This document shows positions 1-64,000 of a stretch of DNA of 64,000 nucleotides, one piece after another. This DNA is from Piedraia hortae CBS 480.64 (Eukaryota), in NCBI GenBank assembly GCA_010093745.1, contig MU005984.1:124001-188000 (forward strand). Direction: 5' to 3'. The notes under the pieces were generated by a model. That model saw only the letters and a list, made by a program, of their open reading frames with translations, was not told the DNA's origin and did no database searches. Position numbers and translations under genes: made by a program. Within the stretch, counting starts at the first letter, position 1. Each line of letters starts with the position of its first letter.

Positions 1-1227
1 CACGGTGCTCACATCGTTTTTCAGTCTGGATGAGTGAACTTGGATGAAATGGCTGAAGCAACTGTCGCTATAGTATCTTAACAAACACATAAGACGGCAG
101 GTATAGTATGTAGTTGTATGCGCTAAAGGAGTAAGAACTTTGCCGTACAATTCCCCGTTGACTGTCCACTAAGGCTTAACGCATCACTGATTCATGCACA
201 CAGCTTTGCATGTAATATATTATGAGAAAAAAAATCCCATGACGGTGTAAAGAAATGGAATATGACGAAAGGCGTCTTCGACTCTTGTTAGAAAATTTAG
301 AGGATAAGGAGATCGTATCATAGCTCTGCGAGGGCCCAGCTTAAGCGGGCCGGCCTAAGTATACTCTACCCAAATCGGCTCTACTTGACTCATTTGTGAG
401 ACGTTCTGCTGCTCTAAATACTCTCTTCGAGAGCAAAAGGAGCAGGGCTCTAAATTGATTGATCCAGCAGCCGAAGGGAGAAAATCGACTGTGGATACCG
501 ACCACCAGTGCAATGTCGTTCAATCACACTCACGACACAAACACCATAGACCTAGAAGAAGGTTAACCATCGCAGAGGCTCATGAATGCCCCTTCAAATA
601 CTTTGTCGTCGCCCATTTCAAGTCAGCAGGGTTCCAGGCCTGGTTGAGAAGTGAAATCGCCATGCTACTTAAAGTTTCGTGTAGTTGGGCATCTACAACA
701 TAGCAAAGTTCCTGGTTGCATCAGTGGCCAATGCGAAAGGCGTCATGCAAAGAGTTGTTTATAGCCTCCCTGCTGCCTATCGGTAGTGTGTCTCATTCAT
801 GTTGTGTATCTGAATACCAGTCTATGTTACACCACGGAATGCCACATAGATGAGGTCCAGCACAGTCGCCCGCCAGTGGCGGCGGTTGGCCCAGCTGAGT
901 CGGTTGATCTGGATGAGGCCACTTTGCCTAGGAGACACCCAAACAGACCCGCATTCGCCTCATACATACACAGCCTAATATTTTTTACTAAACTGAGATT
1001 ATCAAACACGTGGTATCACGGATGGAAGTTGAAGTGTTGCCAGGAAAGATGACTATGTGTTGCCCAACTGAAGGCAGAAGATGCAGCCCAGCCCAAACGC
1101 AGCACTACATGCATCATGGGCGTATCATAAGGTAGACAGCTGCCCCGCCTGCATGCAAAGAGTCACAAGTCCGAGGATGAGGATGTACGACAGAACTACC
1201 CCTCTTCTGTGAGTCAATCTTCGGCTC

Positions 1228-2354
1228 ATGGTCAGAAACCAAAACATGCCCGCCAACTTAGCAGTATATACCAACCCCAGACATGAGCTCTTCGTAGACA
1301 CAGCGGATGACCCACCCAATCTCGAACCAGGAGAGGTACGAATCGCAATCAAAAGCACGGGAATCTGCGGGTAAGCATGCCTTCTCCAACCGGGGAAAGT
1401 TGACCGATGGCTAGCTCTGATGTGCACTTTTGGAAAGATGGCCACATTGGCAAGGACTTGATTGAAGGAAATCATATCCTGGGCCATGAATCCGCCGGCA
1501 TCATAGTTGCTGTACATCCATCAGTAACAACACCCGGGATGGGAGACCGCGTGGCCATTGAGCCAAACATTGTATGTGGAGCATGCGAGCCTTGCCTAAC
1601 AGGCAGATACAATGGCTGCAATAGTGTGATTTTCCCATCATCCCCACCAACTGCTGGATTGCTACAACGATTTGTAAACCACCCAGCTATCATGTGCCAT
1701 AAGATCGGAGACATGAGTTTTGAAGAGGGCGCTATGCTCGAACCGCTTTCTGTGGCTCTGGCAGGTGTCTGGAGAGCCAAAATTTCGCTTGGGGATTGTG
1801 TACTGATCTGCGGAGCAGGACCGATAGGTCTAGTTACTCTAGCTTGTGTCAAGGCAGCCGGCGCGACACCAATCGTCATCACGGATGTGGAGGAACGGCG
1901 TCTCGAATTTGCCAAGACCTTTTGTCCTGGTGTGCGCACGCTTCTCGTCGAACCTTCAGGTGACGCAGAAGCGTTTGCTCAGAAAGTCTCCAACTTAACA
2001 GATGGTCTGTTGCCTTCAGTAGCAATGGAATGCACGGGACTTGAATCATCCATTTGCGGGGCAATTCATGCTGTCAAATTTGGCGGAAGGGTGTTCGTCA
2101 TTGGAGTTGGCCGTGACGAGATAAACTTTCCATTCATGCGGCTGAGCACGCGTGAGATTGACCTGCAGTTTCAGTATCGCTATGCGCATACCTGGCCTCG
2201 TGCCATCAGGCTCATGAAAGATGGGGTTGTTGACTTGAAACAATTGATCACCCACAGATTCCCACTCGATGATGCAGCCGAAGCATTTGATATTGCAAAG
2301 AGTGGAAAGGGAATCAAGGTCATGATTCAGAATTCGCGGGAAGGAGAGGAATAA
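1228..2354 (+). CDS. LAD1: L-arabinitol 4-dehydrogenase (Zn-dependent medium-chain polyol dehydrogenase)
   Basis: ATG 1228, intron 1371-1414 (GTAAGC..CTAG) joins STGICG/SDVHFW; GHE motif, [15 protein letters not shown] structural Zn site, [22 protein letters not shown]-terminal [12 protein letters not shown] resembles LAD more than xylitol dehydrogenase. Confidence 0.85.
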
Positions 2355-2640
2355 GTCGAGACCAAAGTATGATTAGAAAACCGCCACCGAGTTGTTGATT
2401 CGCAGAAACGTTGCCCCCTCTATCCCATTTAAATCAGCACGTCGACACAAGATGGCTTCTGCGGTTCCGTGGGCGCTATCACGTGACTGCTTCACCCATG
2501 TAACTAACAGTGACCAACAAAACAATGGCATAGGATTTTTTTAGTGGAAATTCGGCGTATTACTGAGGTAGGTTGATGAATCGAACAGCTTTATATGAAT
2601 ATTGATTGAGATGATGACCGTCTGAAGCCAACGTTGCTGC

Positions 2641-4488
2641 CTAGATTCCATCGAATACCTGCTTGCCATGTCCATCAACACCATTTCTCCCATTCACACT
2701 CGGTGTGCCGGGTCTTGAGTCGAGAAAACTGGACGCAGCAGACAACAAGGCAAACAGAGAACTCTGAACAACGTCCTCGTGTATGCCAACACCCCAAACT
2801 TTGAATCCGTGTTTCGAACTCGAACATTCTACGAATGCTGCAGCGCGGGTTTCGCTGCCCTTTGCCTCACCTCCGGTGCGGCCCCGTTGCTGTTCAATGG
2901 CATGCTCCTGGTAGTCTTCAATGTCAATGTCTATACCAAGGGCACGTATGGCAGAGACCATGGCTGATAGAGCTCCATTGCCGACGCCAGACACGTGATG
3001 TTCTTTTCCATCTACCTCAATCACGCCGTCAAATCGCCTACGGAGATCTTTGCTGTTGAGGGTTTTGCCATTTTCTGGGGGCATAGGAGATGTAGATCTG
3101 TCAGTTGTAATATTGTAGTCTACCAGGACGAATCGCGCGTTATGTTTGAGGTGGTATGTGTTAACAAATAGATCTTGGACTTCGTTCGGACCAAGTTCGC
3201 GTCCGAGGTTGTCAGTTTCCCGCTGAACAATCCGGGAAAAGGCGACTTGAAGACCGCGTGGAAGATCCAAGTTGAGAGTGCGTTTGATAACCCAAGCCAC
3301 ACCGCCTTTCCCGGATTGGCTGTTGACACGGATGATGGCTTCATACGTCCGACCAATATCCTCTGGGTCCAGAGGTAGGTAGGGCATTACCCACGGGTCT
3401 TCTCTACCATCTCCTCGGCGCTCGCGAAGCTGAAAGCCCTTTTTGATGGCATCTTGGTGCGAGCCGGAGAAGGCACAAACAACAAGGTCGCCGCCATAGG
3501 GCGCGCGTTGATGCACAGGGATCTTGTTGCTCTCTTCAACAACTTTGATGACAGAGTTGAGGTCCGAAAAGTCAATGCCGGGGTGAATTCCTTGGGTGTA
3601 GAGGTTCAGGGCCAGGGTCACGAGGTCAACATTGCCCGTTCTTTCACCGTTGCCAAACAGAGTGCCCTCAACTCGATCTGCACCAGCCATCTGGGCCAGT
3701 TCGGCAGCTGCAACTGCGCATCCTCGATCGTTGTGCGGGTGCAAGCTGATGCATACCTTGGACCGTTCGGAGATGTGCCTGCCAAAGTATTCAATTTGGT
3801 CAGCGTAGACATTGGGCGTACTCATTTCTACAGTGGCGGGCAGGTTGAAGATTATAGGACGATCTTCGGATGGCTCCCAAGCGGCTTTGACTGCTTCGCA
3901 AACACGTAGCACCAGCTTTGGGTCCGAATCCGAAAAAGTTTCCGGACTGAATTCAAACACCCACTCTTCAACACCGGACGACGGGTTGTCTTTGGTGATG
4001 CTACGGGCATACTTCGTACACTCCTCTGCCAAAGCAACGCTTTGATCGTCTGTCATCCCGAAGACAATCTGCTGGAAGCACGGGCTCGTGGCAAGATACA
4101 GGTGTAGGATGGCCTTTTTGGCCCCTTTCAGGCTCTCCACTGACCGAAGGATCAGCTCTGGCCTGCACGGTGACAGAACCTGCAACCAGACATCATCCGG
4201 TACAGCTCCAGGAGTCGTCACCAGCGAACGGGTGAAGTCATAGTCGGTTGCGCCCGACGCTGGATAGGAAATCTCAATTTCTTTGTATCCCAAACGAACG
4301 AGCATGTCGAAATAGCGACGTTTCTGCTCACCGTCCATGGGATCTACGAGGGATTGGTTGCCGTCTCGCAGGTCAGTGGCCAGCCAGCGTGGCACGCGGT
4401 CCAGCGTTTTGGATGGCCACTGCCTGTCTGGCAGGTTCAGAGGCGAGAAACGCCGATATTTCTTGGAGGGGTCTTTTAGCATTACCAT
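2641..4488 (-). CDS. LEU4: 2-isopropylmalate synthase (yeast-type LeuA)
   Basis: MVMLKDPSKKY start; DLRDGNQSL, HPHNDRG, GNGERTGN, GSHQDAIKKG, IRVNSQSGKGG; C-terminal regulatory domain; intronless. Confidence 0.96.
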   Translation of the reverse strand: MVMLKDPSKKYRRFSPLNLPDRQWPSKTLDRVPRWLATDLRDGNQSLVDPMDGEQKRRYFDMLVRLGYKEIEISYPASGATDYDFTRSLVTTPGAVPDDVWLQVLSPCRPELILRSVESLKGAKKAILHLYLATSPCFQQIVFGMTDDQSVALAEECTKYARSITKDNPSSGVEEWVFEFSPETFSDSDPKLVLRVCEAVKAAWEPSEDRPIIFNLPATVEMSTPNVYADQIEYFGRHISERSKVCISLHPHNDRGCAVAAAELAQMAGADRVEGTLFGNGERTGNVDLVTLALNLYTQGIHPGIDFSDLNSVIKVVEESNKIPVHQRAPYGGDLVVCAFSGSHQDAIKKGFQLRERRGDGREDPWVMPYLPLDPEDIGRTYEAIIRVNSQSGKGGVAWVIKRTLNLDLPRGLQVAFSRIVQRETDNLGRELGPNEVQDLFVNTYHLKHNARFVLVDYNITTDRSTSPMPPENGKTLNSKDLRRRFDGVIEVDGKEHHVSGVGNGALSAMVSAIRALGIDIDIEDYQEHAIEQQRGRTGGEAKGSETRAAAFVECSSSKHGFKVWGVGIHEDVVQSSLFALLSAASSFLDSRPGTPSVNGRNGVDGHGKQVFDGI

Positions 4489-4798
4489 TGTACTGTAGGG
4501 GTGGATGAGGAAATGTTTCAAAATTTCATTGTGCAATGCGGGGCCCCACTACAGTGGGTCTATGGAAGGATCCTGGACGTGAATCCACATAACTTACATA
4601 GCACGGTGACCCTTAGGGCATGGCTATCCGTTTATACATCTATAAAGAGGGTTCACTGACCTCTGTAGATCATGCCGAGCCATATTAAGACGAAAATCTC
4701 GTGAAGACACTAGTATGATCCGACTGAAAAAGTTTCCAAGGTTGCATTAGCTTCGCCGAACAGATGGTTCGGTATTACAGGTACTGTTAGATCATAGT

Positions 4799-4805
4799 TG
4801 AGTCA
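4799..4805. promoter_or_regulatory. TGAGTCA Gcn4/CpcA (cross-pathway control) site upstream of LEU4
   Basis: Perfect TGASTCA about 310 bp upstream of the LEU4 ATG; a 7-mer can also occur by chance. Confidence 0.45.
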
Positions 4806-4939
4806 CCATCATCACGACCTGGACGATGGACATCCACCAGACAAACGGAGAGAGCTGTGCTGGTGCTGGTGCTACCCTTTGAATATGTCGACGATATTAC
4901 CATATCCAGATGGATTAAATCTACTATGCCACAGCGAGT

Positions 4940-6066
4940 TTAAAGCTTGGCACCGTCCTGCTTCAGACGCACCAACCCCTGATGTGCGTTAATAAAACCT
5001 ACTTAACAGCAGAGCGCGTAAAACTTACCTCCTGGACACAAGTGGCCACCAACTTCCCCGTTTGGGTATACATTCTCTGATGGACCAAACCCCTTCCATC
5101 GCCAGCCCAAGGGCTATCGCACTCGGCCAGTAACCATTCATCGGCACGAAAATCGGATGGGCTGTGAAAGTAGATTGTATGATCCAGACTGACCATCATC
5201 CCAACTTGAGGGCCAAGCTCGACGTTCTCTTCCTGAACAGGATAACCTTCTTCATCCAATTTTATGGCGCGCAGATGCTGAATGTCTTCGTCGTTCAAGC
5301 GCGCTTGTTCACGAAGTTCTTGGTCAGACATTTTCAACAAACGGGCTACTTGGCCGGAATCCGCCATACGCGGATCAAAGCGACGTAGCCTATGCGCTCG
5401 TGAAACGGTGCCAATAAAATAGGAATCGCTCATGTAGGCCAACGCAGTGGTATGGGCCGCGCGGCCACCCTCATCGCTGATGCGACCGCGAGCCTTGATC
5501 CACTGGCGCATGCGCTTCTCGTGATGATGCGCCGAATCAGGGTTGGCACTGGGGGCCGGGATCGATATGAAAGGCTGGGACAGGCCCGATGGGTCCCGGA
5601 GTTGGGAGATATCGGTGGGAGGCACAACATCAGCAGGCATGGTGGCGGCGTGGAAGAGCGTCTGCTTCCCACCGCTACCCTCACGTTGGAAAGATATGGT
5701 CGTGGTGAAAATGGCCTGACCACGTTGCCTTGCCTGGACGGTCCGCGTTGCATAACTTCGGCCTTCACGCACATGTTCAACATGGTAGATGACGGGGATC
5801 TCGCTGTTGCCGTTCAGGACAAAGTAACAGTGCATGCTATGAACAAGGAAACCTTCAGGGACAGTGCGCTGAGCCGCAGCCAGACACTGTGCGATGGCCG
5901 CACCACCATAGATGCCACGAGCCCCCGGCGGGTGCCATAGCGGGCGCGTGTTTGTGAAGAGATTAGGATCAATGTCCTCCAGACGAGTCAAGGCAAGCGC
6001 TTCTTCGATCGGCGCGCGGTGGTCAGAAGGCGGTGGAGGCCGGATCAGAGTCGTCCGTTTCTCCAT
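4940..6066 (-). CDS. TES1: Peroxisomal acyl-CoA thioesterase II (TesB/ACOT8 family)
   Basis: GIYGGAAIAQ, VHSMHCYF, AYMSDSYFIG, VSLDHTIYFH, GRGLV; intron 4979-5028 then last exon GLVRLKQDGAKL* (PTS1). Confidence 0.92.
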
Positions 6067-6314
6067 GGGGCCAAATAGCGATAGACAACTATCAGGGTGG
6101 GTATCTAGTTATCACTCGCGCCCAGAGCTGCAACGATGTGAACCTTGGGGACCGAGGTACCCATCCCAGTCCCGATTCGGGCGTAAGCATCCGAAGTTCG
6201 GCCGTTAAAGCTGCCACCCAGAGTTTTGCCTGAAGAGCTGCCGACGTTTTGCCGGGATAACTCTCGTCGGAGGATTGGCCGGATGGACCGCAATGACTTC
6301 GTAGTGAACCAACA

Positions 6315-7280
6315 TCACCGCCCGCCCCTCCGTCGCCCTTCTCTGGCCAGATCGGCTCTCCCCAAAAACTCTTCCCTCGCCAGGAAACCTTTCTTGCTCT
6401 TGCCGTATTCGTCCAGCTCCGCCCTGAGGCCTTGCTGATCCACATAGCCCTTCCAGTCCAACGCGCTCTTCTGCACCGTCGTCATCTTCTCCGCCCGTTT
6501 CTTCAGCGCTTCCGCAGCCTGAGCTTCGGCCATGACCACATCCATGCGGTTTGGGGCGCGGGGCCGGAGCTTTGTGGGGGGAACATTCTTGACTGCGCCA
6601 GTCGGATTAGGCTCAAACATGGATGGGCGCTTAAGTGGACGGTGTAGATGGTTCCTGTTGTCTTTCTGACCCGCAGATTCCTCCTCTCGTGCCGCGTGCT
6701 CCCGGGCTAACTGAGAGTCACGCTCCACCCGCTCTTCCACCTCGCTGACCACGCCGGCATATTCAATGCGTCTCTTGATCACCACAAAATCCTCTGGAGT
6801 CGCCACCTCATCCTGAAGCGCTGGTGTTGGCGGCGGCAGGGGGCCCAACGGCGCGCTCTTTAGTTCCTTCCAAAGCTTTTCAACGTCCACCGTAACCTCT
6901 CCCTTTTGGGGCTGCTGCTTCTTGCTGTCTTGAGCTTTATCAAATCTTCGTTGTGCCCTGGTCCGCACGAATCCGCCTTTCCCACCCTCCCCACCACTGT
7001 CGGCTTCTGCATCCTCATCCTCCACTCTTTTGCGACGAGGCGCGCGTTGTTTGATCGTAGCTTCATCACCAGACTCAAGTTCTGCATCAACAGCTGGCTT
7101 TCGTTTTCTTGACCCCGGTTTAGCCAACGTCTCTCCGCCATCCTCTTCGTCGTCCTCGTCCGAAGAGGATGTTCCTTCCGATGCGGCGGCTGTATCCGGC
7201 ACAAAATCCTCATCAGCCTCTTCGTGGTAGTCTGCGTCATCTTCCTCAGCGCCGGTTGGCTCTGGATTATACCGAGCCAT
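6315..7280 (-). CDS. SWC5: SWR1 complex subunit Swc5 (BCNT/CFDP1 domain)
   Basis: Acidic N-terminus with DEDFVP; C-terminal BCNT signature KMTTVQKSALDWKGYVDQQGLRAELDEYGKSKKGFLAREEFLGR. Confidence 0.9.
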   Translation of the reverse strand: MARYNPEPTGAEEDDADYHEEADEDFVPDTAAASEGTSSSDEDDEEDGGETLAKPGSRKRKPAVDAELESGDEATIKQRAPRRKRVEDEDAEADSGGEGGKGGFVRTRAQRRFDKAQDSKKQQPQKGEVTVDVEKLWKELKSAPLGPLPPPTPALQDEVATPEDFVVIKRRIEYAGVVSEVEERVERDSQLAREHAAREEESAGQKDNRNHLHRPLKRPSMFEPNPTGAVKNVPPTKLRPRAPNRMDVVMAEAQAAEALKKRAEKMTTVQKSALDWKGYVDQQGLRAELDEYGKSKKGFLAREEFLGRADLAREGRRRGGR

Positions 7281-7504
7281 GACGGGTGGTTTTTTCGTCT
7301 TCACTGGACACATTGAGGCCGTGCATTGGACGCGATTAGAGCAGACGCACAGGGTTAGGTTTACCTGCTGGGCACAGATGTCGGAAGGAGATCCGACGAC
7401 TGCACATTGACGTCATGCATGACCGATCCAACCAACAAGTAGGGTTGTTCGGGGTGTTTCAGACCGACTAGTGCCCCAATATAGAAGGCGTCAACGGCCT
7501 TTCG

Positions 7505-8522
7505 GCGTGCATAACGTCCGATTCTGGGGACTTTATAAACGGAGCCTACTCAAAATTTAAACGTAACATTTCCCAAAATAGACTTATTGGCTATACCCTG
7601 GAGCGGAAGGTGCCGCCCTGCCTCACCCACTGCGATAAAGAATGCGTCTCAGAACAGCAGATAATTTCTCTTCGCGCCCTTGTAGTACGGGAACGCAGTT
7701 GATAAGCTCTATCCAAACTAATCGGCTACTCTACTGAGCTGATCCAAGAGAGACTGACCTTCGCGGTCCTCTAGTTTTCGTCATGACCCTCTCTCCCTTC
7801 CTACTATCTGTGAAGTGGGTGGTTCTAGGCAGCTGGCTGTCACGGTTGGATCATGGACATGAAGCTCTTTACCCATTCATACTAGGGCTGAATTGTTGCC
7901 GTATAACCATCATCTGGAACACTTGTTCCAGCATCAGTGACAATGCTTGTGCAGTCTCGTTCGCTAACGGCTGCGAAGCTGATAGTTCTGCCTTCTACTC
8001 GTACAGTTATTGCCGTTGTCATTGGTGGCATGGGCGTTTCCATCGATCCTAATGCTGCTAAGGTAGGGACAGAGCATGATGGCCAAGGTAATGGCGCTGG
8101 AGGAACAGTGGCAGTTGCAGGGACGACGACAGCGACAGGGCCGGAGTCGGGGGTAAATCCAGAGACCGTTTAGGAGGCCAAATTCTTCCATCTTTTCGCA
8201 AGTGTTACCTGTATCATGGCACTTCATGGCGCAGAATTCGTGGCGAGTTTTATCGCACTTGTTGGCCCCGTTAGATTGTGGTTCTCAGACATGTTGATTG
8301 ATGAGGGATGTGGTGACACTATTGTAGACCAGATCGCAAGTCTGAGAGAGCTTTGGAAGGGCATACTATCGTAGCACCACATCTCCAATGGCAACGAATC
8401 TTGGAACAGAGGGCAGCACATTCGCTCCGGGAAATAGTCGAGAAATCTATTTTGGGAAATGTTACGTTTAAATTTTAAGAAGACTACGTTTATAAAGTCC
8501 CAATATCTGACTAAGTGCACGC
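7505..8522. repeat. Pair of ~115 bp imperfect inverted repeats (7505-7619 and 8410-8522) enclosing ~790 bp; possible non-autonomous DNA transposon relic
   Basis: Left GGGACTTTATAAACGGAGCCTACTCAAAATTTAAACGTAACATTTCCCAAAATAGAC; reverse complement of right GGGACTTTATAAACGTAGTCTTCTTAAAATTTAAACGTAACATTTCCCAAAATAGAT. Confidence 0.8.
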
Positions 8523-8974
8523 ATATCAGATGTCGGTAGAGGCTTGTGGCTCTCCGACGCCATGTCATCCATCAGAGCCAAAATAGGTGGACGAATACGG
8601 ATTGATTTGGAAGAATAAAGTTCCTAATTTGCTCCCTTTCTGTTGCATTGCCAGCTGCGCCTCATGAGCCAACCGCATCTCTGATGTTGGCCAAGAGATA
8701 CAGACGAAAGACCATGTCAAGGCCAAGAAAACGTTGTGGTCGGGACTGACTCAATTGGGTAACCGCCTTATGATTGACTTCTTCCTCTCGGTACCTGAAG
8801 GGACACCAGCGTCTCGCTTGGCGATCGGCTGCGCTTTTGCCGCTTGACAGGCTTAGAAAAGGCCATTGTCAACGGTGCCGGACCTCGGGGCCGACGCTGG
8901 GCTGTTTTAGACCATGGCTCCAAACTCCAATCTTTAGAATTTCTCCTTGTTATCATTAGACATCTGATCCCACC

Positions 8975-10333
8975 ATGGTGGTAGCTGGAGGAAAACATGA
9001 CTCTTTGAATGCCTCCTGCCCCTCCGATGACGAGGACTCTTCCGGCAAGTCGGTCTCCTCGACCGGGCAAATGGACGACGTGCATCGGCTGAATACGCCT
9101 GATGCTCGTCGGCGGAGTCGTCGCCCTGACCAGTTCGGCCTTCAGCCTGTCGAGAGCAACGGCAGCAGCCCCATACTGGCGGAGCTCAGGACCAACATCA
9201 TCGTCTCAGATGAGTTTTCCATCATTTTGGACCTCACGCAACATCTTGCCCAGCGCTACTCTCGTCAGGTCCGTGATATCGTTGTCAGAGTCGACCACAG
9301 TGTCTGTTTGGCGTTTGGTGGCACTTGGGATCCATGCTATATGCTCACCATCAGCGGTCCAGCCTCTCAAATGGGCCCAATGACAAATCGTCGCAACGCT
9401 GCCTTGACGCAGACATTCACGGGAGACCTACTGACGGTACCTCCTGACCGTGGACTCATCACGTTTCAGCCAATTGACGATCACAAATTTGCTGTCAATG
9501 GAAGCACCATTCAAGCTGAATTGGGGCGGCAAAAAATGGGAAACAAAAGCGAAGCAGTTCGATATGCAATCAAACAGGCCGCGCGTCAAAGTATGCCGTC
9601 GCTGCCTTTGAAGTCTCCTGCACGCGAATATTCGGATACGGCTTGGCTCCCAACTGCACCTCCTGCTGTACCGCAAATGAGCTGTAGACATGCACCAGAT
9701 GCGAAAAGGGGAACTCCCCATACTGTACCACCCTTGCCTCCAAACAGATTGTACGCCGCGGAGAATGGCCTCCGTATGAATGGCCTTTCCAAGCTAGACT
9801 TCCAGGGGAGATCGCTCGCAGCCACGGGCTCAAACAAAGTCGAACCATCTCGCCAATCTCAGATTTACCTCCAGCAGCAACAGTCTCGGCCTACAACAGC
9901 AAAGAGCACAGGCTCAAGGGCCCCGCAGGCAGCACCTCTGCAACGCGGTAGGCCGCTCTCTGGCCCACCAGTCAAGGGAGTCGCCTTGCCTCCGACCCAG
10001 AACATGGCACGATCAGCATTAAAGGGCTCTCGTTCTGAGAATTTGGCAGCTCTCGGGATGGGCAAAAACAATTCTGAACCAAACGTGGGCGCCAGGGTCA
10101 GAGAAAGAGGCGGAGGTCTAGAAGGACAGAAAGAAAAGGATAAGCTTATAGCGCTGGAGAAGGAGAGGCAAAGACTGAGACAGCGAGAAATCGATGAAGA
10201 AAAGGAAAGGAATCTGACGGCCATGCCGGTATTTCCTCTTCCACCTCCTCCCGAGCCAGAAGAGGTCAAGGCCAGAGATGGCAAGAGCAAGAGGAAGAGC
10301 TTCATTCAGGTGATCAAGAAAATCACTGCCTAA
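8975..10333 (+). CDS. Fungal protein with an internal tautomerase/MIF-like domain and a low-complexity C-terminus
   Basis: 452 aa ORF; ELRTNIIV..HLAQRYSR..VRVDHSVCLAFGGTWDPCYMLTI..NRRNAAL..VPPDRGLITF..AVNGSTI follows the MIF-fold pattern. Confidence 0.75.
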   Translation: MVVAGGKHDSLNASCPSDDEDSSGKSVSSTGQMDDVHRLNTPDARRRSRRPDQFGLQPVESNGSSPILAELRTNIIVSDEFSIILDLTQHLAQRYSRQVRDIVVRVDHSVCLAFGGTWDPCYMLTISGPASQMGPMTNRRNAALTQTFTGDLLTVPPDRGLITFQPIDDHKFAVNGSTIQAELGRQKMGNKSEAVRYAIKQAARQSMPSLPLKSPAREYSDTAWLPTAPPAVPQMSCRHAPDAKRGTPHTVPPLPPNRLYAAENGLRMNGLSKLDFQGRSLAATGSNKVEPSRQSQIYLQQQQSRPTTAKSTGSRAPQAAPLQRGRPLSGPPVKGVALPPTQNMARSALKGSRSENLAALGMGKNNSEPNVGARVRERGGGLEGQKEKDKLIALEKERQRLRQREIDEEKERNLTAMPVFPLPPPPEPEEVKARDGKSKRKSFIQVIKKITA

Positions 10334-10713
10334 TCGACAAAGATGCCACAGCTGAAAAGTTTTGTACATGTATTTGATGGGCAAGGATATTCGTCATATG
10401 AATGGTTTTCTGTTCAATTGTGCAGTGGGAAATGCATGTGCAGGTAGCGTAGTAAAGCGTCATCGAATGCCTATAAATCGATCTCACCATGACCTTCTGG
10501 ACGATTCTCACCGCCTTTGCTAACATCATAGACTGTTGCGAGACGAGTCAATTATCTAGAACCAAACCACTACCTGTGGGAGCAAGGAAACGACTTCACT
10601 TCACAAGGTGAGACACGGCGCCAAATTCACAAAGCGAGTTCGGAAATTTATCGAACCGAACTCAAGTGCGTCTCAATTGCATATGTATCGCGAATCAAAA
10701 AGGTCATTATTCA

Positions 10714-11689
10714 TCATGTTTCTTGCCTTCCGCAAACCGGTATGTTTTCTCCTAGCACGTCGCCGACAACGGTTGGACCAAACTCTTGCTTGAACTGGGC
10801 ATAAGCCGGGTGAGTCAACATTACGCGCACCAAATCACGATATTGCTCAACCTGATGCTCAAGAAAAGAAGATCTCTTCTGTAATTGATCAACTTCCTGT
10901 GATTTTGCCTTGACGTCAGACTCCAACTGCGAGATGTATTCTGATGCGAGTTAGTGACCAAAGGTCTCACTCGAGTGTGGAAGATTACTAACCCTTACGA
11001 CGGTAGCGAAAAGCACGCGCAGAAACTTTGTTCCGTAATTGCCGGCGTTGGAGCGAAGTCAACTTCTTTCCCTCTTCTGACTTCAGTAGTCGCTCGTCCT
11101 CGTCCACGGGCTCTTCGTTTTTGACCAAGGCAGTTGGAGGGAGGGGACTGGAAGCGTCGTCATCCGGCGCCTCCGTTTGGGCTTGCAGGGGCTTCTGTGC
11201 AGCCTTTCCCAATGCCGCCAACTGAGCCTGTTGAGAGTGCATGCCGGGCCACAAACGGCCGACGGGGCAATTTTCCAGTGTGGAAACGCTGCGGTTTGTA
11301 GCAATGAAACTAGCGTCATTTTTGTCCACCCAGTCTTGTTTGGGACAAGCCCATCCCGTGTCTAGAGCATTGGAAGTGAAGCTGTTGTTCACTTGCAGGA
11401 CGTGTGACAAGCCGCCCATAGGTACTCCCACTTGCTGGCGATATGCGCAGTAGTCATGGCTTGGGCCTTTGAACTGCAGTTGATCCTCTTCAGGCACGGC
11501 TTGTAACGCATTCCAGGTATCATCTACCACAGACTCTGCGCCCGCAATCCATGATGCCTTGTCATCGGGGCGGGGCGAGTAGTCGTCAAAGGCAAAGAAC
11601 TGACTCAGATCAAACCTGTCTTGCTGCCCTGAAGAATTGGCATATATGCTCTGAGTGACACAAGGTGGATGCTGCACATCAAGAGGCAT
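10714..11689 (-). CDS. bZIP transcription factor (LziP-like)
   Basis: SEEGKKLTSLQRRQLRNKVSARAFRYRRK, intron 10941-10992, then EYISQLESDV..L..L heptads; upstream CPVGRLWPGMHSQQA motif. Confidence 0.85.
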
Positions 11690-12239
11690 TGTTTCTGGTT
11701 AGAGGGCAGTCGAGGGTGAAGATGGAAGGAGTATTGGGGGTTTGGGGCTGAGCAGCGGGCGACACGTCACGGATCTAACCCGAATAGGCAACCGACCTAA
11801 CTTTCAGCCACATCAGCCAAAACACGGTTATTTTTCGGTTTGGGTCGATATCAGATCTTGGTCAAGACACCAGACAGCCACATATTCATATTCGGCCGAG
11901 GACAACCCACGTGTTGCTTAGAACATTGAACCTCGCCATTCGTACAATGCCGCGACGATTCAACCTTCTGTCTGCCAGTGTTGATCAGAAAACAGGCATT
12001 CATACCCTTCCGAGCCCAAAGACTCTAATCGTGTATGCAAAATGAGTGCAACCGAGTTTAGTTGTGTCCTACTCACAGACGCTGTTCTCAAAATCATATA
12101 CGTGACCAAAGGCCAATAGCCGACACTGACCAGGCTTAGAAAGAATTGTCCCCATCAGCATGAAGGTTTGCGCGTTTGACCAGCAAATGGTGACTAGTAA
12201 TGGTTGTAGTCCACATAATTAGTCTATTTGCTTATCAAA

Positions 12240-14041
12240 TCAGAGCTTGGCGGCCTTGGGAAAGATGCTGCTGTAAATATGGTCAACGACGTATTGCGCA
12301 GTGATGGTTCGGCCATCAAACCAGCGGCCGTTGAGTCCTCGAATGGCATTCTGTCCACCTTGCACCGTGTCGAATTTCACATAGATTTCGCCATCAGTGT
12401 TGTCAAGCGCAAGGCCAATGTGGACCACGGGTCCATATTTTTCCTCACATTCTAGGCGAACGTCGTCTTCAAGCTCCTTCTGCCAGCTTGGCCCGGCAGC
12501 CCTGAAAATAAATTAGCAAGGTTGCCCACAAATCGCCCAGATACACGTACTCCTCGGGACTGTACATGTTTTTGAGCAGGACGCAGCGGCTGGGTGCCTG
12601 TTGCTCAGGTACAGCTACTCTTTTCTGGTTATTGGTTGGAATAGCCGTCTTCTGCGAAGGCTCTTCGACCCGCGCAAGTTTACGCATCAAGGAATCACGA
12701 CTGAAATTGGAAAAATTGACCCCTGCAACATCGGTGTCATCAAGGGCGCTTGCGCCCCCCGACTTCTCCGTATCTCTACCAGTGGCACGGTCAAAATTAG
12801 TCAAGCCGCCAGCGTGAGCGCCGCGGCCACCCATACCGGAAAATGAGGAGCCTTGCTGAGCCTGCTGAGCCTGTGAGCTGAACCGCTGTAGAAGGCTATG
12901 GGTGGACTCAGCCGTGAATTTGTCGTTACCAAGTCCCACTCGGATCGGTCGACCAGCCAGTTCAAAGCCGTTCATCTTTTCCAGCGCATCTTTGGCTTCG
13001 CCGGGATCTTTGAATTGCACAAAGCCGTAGCCTCGGCTGCGGCCCTGATCTTCCTTCTGTAGTTGAACAAACTCGAGTTCTCCAAAGGGCTCAAAAACAT
13101 TCTTCAAATCCTCTTCGGTGATGGAGAAGTGTATGTTACCCACGTAGAGGCGGTGAAAGGGAACACCATTGGATTGCGTCGTGGCGCCTTCGTTTGCGCG
13201 TGCAAGGCGATTTTTTTCTGCCTCTGTAAGCTGAGCAATGATCGGAATACCAAGAAGTTTCTGGCCGGTCATGGCAATGGCCCTAGGAACCGATTCTTCA
13301 TCCTTGAACTCGACATAGCCCACGCTGGAAAGCTGTTAGCGACCAGTTCTTCACAGAGGAGACTCAAAACGAGAGTTCTGCCTACCCTTTGGAGCGTCCG
13401 CTCACCCGATCCTTGACGATTTGCGCTTCCACCACTGGACCGACAGTTTCAAAGAACTTCTGCAAGTCCGAGGTGCGAAGACGGGCAGCAAGCTGCTGTA
13501 CAAAAACGGTGCGTCTATCACTGTCATCATCAGTCGGCTCAGGAGTTTTGACTCTTTTGGATGGCGGAGTGCAGCGACGGGAGCGACGGCCGGGGCGGTC
13601 GGGGCGGTCAGCATCACGGCTGTCCCGACGGCCCCGATCACGCTCTCGATGGTGCTCGTGCCGCCTGGAATCTGGACGGTAATGCCTATCATCATCAGGT
13701 GAGCGACGCGTGCCGGTGCCATGGTAGTGGTCACCTGAGTAGCGATCCTCGTGCCGGTCTCGATAGCGCAATCCACGGCTGCGAGGCGAACGAGACCGTC
13801 GCCGACTCACCGGGCGCCCGCTGGTACTGCTGCCGTCATCGGCGTCCTTCATCTCCACGTCCGCCCCGAGAGACTTGCGCGACCGCCGCGCATCGTTGGC
13901 TTCGCGCTCAGCTGAGTAGCGGTTGGTGTCCGGCGCACTGCGGCTGTCGCGACCGTCGCGATCATGGCGTCGTTCGGCCTGTTGCTTGGCTATTGCCTTC
14001 TTTTCCTCCTGTTCCAGCAGCTCGGCGACAGCTGCGTCCAT
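12240..14041 (-). CDS. RBM39/Rsd1/PAD-1-like splicing factor (RS region, 2 RRM, UHM)
   Basis: [54 protein letters not shown]; introns at about 13325-13385 and 12502-12549. Confidence 0.92.
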
Positions 14042-14655
14042 ATCTGTGTTGGTAATGTGGTCTTTTGCACGTGCGACAGCTGCTCACTTATGGCTAAACT
14101 ACCGTAGGCTCCAGCTGCGTCTACCTGCACGTCCTGTTGCGTTGTCGCTGCCAAACTCGCCGCCCGTTCAGGTTTGCGGCGTGGAAAGCGGGACCTAGCG
14201 GGCTTGGCGCATGTGCAGCCTCTGATTGGCCCGTGGCAGCCTCACTGTTTTCTGCTGGAAAAACGCTGATTACGCATAGGTTCAACGTGGCATTCACTCA
14301 GCGGCTCTCACGCGCAGTGAATCACAGTGATAGACACATTGGCAGCTGCAGGAGACCGTATCATCCGCCAGACGTATCGAAATATCTCAAAGACTTGCTG
14401 CACCACAACCCCCAGACCGCCAGCAAGCCCGCGCCTGCAAAGTACAGAGCACAGTGGGAGAAACGAATATTCAAGTACGAACGCTTGTCTCCATCAGAGA
14501 TCTGGAGGACAAGACACGTCCTTGGCGCTTCATATTCACCCAACGCGCGTAAGCCAACCGAACTAGTGTTTGAGAAGAAGCATCTGGCCCGCTTAAGGCC
14601 ACCTGGTCACGAAAAAAATATAGAGCATAGACAAGGCCTTGTACAAACAAATGTC

Positions 14656-17274
14656 ATGCATGCCAAGCTCCAAATTCTCACCACGCCCACGGCTGACACG
14701 CCGGGGACTACACTCTTGCTGCAATTCGACAACAAGCGCTATTTGATTGGTAACGTTGCAGAAGGCACGCAAAGAGCTTGTGTGCAGGAAGGCGTGAAGC
14801 TGCTCAAGCTGACAGAATGTTTCATCACAGGGCGGACCGAGTGGAGCAACATTGGTGGCTTGGTCGGCATGATCCTAACTCTGGCGGAGGCTGCCGCCAG
14901 CAGCAGCGAATCCATCAAAGAGGAAGCGCTGAAAAAGGCAACCAACAAGGCCCGGAAGTTGGGCTATCTAGGCAACAAGAAGAAGATGGCAGAACTTAGC
15001 AAAGAGCTCGACTCGCGAGAGTCTCCTCGGCTAAGCATCTTTTCCCCACCGAATCTCAATTATGCTTTGGCAGCGGCGCGGCGATTCATCTTTCGCAAAG
15101 GCATGCCTGTAGATGTCCATGAAGTGAATGAGGCTTCTCAAGAGGGATCCGGCCCTTACTGGGCTGATGACAATATCAAAGTGTGGCCCATGATAATACA
15201 CCCAACTACCTCAGCAGTCCCAAAAAATGGCCGCAAGCGAAGTATTGGCGAGGTAAACGAGCCTGAGGAGCAGCCTACTCCCAAGCAACGTGATCTTCTC
15301 ACCCTCAAAGCTGTTGTGGGCAACATGTTCGACTCAACATGGCAGCTAAACCAATATCGTGAGACGAAATTGGGAGAAGTCGAGTTACCGACATCAATAT
15401 TCGTTCGCAATCCCGAAACTCAAAAGGTGGAAAAGTACTGTGGACCGTTACCTGGAATCATTGGATCTAACTATGACCCGGAGCTTCCTGTATTGATCCG
15501 TAAGCCATGGCCTGGTGCGCTGGTGGATAAGTTGCCTTCTACCGAACCAGCCAAGGAGGCATTGAGCTACATAATCAAGTGCCAAGACGAACGCGGTCAA
15601 TTTTCGCGGGAAAAGGCAATTGCATTAAAAGTCCCCAAAGGGCGGCTATGGGGAGCTTTGGCTTCAGGCAGCAATGTGGAGAACGAGCTTGGCGAGATCA
15701 TTACCCCCGATATGGTTCTGGGAGAGGTGCGAGCTGGCAGTGGTGTAGCCGTGGTAGATCTACCTGATCCGTCGTACATTGACGGTCTGCTCTCCCGGTG
15801 GGAGTGGAAGCAAGAAACAATTATGTCGGGTGTGGGTGTTATGGTCTGGATCTGTGGAAAGGGGGTGGCCGAAGATGAGCGTGTGCTAGAGTTTATGCGG
15901 GAACATGCTGGGATACAACATGTGGTGTCAAGCCCAGAGCATTGTTCAAACATGATTGCATTGGACTCGATCGCAACCATGACTATCCGTCACCGTCAGA
16001 TCGATGCCAAGAGGTATGGCGTGCCGGTGCAGGATTCCAAAGTTGTGCCTAGTAACTGGCCAACAAATGTACAACGAGCAGCCCGAGGGCAGCTTATCCA
16101 AATGATGCCGTGCATTAAAGTGCCAAAGGAGCTAACTGTGCAGTCGCTTGACATTCAGGCAATAGAGTCTGAGACGCCAAAGGAGGTGATTGAAGCAGTA
16201 GCCACTGCCCGCCAAGTAGCAGAATCGAACCATTCTGAAAGCTTAAAGTGGGCAGCTAGCCTACCGGAAGGAGCAGCGGACGTTGAGATAGTCACCCTGG
16301 GAACGGGCTCTGCCTTGCCATCCAAGTACCGCAATGTGTCAGCTACGTTGATGCGAATACCCGGGTGGGGCAGCATGCTATTCGACTGCGGCGAAAATAC
16401 GTTGGGACAGATGCGGCGCGTTTTTGGAGAAGAGGAGACGCGCGAAATCCTTTGTGGGCTGCGTATCATCTTCATCAGCCACATGCACGCAGACCATCAC
16501 TTGGGCACCGTTAGCGTTATCAAGGCTTGGCATGAAGCGACTGGGACTGATAACAAACAGCTACTCCCGCCAGAAACAAATGCTCGAGACGTATTTACCC
16601 GCGTAGGAGGTCTGGCAGTGGTTAGCGAGCCAGCAATGCAAATGTACCTGGCCGAATATGCTGCAATGGAGGATTTTGGGCTCTCGCGCGTGGCACCGCT
16701 AACCGTCTGGCCGGCAAACTTGGCGCTCAATCGGCCCTCGCGACTAACATGGTTTGTCCCCCCAAGCGAACTTGCGCAGCTACCGAGGGAACTGCACGAA
16801 GAACGTATGCGGCAAAGTACGGTGTCCCCGGACCTGCTCGGCTTGAAAGACATTCAGGCTGTTTCAGTCTTACACTGCGAAGGTGCAAGGGCAGTCAGTC
16901 TAACTTGGCCTTCGGGTTTCAAAGCAAGTTATTCTGGCGACTGTCGCCCGAGCAAAGCCTTTTCAGAGATTGGACAAGGCAGCACCGTCTGCGTTCATGA
17001 AGCGACGTTTGACGATGCATTGAGCGCCGATGCAAAGGAAAAGAAACACAGCACGACATCCGAGGCCCTGGAGGTTGCTAGAGCTATGGATGCCAAGGCG
17101 TGTTTGCTGACGCACTTTTCGCAACGATACCAGAAGCTACCAGTCCTGCGAGATCATGACAGCGACATGAGAATTGCCGTTGCTTTTGACTACATGAGGC
17201 TCAAGGTAGGCGACTTCCCTGAGATGGAGAAGTTCTTCCTGCCCTTGCAGTTGCTGGTTGCTAGTCAAGGATAA
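14656..17274 (+). CDS. TRZ1: tRNase Z long form (ELAC2/Trz1); possibly extended upstream from a non-AUG start
   Basis: TPTADTPGT, IGNVAEGTQR, TLGTGSALPSKYRNVS, DCGE, SHMHADHHLG, YSGDCRP, HEAT, HSTT, THFSQRY. Confidence 0.95.
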   Translation: MHAKLQILTTPTADTPGTTLLLQFDNKRYLIGNVAEGTQRACVQEGVKLLKLTECFITGRTEWSNIGGLVGMILTLAEAAASSSESIKEEALKKATNKARKLGYLGNKKKMAELSKELDSRESPRLSIFSPPNLNYALAAARRFIFRKGMPVDVHEVNEASQEGSGPYWADDNIKVWPMIIHPTTSAVPKNGRKRSIGEVNEPEEQPTPKQRDLLTLKAVVGNMFDSTWQLNQYRETKLGEVELPTSIFVRNPETQKVEKYCGPLPGIIGSNYDPELPVLIRKPWPGALVDKLPSTEPAKEALSYIIKCQDERGQFSREKAIALKVPKGRLWGALASGSNVENELGEIITPDMVLGEVRAGSGVAVVDLPDPSYIDGLLSRWEWKQETIMSGVGVMVWICGKGVAEDERVLEFMREHAGIQHVVSSPEHCSNMIALDSIATMTIRHRQIDAKRYGVPVQDSKVVPSNWPTNVQRAARGQLIQMMPCIKVPKELTVQSLDIQAIESETPKEVIEAVATARQVAESNHSESLKWAASLPEGAADVEIVTLGTGSALPSKYRNVSATLMRIPGWGSMLFDCGENTLGQMRRVFGEEETREILCGLRIIFISHMHADHHLGTVSVIKAWHEATGTDNKQLLPPETNARDVFTRVGGLAVVSEPAMQMYLAEYAAMEDFGLSRVAPLTVWPANLALNRPSRLTWFVPPSELAQLPRELHEERMRQSTVSPDLLGLKDIQAVSVLHCEGARAVSLTWPSGFKASYSGDCRPSKAFSEIGQGSTVCVHEATFDDALSADAKEKKHSTTSEALEVARAMDAKACLLTHFSQRYQKLPVLRDHDSDMRIAVAFDYMRLKVGDFPEMEKFFLPLQLLVASQG

Positions 17275-17382
17275 GAAATTTCCACTTCCACAACTCTTCG
17301 ATAAACCTCAACATCCCGGTACACACCTCTACCAAACGCTAATCTATCAGGCTAATGTACACATTACAAACATCAATATCTC

Positions 17383-18343
17383 TTACACGGCACTATACCC
17401 ACCCCTATCGTTTGTGAAAAGTTTCTTGGAAACCTCTCGTATGTTGTACGGGATGTCTCGAATAGTGTCACCGTGAGGACTGAATCAAAATATTAGCGCC
17501 CACACGTGAAGCTGAGGAAGAAACTCACATCAAATCCCACCCCCGCGCCCCATAACGATTGTAGTTCAACCAACTGCCAAAGATGATGTACGCAGCGGCC
17601 AACAGGAAGATGATAATGAGCATCCAGGCGAAGAACCCCAAATGGCTTTTCCTAGCGTCATCGCGAAGTTTATCAGGTTCGTTGGCAACACCCTCACAGG
17701 CGTACTTTGTCTTCCATCGCACGCGGAGCGTGTCAATGTCCCCATCAGCGCCGTAGGAAACGAACTGCAGCGCCCTGCCTTTATCTAGATCTGGCAATTC
17801 TGGCGAGTCTGGTTCTTTATCATCAAGAACAGAGACACCTTCCGCATCGAATCCCTCTGCTCCGGACCAATCCCTATCGCAGTCGAATTGCACAACAGCC
17901 TGCTGCAGCCGGCCTTGTCGTGTGTCGGGATATTTGCCTCCATGGAACGTTACGTCAATTCCAGTGTCTTTCTCTCGCTGCTTGACCTCTGCGTCTAGCG
18001 CTCGGCCATGCGAGGCGTAGTAGTCTCCGGCTATGTCTATGACGCGCGAAACCTCGCCTTCGCCATTGGGGTCGGACGAATGATACACTCGCTCTATGCC
18101 ACACACGCGTGTTCCAGTACTGCAGTTGTCTTTTGATGAATCTTTCTTGGGCAATGCTTGGCACAGGTCAAGAGTGAAGGTGAAGTTGAAGGTGCTGGGA
18201 GGTTGCCAACGTTGCCAGTGGACTGTCTTGGGCCCGCCCAAGGCCGAGAAGTCATAGCTTTGACCCGAAACACGCGTATGTGTGCAGTCAAATGTCAGGG
18301 CTGTAGCAAGGACAGGGAGGGCCATTAGGCATCGGAGCTGCAT
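17383..18343 (-). CDS. ATG27: Autophagy-related protein 27 (MRH-domain type I membrane protein)
   Basis: Signal peptide, Cys-rich luminal domain, WKTKYACE, TM segment, NYNRYGARGWDL / intron 17480-17528 / IPHGDTIRDIPY..GGYSAV* (YxxPhi motif). Confidence 0.9.
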
Positions 18344-18734
18344 TGTGGTCTGTTGGCCGTGGTGTCTGACGTCGGCTAAGGGAGCTATTTACGGGCCGAT
18401 CCGGCCCGACTCACTAATCCGAAAAGGTGTGGGGGTTCCAATCCTTTGGACGTGTAGAACATCCAATCATCATTATTTCACAGTTTAAAGAGCGTCTACA
18501 AGGCTGACTTTCCAAGCTATCTTGCGATATAATCGCATCTTATTCTTTTTACTTCTAACGTATCCAAAAAAAATTCCTGAAACAGGAGCGAGAATATGTC
18601 GTGCCTAATCGATTCTGAAAGCCGAGGTTCGGCGTAAGCCACGGATCAGACAAGGAGAGTCACTTTGCGTACTTACACTCGCACTTGCATTCGCACTCTT
18701 ACACACAGGCACAGTAAAGCCATAGACAGAAACA

Positions 18735-19388
18735 ATGACTCATGGCTGGCTAAATACTGCAGACGGCCTTGTGCTGCGGTTCAATAGAGTGCTGTCCAAG
18801 CCGGGAGGGCTCAGTTCCACGCTCTCAACGCTCAACTACACCATCTATCTGATTGCGCATAGCGAAACCCAATGGCGTGGGAAAGCTGCTGCCGCAAGGT
18901 GGACTGCCCTTGGAAGCCTAATCTCTCAGACCAGGGCGACATTGAGGCTTTTTGGCCTCGTTCCGCTTTACTCATGGGCGCGTGAGCTGGCCCGAGGCCC
19001 CGCCAAAGGCCAGGACGGAGTGCTTTACCTCGCTTCAGTGGTACAGTGTGCGCTTTACATCGTCTTCCAAGCACTCGAGAATCTGGCTGTTTTGGCTGAC
19101 GCAGGAGTTGTGAAGCTCCGCGGTGGCACAGCACACATTTATAAGAAGAGCACACAAGCCTGGGCAGCAGCCTTGGTTTGCGATCTGGTCAGACTTTTGC
19201 GTGAAGCGCAAATCGGAAAGGACGGGAAACGGTGGTCCAGGGATATGATCTCAACCATAGCTTGGTTGCCAGTTGCGGTGCATTACAGCCGCGATTCAGG
19301 CGTTCCTGGCTTCAATTTGGGTGTTCTGGGGGCTTGTGGTTGGCTGGGAGGCGTCGGACAAACCACTGAAATGTGGTCTGCTGCTTGA
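18735..19388 (+). CDS. PEX11: Peroxin 11 family protein (PEX11C-like)
   Basis: LGSLISQTRATLRLFGLVPLY, FQALENLAVL, AWLPVAVHYS; size and hydrophobicity fit Pex11. Confidence 0.75.
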   Translation: MTHGWLNTADGLVLRFNRVLSKPGGLSSTLSTLNYTIYLIAHSETQWRGKAAAARWTALGSLISQTRATLRLFGLVPLYSWARELARGPAKGQDGVLYLASVVQCALYIVFQALENLAVLADAGVVKLRGGTAHIYKKSTQAWAAALVCDLVRLLREAQIGKDGKRWSRDMISTIAWLPVAVHYSRDSGVPGFNLGVLGACGWLGGVGQTTEMWSAA

Positions 19389-19510
19389 GCCTATGTACGT
19401 ATGGGGTATCTGTTCCATTTACATTTCAACGGCGCTGCCAATAACAGGCACATGACGAATTGTAGGTGCGCAAGAAGGAAAACCCAAACAAATCTTGGTA
19501 CTGCGACTTT

Positions 19511-20059
19511 TCATACCGGACAACTCGTCGGAAAAAGTTTATGACCGTAATCTATCCGAGGCGGTAATCTCGCACTCAGATTTTGGCCTGGCAATGTGCA
19601 AATCGGCGGTGGATGAACTGGCTGCAGCATGGTGTACCGGGGCATGCTTTGCAGCCGAATCAGCGTTCCGATGATGGTGTCATTCTCGCATTCGCCTTCT
19701 TTGCTAATTGAGTACGGAACATGCACGATGTTCACGATCCGACCAGGCAAAAGCGGACATTCGGCGACCCTCTGGCTAGTATCATATGTTTCCACGCCAT
19801 CATTCAGCCGGTAGTAATAATAATATGTTTGTCCTTGAGACAATCCATTTGAAGGACTCCGAATTCGGGCGGCTGGGAGATCGAAGAGAAAGCAACCTCT
19901 CCACAGATTTTGACCCCGTTTCCGGTCCGGGTGCAGTGCATACGCTCTGGCAAAGTTGTCCCATGACCCAATCAGTTCCACAACTTTCAGCCTCTTTAAA
20001 GGTGCGAAGTAGAAGAAGGTCAACAGCGTCTTTCTCTTGTTTTCCGTGGAAAATCCCAT
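19511..20059 (-). CDS. Hypothetical protein with AMPK-beta/CBM48-like N-terminal domain
   Basis: VVELIGSWDNFARAY..WRGCF..GLSQGQTYYYYYRLNDG resembles the glycogen-binding E-set motif. Confidence 0.55.
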   Translation of the reverse strand: MGFSTENKRKTLLTFFYFAPLKRLKVVELIGSWDNFARAYALHPDRKRGQNLWRGCFLFDLPAARIRSPSNGLSQGQTYYYYYRLNDGVETYDTSQRVAECPLLPGRIVNIVHVPYSISKEGECENDTIIGTLIRLQSMPRYTMLQPVHPPPICTLPGQNLSARLPPRIDYGHKLFPTSCPV

Positions 20060-20621
20060 GGCAAGAGGATGGCAGCCTCGCGTACAGGTGCATATTTAAC
20101 CTGTCAATGTCATTTGACACGTGCAATGGTGTTCTTGGATTTGGAACCCGGTCTAATTTTTGAACGGACGAGCGTCCCGCCTTGTGGGGGCCACGTTATG
20201 CTCCAAGCTTGGGGAGACATTACTACCCCCGGCCATGCCAACCCCGCACCAGCTACCTACGATGCACTGAAAAGTGATTTCTGTTCACAGTGTTGCTCGG
20301 TTGCAGGATCATTTCAAACGCGGGGCTTGCTCTAGATTGATTCGTGTCGGCGGCTGAGGGCAAGATCGAGCGAATCAACCGTTTGATCGTCTAAATTTGG
20401 CCCACTGCCAATCTTGGGCAATAGGGACGATGGTGTGAGCTGAATATCAGGTGGTATTCCCCCTCATTTGACTGGCGGGGCTGTACAACGGAGAGGGGTG
20501 GGAAGAGCTCGCTCCTCCCGACCCGTCGAGCTGTTGCCCCTCCCCCGCAATGCGGAGCTATACCAGGCCCCGTGGTAACTAAGCTTCGTCCCATTGTTCC
20601 TTTTCCTCTTTCACCCCAAAC

Positions 20622-21113
20622 ATGTCTTCTGGATCCTCTTCAAACCCATGGCAAGACCGTCGAGGTCTGTTCCAGCGAGGCAAAGAGGTCCATGAACCAA
20701 GTAAACCAACTGGTCGTCGTCCTTCTGAAGGCAGTAGGATCATAGACTCTCTTCGTAGAGCTTCAGTCAGCAGCACAAATAGCTTGGAAAAGACCAAAAC
20801 TGCTAGTTCGGACGCGCCATCTCCGACTTCCCCCTCTAGCCAGCGTAGAATGGTGAGTTTTATGTATGTGGTTTCCTGGACAGCTTTGACGTTTGGATCC
20901 TAGTCATCGAATGCCGGGATTTTTGGCAACCTTGCCCAAATGAAGAGGGGCAGCGAAGACTATGGTCAGCGTCGACAGAGCCAAGAGGAAATGATTGGCA
21001 GCGGCAGCGGTATATTCTCGACGTGGTACAACTCCACATTCAAAGGCGTGCAGAAGACAAACCCTACGGGGACGCAGCAGTCACATGCCGAGAAACGTGG
21101 GGTGATGGAATGA
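20622..21113 (+). CDS. Small hydrophilic conserved fungal protein with PKA-type RRxS motifs
   Basis: ATG in AAACATG context; intron 20853-20903 (GTGAGT..TAG) gives in-frame SSNAGIFGNLAQMKRGSEDYGQRRQS..FSTWYNSTFKG..*. Confidence 0.7.
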
Positions 21114-21487
21114 AGATCAGTGTGGAGATTATGGATGAACAGTTGTGTCGACGTCAGTAAGATTCTGCGAACTTTTTGACCCACCTTGAATAATGCCAAC
21201 GTGCAGCCCAGTGGTACATTAACATGCAACCACCTTCAGGCTCTGATAAGAACAATTTGTTCATCCAGCAGCTCTCCTTGGTTTTGATACAAAGGACTGT
21301 GCTGTTCACACCTTCACACAACAAAAATCGGAGAGAAAAAAAACTTCCATCTGTTGTACAACGTGCCCACAAAAGCACAACCGCAGTCATAAGTGAAGTG
21401 ACCCCCAAGGAGGGGTCAGAAATGGCATCCATGATACATTTGCATAATACATTCAAGGGCGAGGAAAAAAGAAAAAGAAAAAGAGGC

Positions 21488-22629
21488 TCAGAGGCTCCCC
21501 AAGTCGGTGTCAGGTGAGTGTTTTGGATGGTGATTTGCCCACCGGTGCAATTCCCGTTCTTCATTCATGTCGTCATCCCCACTTCGTCTTGCCTGCATAC
21601 TCATCCTCGTTGCCAAACCAGCCACACCATCCGAGGGAATACCCTCGACTTCCTGATAGAGACCCCGTTCATCACCGCGACGAGATTGGAGTCCGTCGGG
21701 GTCTTCGCGGGATAGATTCAAGAGGTAAACCCCTGAGAATATGATGAGAAAGCCGCATATTAGTGAAATGGCGTTTACTGCGTTGGCAGTGTTGAAGCCA
21801 CGGAAGAGTATAAAAGACGCAACTAAGGTGCATGTTGTGAAGGTCACGTAGTAGAGGGGATTTACTCTATAAATGGTCAGCGGTTATGTGCAAACGGTTT
21901 GAATGACACTTGCATGTTTGTGCTGAACTGGCTGAGCGCCTTGTTGAAGTAGTTCATCTGCGTCAAGATGCAGACAATAACCATGATGAGGAAGACGTAG
22001 GTCGACGCAGACTTGAACTGGTTGTCACCGCGAAAAGTCATCTTCAACGCCAGCCCAATGCCCTTAATGGCCATAATGCTGAGAGAGCCGACAGTGGAGC
22101 AGATGCTGAGAAACACCATCGGGTTCTTCTTACCGTACCGCGGCGCGACCCAGTAGATCATGGTAATGGCAAAAACAGCCACGACAAAGGCGTAGAAGAG
22201 AAAGCCCGGCATTAGCGCATAGTGCAGCAGCTCGTCGATGCTCTCCAGCTCCTTGTCAGGTGGAGCATGCAGTACAATGACGACGCTGCCGACAAGACAA
22301 ATGGCGCTGCCGATGCGGCCCAGTGTGCCCAACCGCTCGCCCAGCACATAGCTGCCCAGCACAGCGCCGATCAGCACCGACAGAGCACCGAGCGGTGTGA
22401 CGAGGATGGCAGGTGCAAATGCGTAGGCCGAGAAATTGCAGACCTCGCCGACGGCCATAGCGACGATCCCGGCCCACCATATCGGGTTGCGCAAGTAAGC
22501 GAATCCCTCACCCTCGAATCCGTGCCTAGCCGCCGTTGCGTTGAGGCCCTTCTTAGTGATGACGAATGATGCGCCGATGCCTAACGTCGAGGTCACCGCC
22601 AGCGCGAGGCCGACGTACTTGTCCTCCAT
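21488..22629 (-). CDS. NIPA-family magnesium transporter
   Basis: MEDKYVGLALAV, GASFVITKKGL, YLRNPIWWAG, GEVCNFSAYAFAPAILVTPLGALSV, QMNYFNKAL; GC-AG intron 21867-21913 restores TNIVNPLYYV. Confidence 0.93.
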
Positions 22630-22889
22630 GCGCGCAGTCTCAGCGCGCTCATTCGGTTGCGGCAGTCCGGTGGCTGATCGGGTGGAGCAGCTCGGGTTTA
22701 GGTCGCGTGGGGCAGGCCGGGGTTTGGTCACGTTCGTCGGCTCTGTAGTCGGCTGGGCCGTTCAAGTCGTCTGCTCTGTCGAATTGATGGAGTCGCGTCT
22801 TCTGCGGGACGGGAGCGCCCGGTGAGACGTGTCAGTACGAGTCAAAAACGCCGCTATGATATTTAACTACAAACGCGGAATTACAACCG

Positions 22890-23904
22890 TCAACGGCGCG
22901 TCATCTGCCGCAGCATGCGGTCTCTCCGGTCGCCCTCGGCAAGCCACATACTGGCCCTGACTAGCTGCTCCACGTTGATGTACTGTTTCAAAAGCATCAC
23001 CGGCGACGACGCCAGCGTCAGGATCCACGGCACTGTCGAGTCCATCTTGTTGGCCCGTGCCATCTCCATGGCGGCTGCCGAAAACGGTGACGGGAAGAAC
23101 AGCGACGGCTCTGGCTGGTGCGGAGTGGCCGGCGTCGTGCCATCAGACGCTAGACCCGCCGATGGAAGTAGCGCCGGCGTTATGAGCGGCGAGCTGAAGC
23201 ACAGCAGGTAGAGAGAAATGAAAAACAGCTCGTTCAGCGCGCACACGATAAAAAGTACCGTCTGTGCCGTTAGCCTAACCACGTGAGTTCGCGACAGGCA
23301 CCCACCTTGTTGCTGTAGTACACCTTCATGATCCAACTGGCGCGAGAAGCGACATTCTTGTGGCTCTGGCCCTGACCGCCCATGGCCAGCGTTGCGAACA
23401 TGAGAATCCAGTGGCTCGCCACATCTAGGCAGATAAGGCCTTGGAAGTATATCGCGTACGCTGGCTTGCCCGCGGCCAGAAACACCAGCAGACATGTCGT
23501 TGTGCACCGGTCTGTCACCATGTCGAGCACCGTTCCGAAGCGCGTGCTCTGCTCAAAGTGACGAGCAGCCATTCCGTCGAGGGCGTCCAGCAAGCATGAC
23601 ACCGTGTAAAGGAAACTGCAGCGCCGCGGGTGCAGTGGCATAAAATTCAGTGACGCGATGGCCAGGATGATGCGGGCGTAACCTTGTGCTGTCAGACCTC
23701 GGATGCTCTCAGTATGAAGGGGTCGGGCTCGAACGCACCGATGAGATTTGGCCAAAACAAAAAAATGTTCTCGTCGGTCATCGGGGCTGGCTGGACGTTG
23801 TCTTCATCACTGGAGCCGTGGTCTTTGCGGCCAGACACGTCGATGGGCATCTGGCGCACATCTCCATTGGCGAGGTTTGGATTATTTGACCGAGCGCTGC
23901 TCAT
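22890..23904 (-). CDS. PIS1: Phosphatidylinositol synthase (CDP-alcohol phosphatidyltransferase)
   Basis: ENIFLFWPNLIG/YARIIL, LDALDGMAAR..STRFGTVLDMVTDR; introns at about 23683-23737 and 23262-23305. Confidence 0.93.
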
Positions 23905-24155
23905 GTTGGCGTTGGCGTCGAGGATGCGCGCAGAGATATGATGACTGTTCAGGTGTCACGCTGCCGGCGTCATAGGGGACGCACTGTGAACGTGCGTGGG
24001 GTGACGGTTTGCCAAGAAACGGCGCACACACACGTTAGTAAATAATCTGAACTACACCAATGATCTACGGCGACTGTTCTCTCCTACACAAGTCGCAATG
24101 GTCATGTCCGTCGTTTTGTGCTACGTCTTGTATGCCTAGTCTATGTTCATCGCAC

Positions 24156-24908
24156 CTACCACTGTCGGCTCCTCCGTCTCCCGCTCACGTCTAGCCGTTT
24201 CCACATACCTACATGAGGGATTCCCTCTTCTTCCCACTCGCCCATTTCCTTGTCTAGCTTGAAGCCGTACCGCTCCCAGACCCGCTTGGCGCCCACCTGG
24301 GAATGCAGCAGCACAAGGCCGTTCCAATCAAACTCTTTACCACCACCCGAGCTTTGCCGAAGCGCCTCCAACCGCGTGGGATCGCAGTATGGGAGCACGT
24401 CTGACGAATGATCGCGTGCGTGGGTGAGCGCAGTGTCAATTAGCAGCCGGGATATGCCGGCCTTGCGAAAGTCTTTGAGCACCGCAAGTCGGCCTAGCTT
24501 GATATACGCCTCGTCTGTGTGCACCGCTGATTTTGCTCCCGGTGGAATGTGCGGTGTGTGCGGCGGAGGCACCAGCCTAATGGTGCCAATTGGCATCTTG
24601 GTGCTTGTACTTGAACGGCGGCCATCAGCAGGCCGATTCTTGGAAGCAACCGAAGCGTAGGCGACCCAATGGAAACTTCGCCGGTCATCCTCGTCCAGCT
24701 CGTTTTCTCGTGGCACCCCTTGCTCCTTGACAAACACATCGTCTCTCACCACCATTGCGTCGATAAACCCTTGCGAGATGGCCTTCGATGCGTCAGCGGC
24801 ATCGTTGGCTGGCTGGTCATTGGGCGGCTTGCTGCGGTCGTAGAGGTTCAAGCTATGGCCCGGAGGAGCAATGAAATCGATAAATTCAGAACGTCCCCCA
24901 AACACCAT
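24156..24908 (-). CDS. GNAT-family acetyltransferase
   Basis: VRDDVFVKEQGVP, IKLGRLAVLKDFRKAGIS, WERYGF, EEEGIPHVGMW. Confidence 0.88.
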   Translation of the reverse strand: MVFGGRSEFIDFIAPPGHSLNLYDRSKPPNDQPANDAADASKAISQGFIDAMVVRDDVFVKEQGVPRENELDEDDRRSFHWVAYASVASKNRPADGRRSSTSTKMPIGTIRLVPPPHTPHIPPGAKSAVHTDEAYIKLGRLAVLKDFRKAGISRLLIDTALTHARDHSSDVLPYCDPTRLEALRQSSGGGKEFDWNGLVLLHSQVGAKRVWERYGFKLDKEMGEWEEEGIPHVGMWKRLDVSGRRRSRQW

Positions 24909-25115
24909 GGTGCATCAGAGTGTTGACCAAATGATCTTCGCCACTGATATCTCTGTTCTTTATGCAGCCCCGCTCCAATGACGTCAGCGCGGGGAATGGT
25001 GGGGGCTGAGTCAGCTGCGTTGGGTCAGCAGAAAGTATGCGTTAACTTTAGCGTATCATAACGTAACCATTTCCATATCTTAAGCCTGCGTTGCAAGACA
25101 ACCTTCCTAAACAAA

Positions 25116-25630
25116 ATGTTGGCTCCGCGCATGGTAAGCTGGAACTTGGGACCACTAAACCGCCTAACTCTTCTACCCAGCTATCACGCGAGGAAGAGGC
25201 TCAAATGGGCATGGAGAAAGAAGTACGCAAGGAAGACCAGGGCCGAATCAATCGCTTCAGCCGCCTCCACGGACACCAAAAATCTCTGGAAGATGATCTG
25301 AAGGCCAAAGAGGTTGGTTCTAACGCCAGTTCAGCTCGCTACCTGCCTTGAACTGACGGCAAATGGTAGAAGGAGAGAGAGGAGACAGAAGAAATGTCGA
25401 ACGAGCTAGAGCTAGCGGACGAAGATGAAAAGGTGGCTTACAAAATTGGAGATTCGTTCTTCATGCTGCCGGTAGGACGGGTGCAGGACCTCTTATCAGA
25501 ATCAGCAGAACGGATTGCAGCAGAGACGAAAACGCTGGAAGCCAAGTTGACAACACTGCGGGAAGAAATGAGCGAGCTCAAATCAGCCCTATACGGACGT
25601 TTCGGTCAGAGCATTAATCTGGAAGCTTGA
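25116..25630 (+). CDS. GIM3: Prefoldin subunit 4
   Basis: MLAPRM / intron 25134-25180 / LSREEE..EVRKEDQGRINRFSRL / intron about 25313-25369 / ..YKIGDSF..LKSALYGRFGQSINLEA*. Confidence 0.92.
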
Positions 25631-26114
25631 GATCCATGGCGAATGCCAGGATATCTTTCAAAACCACCCTATTTGGCTTCGGGAATGAGCTAAAGTAGTT
25701 GAAGCTCATCCATGGCGTCGAGGATATGAATTGTGCGGGCTTTGGTTGCACCCAAGAACCCACACGTGTCGATTTCTCCTTGGAACCACTTTCATTGCGC
25801 CATCGCAGCCAAATCCCTTTCCCTTCTACAGAATGTTTCGAAAGGACCAATTAGGGACCCGCCCATACCTCAAAATCAATCACTATAGAAGCGTCAGCAA
25901 TCGCATTAGATCTCGTATCAACTTCGTTGACGGTTGACTTCCTGTGTGGCCGCCGTTTGCATTTACTTCTCTCTCCTCCCGATCCCACCTGTTAGTAGGT
26001 ATAATTCGAGCGTAAAACCAAATTGTCCACCTGTCGGACAATATGTCTGGAACTTGGTAGTTACTTATTTCTGGCGAGTTTATATAATGAATATTCATGA
26101 TCTTAGATAAGTAA

Positions 26115-26217
26115 GGGCGGTTGGCGCAATGGTAGCGCGTTGGTTTTCGGTCTTGGACTCAAATTGGTCGTAAGGGTTGATCACCAAAGGCTGAGGGTTC
26201 GAGCCCCTTGCTGCTCG
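26115..26217 (+). tRNA. tRNA-Arg(TCG) with a 31 nt intron (26151-26181)
   Basis: Acceptor GGGCGGT/GCTGCTC, D arm GCGC-AATGGTA-GCGC, anticodon stem TTGGT/ACCAA with TT-TCG-G, T arm GAGGG-TTCGAGC-CCCTT, downstream oligo-T Pol III terminator. Confidence 0.88.
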
Positions 26218-26943
26218 CTACTTTTTTTATCTACGAGACAGATAAATCGTCAACCTTTGAAGCAACGCAACGAAGGCCGCACCGGCTTTGGAATTCTGGG
26301 GGTTTTTTGCACCTGTTGAATTACTCATGACCAAACTGAACTCTTCACTGATCTGCGAACGCAGTATGAACGATATTCTCGTATCAAACCACATAAAGCC
26401 CAGACAAAGGGGCCGTATGAATAAATTCCTGTTGATCCAATCCATATGTACGGCATACGAATCTCCAAAGCAATAACATTGTGAACACTCGCCGGCATGC
26501 TTCCAACAAACTAGTGAACAGTATCTAACCATACTCGCTTCCAAAGATTATACAGGGAAGTCACTTGGGAGCAACACCAGTGTGTATGATTTCGTTGGGC
26601 CAATTCTGACAGTTGCTTTCCTGCTGTGACTGACCGTTGCTTTAGGCAGAATATGTCGCCTTATTTTGACATGTTGCACTTCAACGCTTCGCACTGATGA
26701 TCTTCATCCCAGCCTTCGCAATGAACCCATTTTAATGTCGTACGATGCTTCCAGTTGGAGACCGAGCTATAGTATAGCTACTCAAACGTGGCACAATCAA
26801 CATAAGAAGGCACAAAGTAACAATCATGAAACCGCTCTTGTAGTATCTTATAAATTCTTCGCCGCCGAACGAACGCTTTTGATACATACTGTTGCTATTC
26901 TATCAACCTTCAGCGCCTATAAGTCTAAGATTTTACTTAATCG

Positions 26944-27623
26944 TCAAGTCCTCATATGCATAGGGTTCATTTTCTCTCACTGCTTGTCTGCTCCGTAAAT
27001 ACGAATTGCAGCATTCAGGTCCCAATTGCTTCATTCTAGATAAAAGACGGCCACGTCATAGCTAACAATTGAATCAGGAGAACCATGGTCAAATAGAGTC
27101 GGCACTTACTCAATGACCTTGCAAGCAATCATCCAGCGTCTTATTTTACGTTTCCTGGCGTCGGCTTCTTCACCTTCCACTGGAGACGGCGACAAGGAAA
27201 CACTTGCAGTGTAGTGAGAGCCAGGAATCAACACTGTCACTCTTGCTTGTATCAAATGACCTGAAAATATGCTGTTCTTCTTCCGCAAAACATCTACTGG
27301 GACGTTGTAGGATAGTGCCAAGCTTGCTATGGTATCATCAGGAGACAGAAAGTGAAGAACGTCGGGAGCAGGTTCATCTTTCTTCTTGACTAGCTGTAAC
27401 CGACTGGAAGATGGGTATGCTGGCAGCTCGTCCTCGATGTGTTCGGCTCGAGAAGTATATGAGGGTGGGTTGGACGTGGCTTGGCAATGGGCGCAATAGG
27501 TTTCGAAGCGTGGATTCGCTCTCAAGCGGCGCAGGCAGATGCATCTGCCGCAACAAAGCAATTCCCTACCGGACGTGGTTTTCTCGTTAAAATAGCGGCA
27601 CAGGTTGCGCAAAAGGCAATCAT
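26944..27623 (-). pseudogene. Pseudogene of a non-secreted Cys-rich/LysM/UBA-like protein
   Basis: LysM core VLHFLSPDDTIASLALSYNVPVDVLRKKNSI..VLIP; frameshift after MIAFCATCA (about 27595); in-frame TGA at 27031-27033 and 26977-26979 in the last exon after intron 27062-27109. Confidence 0.78.
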
Positions 27624-27825
27624 GTTGGAAGATTGATTAACATTGATGGAACAGGGGGGTTCTGCATAGGGGTAATTGTTTGATCCGGACGGGCGGAAAT
27701 AAAGACGTTATCTTACGTTAGAAATGATACTGCGCCATGCCAAAAATGGCAACAACATGAGTCGATCCCCTGCGCAGCCGCGCTCGAATTAATGCGCCGA
27801 CAGCCATTGTTCCATCCTCAACAAC

Positions 27826-29181
27826 ATGAACAGTTCACTCCCGCTGCTTCCCAGATACTCTTTGACGCCTCTTCCACCGGTCATTCCGGGGGTGGCAGAT
27901 CCGATCCTCGCTCTAGCGCTTCCCGTGGTCGCATACTGGGTCGTCTCGCTCGTTTTCCATGCAATCGACATGTGGGATCTGTTCCCGCAGTACCGTCTGC
28001 ACACGCCTGCTGAGGTGCTGAAGCGGAACCATGTGTCTCGGTGGGAAGTATTACGGGACGTTGTGGTGCAGCAGATTATCCAGACGGCCGTCGGCCTGGC
28101 CTTAACATACACGGAGTCAGAGCTCATGACGGGCGACGAAGACTACAGAGTTGCCGTGTGGGCGCAGCGGATTCGAAAGTCGGAACAGCTCATTCCGGGC
28201 TTACTCGGCTTCTTTGGCGTAGATGCTGCGGGCCTGGCGGAGAAGGTAGGAAGCGAGGCCCTCAGCGGCGCACTCAAGGGCGGAGTGTACTCGGATCAGC
28301 TCGATTTTGCCGTGTGGGAACTCGTAGCGGCCGGCTTCATCTACCACTGGGTCATCACTTTCTTCCAGTTCTTGCTGGCCATGATGATCGTAGACACATG
28401 GCAGTACTTTCTCCACCGCCTGATGCATACCAACAAGTACCTCTACACACGCTTCCACTCCCGCCATCACCGGCTGTACGTGCCTTATGCCTACGGTGCG
28501 CTGTACAACCATCCGTTCGAGGGCTTTCTTCTCGATACGCTGGGCACCGGCATCGCATTCCTGGTCAGTGGCATGACTGTGCGCCAATCCATGTGGTTCT
28601 TCACTCTCAGCACTATCAAGACGGTCGATGATCATTGCGGATATAGGTTCCCACTCGATCCTCTGCAGCACTTCACTAGCAACAATGCGGCCTACCACGA
28701 CGTGCATCACCAGAGCTGGGGCATCAAAACAAATTTTTCCCAGCCATTCTTCACCTTCTGGGACAAAGCGTTAGGAACCAAGTGGGCGGGTGGCGACGTT
28801 TCAGTACGTTACGAGCGCTCGCGTATTGCAGCTCAGAAACAGCTTGACGCCGAGACTTTGGCCATCAAAGCAAGTCCCTATGTTTCCGAAGCTGCGCACG
28901 CTTCTTCCACCGCTTTTGCTGCACAGGCCGTTGCAGAGCCCAGCATTCCGCGAGGATTGCCCGCCCTTCAGGCCCTTGCCGGGAGACAGCAGGTGCTTGA
29001 CGACCGCGAGGGTGGCGGAATCACGGCTCTGGCAGAGGAATCGGCCGAAGAAATTCGTGCAAAGTGCAACGTTAAGAGCCCGAAAAAGTCAATCGGCCTA
29101 AAAGACTTTGTTGGCAGAGTCAGCGTGGGCGATGGCAGCGCTCACGGCAAAAATAATGTCCTGGGGCTTGACGGGCGGTAG
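27826..29181 (+). CDS. SUR2: Sphinganine C4-hydroxylase (fatty acid hydroxylase superfamily)
   Basis: DTWQYFLHRLMH, HSRHHRLYVPYAYGALYNHPFEG, KTVDDHCGY, YHDVHHQSWGIKTNFSQPFFTFWD. Confidence 0.95.
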   Translation: MNSSLPLLPRYSLTPLPPVIPGVADPILALALPVVAYWVVSLVFHAIDMWDLFPQYRLHTPAEVLKRNHVSRWEVLRDVVVQQIIQTAVGLALTYTESELMTGDEDYRVAVWAQRIRKSEQLIPGLLGFFGVDAAGLAEKVGSEALSGALKGGVYSDQLDFAVWELVAAGFIYHWVITFFQFLLAMMIVDTWQYFLHRLMHTNKYLYTRFHSRHHRLYVPYAYGALYNHPFEGFLLDTLGTGIAFLVSGMTVRQSMWFFTLSTIKTVDDHCGYRFPLDPLQHFTSNNAAYHDVHHQSWGIKTNFSQPFFTFWDKALGTKWAGGDVSVRYERSRIAAQKQLDAETLAIKASPYVSEAAHASSTAFAAQAVAEPSIPRGLPALQALAGRQQVLDDREGGGITALAEESAEEIRAKCNVKSPKKSIGLKDFVGRVSVGDGSAHGKNNVLGLDGR

Positions 29182-29525
29182 CCATGCCTAATGTGTAATG
29201 GAGTCAACAGTACGTTTTGGTGTCTTGAATGGGGATGGGTCTAGGAGTATGGGCGTTGCTCTTGCGTGGATTGGCTGATTTTGGCACTGTACCTATCGCA
29301 TTGTACTTTACTTTATCCGTCTGTATGTGGATGGAGCTTTCCTCAAAACATGTACAAAAATTTTCGGGCGTCTTGGCGCTGCCGATCCTGCCTATTTTGG
29401 AAGGCTGCCATCATCCAAGTCCTAACCCTAAAACGTCTATGGCCCCTTGGATCAAGGTTCAAAACTAGTACCGGTCTCGTCCCAGCGTATTCATATCATA
29501 TGACAGTTCCCTTCCTTCTTCTCGC

Positions 29526-31325
29526 ATGGACCAACTGGTAGACCCGAACCGTGCTGACTGGCGTTTTGGTGGCCAAGTCCTTCTCATACTTCGTTTCCTT
29601 TCAACACTGATATGGAGTATTTTCACCCCTCCACACCGCACTTTCCCAGCACGGGTATTGCTCTTTCAACCCGCCTGGATCGTTCGCATGTATTGCCGTA
29701 GTCATGGGTGGATGAGTGACTTGAACCTCTTCCTCAATGTCTATTCGATTTATTCGCTCTTCACTGGCGCCTGGAGGCTTTGTAGTACCAGTGATTTTGC
29801 ATGGCTAGATCTCAAGGACGGAACAATGCAGAAGCATCTGCAAGTTTTTTCCCTTTTAGGCATGTGCGGGCTTTTTGCTGGTGGAATTGTGGGTAGAGAG
29901 CGATTTCTCGCAAGTGGGAAGGGGGAGGGAAAGGGTGACAAGACCATAGAGGAACAACTGCTCCCGCCATTATGCATGCATTGCCGAGTGAGCCTATTAC
30001 AAGGAGAGCCGTGGTCAATGGTTTATATTGGAATCCCGGTCGGAGATAATAAGCAGCAGGAGGCGGTTCAACATACCAAATGGTGGATCACCGTAAATCC
30101 AGCCAATCATCTGCGACAGTACAACTCGCGTCTTTCCCTTGCAGAAAAACTTGCATTGTTCCTGCAGAAGAACGGCATTGATGACGGCGATTGTGCGTTC
30201 GCATACCTTGTCACTCCGCCAAGCATTCTAGGATATGATCCAGCATTGGCGTCTTTCTGGTATCTGTACGACTCGGAAACAGTGCTAAAACACATTATAT
30301 TGGAAACACATGACGGAAATCCAGCCTACTTGCTCTCCGCAGCCGAGAAAACCGACCTTGTCAGCGAGAAACAGATGTTCCTTGATCGATCTTCGGCATC
30401 ATCTTCACAGCCGCTGTCCATCCTCGCTGCGGACCCGCTAACATGTGCCGGAAATTTTGATAACACCATCTGTGCAGACATGGTTGTTGCACAGCTTTGG
30501 TCGGACCCCAACCTTGAAGTTTCGATGCACCTGCTTGTGTCAAACTTTGTTCTCCTGGTTCAGAATGCGCTGCGGTGGCATGGACGTGGCTTAGCCTTGG
30601 AGCCTACTCAGTCGGCTGCTGAGCCTGACTACTCATTTGACGAGCAAAACTTAGAAGAGACCTTTCAACGGTTTTTGTCGTATGCTGTAAAGGGATGCAT
30701 TCAGCCATTATATCTGATTTACAAGCCTGCCAGAGATGATGCTGAAATTTGTATACGTTCGCCAAGCCTAGATGACAACGCGAAGCAGATGGATGGCAAC
30801 ACTCTGAAGATCGCAATCACAAACCCAGCGTTTTATTCACGGTTTGTTAAGTATCCTTTGGCCGAAGAGGCTTTTGAGAAGGAAGCTGGACGCACGTGTT
30901 GAATTGAAAACGAAAAGTTGATTTCGTCCCTGCTAGCACCATTTGCTACCAAGGCCTCAAACGAAACGGGTGGCATTCTCTGGCGCCTCCTCCCACAGCT
31001 CCGCACGCCGGCTGCTGCACCATCTGAAATTGATCGCTTTGCACAAACGCTTTCCCGCAATGAACGCAGCTTGTACCGTCGAACAACAACCAAGCTTCTC
31101 CTTGCGCAGTGTTTTGCTTTCAACTCTCCACGGTTGCTCGACGCACTAGACATGAGTCTGCGAATCGCTTTGCTTGTTGCAAGCATGATTCTTTCCGATG
31201 ATTCTTCAAACCGGGCGATCGACATTTTCCGGCCTAGGACTTACGGATGGAATGATTTGGGGACCTTTGCTGAGATGATGGCCATGGCAAACGCGATACA
31301 TGTATATAGTTGGATGAAATGGTAA
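29526..31325 (+). pseudogene. Divergent DUF1365-like membrane protein interrupted by one in-frame TGA (30900-30902)
   Basis: YIGIPVG, FAYLVTPPSILGY..SFWYLYD..IILE, NPAFYSRFVKY; ORF 30918-31325 is in the same frame directly after the stop. Start uncertain. Confidence 0.55.
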
Positions 31326-31479
31326 AGGTTGAATGATATAGACGTGATAGCTCTTGCTTGTGGTTCATTGGTGGAATGTGTTTTTATCATACGGCAATGA
31401 GGCTGATACAAAGTCAAGGAAACCGCGAATGAATTTGATGCCAATCACAGCGCACACAACCACCCCGAAATGAGTCTAC

Positions 31480-32028
31480 CTAATCCTCTTTCTTCTTATC
31501 TCCCACCTCAACTCCCATGCTCTCCAACAATTCACCGACGGTATTGACGATGACTGCGTGGTCCATATCCTGCGTAAGTCCGGAAACAACGACGACAGCA
31601 ACGACGCCTTCCACACCGCGCACTCTGACTGGCCATCCTCCGCCATGAATGGCGTAATCTACTGCTCCCTGCGGGCCCAGGCCGTATTTTGCGGCAAAAG
31701 TAGTCTCGTCTCCTTTGAACTTGTTATGCATATACCACGTGCTCCGGCTGAAGCGCAGGACGGTGTTGCGCTTACGCGTCACCCATCTGTCATTATCAGG
31801 TGCGGTACCCGAGTTAGTGACACAGTGGAATAGGCAGTGGCCGCCCTGCGCGAGGCTGATGTCAACCACGGCCGGCTTTGCGGGCGCAACCGCGAGCAGT
31901 TTGCTGCGGAGTGCGGTGCCCAGCTCCCAAGCCGTTTGAGAAGTGAATGAGGGAAACATCAGCGCGTGGTCAAAGGCCTCTATAGCCTCGAGCTCGCGTG
32001 CAGGCGGCTGAAGAGTTTCGCCCGACAT
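31480..32028 (-). CDS. UPF0303 / haem-degrading GlcG-HbpS-like family protein (YBR137W-like)
   Basis: FTSQTAWELG, GTAPDNDRWVTRKRNTVLRFSRSTW, YAIHGGGWPVRVRGVEGVVAVVVVSGLTQDMDH. Confidence 0.85.
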   Translation of the reverse strand: MSGETLQPPARELEAIEAFDHALMFPSFTSQTAWELGTALRSKLLAVAPAKPAVVDISLAQGGHCLFHCVTNSGTAPDNDRWVTRKRNTVLRFSRSTWYMHNKFKGDETTFAAKYGLGPQGAVDYAIHGGGWPVRVRGVEGVVAVVVVSGLTQDMDHAVIVNTVGELLESMGVEVGDKKKED

Positions 32029-32144
32029 GTTTCCGATGGAGTGGTGGAGAAGTGTCAACGACCACTGCAATCGTCGAGGCACGCAAGTGACAACTGATCA
32101 ATACTTTCTTACCGACTAGGCAACGGTGGAAGCCCGAGGTTGGT

Positions 32145-33247
32145 TCAGTTCCCGGCCTCGCTGGTCTCCACTTGTCCACTTTTCTCCGCCTCCACCGGTT
32201 TCGGCTTGCGCCGCTCGAGAACTATCAAAGTCCCCCTCCCAAGTATCACCACCAGCCAGTAGAGATTGCAAGCCACAACGCTGCCGTAGGTAGCTGAGTT
32301 CTGCCATCCAATAACTGCATAGAACATGCCCCAGCCTTCCTTCGTAGGTTGGCAGCAATTGACATGCCATACGCTCTGGTGTACATCGTACGAGTCAGGT
32401 CCAGGACTCAACTCGATAGAATCACCTCCGGTTGCTTTGACCCATGCATGGTTCTCAAGACTCCAGATAGCTTTGGAGAATAACCCTGTTCCGTAAGCAT
32501 ATTTCCGATGGACTTCTTTGGGTGTGCCGTAGCCGCAGTAACCAGATGAAATGCACATGCAGAGAGGATGAAGAGGAATTGCAACCTGAGAGCTGAACCC
32601 CCACTGGGAGTTATCAGCCAGTTGGCTGGATGTTAGATATGACCTACCAATAAATGACATACCCTACTGCAAAGCCTGCCGTGAGCCCTGCTACCACGGC
32701 CAAAGGATATGTTTGAGCCGGAAAGCCAAGTCCAACTCCGCCGATAAAAGACGACCATCTCAAGACCTGTACGCAGAGCAGTGACTAGTGGTAGCATAAA
32801 TATGGCATATCGCCCAATCTAACGCGCGATTGTTGTTCCAGCTCCTTCATTGGGGTTTTCGCGTGAAAATACCATTGTGCAATTTCCTTGCAAGTGATCA
32901 AGCAGTAAGAAGACAACACCCATGGGGGAAATGATGAGGACGGCGAGTAAGCTTAACACGCCATCCCGTATATCATGGATCCTTGCAAAGTAGTTATAAT
33001 CGCGGCCGTAATAAGCCCCGATAAAACCGGCACCAATGCCAAGCCAGACTTGACGAACGAACTTGTTAAAAACGTTGACGCGTATTTTCAATTTCAAAGC
33101 TTGCTTGATGCACACAAGAAGCACCGACGCAATTATTGCAACTTCGAGGAATCCCCTGAAGCACACGAAGAAGAATGCCATTATCAGCACTTGCAAGTCA
33201 ACATTGCAGATGTACCTGCCAGGGACTGCAAAGACATTGAAGCCCAC
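32145..33247 (-). pseudogene. FTR1: High-affinity iron permease FTR1/FtrA pseudogene
   Basis: NVFAVP, VRQVWLG, YAIFMLPLVTALRTGLE, IGGVGLGFPA, GLFSKAIW, SYDVHQSVWHVNCC, GWQNSATYGSV; apparent start codon GTG, in-frame TAG 32819-32821, +1 frameshift in the T run at about 32746-32749, both RExxE motifs mutated. Confidence 0.9.
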
Positions 33248-33736
33248 CTTGTAATGCGGATTCTGTCTATGGTCCTCAGTGAAGATGGTCCGGAACATTT
33301 GCTTTCCTACCTCCGACGAAGTAGTACCATGGGACGACTTTTAAAGTGATACAATAGCTATTACACAATTGTTCAGGACCACCTGCCGAGTATCACAGGC
33401 ACATGGCCCTTTCAACCTGTTACTAGATTACGGAAACCTGCGTATGGGTCCTACGCTCCGCCAATGACTAGCCTGCGCAACTAGAAGAGATACATTGGTA
33501 ACCATGTCTGGGGCATTATGAAACCCAATATCTTGGCGGATATACTGGACTGTCAAGTTTTGAGCTGGCACGAAAGCATGCGACCAGTCTATCATTTCGC
33601 GCTCACCACATGTTGTGTACCAAGCCATGTCGAATGCAAAAAGATCTTGAAACGTCGCGTTGGACAACCACCATCAACAAATTCTCCATCCACCTTATCT
33701 TCCCAGATCATGCACTACCAATTTCCAACTTTAACC

Positions 33737-35733
33737 ATGGCACTGTCCCATTTTCCATTGCACTTACTTTGTTTCATTCTGTCGTTTTCTACAGCAAGTG
33801 GCATCATAGCCTTAGATTGGAATGTCACTTGGGTCCGCGCCAATGCGGATGGTTTGGCTGAGCGGCTGACCCTTGGCATCAATGGGAAATGGCCACCACC
33901 ACTGCTCAACATCACCAAAGGCGATCGTATCATTGCCAGCATACATAATCACGTATCGCTTAGTACAAAATTCTCACTCGCATTGCTGACTTTGTAGCTG
34001 GGCAACCAAAGCACAAGCATGCATTTCCATGGCATGTTCCAGAAGGGCACCAATGAAATGGATGGACCGGTGAGCGTGTCTCGATGTGAGATCAGCCCCG
34101 GGGAGTCGTTTACATTGAACTTTATCGTGGGTGCTTTGCAATCTTTGCAATCTGTTAATCTGCATAGGGCGATCAACCGGGCACTTACTGGTACCATTCG
34201 CACATGCGAGGACAGTACCCAGACGGCCTTCGTCACCAATTTATCGTTCACGACCCCCAAAACCCCGTTCACGGCCAGTTTGATGTCGAGATCCCAATCA
34301 CATTGTCTGATTGGTATCACGATGAAATGTCCTTACTCATTCACAGATTCCTGAACTTCAGGAATCCTATAGGCGCTGAGCCAGTCCCCAATTCAGCGTT
34401 AATGAACGACACACAGGACTTGATGATACATGTTGAGCCAGGCAAGACGTACTTATTCCGCTTGACAAACGTGGGCGCATTTGCCGGTCAATATTTCTGG
34501 GTCGGAGGGCACAGCATGAGGATTATTGAAGTTGACGGTGTTTATGTCGAGCCCACAGAGACCGAGATGATATATGTGACGGCCGCCCAGCGTTATGGGT
34601 TCTTGGTGACGACAAGGAATGACAGCAGCATCAACTTTCCTCTCATGGCAAGTATGGATACGGTAAGCATCACCTTCATGCTTTGGGAAGCGGTTTTGAT
34701 GGGAGAATCAGGATCTCTTTGATGACATGCCCGACAGGTTGAACTGGAACGTTACCGGCTGGTTGGTGTACAATGATTCTACCCCTAATCTGCCTGCTGT
34801 CATTAAGGAGTCTTTTGATCCCCTCGATAATGCCCAGTTGGTGCCCTTGGATGGGATAAAAACTTTTCAAAATCCCAACTTGACGATAACATTGAATTTG
34901 TCAACGGCCAACCTCTGAGATGGCATCAGCTAGTGAGTGCACGAGTCTTACATTTACCTGGTGGCTTTTACCAATGAGCAAGTGCATTCTTCAACCAGAT
35001 CACCTACACAGCGCCCAAAGTGCCGACCTTGTATTCGGTGCTCACGACGGGCGAGGCCGCCTCAGATGTGCGAATCTATGGTGACTATACGAACAGTCTT
35101 TTGATTGAGAAAGATCAAATCGTGGAGATTGTCCTCAACAATGATGACCTCGGGAAACACCCCTTTCATCTTCACGGCCACAATTTTCAGGTGATTGTAC
35201 GGTTCAGAGAAAATAATGGACACTGAAACGCATCTGGCGGGTCTGTCGTTCCCAGAGTCCCAATGCGGCGCGACACATTAATGGTCCAGTAAATGAGTAA
35301 CTTTGTCATCCGATTTCGGGCAGACAATCCGGGGGTGTGGCTATTTCACTGCCATATAGATTGGCACCTGATCTCGGGCTTGGCAGCCACTTTGATCGAA
35401 GCGCCGAGGGATATACAGGAGGCAATTTCGATCCCCGCTGATCACCTTCGAGCATGCAGGACCAGCGGGCAAGCACAGAGAGGGAATGCTGCCGCAAACA
35501 CTGAACATCTATGGGATCTCACGGATCAGCCCAAGAGTCCCCCTCCCCTTCCAGTCGGGTTTGCCGTGAAGGGTGTTGTGGCATTGGTTTTTAGCTGCCG
35601 TGGTGCGATACTCGGGCTGATGATGATTATCGGGTAAGTTTTTGGCCTACCATCCCTTGCTGCTTACTCATATCAAAGTAGGTGCGGTATATGGCAGGCC
35701 AGAGGCATCGATATTGGGCCTTTGGAACTGTGA
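33737..35733 (+). pseudogene. FET3: Multicopper ferroxidase FET3/FetC pseudogene
   Basis: Signal peptide, [45 protein letters not shown]-terminal TM; five short introns; in-frame stops TGA 34916-34918, TGA 35224-35226, TAA 35290-35292. Confidence 0.92.
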
Positions 35734-36387
35734 AATCGCAGTATCCGGACAATGAGCATGCCATGTGAGTGTTTCCCGGACAAGCTGAGCGGATTTAGAG
35801 TCACGGAAATGCAATTGGCTCGTAATGTATGCGCTAAAGTAGGTACAGTGGAGCCAGCAGGACATGTTCCTGCAGCATACATTACTTTATCAGAGCCCTT
35901 GCAAGGCAGGCAGCTGCAGGACACAAAGCCCGTCCCTGCACAAGTTGGGATCATGCCTTGCGTCAATTTTGAGCCATTGGTATTGCCTATGCGAGTGAGG
36001 GTGCAACTGATGTGCAACCCAGCCAAGCATGCAAGCTGACAAACCAGTTGCATCTGACACCCTCTTCTGAGCGATTTGGCCCGGCTTATGGTTGCTCACA
36101 TTCACTACATACCCTTTCCCGCCGAGCCAGCAGCACCAACAGCGTTCCCAATCCCACGCCGTGACATGGGTGGGCCTCGCTAGGGCTGGTACTGTGAGGG
36201 CGAGGCCTGCATCTGAAGTGCACAACATTACATTCACGCACAGATCATGACGATCAGGAGGGGCAGCAACCCGTGGCACGAGTAATTGATAGCGTCTGAC
36301 AAGGGCGTGACGGCCGGGACAAGCCGCTACAAACAAACGTCGATGCCCCGCCCCCACCATCACCGCCCCGCCCAAATCCATCACACC

Positions 36388-37554
36388 ATGCCGCACCGCG
36401 TGCTGCTGACGTCGTATGGCGAGCGATCGGAACAAGCCAACCTTCCGCCGCTGGCCGCTTATCTGCTACGGCTGATGCAGCTGAAGCGGACGAACCTTTG
36501 CGTGTCGGCCGACGTCAACACCTCAGCCGAGCTGCTGAGGCTGGCCGAGGAGGTCGGTGACCACATTTGCGTGCTAAAGACACATGCCGATATTGTCGAC
36601 GACTTTAGTGACAAGACAATCCGTGCACTGGAAGAAATATCCAGCCGCAAACAATTCTTGCTCTTCGAAGACCGCAAGTTCATGGACATCGGCAACACGG
36701 TGCAGCAGCAATACTGCCGGGGCCCGCTGGCGGTCGCGCGCTGGGCCTCGATTACAAACGCCGCCCTGTTCTCCGGCCCAGCAATTGTTCCGGCCCTGGC
36801 CGAGGCCGCACAGCGCGCCATGGCCGCCAACAATTACTCGGTGCAGACCAACATCTCGGCAGCACCGGCGCCAGACTGGGGTCGAGACGAGGACGAAGGT
36901 GAGGAAGAGCAAGATGAAAGCGGCGGTGGTAAGAGTGACGGGCGGGAAAGCGAAAATGACGAGGAGGAGATTGAGTTGGATGAGGACGGCCTGCCAAAAA
37001 CCAGTATGTCAGGCCGGAAACCGTCAGTGGTATCAATCAGTACAACCATCTGCACCAAGACCGAAATAATCGCATCGCGGCTAGCGATGCGCAGGTCCAC
37101 TTCACGACACTCGTCAACAGAAGAGGAGTTTCACAACGACGACCGTGCAGAGCAGCTCGCCGAGCTCGGCGCTCCACCCTGCTTCCGCTCTCTTCTTCTG
37201 CTTGCGCAGATGTCGTCAGCCGATAACATGTTTTCGCCCGAGTACACGCAAAAGTGCGTCGAGCAGGCGCGCCGGAATCGTGACTTTGTCATTGGCTTCA
37301 TCGCTCAGCACTCGCTCAACTCGGAACAGGACGACCGGTTTATCACCCTCACACCGGGCGTCCAGCTCTCAGCGGCCGGTGACGCACATGGTCAGCAGTA
37401 CAATACGCCGGATAAGGTCGTGTGTGAGGGCGGCAGCGACATCATCATCGTCGGAAGAGGAATTCTGAAGACTGACGATCGAGCGCAGGCTGCGGCCACA
37501 TACCGGGCAAAGGGCTGGGATGCTTATGAAAAGCGACTTAGAGGCGCTCACTAG
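36388..37554 (+). CDS. URA3: Orotidine 5'-phosphate decarboxylase (pyr-4/pyrG) with a long acidic insertion
   Basis: TNLCVSADV, LKTHADI, FEDRKFMDIGNTV, LLLLAQMSS, TPGV, GQQYNTP, DIIIVGRG. Confidence 0.96.
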   Translation: MPHRVLLTSYGERSEQANLPPLAAYLLRLMQLKRTNLCVSADVNTSAELLRLAEEVGDHICVLKTHADIVDDFSDKTIRALEEISSRKQFLLFEDRKFMDIGNTVQQQYCRGPLAVARWASITNAALFSGPAIVPALAEAAQRAMAANNYSVQTNISAAPAPDWGRDEDEGEEEQDESGGGKSDGRESENDEEEIELDEDGLPKTSMSGRKPSVVSISTTICTKTEIIASRLAMRRSTSRHSSTEEEFHNDDRAEQLAELGAPPCFRSLLLLAQMSSADNMFSPEYTQKCVEQARRNRDFVIGFIAQHSLNSEQDDRFITLTPGVQLSAAGDAHGQQYNTPDKVVCEGGSDIIIVGRGILKTDDRAQAAATYRAKGWDAYEKRLRGAH

Positions 37555-37749
37555 ACAGCGCTGTAATTTGTAGCTGTAGCCCCGATCTTTCTCATCTTGG
37601 TTGGTCTGCCATTATCTGTCGTGGAAGGGAGATGCGCCGGCACGTGATATCGCGTCGCCCGTTGCACGTGCACATCACTTTCGCGTCACACGCAAGTCAT
37701 CAACGCGTTTACGCCTACCTACCAAGATATCACAGCTCCACCATCCAAA

Positions 37750-38577
37750 ATGCCAAGTGCATCTGAGCGCGCATTGCTGACTGAGCTTGCGGGGGCTACG
37801 CCGACTATGCTGCTGGACGACATCATCAATACTGTCAACGGCGTCATCTATGTGGCCCTCAACGCTGTCGAGGACGGGTTGAAGGGCACCCCGGCGGAGC
37901 AAATAGGGTTCGCGCAAGGCGGTCAAGATGGGAAAGCATTGCGGGACGGAGAAGTGACAGCGGAGAGTATGGAAGAGGCCAAGAACGACGAAATCGCCAA
38001 CGGCATGGTGCGTCTCGAAACGCTGCTGAACAGCTCCATTGATAGGACAATGGATCGGTTCGAAATCTACACTGCGCGCAACATTCTGACCGTGGGCGAT
38101 GAGGGCTTGCTGCCGTATGTCGTGCTGGATCACTACCGGGATATGCAGACATATGACTCTAACAGCCAGTGCTTGAGTATGGAGGATTTTGAGGCAAAGT
38201 GCAAACGGTTTAAGGAACTGAAGAAGCTGGAGAAGCTGCTGAGGAGAAAAGAGGCGGAGCAAGACGCCTTGTTGCCTTCGTTGCGCATCTTAGACTCGGA
38301 CTTAGCATTCCTAACCAAAGTTAACGGAAGCTCAGTGGCCAACTTGGCAAACGCGGCCCGAGCCATGCCGGGACTACTTTCGTTAGCAGCTAATTTGCAG
38401 TCCCGCGTAGCCGCTGCTCGAGTTGAAGGGATAGACGGCAGGGCAAAGTATATTGCGGAAGAGTCAACAAAGGCCGCAGAACGCGTTGGCGTTAGGGGTG
38501 GTGGAATGGCATCGGAAAAGAGCGAGAAAGAAGTGGTCGGTATTGAGCGTCTTGGCTGTGCCGTGCAGCACGAATGA
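37750..38577 (+). CDS. MIS12: Kinetochore protein Mis12/Mtw1
   Basis: LLTELAGATPTMLLDDIINTVN, EIANGMVRLETLLNSSIDRTMDRFEIYTARNIL; MCB element ACGCGT at 37703-37708 upstream. Confidence 0.88.
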   Translation: MPSASERALLTELAGATPTMLLDDIINTVNGVIYVALNAVEDGLKGTPAEQIGFAQGGQDGKALRDGEVTAESMEEAKNDEIANGMVRLETLLNSSIDRTMDRFEIYTARNILTVGDEGLLPYVVLDHYRDMQTYDSNSQCLSMEDFEAKCKRFKELKKLEKLLRRKEAEQDALLPSLRILDSDLAFLTKVNGSSVANLANAARAMPGLLSLAANLQSRVAAARVEGIDGRAKYIAEESTKAAERVGVRGGGMASEKSEKEVVGIERLGCAVQHE

Positions 38578-38584
38578 GAACTAA

Positions 38585-40738
38585 TCAGCGGTTCCCCCGT
38601 CGTCCACCCCTCTTCTTCCTCTCTAGATGGGCTTTCAGAATTTTACCGTGTTGGGCAAGCGAACGCTTCCCTTTCTTCTTCGCTTTGCCAAGCGTCATGA
38701 GCATATTCTTACGCCGCGCCTTTTCTTTGTTTGTCGTCGATTTGCCTTCCATTGCCTTCTTTTCCTTGCGCCGGGCCGTCATTGACCGGTGGTCGTTGCG
38801 CTCCGCCTCACCCGCTCCCTTGGCCATGGCGACTTTCTCCTCCTTACTGGCTTTGTGGGACAGGCGTTTGCATGCTTCAATATCTGCTGCTGTTACTCCA
38901 TCATCTGCATGCGCCGCATGAACTTTTTGCTGGATTCGACGTCTCTTGGCAGCCGGCAACGACGAAATGGCCGCTGCCTTACTGGTTTCCTTCATAATGG
39001 CAAAGTCTGCCGGTGTGAGGATGTACTTTGTTGCCAGCATCGCCGAGTCATCTTCGTTTTGCTCTTCTTTCTCTTCATCTTCATCGTCTTTATCTTCATT
39101 CTCATATTCTTCTCCTCCCGTCTTTTCTTCTTTTTCTGAATCGCTCTCTACGTTAATCCACCCTCCGCTTGATTCGGTACTTGTGCTTTGCACCTCCCAG
39201 TCTTCCCATCCCTTCTCTTCCAACAGTCCGTGTTCTTCCTTCCACTTTTTTAACAAATCCAACCCTTCAATCCTACCGATCTCCACCTGCCCAAACCTAC
39301 GAATACCCCCTTCGCCACTTCGAATTTTCAAAGCCGCATCTCGGCCCCGGTCGCGTTTCTTTAACATTTCAGCCGCCTCCTCGCGATATAGCGAGAGCAG
39401 ACCCCGGGCGGCTATCTGTACCCCTTTGTCCTTGGACTTGCGGTATTGCACGAGGTCTTGCAAAAGGGTTTCATTCATCGCCAGTGGCTGGCGTTTGCAT
39501 ACCTCCCGTATGGCATTTAGACCTGCACTCGCAACGTCGCCTGCGCTGGCCTCGGAAACGAACTCGTTTGCGATCTTTTGCACTAGCGGCTCAAGGTCAT
39601 CTGGAGGGACGGTTTTATGTGTTGCTTGGGCTAACGAAGCAAGGAAAGAGGTCACAGAAGACTGCTTGGGTGTGAGGAAACGCAAAAAGTAGCTGTAAAG
39701 CGGTGTAAGGACCAACTCATGCAGTCCAACCAACCTCGTCACCACATTGAGCACGAGAAGCTGCTGTTCCAGGTTAAGTCGCACTCTCGGTTTAGCCGGT
39801 TCCAGATACTGCCTAAAGAGCTTTTCGGCAAAATTCTGGGGGTTCTGCAGCAAGTGAAGGGCACTGAAATTGAGAGGATGAGGAGCATTCTTCTTTCTCT
39901 CATTTCGTTTGAGCTTCGCCACAGCAGCCCTGATCTCCTGTTCTTTCTTCGCAGACTTTTTGGTGATACCCGCTCTATGTCGCAGTTTACCAATGTCAAT
40001 GTCGACTTCATCCTCGCTCTCCTCTGCCGCCTCCTCCCGCTCCTTGTCACCGCCCAGGAAAAATCTAATGCCACTAGTGACGACCTTGGCGTCCCCAGAC
40101 AGAGCAGCGTATTCCATGATGCGCACGGCGTGAGCGTCGTCCCACACTTGGCGCTTCCACAGCTCCCTGGTCACCTTGACAGCCCATAGACCCTTTGTTG
40201 GATCAACCTCGATGATGTTCGAGCACTGCGCTTGAACATGCCTGTTTAGGGGATAGTTCTTCGTCTTTTGGTTTGCCGCACGCAGGTCTGATATGATCTT
40301 TTGGTACAGGAGCGCCCTCAGCGATTTAGAAGGGGTACTCAACAGAAGCGGCCAAAGTGCGTTGAAGAGTGTCTTGCTGTCGATGATGCCCTTTTTACGC
40401 AAAAGTCCAACGCTGTTCACAATCTTGTCACGCAGCTCTATTTCGAGGGTCGCATGGTGTTCTTGCAGCAGATTCATGAGTTCAGGGGCGAATCTTGTCG
40501 TTGCGACTGGATAGCAATCCGCCACTTGACTAATCAGCTCTATCAAGTCGCGCATGCGGACCAGACTGGCCGCATCAGTGCTTGTGGGGGAAATCAAGAA
40601 GAGGCCCAGCAGATCTTGGTAGTGGCCGTACTGGGCCTGGAAATCATCGCTGTATGATTGAGGATCCGAGCGAATCTTGTGCTGGAGGCTTGTATGGTCT
40701 GCATCAACTTTTTCGAGTGCTGCGACCTTGCGCTTCAT
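38585..40738 (-). CDS. SDA1: 60S biogenesis factor Sda1
   Basis: LQHKIRSDPQSY, FSALHLLQNPQNFAEKL, KIANEFVSE, GLNAIREVCKRQPLAM, ILTPADF, STTNKEKARRKN. Confidence 0.95.
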   Translation of the reverse strand: MKRKVAALEKVDADHTSLQHKIRSDPQSYSDDFQAQYGHYQDLLGLFLISPTSTDAASLVRMRDLIELISQVADCYPVATTRFAPELMNLLQEHHATLEIELRDKIVNSVGLLRKKGIIDSKTLFNALWPLLLSTPSKSLRALLYQKIISDLRAANQKTKNYPLNRHVQAQCSNIIEVDPTKGLWAVKVTRELWKRQVWDDAHAVRIMEYAALSGDAKVVTSGIRFFLGGDKEREEAAEESEDEVDIDIGKLRHRAGITKKSAKKEQEIRAAVAKLKRNERKKNAPHPLNFSALHLLQNPQNFAEKLFRQYLEPAKPRVRLNLEQQLLVLNVVTRLVGLHELVLTPLYSYFLRFLTPKQSSVTSFLASLAQATHKTVPPDDLEPLVQKIANEFVSEASAGDVASAGLNAIREVCKRQPLAMNETLLQDLVQYRKSKDKGVQIAARGLLSLYREEAAEMLKKRDRGRDAALKIRSGEGGIRRFGQVEIGRIEGLDLLKKWKEEHGLLEEKGWEDWEVQSTSTESSGGWINVESDSEKEEKTGGEEYENEDKDDEDEEKEEQNEDDSAMLATKYILTPADFAIMKETSKAAAISSLPAAKRRRIQQKVHAAHADDGVTAADIEACKRLSHKASKEEKVAMAKGAGEAERNDHRSMTARRKEKKAMEGKSTTNKEKARRKNMLMTLGKAKKKGKRSLAQHGKILKAHLERKKRGGRRGNR

Positions 40739-40976
40739 TTGGTCTGTCAGTCTTTGGTAGTAACAAAGAGCTGTAGAAGACGGGTGCGAGCAGTGACAAG
40801 TTGCACGGCTTTTGTGGATATGTGATCCTGGGTTCCTAAAATTACTGGGTAGACGTCTGAAAGCTGTTCACCAAAAATTTACTCTGAAGTTGCCAAAAGC
40901 TTGTTGAACGCCTAATGGGGTCGGCGCGAACCGCATGGACCGAACCGCTCGGGACGAACCGCACACAGACACCACC

Positions 40977-40987
40977 GAAAATTTTCA
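40977..40987 (-). promoter_or_regulatory. RRPE-like element TGAAAATTTTC in the SDA1/UTP10 divergent promoter
   Basis: Matches TGAAAAWTTTY; a second AAAAATTT core lies at 40873-40880. Confidence 0.55.
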
Positions 40988-41030
40988 AGTCTGGCGACAT
41001 GGTGTTCTGTGCTCCAAATCCATTGCACTA

Positions 41031-44000
41031 ATGGCAACGATTTTGCAGCAGCAGTTAGCTGCCATTGCAGCCAATAGCACGCATCAGTTGGATCTCAAAG
41101 CTCAGAAACTCCGGCACAGCAAATCTCTCATATTCGAGCCGCGACAGGCAGCGAAGCAGAGTTTTGACTCAATCTACCAAGATTGCTACAATGGATTCGA
41201 CCAGTTGTGTGCCCTGGATTTTCGGTTCATGCCCTTTTCACATAACCTTTTCAGTGACCAAAGTATCAACGAGGATCGCACCCAGATGACTTCTGCCGAG
41301 AACACCGAACTAAACAGAGTCGTGGAGAGCTTCATGGGCCTCGTAGGGGGGAGATTGCTGCTTCGGCCGGCGCTCATGGCTGTTGAATGGCTGATACGTC
41401 GGTTTCGTGTGCAAGAGTACAGCACCGAGTCGGTCATCCTAGCCTTTTTGCCATTCCACACCGCGAAAATATTTGCAGCGTTGCTTTCGATTCTCCCCGA
41501 ACATTTGCCAGCAACCTTTAAATGGCTTCATCCCTACGTGGTCGCGCACCAGTGTCCTCCCAGGCACGTTGTTCTGTCAGCTGCGATCAATAACCACGAC
41601 TTCTTCTCCACTTTTAACAAGTATGTGCTTGATCTGTCCAAAGCAAAACATCAGTCAGACGTGCTCTTACGGTTCTGGGCTGGCATCACAGCCCAAGTTG
41701 TCAACAGCCATGTAGACTCGACAATGTCCGGCAGAGAAGTCGTGCGCAAGCAGCGCGAGGAAGACGTGCTGATCAAGCTTTTACCCATGCTTCAGTCGGC
41801 AATCAGCATTTCTGACGCTCCACAACTCTATCTTGGCTCCTGCATGGCTTTGGTCATCCTTGCAGCCAAAATCCCTCTTTCAGAAGCGGTGCTGGATGCA
41901 CTGATGAGCTCAATGGCTCATTTTTGGGCCAGATCAACTCTGGCCGGCGGTTTGAAGAGCCTTGCGATGATTGCAGAGGAGAAAATGCAACCAGACGTCC
42001 CTAAAGTAGTTACTGAAGGGTTCCTGAAGGCTGACGGGGCAGTCGCAGTTATGGAGCGACTTTCGGAAAGCTCCCGCACACAGAAACTGACCCTTGGGTT
42101 GATAGCGGGCTGCATAGAACCTGATGTTTTGGCAGGGTATCCTCAGGCACTGAAGACAGCTCTTCGATTGCTGAACACCGGGCATTTGCCAAAACAACAA
42201 GTTGAGATTCTTCTGGAGCGAGTTTTGCCCAAGGCGTCTGAAGCTGTTGATAGAAATCAAAACAAGACTGAAATAGTGAGGCAGTTGCATGAACTGGCCA
42301 AGAATCTTACGACAGCGACGGCTTTCAGAGCAGCTGCAGATCGGACATCATTGGATCTCACAAAGCTCACACCTGGTGTAAAGTTCGAGACCTTGTCAGC
42401 ATTGACTAAGGATTTGGGCTCGGAAAAAAAACATGCGAATGCACCAACGATGGAAGCGGTCACTCCCCAGGCTGTGAATAACCCACCGTCCAGCAAAAAA
42501 CGCCCGGCAACTCCTGAACAGATAGATGCTGATTCTGTCACTGGTCAAGATGAGAATGGGCTGGCCAAAAGCGAGGAGCTTGATGAGTTTCGTGAAGCAC
42601 TTCATCATTCGAAAGACCATGCTCAGCTTCTGAAGTCTGTACGGGAAGAGTCGGAGCCTGAAATTCAGCGTCCATCCGCCAAGAAGCTGCGCACAAGAAA
42701 AGGATGTGCGCCCAGAAAACTTGAAGCAGATGTTGACAAGTTGGGCTTAACCGTTCGCAAACTTGAAATGGTGCTCGAACAGGTGGAATCGTCCAAGCCT
42801 CGAGCGGATACTGAAATGCTAAAGCAGCTGTTCCTTGTGATGGAAAAGATCCCCGACTATAAGAAGATAGTCGGTTCTGATCTAATCTATCTACAGAGCC
42901 TCGTGTTGGGCAGCTTGCACTTGGTGGTGAATTGCCTCAAAGAGAAGGCGGTGGACGTGCCCAAGCACATTCGTCCCGACTTGATTGTCGACTGCATTCA
43001 GTCAACCTCCAACACTCAAGTCCACAACACCGGCCTGCTGCTAATGAGTAGCCTGGCAAGCTGGTGTCCGGACAAAACAATAGAGCATGTCATGCCCTTG
43101 TTCACATTTATGGGCAGCACCGTGCTTCGCCAGCATGATGAATATTCGGCAAAGGTAACGGATCAAACCGTGGCCATGGTCGTGCCGCCGCTGGCTCGGT
43201 CTCGCAAAAAGCGCGGACAAGATGTCGTAGCCGGTGTGGCTAAGCTCCTCATCAGCTTTACGGCAGCATTTGAGCACATGCCGCTGCATCGCCGTGCCGG
43301 CCTTTATAAACATTTGGTCCAGGCTCTCGGTGCCACGGAATCCCTCTTTGCCGTCGTAGCCATGCTTGCCGAACGTTATCCGCTCGATGCACGCCTGCTG
43401 CTCTTCTTGAATGATCTAATCGGCGCCTTTCCCCTCGAGGTACAGTTTCATGCGTTCGAGAAGTACACTGACCTCGTCTCTGATGGATTAGCCAAAAAGC
43501 GCAATCTCTCAAACGTCATCCTGGGCTTCACCGATAAGCATTCAGAGCATGTCGATGCGTCCGTCAACCGATTGCTTGAAGCACTGACAGGGATATTGAA
43601 AGATTCCTCGTTGCGCAAACGGGTGGCAAAGCAGTTTACCAAAGGGGACTTGGAGGCAAAGCAAAATCTACGGGTGTCGTATGCCCGTCTGTTGGACAAA
43701 CTGTTGGACCTAGACCTGCGGATGTCGTCAAAGGGAAGCCTCAAGCACACGCTGGACAACACGTTCTCGGCATCACTCAATCTGCTGCCAACAAAAGATT
43801 TCATCGAGTCCAGCACCCAGCTCATGCAAGAGGGATCTGACGCCACGCGGAGACAAGTCTTCCTCTCGCTTGTGGAACGTGTGGACAAGGCCAAACTAGG
43901 AGACTCTAGCTTAAGGCAAACGTTCCTAAACACGCTACAAAACTGCACCATCTTTGTGGACGATCGTCAGCCGGTGCCTGTGCGGCATGCGGCCATAATG

Positions 44001-45368
44001 TGCATTGACAAGATCATAGAGAAGTTCGGCAAAGGGCATGCGGAAGAGGTGACTGAGGCTGCAAAAGTTGTGGCTGGCGAGTCCGCGTTGAAAGCCCAAG
44101 AAGAGTCGCTGCGGACCGTTTCGCTCCTCTGCCTGTCGTCTGTGGTAGCCATCCTGGACGGCGAGGCTCTGCCCAACTTGTCCGATGTGTTGGGCACATG
44201 TTCAAGCTATATTGAAGAGGCTTTGCAAGATGACAAGCGCAACGACGGAGTTGTCGATGCTGGCTTCAAATTCTCACTTGCAGTGCTGGATTTTCTGCCG
44301 TGGATGATGCCAACAAGCTCATTAAATGGCATCATTGTGCTCGCGGCGCACACAACAAGCTTGGGTATCGGGGGGGCTGCGTCCGTTGCCATCTCTCAAC
44401 TGCACTCACTCGCAGCGCGGCGACTCGCCGCTGAAAAGCTATTCTGCTGCGTAGACCGAACATGGCAGAAGGTTATCGACTTGGGAGTCGAGTCAAGCAT
44501 GCAACACCTGCAAATGCTCCACCTAGCTGTCCGCCACCATGACAAGGCTGCTATTCTGTTGTCTTCGTCGGTCCTTTTTGGAGTTTTGCTCAAGGCTTTT
44601 GATTTGCGTAGACTGACTGCGAATCAAAGTCCGGGCTACTCGAAAGCCATCGCCCTCGTCAATCAGATTGCAATGGACATGGTCCTCAAGATGAGCGACG
44701 CCACGTTCGGGCCCCTGTTCCAACGTTTCGTCGAATGGGCGTCTTCGGGATTGCAAGCAGCTGACGAAGACGGCCGTTCGCTACGCCTCACAAGCCTATT
44801 TAGTTTTGCAAGCGTCTTCTTCGAAGATTTGAAGTCCCATGTGACGTCGTACGCAAACTCCCTGATGGAGCCCGCCGTACAGGTGCTTGATACCGCGAAC
44901 GTTGACGACGAGCTCTTGACTGTGCTCTTACAAGCGCTCTCTAGCAGCTTCCGTCATGATCAGGATGGCTTCTGGCAAGAACCCGCACAATTCGACGCCA
45001 TCTCTCAACCTCTGCTCAATCAGCTGAAACGGGCCAGAGCGGTGACCGACGCTGACAACATCATCCCCACCATTACTGACCTGGCTGTTGCCGCTGCATC
45101 TCCCGAGCATCACAAAACCATCAACGGTATGATTACACCCTACCTGCGCTATCAATCTGCAACTACACGACTGGCCGCTGTTAAATGCGAGCGGGAAATC
45201 ACGGCAAAGCTAAACATTGATTGGCTGGCGTTGCTGCCCGAAATGCTGCCTTTCATCTCGGAGTTGCTGGAAGACGACGATGAGGTCGTAGAAGATGAGA
45301 CACACAAGTGGATCGAACAAATTGAAGGCGTGACTGGGGTGTCTTTGAGAAGTATGTTGGAAACTTGA
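41031..45368 (+). CDS. UTP10: U3 snoRNA-associated protein 10 (HEATR1/BP28CT)
   Basis: MATILQQQLAAI, VEWLIRRFRV, FTFMGSTVLRQHDEYS, VLKMSDATFGPLF, LLPEMLPFISELLEDDDEVVE. Confidence 0.95.
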   Translation: MATILQQQLAAIAANSTHQLDLKAQKLRHSKSLIFEPRQAAKQSFDSIYQDCYNGFDQLCALDFRFMPFSHNLFSDQSINEDRTQMTSAENTELNRVVESFMGLVGGRLLLRPALMAVEWLIRRFRVQEYSTESVILAFLPFHTAKIFAALLSILPEHLPATFKWLHPYVVAHQCPPRHVVLSAAINNHDFFSTFNKYVLDLSKAKHQSDVLLRFWAGITAQVVNSHVDSTMSGREVVRKQREEDVLIKLLPMLQSAISISDAPQLYLGSCMALVILAAKIPLSEAVLDALMSSMAHFWARSTLAGGLKSLAMIAEEKMQPDVPKVVTEGFLKADGAVAVMERLSESSRTQKLTLGLIAGCIEPDVLAGYPQALKTALRLLNTGHLPKQQVEILLERVLPKASEAVDRNQNKTEIVRQLHELAKNLTTATAFRAAADRTSLDLTKLTPGVKFETLSALTKDLGSEKKHANAPTMEAVTPQAVNNPPSSKKRPATPEQIDADSVTGQDENGLAKSEELDEFREALHHSKDHAQLLKSVREESEPEIQRPSAKKLRTRKGCAPRKLEADVDKLGLTVRKLEMVLEQVESSKPRADTEMLKQLFLVMEKIPDYKKIVGSDLIYLQSLVLGSLHLVVNCLKEKAVDVPKHIRPDLIVDCIQSTSNTQVHNTGLLLMSSLASWCPDKTIEHVMPLFTFMGSTVLRQHDEYSAKVTDQTVAMVVPPLARSRKKRGQDVVAGVAKLLISFTAAFEHMPLHRRAGLYKHLVQALGATESLFAVVAMLAERYPLDARLLLFLNDLIGAFPLEVQFHAFEKYTDLVSDGLAKKRNLSNVILGFTDKHSEHVDASVNRLLEALTGILKDSSLRKRVAKQFTKGDLEAKQNLRVSYARLLDKLLDLDLRMSSKGSLKHTLDNTFSASLNLLPTKDFIESSTQLMQEGSDATRRQVFLSLVERVDKAKLGDSSLRQTFLNTLQNCTIFVDDRQPVPVRHAAIMCIDKIIEKFGKGHAEEVTEAAKVVAGESALKAQEESLRTVSLLCLSSVVAILDGEALPNLSDVLGTCSSYIEEALQDDKRNDGVVDAGFKFSLAVLDFLPWMMPTSSLNGIIVLAAHTTSLGIGGAASVAISQLHSLAARRLAAEKLFCCVDRTWQKVIDLGVESSMQHLQMLHLAVRHHDKAAILLSSSVLFGVLLKAFDLRRLTANQSPGYSKAIALVNQIAMDMVLKMSDATFGPLFQRFVEWASSGLQAADEDGRSLRLTSLFSFASVFFEDLKSHVTSYANSLMEPAVQVLDTANVDDELLTVLLQALSSSFRHDQDGFWQEPAQFDAISQPLLNQLKRARAVTDADNIIPTITDLAVAAASPEHHKTINGMITPYLRYQSATTRLAAVKCEREITAKLNIDWLALLPEMLPFISELLEDDDEVVEDETHKWIEQIEGVTGVSLRSMLET

Positions 45369-45535
45369 AGTGAAAGTTATTCATCAGATTTCTTCGCAAG
45401 ATTGATAGCCATGCCCAAAGCTGAAGATATATTCTTCAAACCTTTCACACTAATCTTACGAATCGTACCGCGCCTGCCAAGCTAGTCAACTTGAGCGGCT
45501 CCAGGACATAATTCGTAATACGAGTTGCTGAGTTA

Positions 45536-46348
45536 TTAGGCCACGGGTTCATAATTCCACTGAGCTTGCTGTGTTCTGACCTCTAATTTCCGCGGTTTCC
45601 TTGGCGATTTCGTTGCACTGCTTTGATCTGCCGACCTTATCTCCAATTTCCTTGGTTTTGCACGTGGCTTGCCGTTGGAGTCATGACCAGTCTGTTGGTC
45701 GGAATGGTTGATGTTTCCGCATCCTGGCGGACCGTTCTGTGCGGCTTTGGTTGCGGAACCAACCTGATTAGTTACGCTCTTGACCTGTCCTTGTATTCTC
45801 TCCAACTCGGCTTGGTCGGGTACCTCTTGCTCCTCAATCAAATCCAACATCTTTTCAAGAGCTTTCTTTTGTTCGTCTGTGGCTTTCCACCCCGGAATAG
45901 TTCTTGAGATTTTGCCAAGGGCATTGCCCGCTACGTGCCCAATCTTGAGGAAGGGCCCTCCAATTGCTCCAACACCAGACCCCACGGCTGCGCCCAAACC
46001 TCCAGTTACGGTAGCAATAAGACCCCCAACCAAAACTCCCGTGATCGTTCCCAACCCGACGCCGATACCCGTGCCAAACCCACCGCCAGCCAAAAGCCCT
46101 TGCAAAGCTCCAGACTGAAGGCTCTTGGCGGCCTTCCCCCACTTCTCAGCCTCAACTTGCTTTTGAAAATAGTCGTTTAAAAGTTTCTGCCGCTCCTCCG
46201 GGTCAGCGGCACCAGCAGCCGCTTGCTTCAGCTGGTTCGCCTTTTTTTGTGCGTGAAGCGCAGTCGTAGCAGATTTGGAGGCTTCCTTGCAATGCTTCTC
46301 CTCAGAGAACCTGCTCTGGCTCCCATGGGGGGATGTTTGTTGTGACAT
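45536..46348 (-). CDS. Hypothetical protein with glycine-zipper-like hydrophobic segment
   Basis: 270 aa ORF; GGGFGTGIGVGLGTITGVLVGG..GGLGAAVGSGVGAIGGP; twice-repeated KPRKLE(I/V)R tail. Confidence 0.7.
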   Translation of the reverse strand: MSQQTSPHGSQSRFSEEKHCKEASKSATTALHAQKKANQLKQAAAGAADPEERQKLLNDYFQKQVEAEKWGKAAKSLQSGALQGLLAGGGFGTGIGVGLGTITGVLVGGLIATVTGGLGAAVGSGVGAIGGPFLKIGHVAGNALGKISRTIPGWKATDEQKKALEKMLDLIEEQEVPDQAELERIQGQVKSVTNQVGSATKAAQNGPPGCGNINHSDQQTGHDSNGKPRAKPRKLEIRSADQSSATKSPRKPRKLEVRTQQAQWNYEPVA

Positions 46349-46966
46349 TCCAATATATTGTGCGTGTTGCCTGCAGGAGTTATGTTCCGTCTGTGCAGTG
46401 AGGTCATTTTGCGCTTCGTAAGATCAACCGCGTTCATGCAGATTACGTTTCGACTGCAGAAACTGTGTGGAAAGTGCATCTTGTACAGTTGCCCGATTTC
46501 TCTGGCAAGTTAGGAAACTACTGCCAAGACCATAGATCAAGGGCACATGACAAGTCCGAACGGTGACCATATAGTCCTTGAGAATTGTCTCGACATTTCT
46601 TACGTGCTTCAACCCAGCACTTTCATCAAATGCAGAGATCTGTCAATGTTCTGGAAGTTGATATAACTGGGAGCCCACTCAAGAGAAGCAAAGCTATTTA
46701 CGAATAACGCTAGAGAATGCAGGGCTTGGGTCATTATTGGGTATCGCGCGCTGCGAGCCCGATCAAATGGTTGCGCGCTCAGACACCAAACGTCGATGCG
46801 CGGTTTGGATTTGGGAAACGGCTACCAAGTTGGCTTTCTATAAATCAAGGCGAGGTTCTATGATTTCCCCGCCTCGCACTTTCAGTATGCAGGCAGGGAT
46901 GCATACACCGCATGACAGAGCATATATTCCCCGCTCCGGCGAAAATGAGTCGGATTTTAACGCGAG

Positions 46967-48621
46967 ATGAGTCCTCAAAAGGCCGTCGGCCATGATGTCG
47001 TCCAGAGTGACCTGGATATCGAGGAGAATATTGCACAAGATCCAGACCATGTCTTGGGCGCAACAACGGTGCTCGAGGCACCACCGGCGGTGAGGGCATT
47101 GCCGATGGAACAAAGGAGAGACCTAGAGCGTGCTTTGGTTAGAAAGATTGATACGCGCCTTTTGCCATCTGTTATTATAATGTATATCATGAACTATCTT
47201 GATAGGTGAGTTGCGTTCAAACGCGGAAGAGAAGCTTGAAGGTTGACCATAAACAGGAACAACATAGCCACTGCCCGTTTGGCTGGAGACAAGGGCTTGC
47301 AACAGAGCCTAGGCCTCTCAGACACCCAGTATCAGACCTGCGTCAGCATTCTGTTCGCCGGTTACATCCTGATGCAAATACCGTCGAATCTATTCTTGAA
47401 CAAGTTCGGCAAGCCAGGGATATACCTACCGATCATAATGATGATCTGGGGAGCCATTTCAGCGGCTACGGCAGCGGCAACGTCATTTGGCCATCTAGTA
47501 GCCATCCGCTTCTTCTTGGGCTTTGTCGAGGCGGCTTACTTTCCCGGGTGTCTATATTTTCTGTCCTGTTGGTATACGCGCAAGGAGTTGGCATTTCGAT
47601 CTGCTGTGCTCTTCTCTGGCTCGCTCATCTCCGGTGCCTTTGCGGGTCTTCTTGCTGCCGGAATCACAAGAGGCATGGATCATGTGCGCGGCCGTTCGGC
47701 CTGGCAGTGGCTCTTTATTGTGAGTCATTTTTCAGCAAACCAAATCCCTTCATTAACGCCCCCAGATCGAAGGAGCATTGACTGTAGCCATAGCCATCAT
47801 TGCACTTTTTGTTTTGCCTAACCTACCTCGAACTACAAAGTGGTTATCCGAGGAAGAACGTGAACTGGCTGTTTGGCGGTTGGAAGAGGACATAGGAGCA
47901 GATGACTGGGTTGCATCCGGGGAGCAGCCATTCTGGCATGGCTTCACCTTGGCTCTCAAAGACGTGAAAGTTTGGATCCTAATGATCATGCTGCTCGGCA
48001 TTGTCTCATCAGCATCGGTCACCAATTTCTTCCCTTCGGTCGTTGAAACATTGGGATACAGCCGGTTCAATACATTACTCCTTACTGCACCGCCTTACTT
48101 ACTTGCAGTGGTATGTTTTGGGCCTTTCCAGCTACCAAACACGACTAACCATATAGATCATGAGCTTTCTCAACGCGTGGCACGCTGATCGCACAGGGGA
48201 GCGTTTCTTTCACGTTGCACTTCCGTTGGTCATAACCATAGCATCCTTCGTACTGGCAGCGGCAACTACGGCGACCGCCCCACGCTATGTGGCCATGATG
48301 CTGATGGTACCGAGCGTGTACGCGGGTTATGTCATCGTTTTGGCATGGATATCAAACACAATCCCTCGACCTCCAGCCAAACGCGCAGCCGCATTAGCTG
48401 CCATCAACGCCGTTAGCAACTCTTCGTCCATCTACGCATCATACTTGTACAGCGGAGCCCCGAGATACACTGTTGCATTTTCGGTCAACTGTGGCACGAT
48501 TGTCATGGCAATCGTTATGGCAGCCACGCTTCGCATGCTACTGCTTCGTCTCAACCACCGCCTGGATCGTGGTGAACTAGTGGACGCTGCCATGGGCAGA
48601 GGGTTCCGATTTCTACTGTGA
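46967..48621 (+). CDS. MFS transporter, allantoate/nicotinate permease (ACS/Dal5) family
   Basis: LVRKIDTRLLP, NYLDR/NNIATA, RFFLGFVEAAYFPG, WYTRKELAFR, WQWLFI/IEG, ADRTGERFFH; introns 47206-47256, about 47720-47766 and 48111-48156. Confidence 0.92.
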
Positions 48622-49085
48622 GATATTTCCTCTATAGCGCCACATGAAGCGTACAAATTATCCATGTGCAAGTCACAGAGTACTGTTTGTGGATGGAGCG
48701 TGTAATATTGTCAGGGAATGCTCAACTCTATGTAATCCCGGGTATTCATTGCCCTTTGCCAGGACTACTGTCCGCCCATTTACCCACTCTTCTCTCCTGC
48801 TATCGCCTCAAGATTCGTGAGATGCAGAGCCCGGATCCGATGACAGACGAGAGGCATATGGTGCAGTGTTGACTAACAGTGCTGTGCTTTGTTGTGCTCA
48901 TGGGGTGGGGACGGGACAGATGTGCAATGTTGCGTGTGGGATGGTGTGATGGTGCGATGTGTGCGGGCCGTCGTCGGTGTTTTGGGGGAAGGGGGAGGGG
49001 AGGGGCATTGTGGAAGTACAATATTGCAGTGTGTGCATGGCATGGTTGTGGTTCGAAGCGTGAGGCTGGTGTTAACGTGGATGCT

Positions 49086-51945
49086 TCACACCACATGACT
49101 GCCAATCTGACGTTTGATCTGCTCCCTCGCCCAGCGGGCAGTTTCCTGCGTTCGGGGTGAGAATTCCTTATTGGCACGCGTGTCACGAGCCATAAGCGTG
49201 AGCCAATCATGGCGAAAATAGCTGGCATATTCGCCATTAGGAAAGGCCTCAGCAATATCGCTAAACTAATGTTAGCACGAGAGCGCGAAACCGGTAGGAC
49301 TACTGACCCAATAACGCCCATAGAGCTCCTCAGCAGAGCCTCGGTTCTGTTGGGGTCTTGCCACACGATATGCAGAAGCTGAAAGACCGACTCGATGTAA
49401 TCTGGGCGCAACAAATTGGCTGTAACAATGTCAGTAGAGCAGCAGACACAAAATGTTAAAAACTTACTCTTATTGCTGGACCTCATAGCCATTATAATTC
49501 CTCCCCAAGCATCCATGATGCCTTCGCGAAGGGAAACAATGTAATCCAGCATTTCGTAGTTGCCCACGGTTTCGGTCTGGACGGAAGCACCAGCAGCCTG
49601 CTGCAGAACTTGGGCGACAACCGAGATATACGTCTCGAAGTGGCCGCCAATAGCTTGCGCAATATCACCAAAGCACTGCAGGATGGCTGGCTTAAACTGG
49701 TTCCCCAGATTTGTGGACTATTCGTACGTCAGCATGTTACAATTGCTTCAAAAGGTTCCCACCTACACGTAAATTGTTGAGCAGGCTGTTCATGAATTGG
49801 TCACAGAAGGGCTGAATCTTGATCTCCAGGGCGCGGGACAGATCAGAAACGAGGCCAATAGCCATCGAACAAATTTGTGGCTCGTCCTGGTTATTCAGCG
49901 CGCTGAGAAGGAAGGGCAAGAAACTCTGCATGTATTTCTCAAAGTTTTGCTCAAGAGCATTGGCAAGGGCGCCGATTGCGGCAAAGACTGTGTCAGGCAC
50001 AGAGCTCTTGGCACCCAGCGAGCTTAAGAGGTTCAGCATCAACTGCATAATGCGATCAGCCTGAGGTGCAATTTCCACCTCCAGACGCTGGATAATGCTG
50101 ATCAGCACCGAGGTGAGGGAAGTCTGAATTTCCTCGAGGATCAAGCGATCCTCAACAGACACCACGTGCTGCGCCATCTTCAACGTATTTTCCAACCTGT
50201 CGATGATGACAATGGATAGCTCAGCAACCAGATTGCAGTTGTCGTTCGCAGCATTTGACACAAAAGCGTTGAAGACTTCGTATGCGGCCGTTCGCAGCTG
50301 ATTGTCGTTTGTGCTGCCAGTAAGGTCGAGCAAATGGCGAATGCTGGCCTGAAAGTGCGGGCTAAGGGCGTTGGTAGCACATCCGGGCTCGCCGGCGAAG
50401 CGGTCTGCCAGATTCATAAGGGCCCAGCAGCATGAAGATGCCATTTTGGGCTGCGAGCTCAAGCCGGTAAAAAGAGCGGCGATCAAGGGCTGCAAGTCCT
50501 GATTAGGGTCGATGGTATCGGGAACGCACTCGCAGATGCGGCCCAGGGCATAGGCTGCCGAGTCCTGCACCTGCGGATTTGCGTCGCTCATGGTGCTAAT
50601 GAGGACCGGCAGACCCTGCTTGACAATGGGGGCCAGCACTTTTTCGTCAGGACCCTCCATGATGGCGCCAAGCGCGGCCACGGCGGCATCCCGGTAGTGC
50701 CAATTGCCGTTGGGTAAGTTCTTCTCGATGAAGCCAAGGACAGGCGGAATTATGGCACTGCCCACTGCCTGTGCCCAGAGCTGCAGACATTGGTAAGCCG
50801 CTCGAGAGACATTGTAGTCATCATCGGCCGCGTCTTCGTCTTGCGTAGCCAGCAGTTCCAGCAGCACCGGGACAACTTCTTGCGTTGCAACGCGTGCGAA
50901 GCTAAAGTGCGTTCGCGAAGCCTCTGCGCCATCGCTGGCGACGTTGTCGTCCTCAATGGCAATCTCCTCTTCGCACACGGTGCACCAGAACTCGACGGCA
51001 AGCTTAGCCACGTCCTCTTCGTCGCTCTTCATGCCCTGGATCGTCAGCCCGAATAGAGCCTTCTCCATGTAAAAGCGCATTTTGTCATAGTACAGCCCCA
51101 TGATACGGTTCAGACATCCATAGGCGCCCTGCTGGATGCGCGTGTCCGGGGCCTGGGTTGCTTCGCAAACAACCTGCATGATGTAATTTCGCTCGCCTTC
51201 ATTCTCAAAGTTGGAGCGCACAAACTCGAGGGAATCACCCAGCGCCGAAATGGCTGCGTTGCGGGCATCTTGGTTCGGCTCTTCCTTGCGCGCACCCTGG
51301 ACCACGGCCGTCAGGATGGCGTTGCTGTGTTGTGCTAGGCTTTCACGCAGGTCCTGATCGTCACTCTCGCAAATAAAACCCATTGCGACCAGACTTGACT
51401 GCTTCGTTGCATCACTGTCGGCTCCCACATTTTGCACCAGCGTAGGCATAAGCTCCGGCCATTGTCCGCGGGGCAGCTCGATGGCAGCAATTGACGCAAT
51501 GAACTGCGCCGCCGACTGCCCTGCTTTGGTGTCTGGCGAGCCGAGGGTCTGAAGCGCGAGGGCCTTTACCGCACTCTTGGTCTGGGGATGGATTTGGGTG
51601 AGCCAGCGATTCTGAACCTGACGTAAACGGCTATAATCGCGCGAGGAAAACGAGTTTTTAAGAGCCAAGCCGGCAGCGATGCGGACCTGGGACTGTGCTT
51701 GCTCATTGGCAAGCTCAGTAGAAAGGGTTTGCAGATAACCTTCCTGCGGACACAGTCAGCCAAACAATCCACACCACCGTTGCCCTCGTTTTACTCACGA
51801 AATTAGCTTCGGCCGCAGCATGGAGCTGCTGCTCGGCTTGTGAGCGGATAGCGGGATCTGGGGCAGTTAGCTATATGCATCAGACTGCTGCTGGGCTGTC
51901 CATACCTGCAGCGAGAGTGCTGGAGAGCACCTGATTGACGTCCAT
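49086..51945 (-). CDS. KAP95: Importin subunit beta-1
   Basis: MDVNQVL start, AAGLALKNSF, IELPRGQWPELM, FENEGERNYIMQVVCEATQ, VEFWCTVCEEE, LREGIMDAW; five short introns; 3' end approximate. Confidence 0.95.
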
Positions 51946-52325
51946 GTTGTTCAAACACTCATGCGCCGTGGAGCCGCTTGTGTTGATCTTGCGCAGGAAC
52001 CGGCCTCGCACGTGTCGCTGTCAGCTGCTTTCGGGCCTCAAAAGTGAAGGAGCAGCCAAGTTGTGTTGCCCGGCTAATAATTGGTCAATGCGTGTGCTGC
52101 CACAGTCCCTTTCCGCTGTTTGCACGTCGATAACCTGACTCGGGTGGTGTTTTGGTCACGTGATGGTCACCGCTAGCCCGGAATGGACCTGTGCGTCAGA
52201 GCCCCACCAAAAACGTCCTCAGCTCACCACTGGCTCCACTGAGCAACATAGCAGAATAACACAGAGCTATAAAGTGCTGTCATGCCACATCACGGCCGAG
52301 GTTGGCTCCATCTCGGAACGGCTGA

Positions 52326-53388
52326 TCAAGGGCTGCCTTGCTGGGCTGGCTCAAGCAAGTCGAGTATACGAATCACCAGATCCATAATCTCATCCTCGGC
52401 AACGCCCATTTGGTAGTCCACAAGTCCGAACCGTTCCACTGCATCACATAGATGGACCAGCTCTAGTGAAAGCTGCTCGAGCTCCCGCGCAGTCATCATC
52501 GATTGCGATTCTTGCGGCCGACGACCGGTCAACGCAAGCTTCTCAACCAGTTCATACTGTCTTAGCATGGTTGAAAGCCAGCAACTGTTGAACTCGTCCC
52601 ACAGCTTAATGCGTTCATCGCGGAGCGTCTCATCGTCATTAGTAAGGCCTAGCCCAAAATTAAAACTGAACACGAGTGAAGATGGGATCGACTTTACCAA
52701 ACTGTTCCACATTTCCCAGTAAGTACTGGGATATCTGCAACAGCAAGTCCTTCGCATCCCGCAAATTACCCTCTTTCACGAGGGTAAATATGGTACCGAT
52801 GCGGGCCTGATACTCACCAAAGTCCCGACCAACCGCCTGATTCTCCAGCTGATACTGATCAAGGTATTGGTAATGGACGGCATGAGAGTGATCCACTGGT
52901 GCATTGGCGAACGCATAATGCGCGATCGACGGATCAGTTGGTTGCAGGCTACCAGGCTGATACTGGGCAGCTAACGAATGGGCGGATAGATTGGACGCAG
53001 AGACTGGGTTGCGGTGGTTTGCAATATAATAGGCAGATGGCGTAAACGCTGCACCGGCTCCTTCTCTCCATTGAGGAATATGCTCGTAATGCTGGCTAGA
53101 TCCATACGACATACTCGGACCGTACACTGGATACTGGGCCTGTGCTTGGGGGAAGCGCGATTGCGCGTATTGCAAACCATCGTACTCGTGCTGTTGTAAG
53201 CCATGTGCTGGTTGCGTAGCGCCGCCGACCGTTTCCAAAAACGAAGCGGGATGGTGTTGCAGAAGAATACGGCCGCTGGTGCTGGACGCAGAGCCCTGAT
53301 CAGGTGATTCTACACTTGGTCGTACATGCTCCACGCTGCGATTTTCGGTTGAGGTCGGCTGATCTGGTGGGTTGTCACTATGTTCCAT
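52326..53388 (-). CDS. Conserved fungal RfeG-like putative transcriptional regulator
   Basis: Q/Y/P-rich N-terminus; LLQISQYLLGNVEQF / intron about 52649-52697 / GLTNDDETLRDERIKLWDEFNSCWL..LVHLCDAVERFGLVDYQMGVAEDEI. Start uncertain. Confidence 0.65.
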
Positions 53389-54002
53389 GGCAAGGTCATG
53401 AGAGCACTGGCGCTCCAATCGCTTGGTGTGTGCCTGTTAGTGGCAAACGCCTCTGAAACCAATGGAACGTGCTTGATGGGTAGTATGGTAACCAGAAGCT
53501 GAAGAAGATTCAGTCTGACCGTCTCTCAAATTCCAATGTGAAAAATTCTGCCTCACAACAAGCATGCAATGCTCCCATTGGGGGCGTAAATGGTTGATTA
53601 ACCATGTGTCCAAGCCCCGCAGTCAAGATTGGGGGCGTAAACTTCTGCTACAGTAATTGGCTGTTGTGGCGGCGCCTTGGTCTGGTATGATTCCTCCTTT
53701 TCAAAAAGCGCCTGGTCAATCCCCGCACTCGCCTGGGATCTGAGCGTGGCCCATTATCGGGAAGAAAATTCCAATAATCGAACGTCTGGAGAAACTCGTA
53801 AAGTAATCGCTGTACACATCTGTTCAACTGCAGCTATGACTTGACGTAAAGACTAGGTTACAAAGAAGATCTTGTCAAGGCATTTTCATGGGTTTCAAAT
53901 AGTCAGTTGAGAACGTACGGCACATGATGTCGTCGGAAATTAGCGGCTCCTCTATGGTCCATCTACCTTTATACTCGTGAATGACCATGCCAGAGCACTG
54001 CT

Positions 54003-55234
<1,232 letters not shown>

Positions 55235-55330
55235 CGTGTACCTGGCAAAAAGAAGATGGAAGGGTATGATGGATATATATGTGCACACTGCAGCGAAAAT
55301 CAGATGTGGGACTGCGGAAGAGTTCCGGTC

Positions 55331-56875
55331 TCACGTCAGCCTTGCGGATTCGCAGCCACTCCAAGCCAAGCAGTCGCCGTAATCGGTTGGACTGAGACTC
55401 TTTTGTCTTTCCAAAAGTGGCATTTTGAATTTTTGGTCAAGACCAAGCGCTTGCTGGTGCCATTCTCCTAGAAAAATGCCTTCTGGGTCATTTCGATTGC
55501 GAATTTCAAGCCATTTTTGCAAGTCCTCGCCAAATGCATGTTGGATATAATCTGAAGACGTGAACTGCCAATTCTTGGCAAAGTGCGGCTTCGCACTTAA
55601 ATCGCGCATCAACCACTCGAACGCCTCATAGTAACGATCCTTGCAAGGGGGATCCCTTAGGTATGGACGATACAATGTGGCGTTTAGGTAAAGAGTCGGC
55701 CCCTCGGAGCATGTGTTATCAAGGTATGGGCGGGGACGAAAATTCGTCGTATCGCTTACTCGAACTTCAATGGGACAGTGGACATAGACGCCGTCGATTG
55801 GAAAAGGAATCTTGGCGGTTTCTGAATCACCATTGATCCAAGCCGAAAGACGAGTGATTGCTTCCAGTCCTCGCTCAATCGGGAGGGCCCATTCGTTGAC
55901 AAACTGGGAGTAGAGACAATCCATGAGTAGTCCGGTTCGCATCGACTCGACGGCTGATGATGTCTTGCCCAATTGAAAACCGTATTGCATGCCAAACACG
56001 AACCACTCTACCCAAGGGAGAATAGCCGGGATGTGGTTCGAAATCCAGAGAAGATTGTGATAGATGTGAAATCCCAAAGTCCCGCCGTACCAGCTTGCCT
56101 GCGGCGCGCGAAGAGCTTTATTGGTTTTTTCCGCCGACCACACAATAGCTCTCTTTGTGTACGGCATCCACCATACCCTTGTGAATTCTGTTCTCGACCA
56201 TAAACAGCTATTCCAAGTGTTTAGGACATAATCCAATGATTGTAGAGTCTGAACCCATTCAATATTACAGGCATCTACTAGCTGAAACTCCACTTCGACA
56301 ATGATGCCTAATGCGCCAAGGCTCACCAAAGCTGCTCGGTAAAGATCGATGTTCTGGGACGGTGAGCACTGAACTACCTGGCCGTTACTGAGAACAATTT
56401 TAATCCTTCTAATGTTCTCCGATAGAAGGCCATGCCTGAGTGAGCTACCGTGGGTGGCTGTTGCAATGGCACCGGCGACGCTCTGCTCGTCAATGGACCC
56501 GAGGTTTGGGATGGTAAGGTCAGCTTCATTTGCCTTTTCGTTGAGCTGGTACAGCCTTAGACCTGCTTCCGCCGTAATTGTTTTCTGGGTTTTGTTGATA
56601 TCCAGGATCTTGTTGAAATGGTCCAATGTTACCATCCATGAAGATGAGCAGGTCAATGTACTTGGTGAGTGGCCGCTGCCAACCACCACAAGGCGTTTTC
56701 GGCATTTGCTAGCAAGCTTAATAATCTTTTGAACCTCCTCTATGCTCTGCGGTGCCAGGTACAGCTCTGGACGAGACGAAAACGTCTTGGCCCAAGTATA
56801 GTGGGTATGTGTGATGCTGGCGCGAAACGGAACAAAAGGGTCAACCTGATCAACCTCTATTTTGAGCTTGTCCAT
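55331..56875 (-). CDS. ALO1: D-arabinono-1,4-lactone oxidase
   Basis: TWAKTF, VGSGHSPS (covalent FAD His), NLGSIDEQSVAG, ATHGSS, EVRVSD, LYLNATLYRPY, KPHFAK. Confidence 0.93.
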   Translation of the reverse strand: MDKLKIEVDQVDPFVPFRASITHTHYTWAKTFSSRPELYLAPQSIEEVQKIIKLASKCRKRLVVVGSGHSPSTLTCSSSWMVTLDHFNKILDINKTQKTITAEAGLRLYQLNEKANEADLTIPNLGSIDEQSVAGAIATATHGSSLRHGLLSENIRRIKIVLSNGQVVQCSPSQNIDLYRAALVSLGALGIIVEVEFQLVDACNIEWVQTLQSLDYVLNTWNSCLWSRTEFTRVWWMPYTKRAIVWSAEKTNKALRAPQASWYGGTLGFHIYHNLLWISNHIPAILPWVEWFVFGMQYGFQLGKTSSAVESMRTGLLMDCLYSQFVNEWALPIERGLEAITRLSAWINGDSETAKIPFPIDGVYVHCPIEVRVSDTTNFRPRPYLDNTCSEGPTLYLNATLYRPYLRDPPCKDRYYEAFEWLMRDLSAKPHFAKNWQFTSSDYIQHAFGEDLQKWLEIRNRNDPEGIFLGEWHQQALGLDQKFKMPLLERQKSLSPTDYGDCLAWSGCESARLT

Positions 56876-57046
56876 TTTGCGAATGTCTCCGCGATTCGGC
56901 TGTGCGCTGTACAAGAACGTATCTCGTATAAAGTTTGGACCTTCGGCAGTCTAGATACCGAGGGCCAATTCAACCAATTTGAAGCGTGTGCAAATCCAAG
57001 ACTATGTTACCGTGAATATAGATAATACACCCCTGATCTGCTAATA

Positions 57047-58252
57047 ATGACTGTCGAATATGAAAGCTATACTCTAGGCGACTTCAGCCTCAAAAGCGGA
57101 GGCGCCATCCCGAATGCCCATATTGCGTACAAGACCTTTGGCAATCCTAACAACCCGGCCATTATTTACCCAACATGGTACTCCGGTAGCATCTCAGACA
57201 ATGAATGGCTGATAGGCAGCAACATGGCATTGAACACCGAGTCGTACTACATAATCATTCCTGCTCTGTTCGGCAACGGTCAGTCATCCAGTCCGAGCAA
57301 TGCTAAAGGTGATGCAACCTTTCCGGACATTCTGTTCTACGATAATGTGCGAGCACAACACCAGCTTGTGACAGAAAAGCTTGGCATCAGCCATGCCCGT
57401 GCGGTGTTGGGGTGGTCCATGGGTGCCGGCCAAACGTATCAATGGGCTACTCAATACCCCGACTTTATGGATCTGATCATTCCTTTTTGCGGTTCTGCAA
57501 AGACCAGCTTGCACAATCAGGTGTTTCTCGAGGGGGTGAAGAGCGCCTTGTTAACCGCTAAAGGAGTCGCTTCCGATGGTGTAGGCAAAAGCGGAGTCAG
57601 CAACAAACCATGGACAGATGAAGAGCGAACTGCAGGCCTCAAGGCGCTGGGAAGGGTTTATGCGGGGTGGGGGTTTAGCCAAGCTTTCTACAGGGAACGC
57701 CTGTACGAGACGATGCTAGGCTTCAATGACTTGGAACTCTTCATGAAGGGGTTCTGGGAGACATGGGCGCTGTCAAAAGGTAGCCTGCCGCTCAAGGAAA
57801 CTCCAGATAACAGCTGACTTGAGCAGATCCAGACAACATGCTGGCCATGCTTTTTACATGGCAGACAGGTGATTGCTCGGCACAGGAACCGTATAACGGT
57901 GATTTCGATGCCGCTATGAAAGCAATCAAGGCCAAGGCGTTAGTCCTACCAGGCAAAACTGATCTCTATTTTCGTGAGTAGAATCCCAAGTATGTACCAC
58001 GGAGAAAAGCTAAGGCAGGGTACAGCGCCTGAGGATTCGGCGATGGAGGTTGAGCACATGAGACCTGGAATGGGCAAGTGCATTGTATTCCCATCAATTT
58101 GGGGCCATTGGGCGGGAGGTGAGCCTTTGCAAAGAGCCAGCGTGACCCCGCTGACACTCTATGTAGGTCCTGGTCAATCTACCAAAGATGTCCAATGGCT
58201 GGACAGTAAGCTAAGGGTCTTTTTACAATATGGGAAGATTGAAGATGAATAG
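57047..58252 (+). CDS. Alpha/beta hydrolase, homoserine O-acetyltransferase-like
   Basis: IAYKTFG, nucleophile elbow GWSMGA, TDLYF, WGHWAG; introns 57780-57826, 57974-58025, 58119-58166. Confidence 0.85.
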
Positions 58253-58461
58253 TGAATGGCAGGGGGAGAGCGAGTCATGTGATGGAGTGGATGCGGGCCC
58301 CACTCTGTGGACGACAGCGGTCGTGGGGCGAACGGTGGGGGAAGCCGTAACGGGTTTGGCGTATCGCACAATCACGCGTTCACGTGTCGAGCAACGACGG
58401 GCAACGCGCAACGCCATTGAGCAAGTTTCATGAGCGGCGTTTATCCCATACGCCTTCAGCC

Positions 58462-60302
58462 ATGGCCGCTCCCGCCGAGCAGCAGTGGGGCGTTACCCCG
58501 GCGTTTTCCCTCGACCCGCCATCGGCCGCGGACCTGAGTCTGAACGAGCTGCTGAACGCTGAGCTCAAGGCGCAAAACAACTTTGCGCCGTCGAGCGACA
58601 CGGAGCGAAGAGATGCGATTCTGAGGAAGCTAGAGAGCCTTCTCCGAGAAATGGTGGAGGCCGTGGGGCGGAAGAAGGGTCTACCGCAGGGTCTCCTGGA
58701 TGAGGCCGGCGGCAAGGTGTTTACGTACGGCAGCTACAAACTTGGCGTCTACGGGCCTGGCTCTGACGTTGACACGCTGATGGTTGCTCCCAAGCACGTC
58801 ACGCGCCAAGATTTCTTTGATTACATGCCTGAGCTGCTGCGGCGGACGGATAAAACAATGAAGTTGAATGCCGTGCCTGATGCCGGTACTCCCATCATCA
58901 AGCTGGAGATGCAAGGCGTCGACATTGATCTCATCTTCTCGTCCCTGCAGGTGCAGTCGGTGCCCGATGACATTGATCTTTCTGACGACAACATCCTGCG
59001 CGGCCTGGATGAAATAGACCGGCGCTGCATCAACGGCACGCGCGTAGCCGACAGCGTCCTCAAGCTGGTGCCCCAATCCAAGACGTTCCGCCTGACGCTG
59101 CGCGCAGTCAAGCTATGGGCTCAAAGACGCGCCATTTACGGCAACATTGCCGGCTACCCTGGCGGCGTGGCCTATGCCATCTTGGTCGCGCGCGTTTGCC
59201 AATTGTATCCGCGTGCCGCCGCGCCGCAGCTGCTCAAAAAGTTTTTCTTCGTTGTTGGCCGCTGGAACTGGCCGAAACCGCTCTACCTCCAGCGCCATGA
59301 GCCGCAGGACCCGTCGCTGCAGCTTCGTGAGTGGGACCCAGCCACGTACCGCAGCGATGCCCTTCATTTGATGCCCATCTTGACACCCGCCGTACCGTCG
59401 ATGAACACGGCGCACACCATCGGCCCGTCGTCGAAGAAGGTGATAATGCGGGAGATGGCGCGCGGAGAACGGATCGTGCTCGACGTCTACGCCGGTAAAA
59501 AGCAGTGGAATGATCTTTTTGAAAAGCACAACTTCTTCACCGAGGCCTACAAGCACTATCTGTGCGTCATCGCGGCCGGCAAGACAAAGGAGGCAGCCGC
59601 GTCCTGGGGCAGCTTCGTCCAGGCAAAGCTTCAGTGGCTGGTCAAGGGCATCGAGGAGTCTGACGCAAACAGCATCGAACTCGTGCAGCTGTTCAACAAG
59701 GGCTTCGATCGGGAACACCACTGTCCCACTCACGATGAAGTCCAAAAGGTGGTTGAGGGCAGTTTGGACTACTTGGCCACCGAAACATCACCTCCTCTTG
59801 GGGAAGATGGGTACAAAATCTGGACAACGACCTACTACCTAGGCATTGACTTGAAAAAGGGTAAGACACACCGGCTCCGGCAGAGGTGCGCTAACCGGTT
59901 CAGGCGCTACGAACCTGGACATATCTACCCCTGTAAAGTCTTTCAGCATACGATGTTTGGACTGGCCAAAGTATGATGACAGTCTGAATTCGTTGAAGAT
60001 AAAACACATTCGGAAGTAGGTGAGTTGCTACTCCTCGTACGGCCACTGATTTTGGCAGCTTTATGCTCCCTGATGACGTGTTTGCTGCCGGCGAAAAGCG
60101 TCCGGTCCGACTTAAGAAGAAGGTAGTGAAGCCTGCAGCCAATGGTCCTACTAATAAGCGAAGTTTTGCCAACAGCGGCATGGAGGTAGGCGAGAGCAGG
60201 TCTGATAATCGTCACCTGGCTGATGCGGCTAAGGAACAGCCAGGAAACGTCAAACGTCGTCCAACCCCCAATGGGACCAAGCAAGCGGTTGCACGCGGGT
60301 GA
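58462..60302 (+). CDS. PAP1: Canonical poly(A) polymerase
   Basis: WGVTP, FTYGSYKLGVYGPGSDVDTL, INGTRVAD, KLWAQRRAIYGNIAGYPGGVA, HLMPILTPA; introns 59861-59903 and 60016-60058. Confidence 0.96.
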
Positions 60303-60539
60303 GTATGCGCAGCGAACGGGGGAACTCACAATGAATATACAGGAAGGAGTTTTACGGGTGGCGAGGGAATAGGTAGGTCCATGGCGTTGTCTAGACGTTT
60401 ATACAGCGACTCTATCAATTTCTGAGCTCGAAGGCATACGCATCAAGTGGGGCCAACAGATGGGACGGTATTAGGCTCGGTACTTGAATATATAGAGCCG
60501 CATATGACAGTTTGAGCGGATCCCTTTCTCTACTATGAC

Positions 60540-61407
60540 ATGTCTCACGAAAAAATGACTGACAGCGAAAAAGTTGTGCGCCGTAATCCCCATGGGGATT
60601 TCGGAGCGGTGCAAGCTTCTCGGCCTCAGTGGAAAGAGGACTCGAAGTTGGAGTTCACTCAGACTCGCGATCCCACGTGGACTAAGGGAGATGGCGCGAT
60701 AGAGACATTCGACGAAAAGCACGTCGATATTGATCCTTGGGAACAGGGGCGGCCAAGCGTTTACAATTACAAGTTGCTCATCTCAGCCATCATTCCCCGG
60801 CCGATAGGCTTTGTGTCTACCGTTTCTCCTCAAGGAAACAGAAACCTCGCTCCTTTCTCCTATTTTCAGCTCGTTAACCACGACCCGCCATCATTCATAG
60901 TCAGCTTCGTTGGTGGCTTTAAAGACTCATTGAGGAACCTGCTCGAAACTAATGAATGTACCATCAGCATTATTTCAGAACACGTACGTATATTTCCCAA
61001 CGTCCTTCCAAAGCTTACTCGCTCGCCTTCAGTTTGTAGAAGCAGCCAACTCGACATCTGTCAACTCTCCCTTTGGTGTCTCGGAATGGGAGCTTAGCGG
61101 GTTGACGCCGTCACCCTCGGTGACGGTTAAACCGCCACGTGTGAAAGAGTCCGTATTTGGAATCGAGGGCAAGCTGGCACTAACCCATGGTTTCTTCTCT
61201 AAAGGGGACCCTGACAAGAAGACGGGAACTTTAACGCTCATCGAGGGAACCATGTTCTGGTGCAGAGGCGACGCCCTCAACAAGGAAAAAAACCTTGTTG
61301 ATCCCGGTATATTGAGGCCAGTGGCGAGACTGGGTGGGATCACGTATGGACGGATCATGAATGCATTTGAACTGTTGAGACCAGACTGGGAGGAGTTCAA
61401 GGGATAG
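60540..61407 (+). CDS. Flavin reductase-like FMN-binding protein
   Basis: RNPHGDF, YKLLISAIIPRPIGFVST, NLAPFSYF, KDSLRNL, intron 60984-61032, VKPPRVKES, RLGGITYG. Confidence 0.9.
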
Positions 61408-61495
61408 AAACTGCCCATTTACATAGTTGGTTGGTAACGAATCATAACATTATCATGGAATGCACAGTCTTAGACACCAAGTAAAACCTGTGAGG

Positions 61496-62617
61496 CTACG
61501 TGTACACTGGAGCCTTGAGAAGAACGCCTCTCCCACGCACGTACACGAGGGGACCGACAGCCATGCGGATCGTGGATGGGTCACGGCTATTCTCGCTGTA
61601 GCGTCCTGCAGCGGCCGAGCTCGACTTTGTCCTCAGACCAAGCATCCGTCGCTTGGTAAATTCGCTGGAGTCACTCGCAACGCTAGCCAGGGATGCACCA
61701 TCTGCCTGGTCATCATGGATTGAGGCATTGAGCGGCGGTATGTTGCTCTCTGCATGGGCATGATCTGCACCCACAGGCTGTCCGGGCACGGGATAATCAA
61801 TGACAATTTCGCGGCTTTCCAATGGCAGGTGGGCGGCGATAGCGATGACAAGCTCCATGACCATCAAGACCTCGCGCCCGACATCGGTAGGCAGCGGATC
61901 ATGGAGATGGCCCCTCAGATGACTGATCAGCTGACCTTCCAGCTTCGCAGTAAGCTCGGAGCGGAACCGCGCCGCGTCGGCCGACCGCAGGCTCTCCTGT
62001 AACCCGTCCAGAGTTGTCAGTCGCCATCCGGCTTCCTTGGCCGTCAGCGCCTCATCCTCTTCGGCAATGTGGGCCTGCGGAGCGAAGCGACGGATGTTTA
62101 GATGGATAGTCTTGAGTTGGGACGACAGCTGCGGCTCCAGGTCTGGGTGGAAGTATTTGTGGAAAACCTCGCCAACGAGCCACCGCCACAAAATGGCCTT
62201 ACCGACCGCTATCATCTCCTGCTTAGCTGTGGCGACTGCATCTTTGTTGACTGAACGCTCCAGCCAGTGCGGCACGCTTGTCCATGACTTGCGCATGTCG
62301 AATGCCAGCTGGCCAACGAGGCCATCGAGCCGCATGAAGCGCGCTGTGTACTCTCCGTCATCGAGAGATGTGCGAGACTGCGAAAGCCGCTGGCTTGCCA
62401 CGAAGTTCTGCAGCTGCTTCACCTGCGACTCTTTGTCGAAGTAGCTTCTCTTGACCTTGGCGTATTTCTCTTGTAGCTCCTTATACTTCTTCTGTTGCAG
62501 GGCTAAATCGTCAAGGTCTGTTGGCGGCGCCGGCGTCTGCTGCTGCTGTTGTAGATGCTGCTGAGATTGCTGGTGCTGGTGCTGGTGGTGCTGCTGTTGA
62601 AGTTGAAGTTGTTGTTG

Positions 62618-62656
<39 letters not shown>

Positions 62657-63007
62657 CGTCAGCTGCACCTGCGGCTGCGACTGCTGTTTTTCGTTCGCTT
62701 TCGCTACGGGAGCGCTGTGCATGCTATGACGGTTGTTACCCTGTGACATGCTGCTCGTCATACCCAGCGAGGGCTCTTCAGCAGCCTGGTACGAGTAAGA
62801 ACGTGAGGCAAGCGCCGGGCGGGGGTTTTCGGCTGCAGCGTAGCGGGGCAGTGCAGTGGCCAGTGGATCGCGGGGCAGATCAACCGCCTGTCGTTCGTGT
62901 ACTTGGTTCTCGGCCAAAGATCGCTCACGAGGACGCTGTACCCAGCGTTCCCGGCCATTGGCTGTCTCGCCCATGCTTTGGCCACGGCTGGTGAACTCGT
63001 CATGCAA
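61496..63007 (-). CDS. Conserved fungal hypothetical protein with polyQ tract and coiled coil
   Basis: KYAKVKRSYFDK..QRLSQSRTSLDDGEY..FHKYFHPDL..WRLTTL..HLPLESRE..VRGRGVLLKAPV; 5' end uncertain (CAG acceptor at 63008-63010 hints at an upstream exon). Confidence 0.75.
62609..62653 (-). repeat. (CAG)9(CAA)6 coding trinucleotide repeat (15 Gln)
   Basis: Read directly from the sequence inside the Q-rich CDS. Confidence 0.95.
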
Positions 63008-64000
63008 CTGCAGCGGAAGTTACCGAGGCTTCGCCACACTATCCACGAGACTGTGTGCAGTGCGCCCACCGTCCTACTTGTCAGGACGTGCTCCGGAAAA
63101 GTAGCAAACAGCTGCACATGACCATAGTGGCTATCTCAAGCACCATAATAGTGAGCGTTCATCCGTGAACATCGCTTTCGTGGATGTACGATCGAATGAA
63201 AGTTCACCTGCATAATGACGTCATGCAGCCCTCCGGTATCGTACACTCCGATAACCATCATGAAGACGATGATGCAGTGTCAGAAAGCTCTGCAGTGAGG
63301 GCCAAGGGATCACGAGGGACCTATTTGTTAATGAATAGATAGTCTTGTACAAGCGTCGCCTTAACCATCCTAACCGAACATGGACAAAGATCGTACTCCC
63401 ATCATATCCAAGTCCGCCCAATCGTTCCAATGCTCTTTGGAAGGACGATTCAATTCTGAACACAACAGTCATGCCGGCAGATGCTCAGCAGTGGCAAGAA
63501 CACGACATCCCCGTCTTCCATTTCTACCTATGGCCTGAGCGGGTGCTTAGACTTCCACAATCAAATGTCTCTGTGCTACCATTATCACTTTCATCTTTCT
63601 GGAAGAGGTACACCTGTACCACCAAACTTGAACTTTGAAAGACAATCTGCTCTCAGTTTTGTAGAGCCCCTTCTTCCCATGTTGCTCAGCTGCAGCTTGA
63701 CTGCAGAACCAATCTAACATTTGAAGCTTGAACGAGTATTGGCACCAGGCCGCACGACGACCATAATCTCATGCAAATCGGATCTCTTGTACGAGAACAC
63801 CAGCCTTGAGAAAACATTCGGGTTTCTCCGAAGGCTTGTTGTCTCTACTAACGTTCCTCAAAATTGCAAGATTGTTCACGTGAGCGGGCTGAGTCCTATT
63901 TGTATGTTTCCCTAAGGCGTATGAGCAGATGTTCTATGCCCTCACCAGGTCACCGCCGACATCGCCAATACAACAAAGTTTTGGGGCCATGATGGGAATA

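What the first reader, a model, noticed from the sequence alone, without database searches (positions are those of the whole stretch)
14137..14660. tRNase Z has an AUG-free, stop-free in-frame 5' extension: candidate non-AUG mitochondrial isoform
Seen: the TRZ1 frame is open for 173 codons before the first in-frame ATG (14656), and I find no ATG in any + frame from about 14214 to 14650. In-frame near-cognate codons ACG (14263, preceded by AAA), CTG (14266) and ATT (14269) start TLITHRFNVAFTQRLSRAVNHS, an Arg/Ser/Thr-rich, acid-free stretch like a mitochondrial presequence. The 615 bp gap to the divergent RBM39 ATG is long for this window; about 220 bp to the ACG is typical. Established: long-form tRNase Z works in both nucleus and mitochondria, and yeast ALA1/GRS1 use non-AUG starts for mitochondrial isoforms. 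Inference: leaky scanning produces two isoforms.
Basis: partly seen in the sequence, partly recalled or inferred. Interest (0 to 1): 0.7.

Follow-up and report, generated by a model that had tools for sequence, protein, structure and literature searches.

The report
Non-AUG mitochondrial form of tRNase Z
This fungal tRNA-trimming enzyme gene very probably makes a second, longer, mitochondria-bound protein that starts at a GUG instead of AUG, a trick already proven for the same gene in yeasts, here with a much longer added piece that related moulds also keep.

Summary
The extension is real. The frame is open for 186 codons above ATG 14656. It is homologous to extensions in related fungi (53.6 bits; best of 500 shuffles 9.8). 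An RNA contig covers it unspliced from 14285. In 43 of 48 dereplicated relatives the frame is open for at least 100 codons (other frames 0 and 2). 33 of 48 carry an in-frame R-nn-[T/C/G]TG-GC; 14 of the other 15 have an upstream AUG, 13 in weak context. Extensions are nearly Met-free (1 of 4217 codons). That choice is likely, not shown. The gene appears single-copy. Non-AUG mitochondrial Trz1 is already shown in S. cerevisiae and K. marxianus, so the mechanism is known. What my searches did not find: the conserved UUG-type start in filamentous ascomycetes, and about 90 motif-bearing residues that would stay on the mitochondrial form. Initiation and import were not tested.

The parts
14098..14655 (+). 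Stop-free, in-frame-ATG-free stretch upstream of the tRNase Z AUG (186 codons)
14287..14289 (+). Proposed near-cognate start GTG (context ttc aac GTG gca; A at -3, GC at +4/+5), 123 codons above the AUG
   Evidence: only in-frame near-cognate codon with purine -3 and G +4 among codons at least 40 upstream of the AUG; rank 1 of 557 with a matrix from 32 relatives, but rank 69 on columns not used to pick the sites
14287..14376 (+). Presequence-like first 30 residues: net charge +3, first acidic residue at 15, hydrophobic moment 0.76, loose R-x-Y cleavage-like motif at residues 23-26
   Evidence: composition only, no targeting predictor was available
14386..14400 (+). LKDLL motif, conserved predicted helix of the extension
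14449..14514 (+). Conserved A55-x-W57...Y64...P69...W73-R74-x-R76 segment (numbered from GTG 14287)
   Evidence: among the 56 extension-bearing homologs of alignment A2: W73 47 of 51 filled rows, Y64 41 of 46; pLDDT under 50 in the full model
14560..14655 (+). Conserved E92-x-x-F95...H99...L103-x-P-P segment just before the AUG; predicted ordered next to the core
   Evidence: L103 49 of 55, H99 44 of 55, F95 41 of 55; pLDDT block means 70-87 for residues 91-130
14656..17274 (+). tRNase Z long form, 872 aa from the conserved AUG (proposed nuclear form); HxHxDH at 16480, PxKxRN loop after LGTGS 16297
   Evidence: Pfam PF13691 and PF12706 above cut-off; 5mtz E 2e-121; Z 36.9, rmsd 2.8, 642 aligned to yeast 5mtz; Met in 56 of 56
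15232..15243 (+). RKRS basic patch, candidate nuclear localisation signal
   Evidence: [RK]KRS in 108 of 120 listed homologs; position; function inferred
14651..14746 (+). Out-of-frame ATG 5 nt before the main AUG, weak context (C at -3), 31-codon overlapping ORF
14339..14566 (+). Out-of-frame TTG in strong context (aca TTG gc) opening a 75-codon ORF that ends before the main AUG; role unexplained
14263..14274 (+).
   Evidence: not covered by the RNA contig
14285..15896 (+). RNA contig of run X1, unspliced, no differences from the window
   Evidence: record 4
12240..14117 (-). Divergent RBM39-type gene: ATG 14041, RNA cover to 14117, introns 13325-13385 and 12502-12550; its 3' end was not mapped

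Best explanation
The single tRNase Z long-form gene makes two proteins. A minority of scanning ribosomes start at a near-cognate codon in good context, most likely GUG 14287, and make a 995-residue form whose first 25-30 residues act as a mitochondrial presequence. After import and cleavage about 90-100 extra residues would stay on the enzyme. The rest scan through 364 AUG-free bases to AUG 14656 and make the 872-residue form, which a basic patch takes to the nucleus. Shown here: open frame, homology of the extension, RNA cover without splicing, conserved start context in relatives, one gene match in the genome. Inferred: initiation at GUG, import, cleavage, one mRNA for both forms. My odds for the steps: extension translated 0.95; mitochondrial 0.85; non-AUG start 0.85; GUG 14287 the main start 0.65; one mRNA 0.65.
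For: (1) 80 metagenome loci were returned. One was dropped for lack of an AUG, the rest collapse to 50 clusters at 90% DNA identity, and 2 of these were dropped for short flanks. Of 48, the frame is open for at least 100 codons in 43; the other two frames 0 and 2. (2) An in-frame R-nn-[TCG]TG-GC occurs in 33 of 48 (other frames 11 and 7). (3) 14 of the 15 clusters without it have an in-frame upstream AUG, against 5 of 33 with it (Fisher p 3e-7, not corrected for kinship). 13 of those 14 AUGs have a pyrimidine at -3, while the main AUG has A at -3 in 13 of 14. The first start is therefore leaky in either form. (4) Met codons: 1 of 4217 in 32 extensions against 76 of 4123 in matched core. Out-of-frame ATG: 4.0 against 9.9 per kb. 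First 25 codons: 12% Arg, 26% Ser/Thr, 1.4% Asp/Glu. (5) A profile of 56 relatives' extensions scores the window's extension 53.6 bits; best of 500 shuffles 9.8, other frames under 4. (6) RNA contig 14285-15896 with no joint, in a run that shows both RBM39 introns spliced. (7) One match in the genome. (8) K. marxianus TRZ1 starts at a GUG 27 codons upstream from a single TSS (bioRxiv 2022.03.25.485750, passages). In S. cerevisiae only the N-terminally extended Trz1 enters mitochondria and AUG-only cells are petite (PMC6582344, passages).
Against: The RNA contig begins only 2 nt before the GTG. Contigs cannot show a start, but if the cap were at 14285 the GTG would be too close to use. One run, one study, RNA status guessed by the tool. 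On matrix columns not used to choose the sites, GTG 14287 ranks only 69 of 557 and CTG 14245 ranks first. The window lacks the RITT-like peptide and the ACG at +33 found in 16 of 32 relatives, so its N-terminus is not securely aligned to theirs. An equally good start context sits out of frame at 14339. Among close pairs the extension shows little codon-level constraint (synonymous/non-synonymous 202/295, against 34/64 upstream and 439/99 in the core). The window's presequence is modest (net +3, Asp at 15). Relatives hold 51 out-of-frame ATGs inside the extension, 22 with a purine at -3, which pure leaky scanning has to tolerate. The 32 start sites were picked by their motif, so the motif's own columns are circular.
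Confidence: 0.72

Rival explanations
1. Same two-isoform scheme, but the main start is further upstream, at ACG 14263, CTG 14266 or CTG 14245, or several codons are used together.
For: All are in frame; ACG 14263 and CTG 14266 have A at -3. CTG 14245 ranks first on unselected context columns. Relatives have 40-79 residues before LxDLL and the window only 33 from the GTG, so a longer presequence would fit. Several relatives have a second good-context ATA 12 nt before their TTG.
Against: None has both purine -3 and G +4. All lie outside the RNA contig, and depth arithmetic leaves no room for other contigs over 14118-14284, though a hole in contigs proves nothing.
Confidence: 0.17
2. The long form starts at the near-cognate codon, but the short nuclear form comes from a second, shorter transcript that begins inside the extension, not from leaky scanning.
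For: Out-of-frame ATGs inside relatives' extensions are only halved, not removed (51 in 12.7 kb); one relative has five. K. marxianus uses alternative TSSs for other genes.
Against: The near-total absence of in-frame Met (1 of 4217) and the weak first starts in both lineage types are what leaky scanning predicts. The window itself has no ATG from 14287 to 14650. K. marxianus TRZ1 has a single TSS.
Confidence: 0.2
3. An upstream AUG exon is spliced to 14280: ATG 14090 with a 176-nt intron 14104-14279, or an ATG split by a 67-nt intron 14213-14279. Both restore the frame, so the long form would start at AUG.
For: A branch-like CTGAT and a TAG acceptor end at 14279 in the right phase. The donor GTAGGC at 14104 is the same hexamer as a spliced RBM39 donor. 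A YAG lies within 20 nt upstream of the start in 23 of 32 relatives. An unchecked note on this genome reports overlapping divergent genes.
Against: No such joint or loose end in the RNA run; the contig starts at 14285, not 14280, and the RBM39 contig runs unbroken to 14117. The two observed introns are 49 and 61 nt with CTAAC/CTAAT branches. GTGCAG is a poor donor. A branch plus YAG is found in only 5 of 32 relatives, and YAG distances vary.
Confidence: 0.07
4. Only the long protein is made and the Met at 14656 is internal, as for K. marxianus ISC1; targeting is then split after translation.
For: The last 30 extension residues are predicted ordered against the core; ISC1 precedent.
Against: Met is present in 56 of 56 homologs at this position, mostly with A at -3, and matches residue 1 of yeast Trz1. 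In yeast the AUG form is the major one.
Confidence: 0.04
5. The ancestral UUG start is the out-of-frame TTG 14339, displaced by an indel, with the GTG recruited later or the main frame reached by a -1 shift.
For: A DNA alignment places relatives' TTGGC on 14339. Its start context scores 12.2, reached by 2 of 300 shuffles (post hoc). CGC and ACG sit at +27 and +33 as in relatives.
Against: The downstream matrix scores it -16.4, rank 152; the whole matrix is matched by 198 of 300 shuffles. It is only 16 codons from LKDLL. I saw no slippery heptamer by eye.
Confidence: 0.03

Closest known systems
Kluyveromyces marxianus TRZ1 (bioRxiv 10.1101/2022.03.25.485750; passages read)
   Same: Same gene; single TSS; upstream GUG adds a mitochondrial targeting sequence; leaky scanning to the AUG.
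   Different: 27 codons there against 123 here (67-183 in relatives); shown there by ribosome profiling, inferred here.
Saccharomyces cerevisiae Trz1 N-terminally extended form (PMC6582344; passages read)
   Same: Non-AUG extension is the mitochondrial form; the AUG form alone gives a petite phenotype.
   Different: The passages I read use a construct from the most upstream predicted codon (TTC); the K. marxianus preprint cites the start as CUG. No long motif-bearing segment is described in those passages.
Human ELAC2 / RNase ZL (PMC3084753, abstract); Drosophila RNase ZL (search listing)
   Same: Two starts, the first leaky, give mitochondrial and nuclear forms from one gene.
   Different: Both starts are AUG. 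This matches the 14 AUG-type relatives here rather than the window.
Dual-start aminoacyl-tRNA synthetases of fungi (PMC7049704, passages)
   Same: Weak AUG and near-cognate first starts replace each other between lineages, as seen here for TRZ1.
   Different: Different genes; the main text has no occurrence of TRZ1 or tRNase.
Survey of fungal tRNase Z (PMC2942849, passages)
   Same: Single long-form gene in Pezizomycotina; variable N-terminal extensions with predicted targeting sequences; about 200 residues in Sordariaceae.
   Different: 'Start codon' does not occur in the main text, and the paper was not returned by the non-AUG search. Its supplements, which list the targeting sequences, could not be read and may bear on novelty.
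cpc-1 near-cognate N-terminal extension in Pezizomycotina (PMC5487733, passages)
   Same: Conserved near-cognate codons in conserved context, with codon identity varying by branch.
   Different: A transcription factor under uORF control, not described in those passages as a targeting switch.

Membership tests
tRNase Z long form (Trz1/ELAC2) | N-terminal tRNase Z domain plus C-terminal metallo-beta-lactamase domain with HxHxDH, PxKxRN, HEAT and HST motifs | tested here: met
   PF13691 95.5 bits and PF12706 40.8 bits, both over cut-off; motifs invariant or nearly so in 74 sequences
tRNase Z long form (Trz1/ELAC2) | Two-domain fold of yeast Trz1 and ELAC2 | tested here: met
   Model against 5mtz Z 36.9, rmsd 2.8, 642 aligned; 9ey2 Z 37.3, rmsd 3.1, 634 aligned
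Non-AUG mitochondrial isoform by leaky scanning (yeast TRZ1 type) | Single gene that must serve both compartments | tested here: met
   1 match in G000 for the C-terminal domain; the assembly may be incomplete and only one candidate was scored
Non-AUG mitochondrial isoform by leaky scanning (yeast TRZ1 type) | Open, AUG-free, in-frame extension that is conserved as coding sequence | tested here: met
Non-AUG mitochondrial isoform by leaky scanning (yeast TRZ1 type) | Near-cognate codon in good context lying on the mRNA | tested here: inconclusive
   GTG 14287 has the conserved context and lies within the RNA contig, but only 2 nt from its end
Non-AUG mitochondrial isoform by leaky scanning (yeast TRZ1 type) | Extension begins with a mitochondrial presequence | tested here: inconclusive
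   Composition fits in all 33 sequences examined (net +1 to +7); no targeting predictor and no non-mitochondrial control set
Non-AUG mitochondrial isoform by leaky scanning (yeast TRZ1 type) | Ribosomes initiate at the near-cognate codon and the product is imported | not testable with these tools
   needs ribosome profiling and localisation
Non-AUG mitochondrial isoform by leaky scanning (yeast TRZ1 type) | Both forms come from one mRNA | tested here: inconclusive
   One contig covers both starts, but contigs cannot show 5' ends
Alternatively spliced targeting exon | Splice junction joining an upstream AUG to the extension | tested here: inconclusive
   No joint in run X1, acceptor not conserved; contigs drop rare variants

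The most novel reading that the evidence does not exclude
The extension is more than an address label. In this fungal group the mitochondrial tRNase Z keeps about 90 conserved residues that the nuclear form lacks, and the last 30 (F95-H99-L103-PP-R115) dock on the N-terminal domain where human ELAC2 has its alpha-1 helix, whose Arg38/Arg41 help bind the tRNA acceptor arm. Start-codon choice would then build two enzymes with different substrate-binding surfaces, a built-in stand-in for the helper proteins that animal mitochondrial RNase Z needs. Basis: motif conservation; pLDDT 70-87 for these residues in the full model; a structural alignment that starts at model residue 107 and ELAC2 residue 39 in 9ey0/9ey1 (first and last residue only); PMC11649783 passage. 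Against: residues 1-92 are under pLDDT 50, the extension alone has pTM 0.20, and no contacts could be inspected.
Probability: 0.2. Interest if true: 0.65.

Novelty: new member of a known kind. Interest (0 to 1): 0.4.

Why it matters
It extends a mechanism proven for yeast TRZ1 to filamentous ascomycetes and gives a precise, testable start motif (A-nn-UUG-GC, here GUG). It implies that many database models of this gene are truncated at the second start or given an invented upstream Met. It also shows the weak-AUG and near-cognate first starts replacing each other within one gene family. The one open biological question is why about 90 motif-bearing residues stay on the mitochondrial form only.

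Tried and rejected
Conserved hairpin at the start: mean z about 0 in 27 relatives; the lower energy near the start is compositional; window 14275-14345 z -0.34. One 50-nt window of the query gave z -3.65 on 20 shuffles, one of 31 windows; not pursued. Indel-phase test: 24 of 56 gaps in extensions were multiples of 3, against 8 of 34 upstream and 6 of 13 in the core, so the test has no power with this aligner. Codon-position bias in the extension was weak. No Pfam family for the extension; no usable Atlas hit, which shows neither absence nor novelty. Extension folded alone with 17 sequences: pTM 0.20, no compact fold. No RNA holder on record was listed; X1 is a guessed RNA run, which behaves as RNA by its two spliced introns. 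Lack of contig cover over 14118-14284 is only a hint. The bacterial promoter scan is irrelevant here. The tree is the quick one only. PMC11996679 had none of the searched terms; PMC10275265 passages added nothing on starts. Searches that found no report of non-AUG TRZ1 in filamentous ascomycetes; the library lacks most subscription papers. Earlier-findings look-ups by place and by TRZ1 words were empty.
Full report
Observation. The tRNase Z frame is open from 14098 to ATG 14656, 186 codons, while the five other frames carry 5-8 stops each. No + strand ATG lies between 14211 and 14651. Base shuffles give such an open stretch rarely (0.025% for 186 codons, 0.55% for 123). Among 23 other long ORFs of the window the largest upstream open lengths were 102 and 55.

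Gene and organism. The 872-residue ORF is a long-form tRNase Z. Its best homologs are about 55% identical; where named they are Teratosphaeria, Friedmanniomyces, Hortaea, Cladosporium and kin. A quick tree puts the window on a long branch among these. A search of the own genome gave one match, in line with the single gene reported for Pezizomycotina (PMC2942849, passages).

The extension is coding. Many of the 120 listed homologs carry 100-200 residues before the conserved Met. A profile of 13 locus-derived and 43 database extensions, without the window, scores the window's extension at 53.6 bits. The best of 500 shuffles scored 9.8 and the other frames under 4. Shared motifs are LxDLL, A-x-[FW]...Y...[RI]W-x-x-R and F...H...L-x-PP. 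For DNA, a metagenome scan returned 80 loci. One had no usable AUG, the others form 50 clusters, and 48 have enough flank. The frame is open for at least 100 codons in 43 of 48, against 0 and 2 for the other frames. Against strong constraint: among close pairs the extension's synonymous/non-synonymous ratio (202/295) is nearer to upstream DNA (34/64) than to the core (439/99), and the indel test was uninformative. Frame and a few motifs are kept; the rest drifts.

The start. In relatives a TTG (less often CTG or GTG) with a purine at -3 and GC at +4/+5 opens an Arg/Ser/Thr-rich, acid-poor peptide. It is in frame in 33 of 48 clusters (other frames 11 and 7). Of the 15 without it, 14 have an in-frame AUG far upstream, 13 of them in weak context, while their main AUG has A at -3 in 13 of 14. 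These counts are not corrected for kinship. So the first start is leaky in either form. In 32 extensions Met is almost absent (1 of 4217 codons, against 76 of 4123 in the core) and out-of-frame ATGs are halved. In the window the only in-frame codon with that context is GTG 14287. It ranks first of 557 positions with the full matrix, but 69th on columns not used to choose the sites, so the assignment rests on the -3/+4/+5 letters. An out-of-frame TTG at 14339 has as good a start context but fails the downstream test; it remains unexplained.

RNA. One public run, guessed as RNA, shows both RBM39 introns spliced. It has a contig from 14285 to 15896 identical to the window, with no joint or loose end there. 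The RBM39 contig reaches 14117 and nothing covers 14118-14284 by depth arithmetic. This refutes the idea that all transcripts begin near 14600 and argues against an intron inside the extension. It fits a compact two-way promoter and a short leader before the GTG. Contigs cannot fix a 5' end, and 2 nt of cover before the GTG is the weakest link. Two in-frame splice routes from upstream AUGs exist on paper but were not seen, and the acceptor is not conserved.

Mechanism. Most likely one mRNA is scanned; some ribosomes start at GUG 14287 and make a 995-residue precursor for mitochondria, and the rest reach AUG 14656 and make the nuclear form, which has a conserved RKRS patch (108 of 120 homologs). 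The out-of-frame ATG at 14651, in weak context, may damp the short form. Initiation, import and cleavage are inferred. A second transcript for the short form is the main mechanistic rival, because relatives keep 51 out-of-frame ATGs in their extensions.

Structure. In a 74-sequence model, residues 1-92 are disordered and the last 30 extension residues are ordered. The structural match to human ELAC2 in 9ey0/9ey1 begins at model residue 107 and ELAC2 residue 39, the region of the alpha-1 helix whose Arg38 and Arg41 assist acceptor-arm binding (PMC11649783, passages). The extension alone has no compact fold. This supports only a hypothesis, given as the novel case.

Comparison. K. marxianus TRZ1 starts at a GUG 27 codons upstream from one TSS (bioRxiv 2022.03.25.485750, passages). 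S. cerevisiae needs its non-AUG extended Trz1 for respiration (PMC6582344, passages). Human ELAC2 uses a weak first AUG (PMC3084753, abstract). Swaps between weak AUG and near-cognate starts are known for synthetases (PMC7049704, passages), and conserved near-cognate starts in Pezizomycotina for cpc-1 (PMC5487733, passages). Eight searches found no report of this start in filamentous ascomycete TRZ1; the supplements of PMC2942849 could not be read. Presequence and start-context rules used here (R-x-Y motif, purine at -3, G at +4) are partly recalled; the purine/G context is also quoted.

Verdict. A real, conserved feature that works like, and very probably is, the known non-AUG mitochondrial isoform of tRNase Z. 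New member of a known kind, with a corrected start codon and one open question about the retained segment. Interest 0.4.

Noticed in passing
L002, L005, L007, L018-L020, L022, L027, L028 and others, +27 to +55 from the TTG: An ACG sits at exactly +33 from the near-cognate start in 16 of 32 relatives, followed by further ACGA copies in mixed frames (40 ACGA in the +30..+59 bin against at most 9 in other bins). It may be a nucleotide-level element or a back-up start. The window lacks it at that position.
   Followed up: partly
same loci, 15-90 nt upstream of the TTG; window 14212: A TGTACA-like word occurs within 100 nt upstream in 16 of 32 relatives; no chance control was run. Could be a promoter element or the 3' end signal of the neighbouring gene.
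   Followed up: partly
window 14339-14566: Out-of-frame TTG in strong context opens a 75-codon ORF inside the extension.
   Followed up: partly
window 14651-14746: Out-of-frame ATG 5 nt before the main AUG; similar overlapping ATGs in L021, L027 and L032.
   Followed up: no
L027, L031, L033, L041, L042, L046, L047, L054, upstream of TRZ1: In these relatives the upstream neighbour is a same-strand gene sharing a 'YIxQLExEVA' coiled-coil-like segment, not a divergent RBM39; the window's neighbourhood differs from theirs.
   Followed up: no
P0010, P0011, P0014, P0038, P0065: Database gene models fuse TRZ1 to an upstream gene through the AUG-free extension (extra PF19798, PF13409 or PF00067 domains), probably annotation errors caused by the non-AUG start.
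   Followed up: no
L078: No ATG at the usual main-start position (Ile instead of the Met seen in L071-L076); sequencing error or loss of the second start.
   Followed up: no
window 49737-51449 (-): This ORF has 102 open codons above its first ATG; probably an internal exon, not examined.
   Followed up: no
window 17479: The TRZ1 RNA contig has a loose end at 17479 whose letters match the window at about 17530, which suggests an intron in the convergent neighbour or in a 3' UTR.
   Followed up: no
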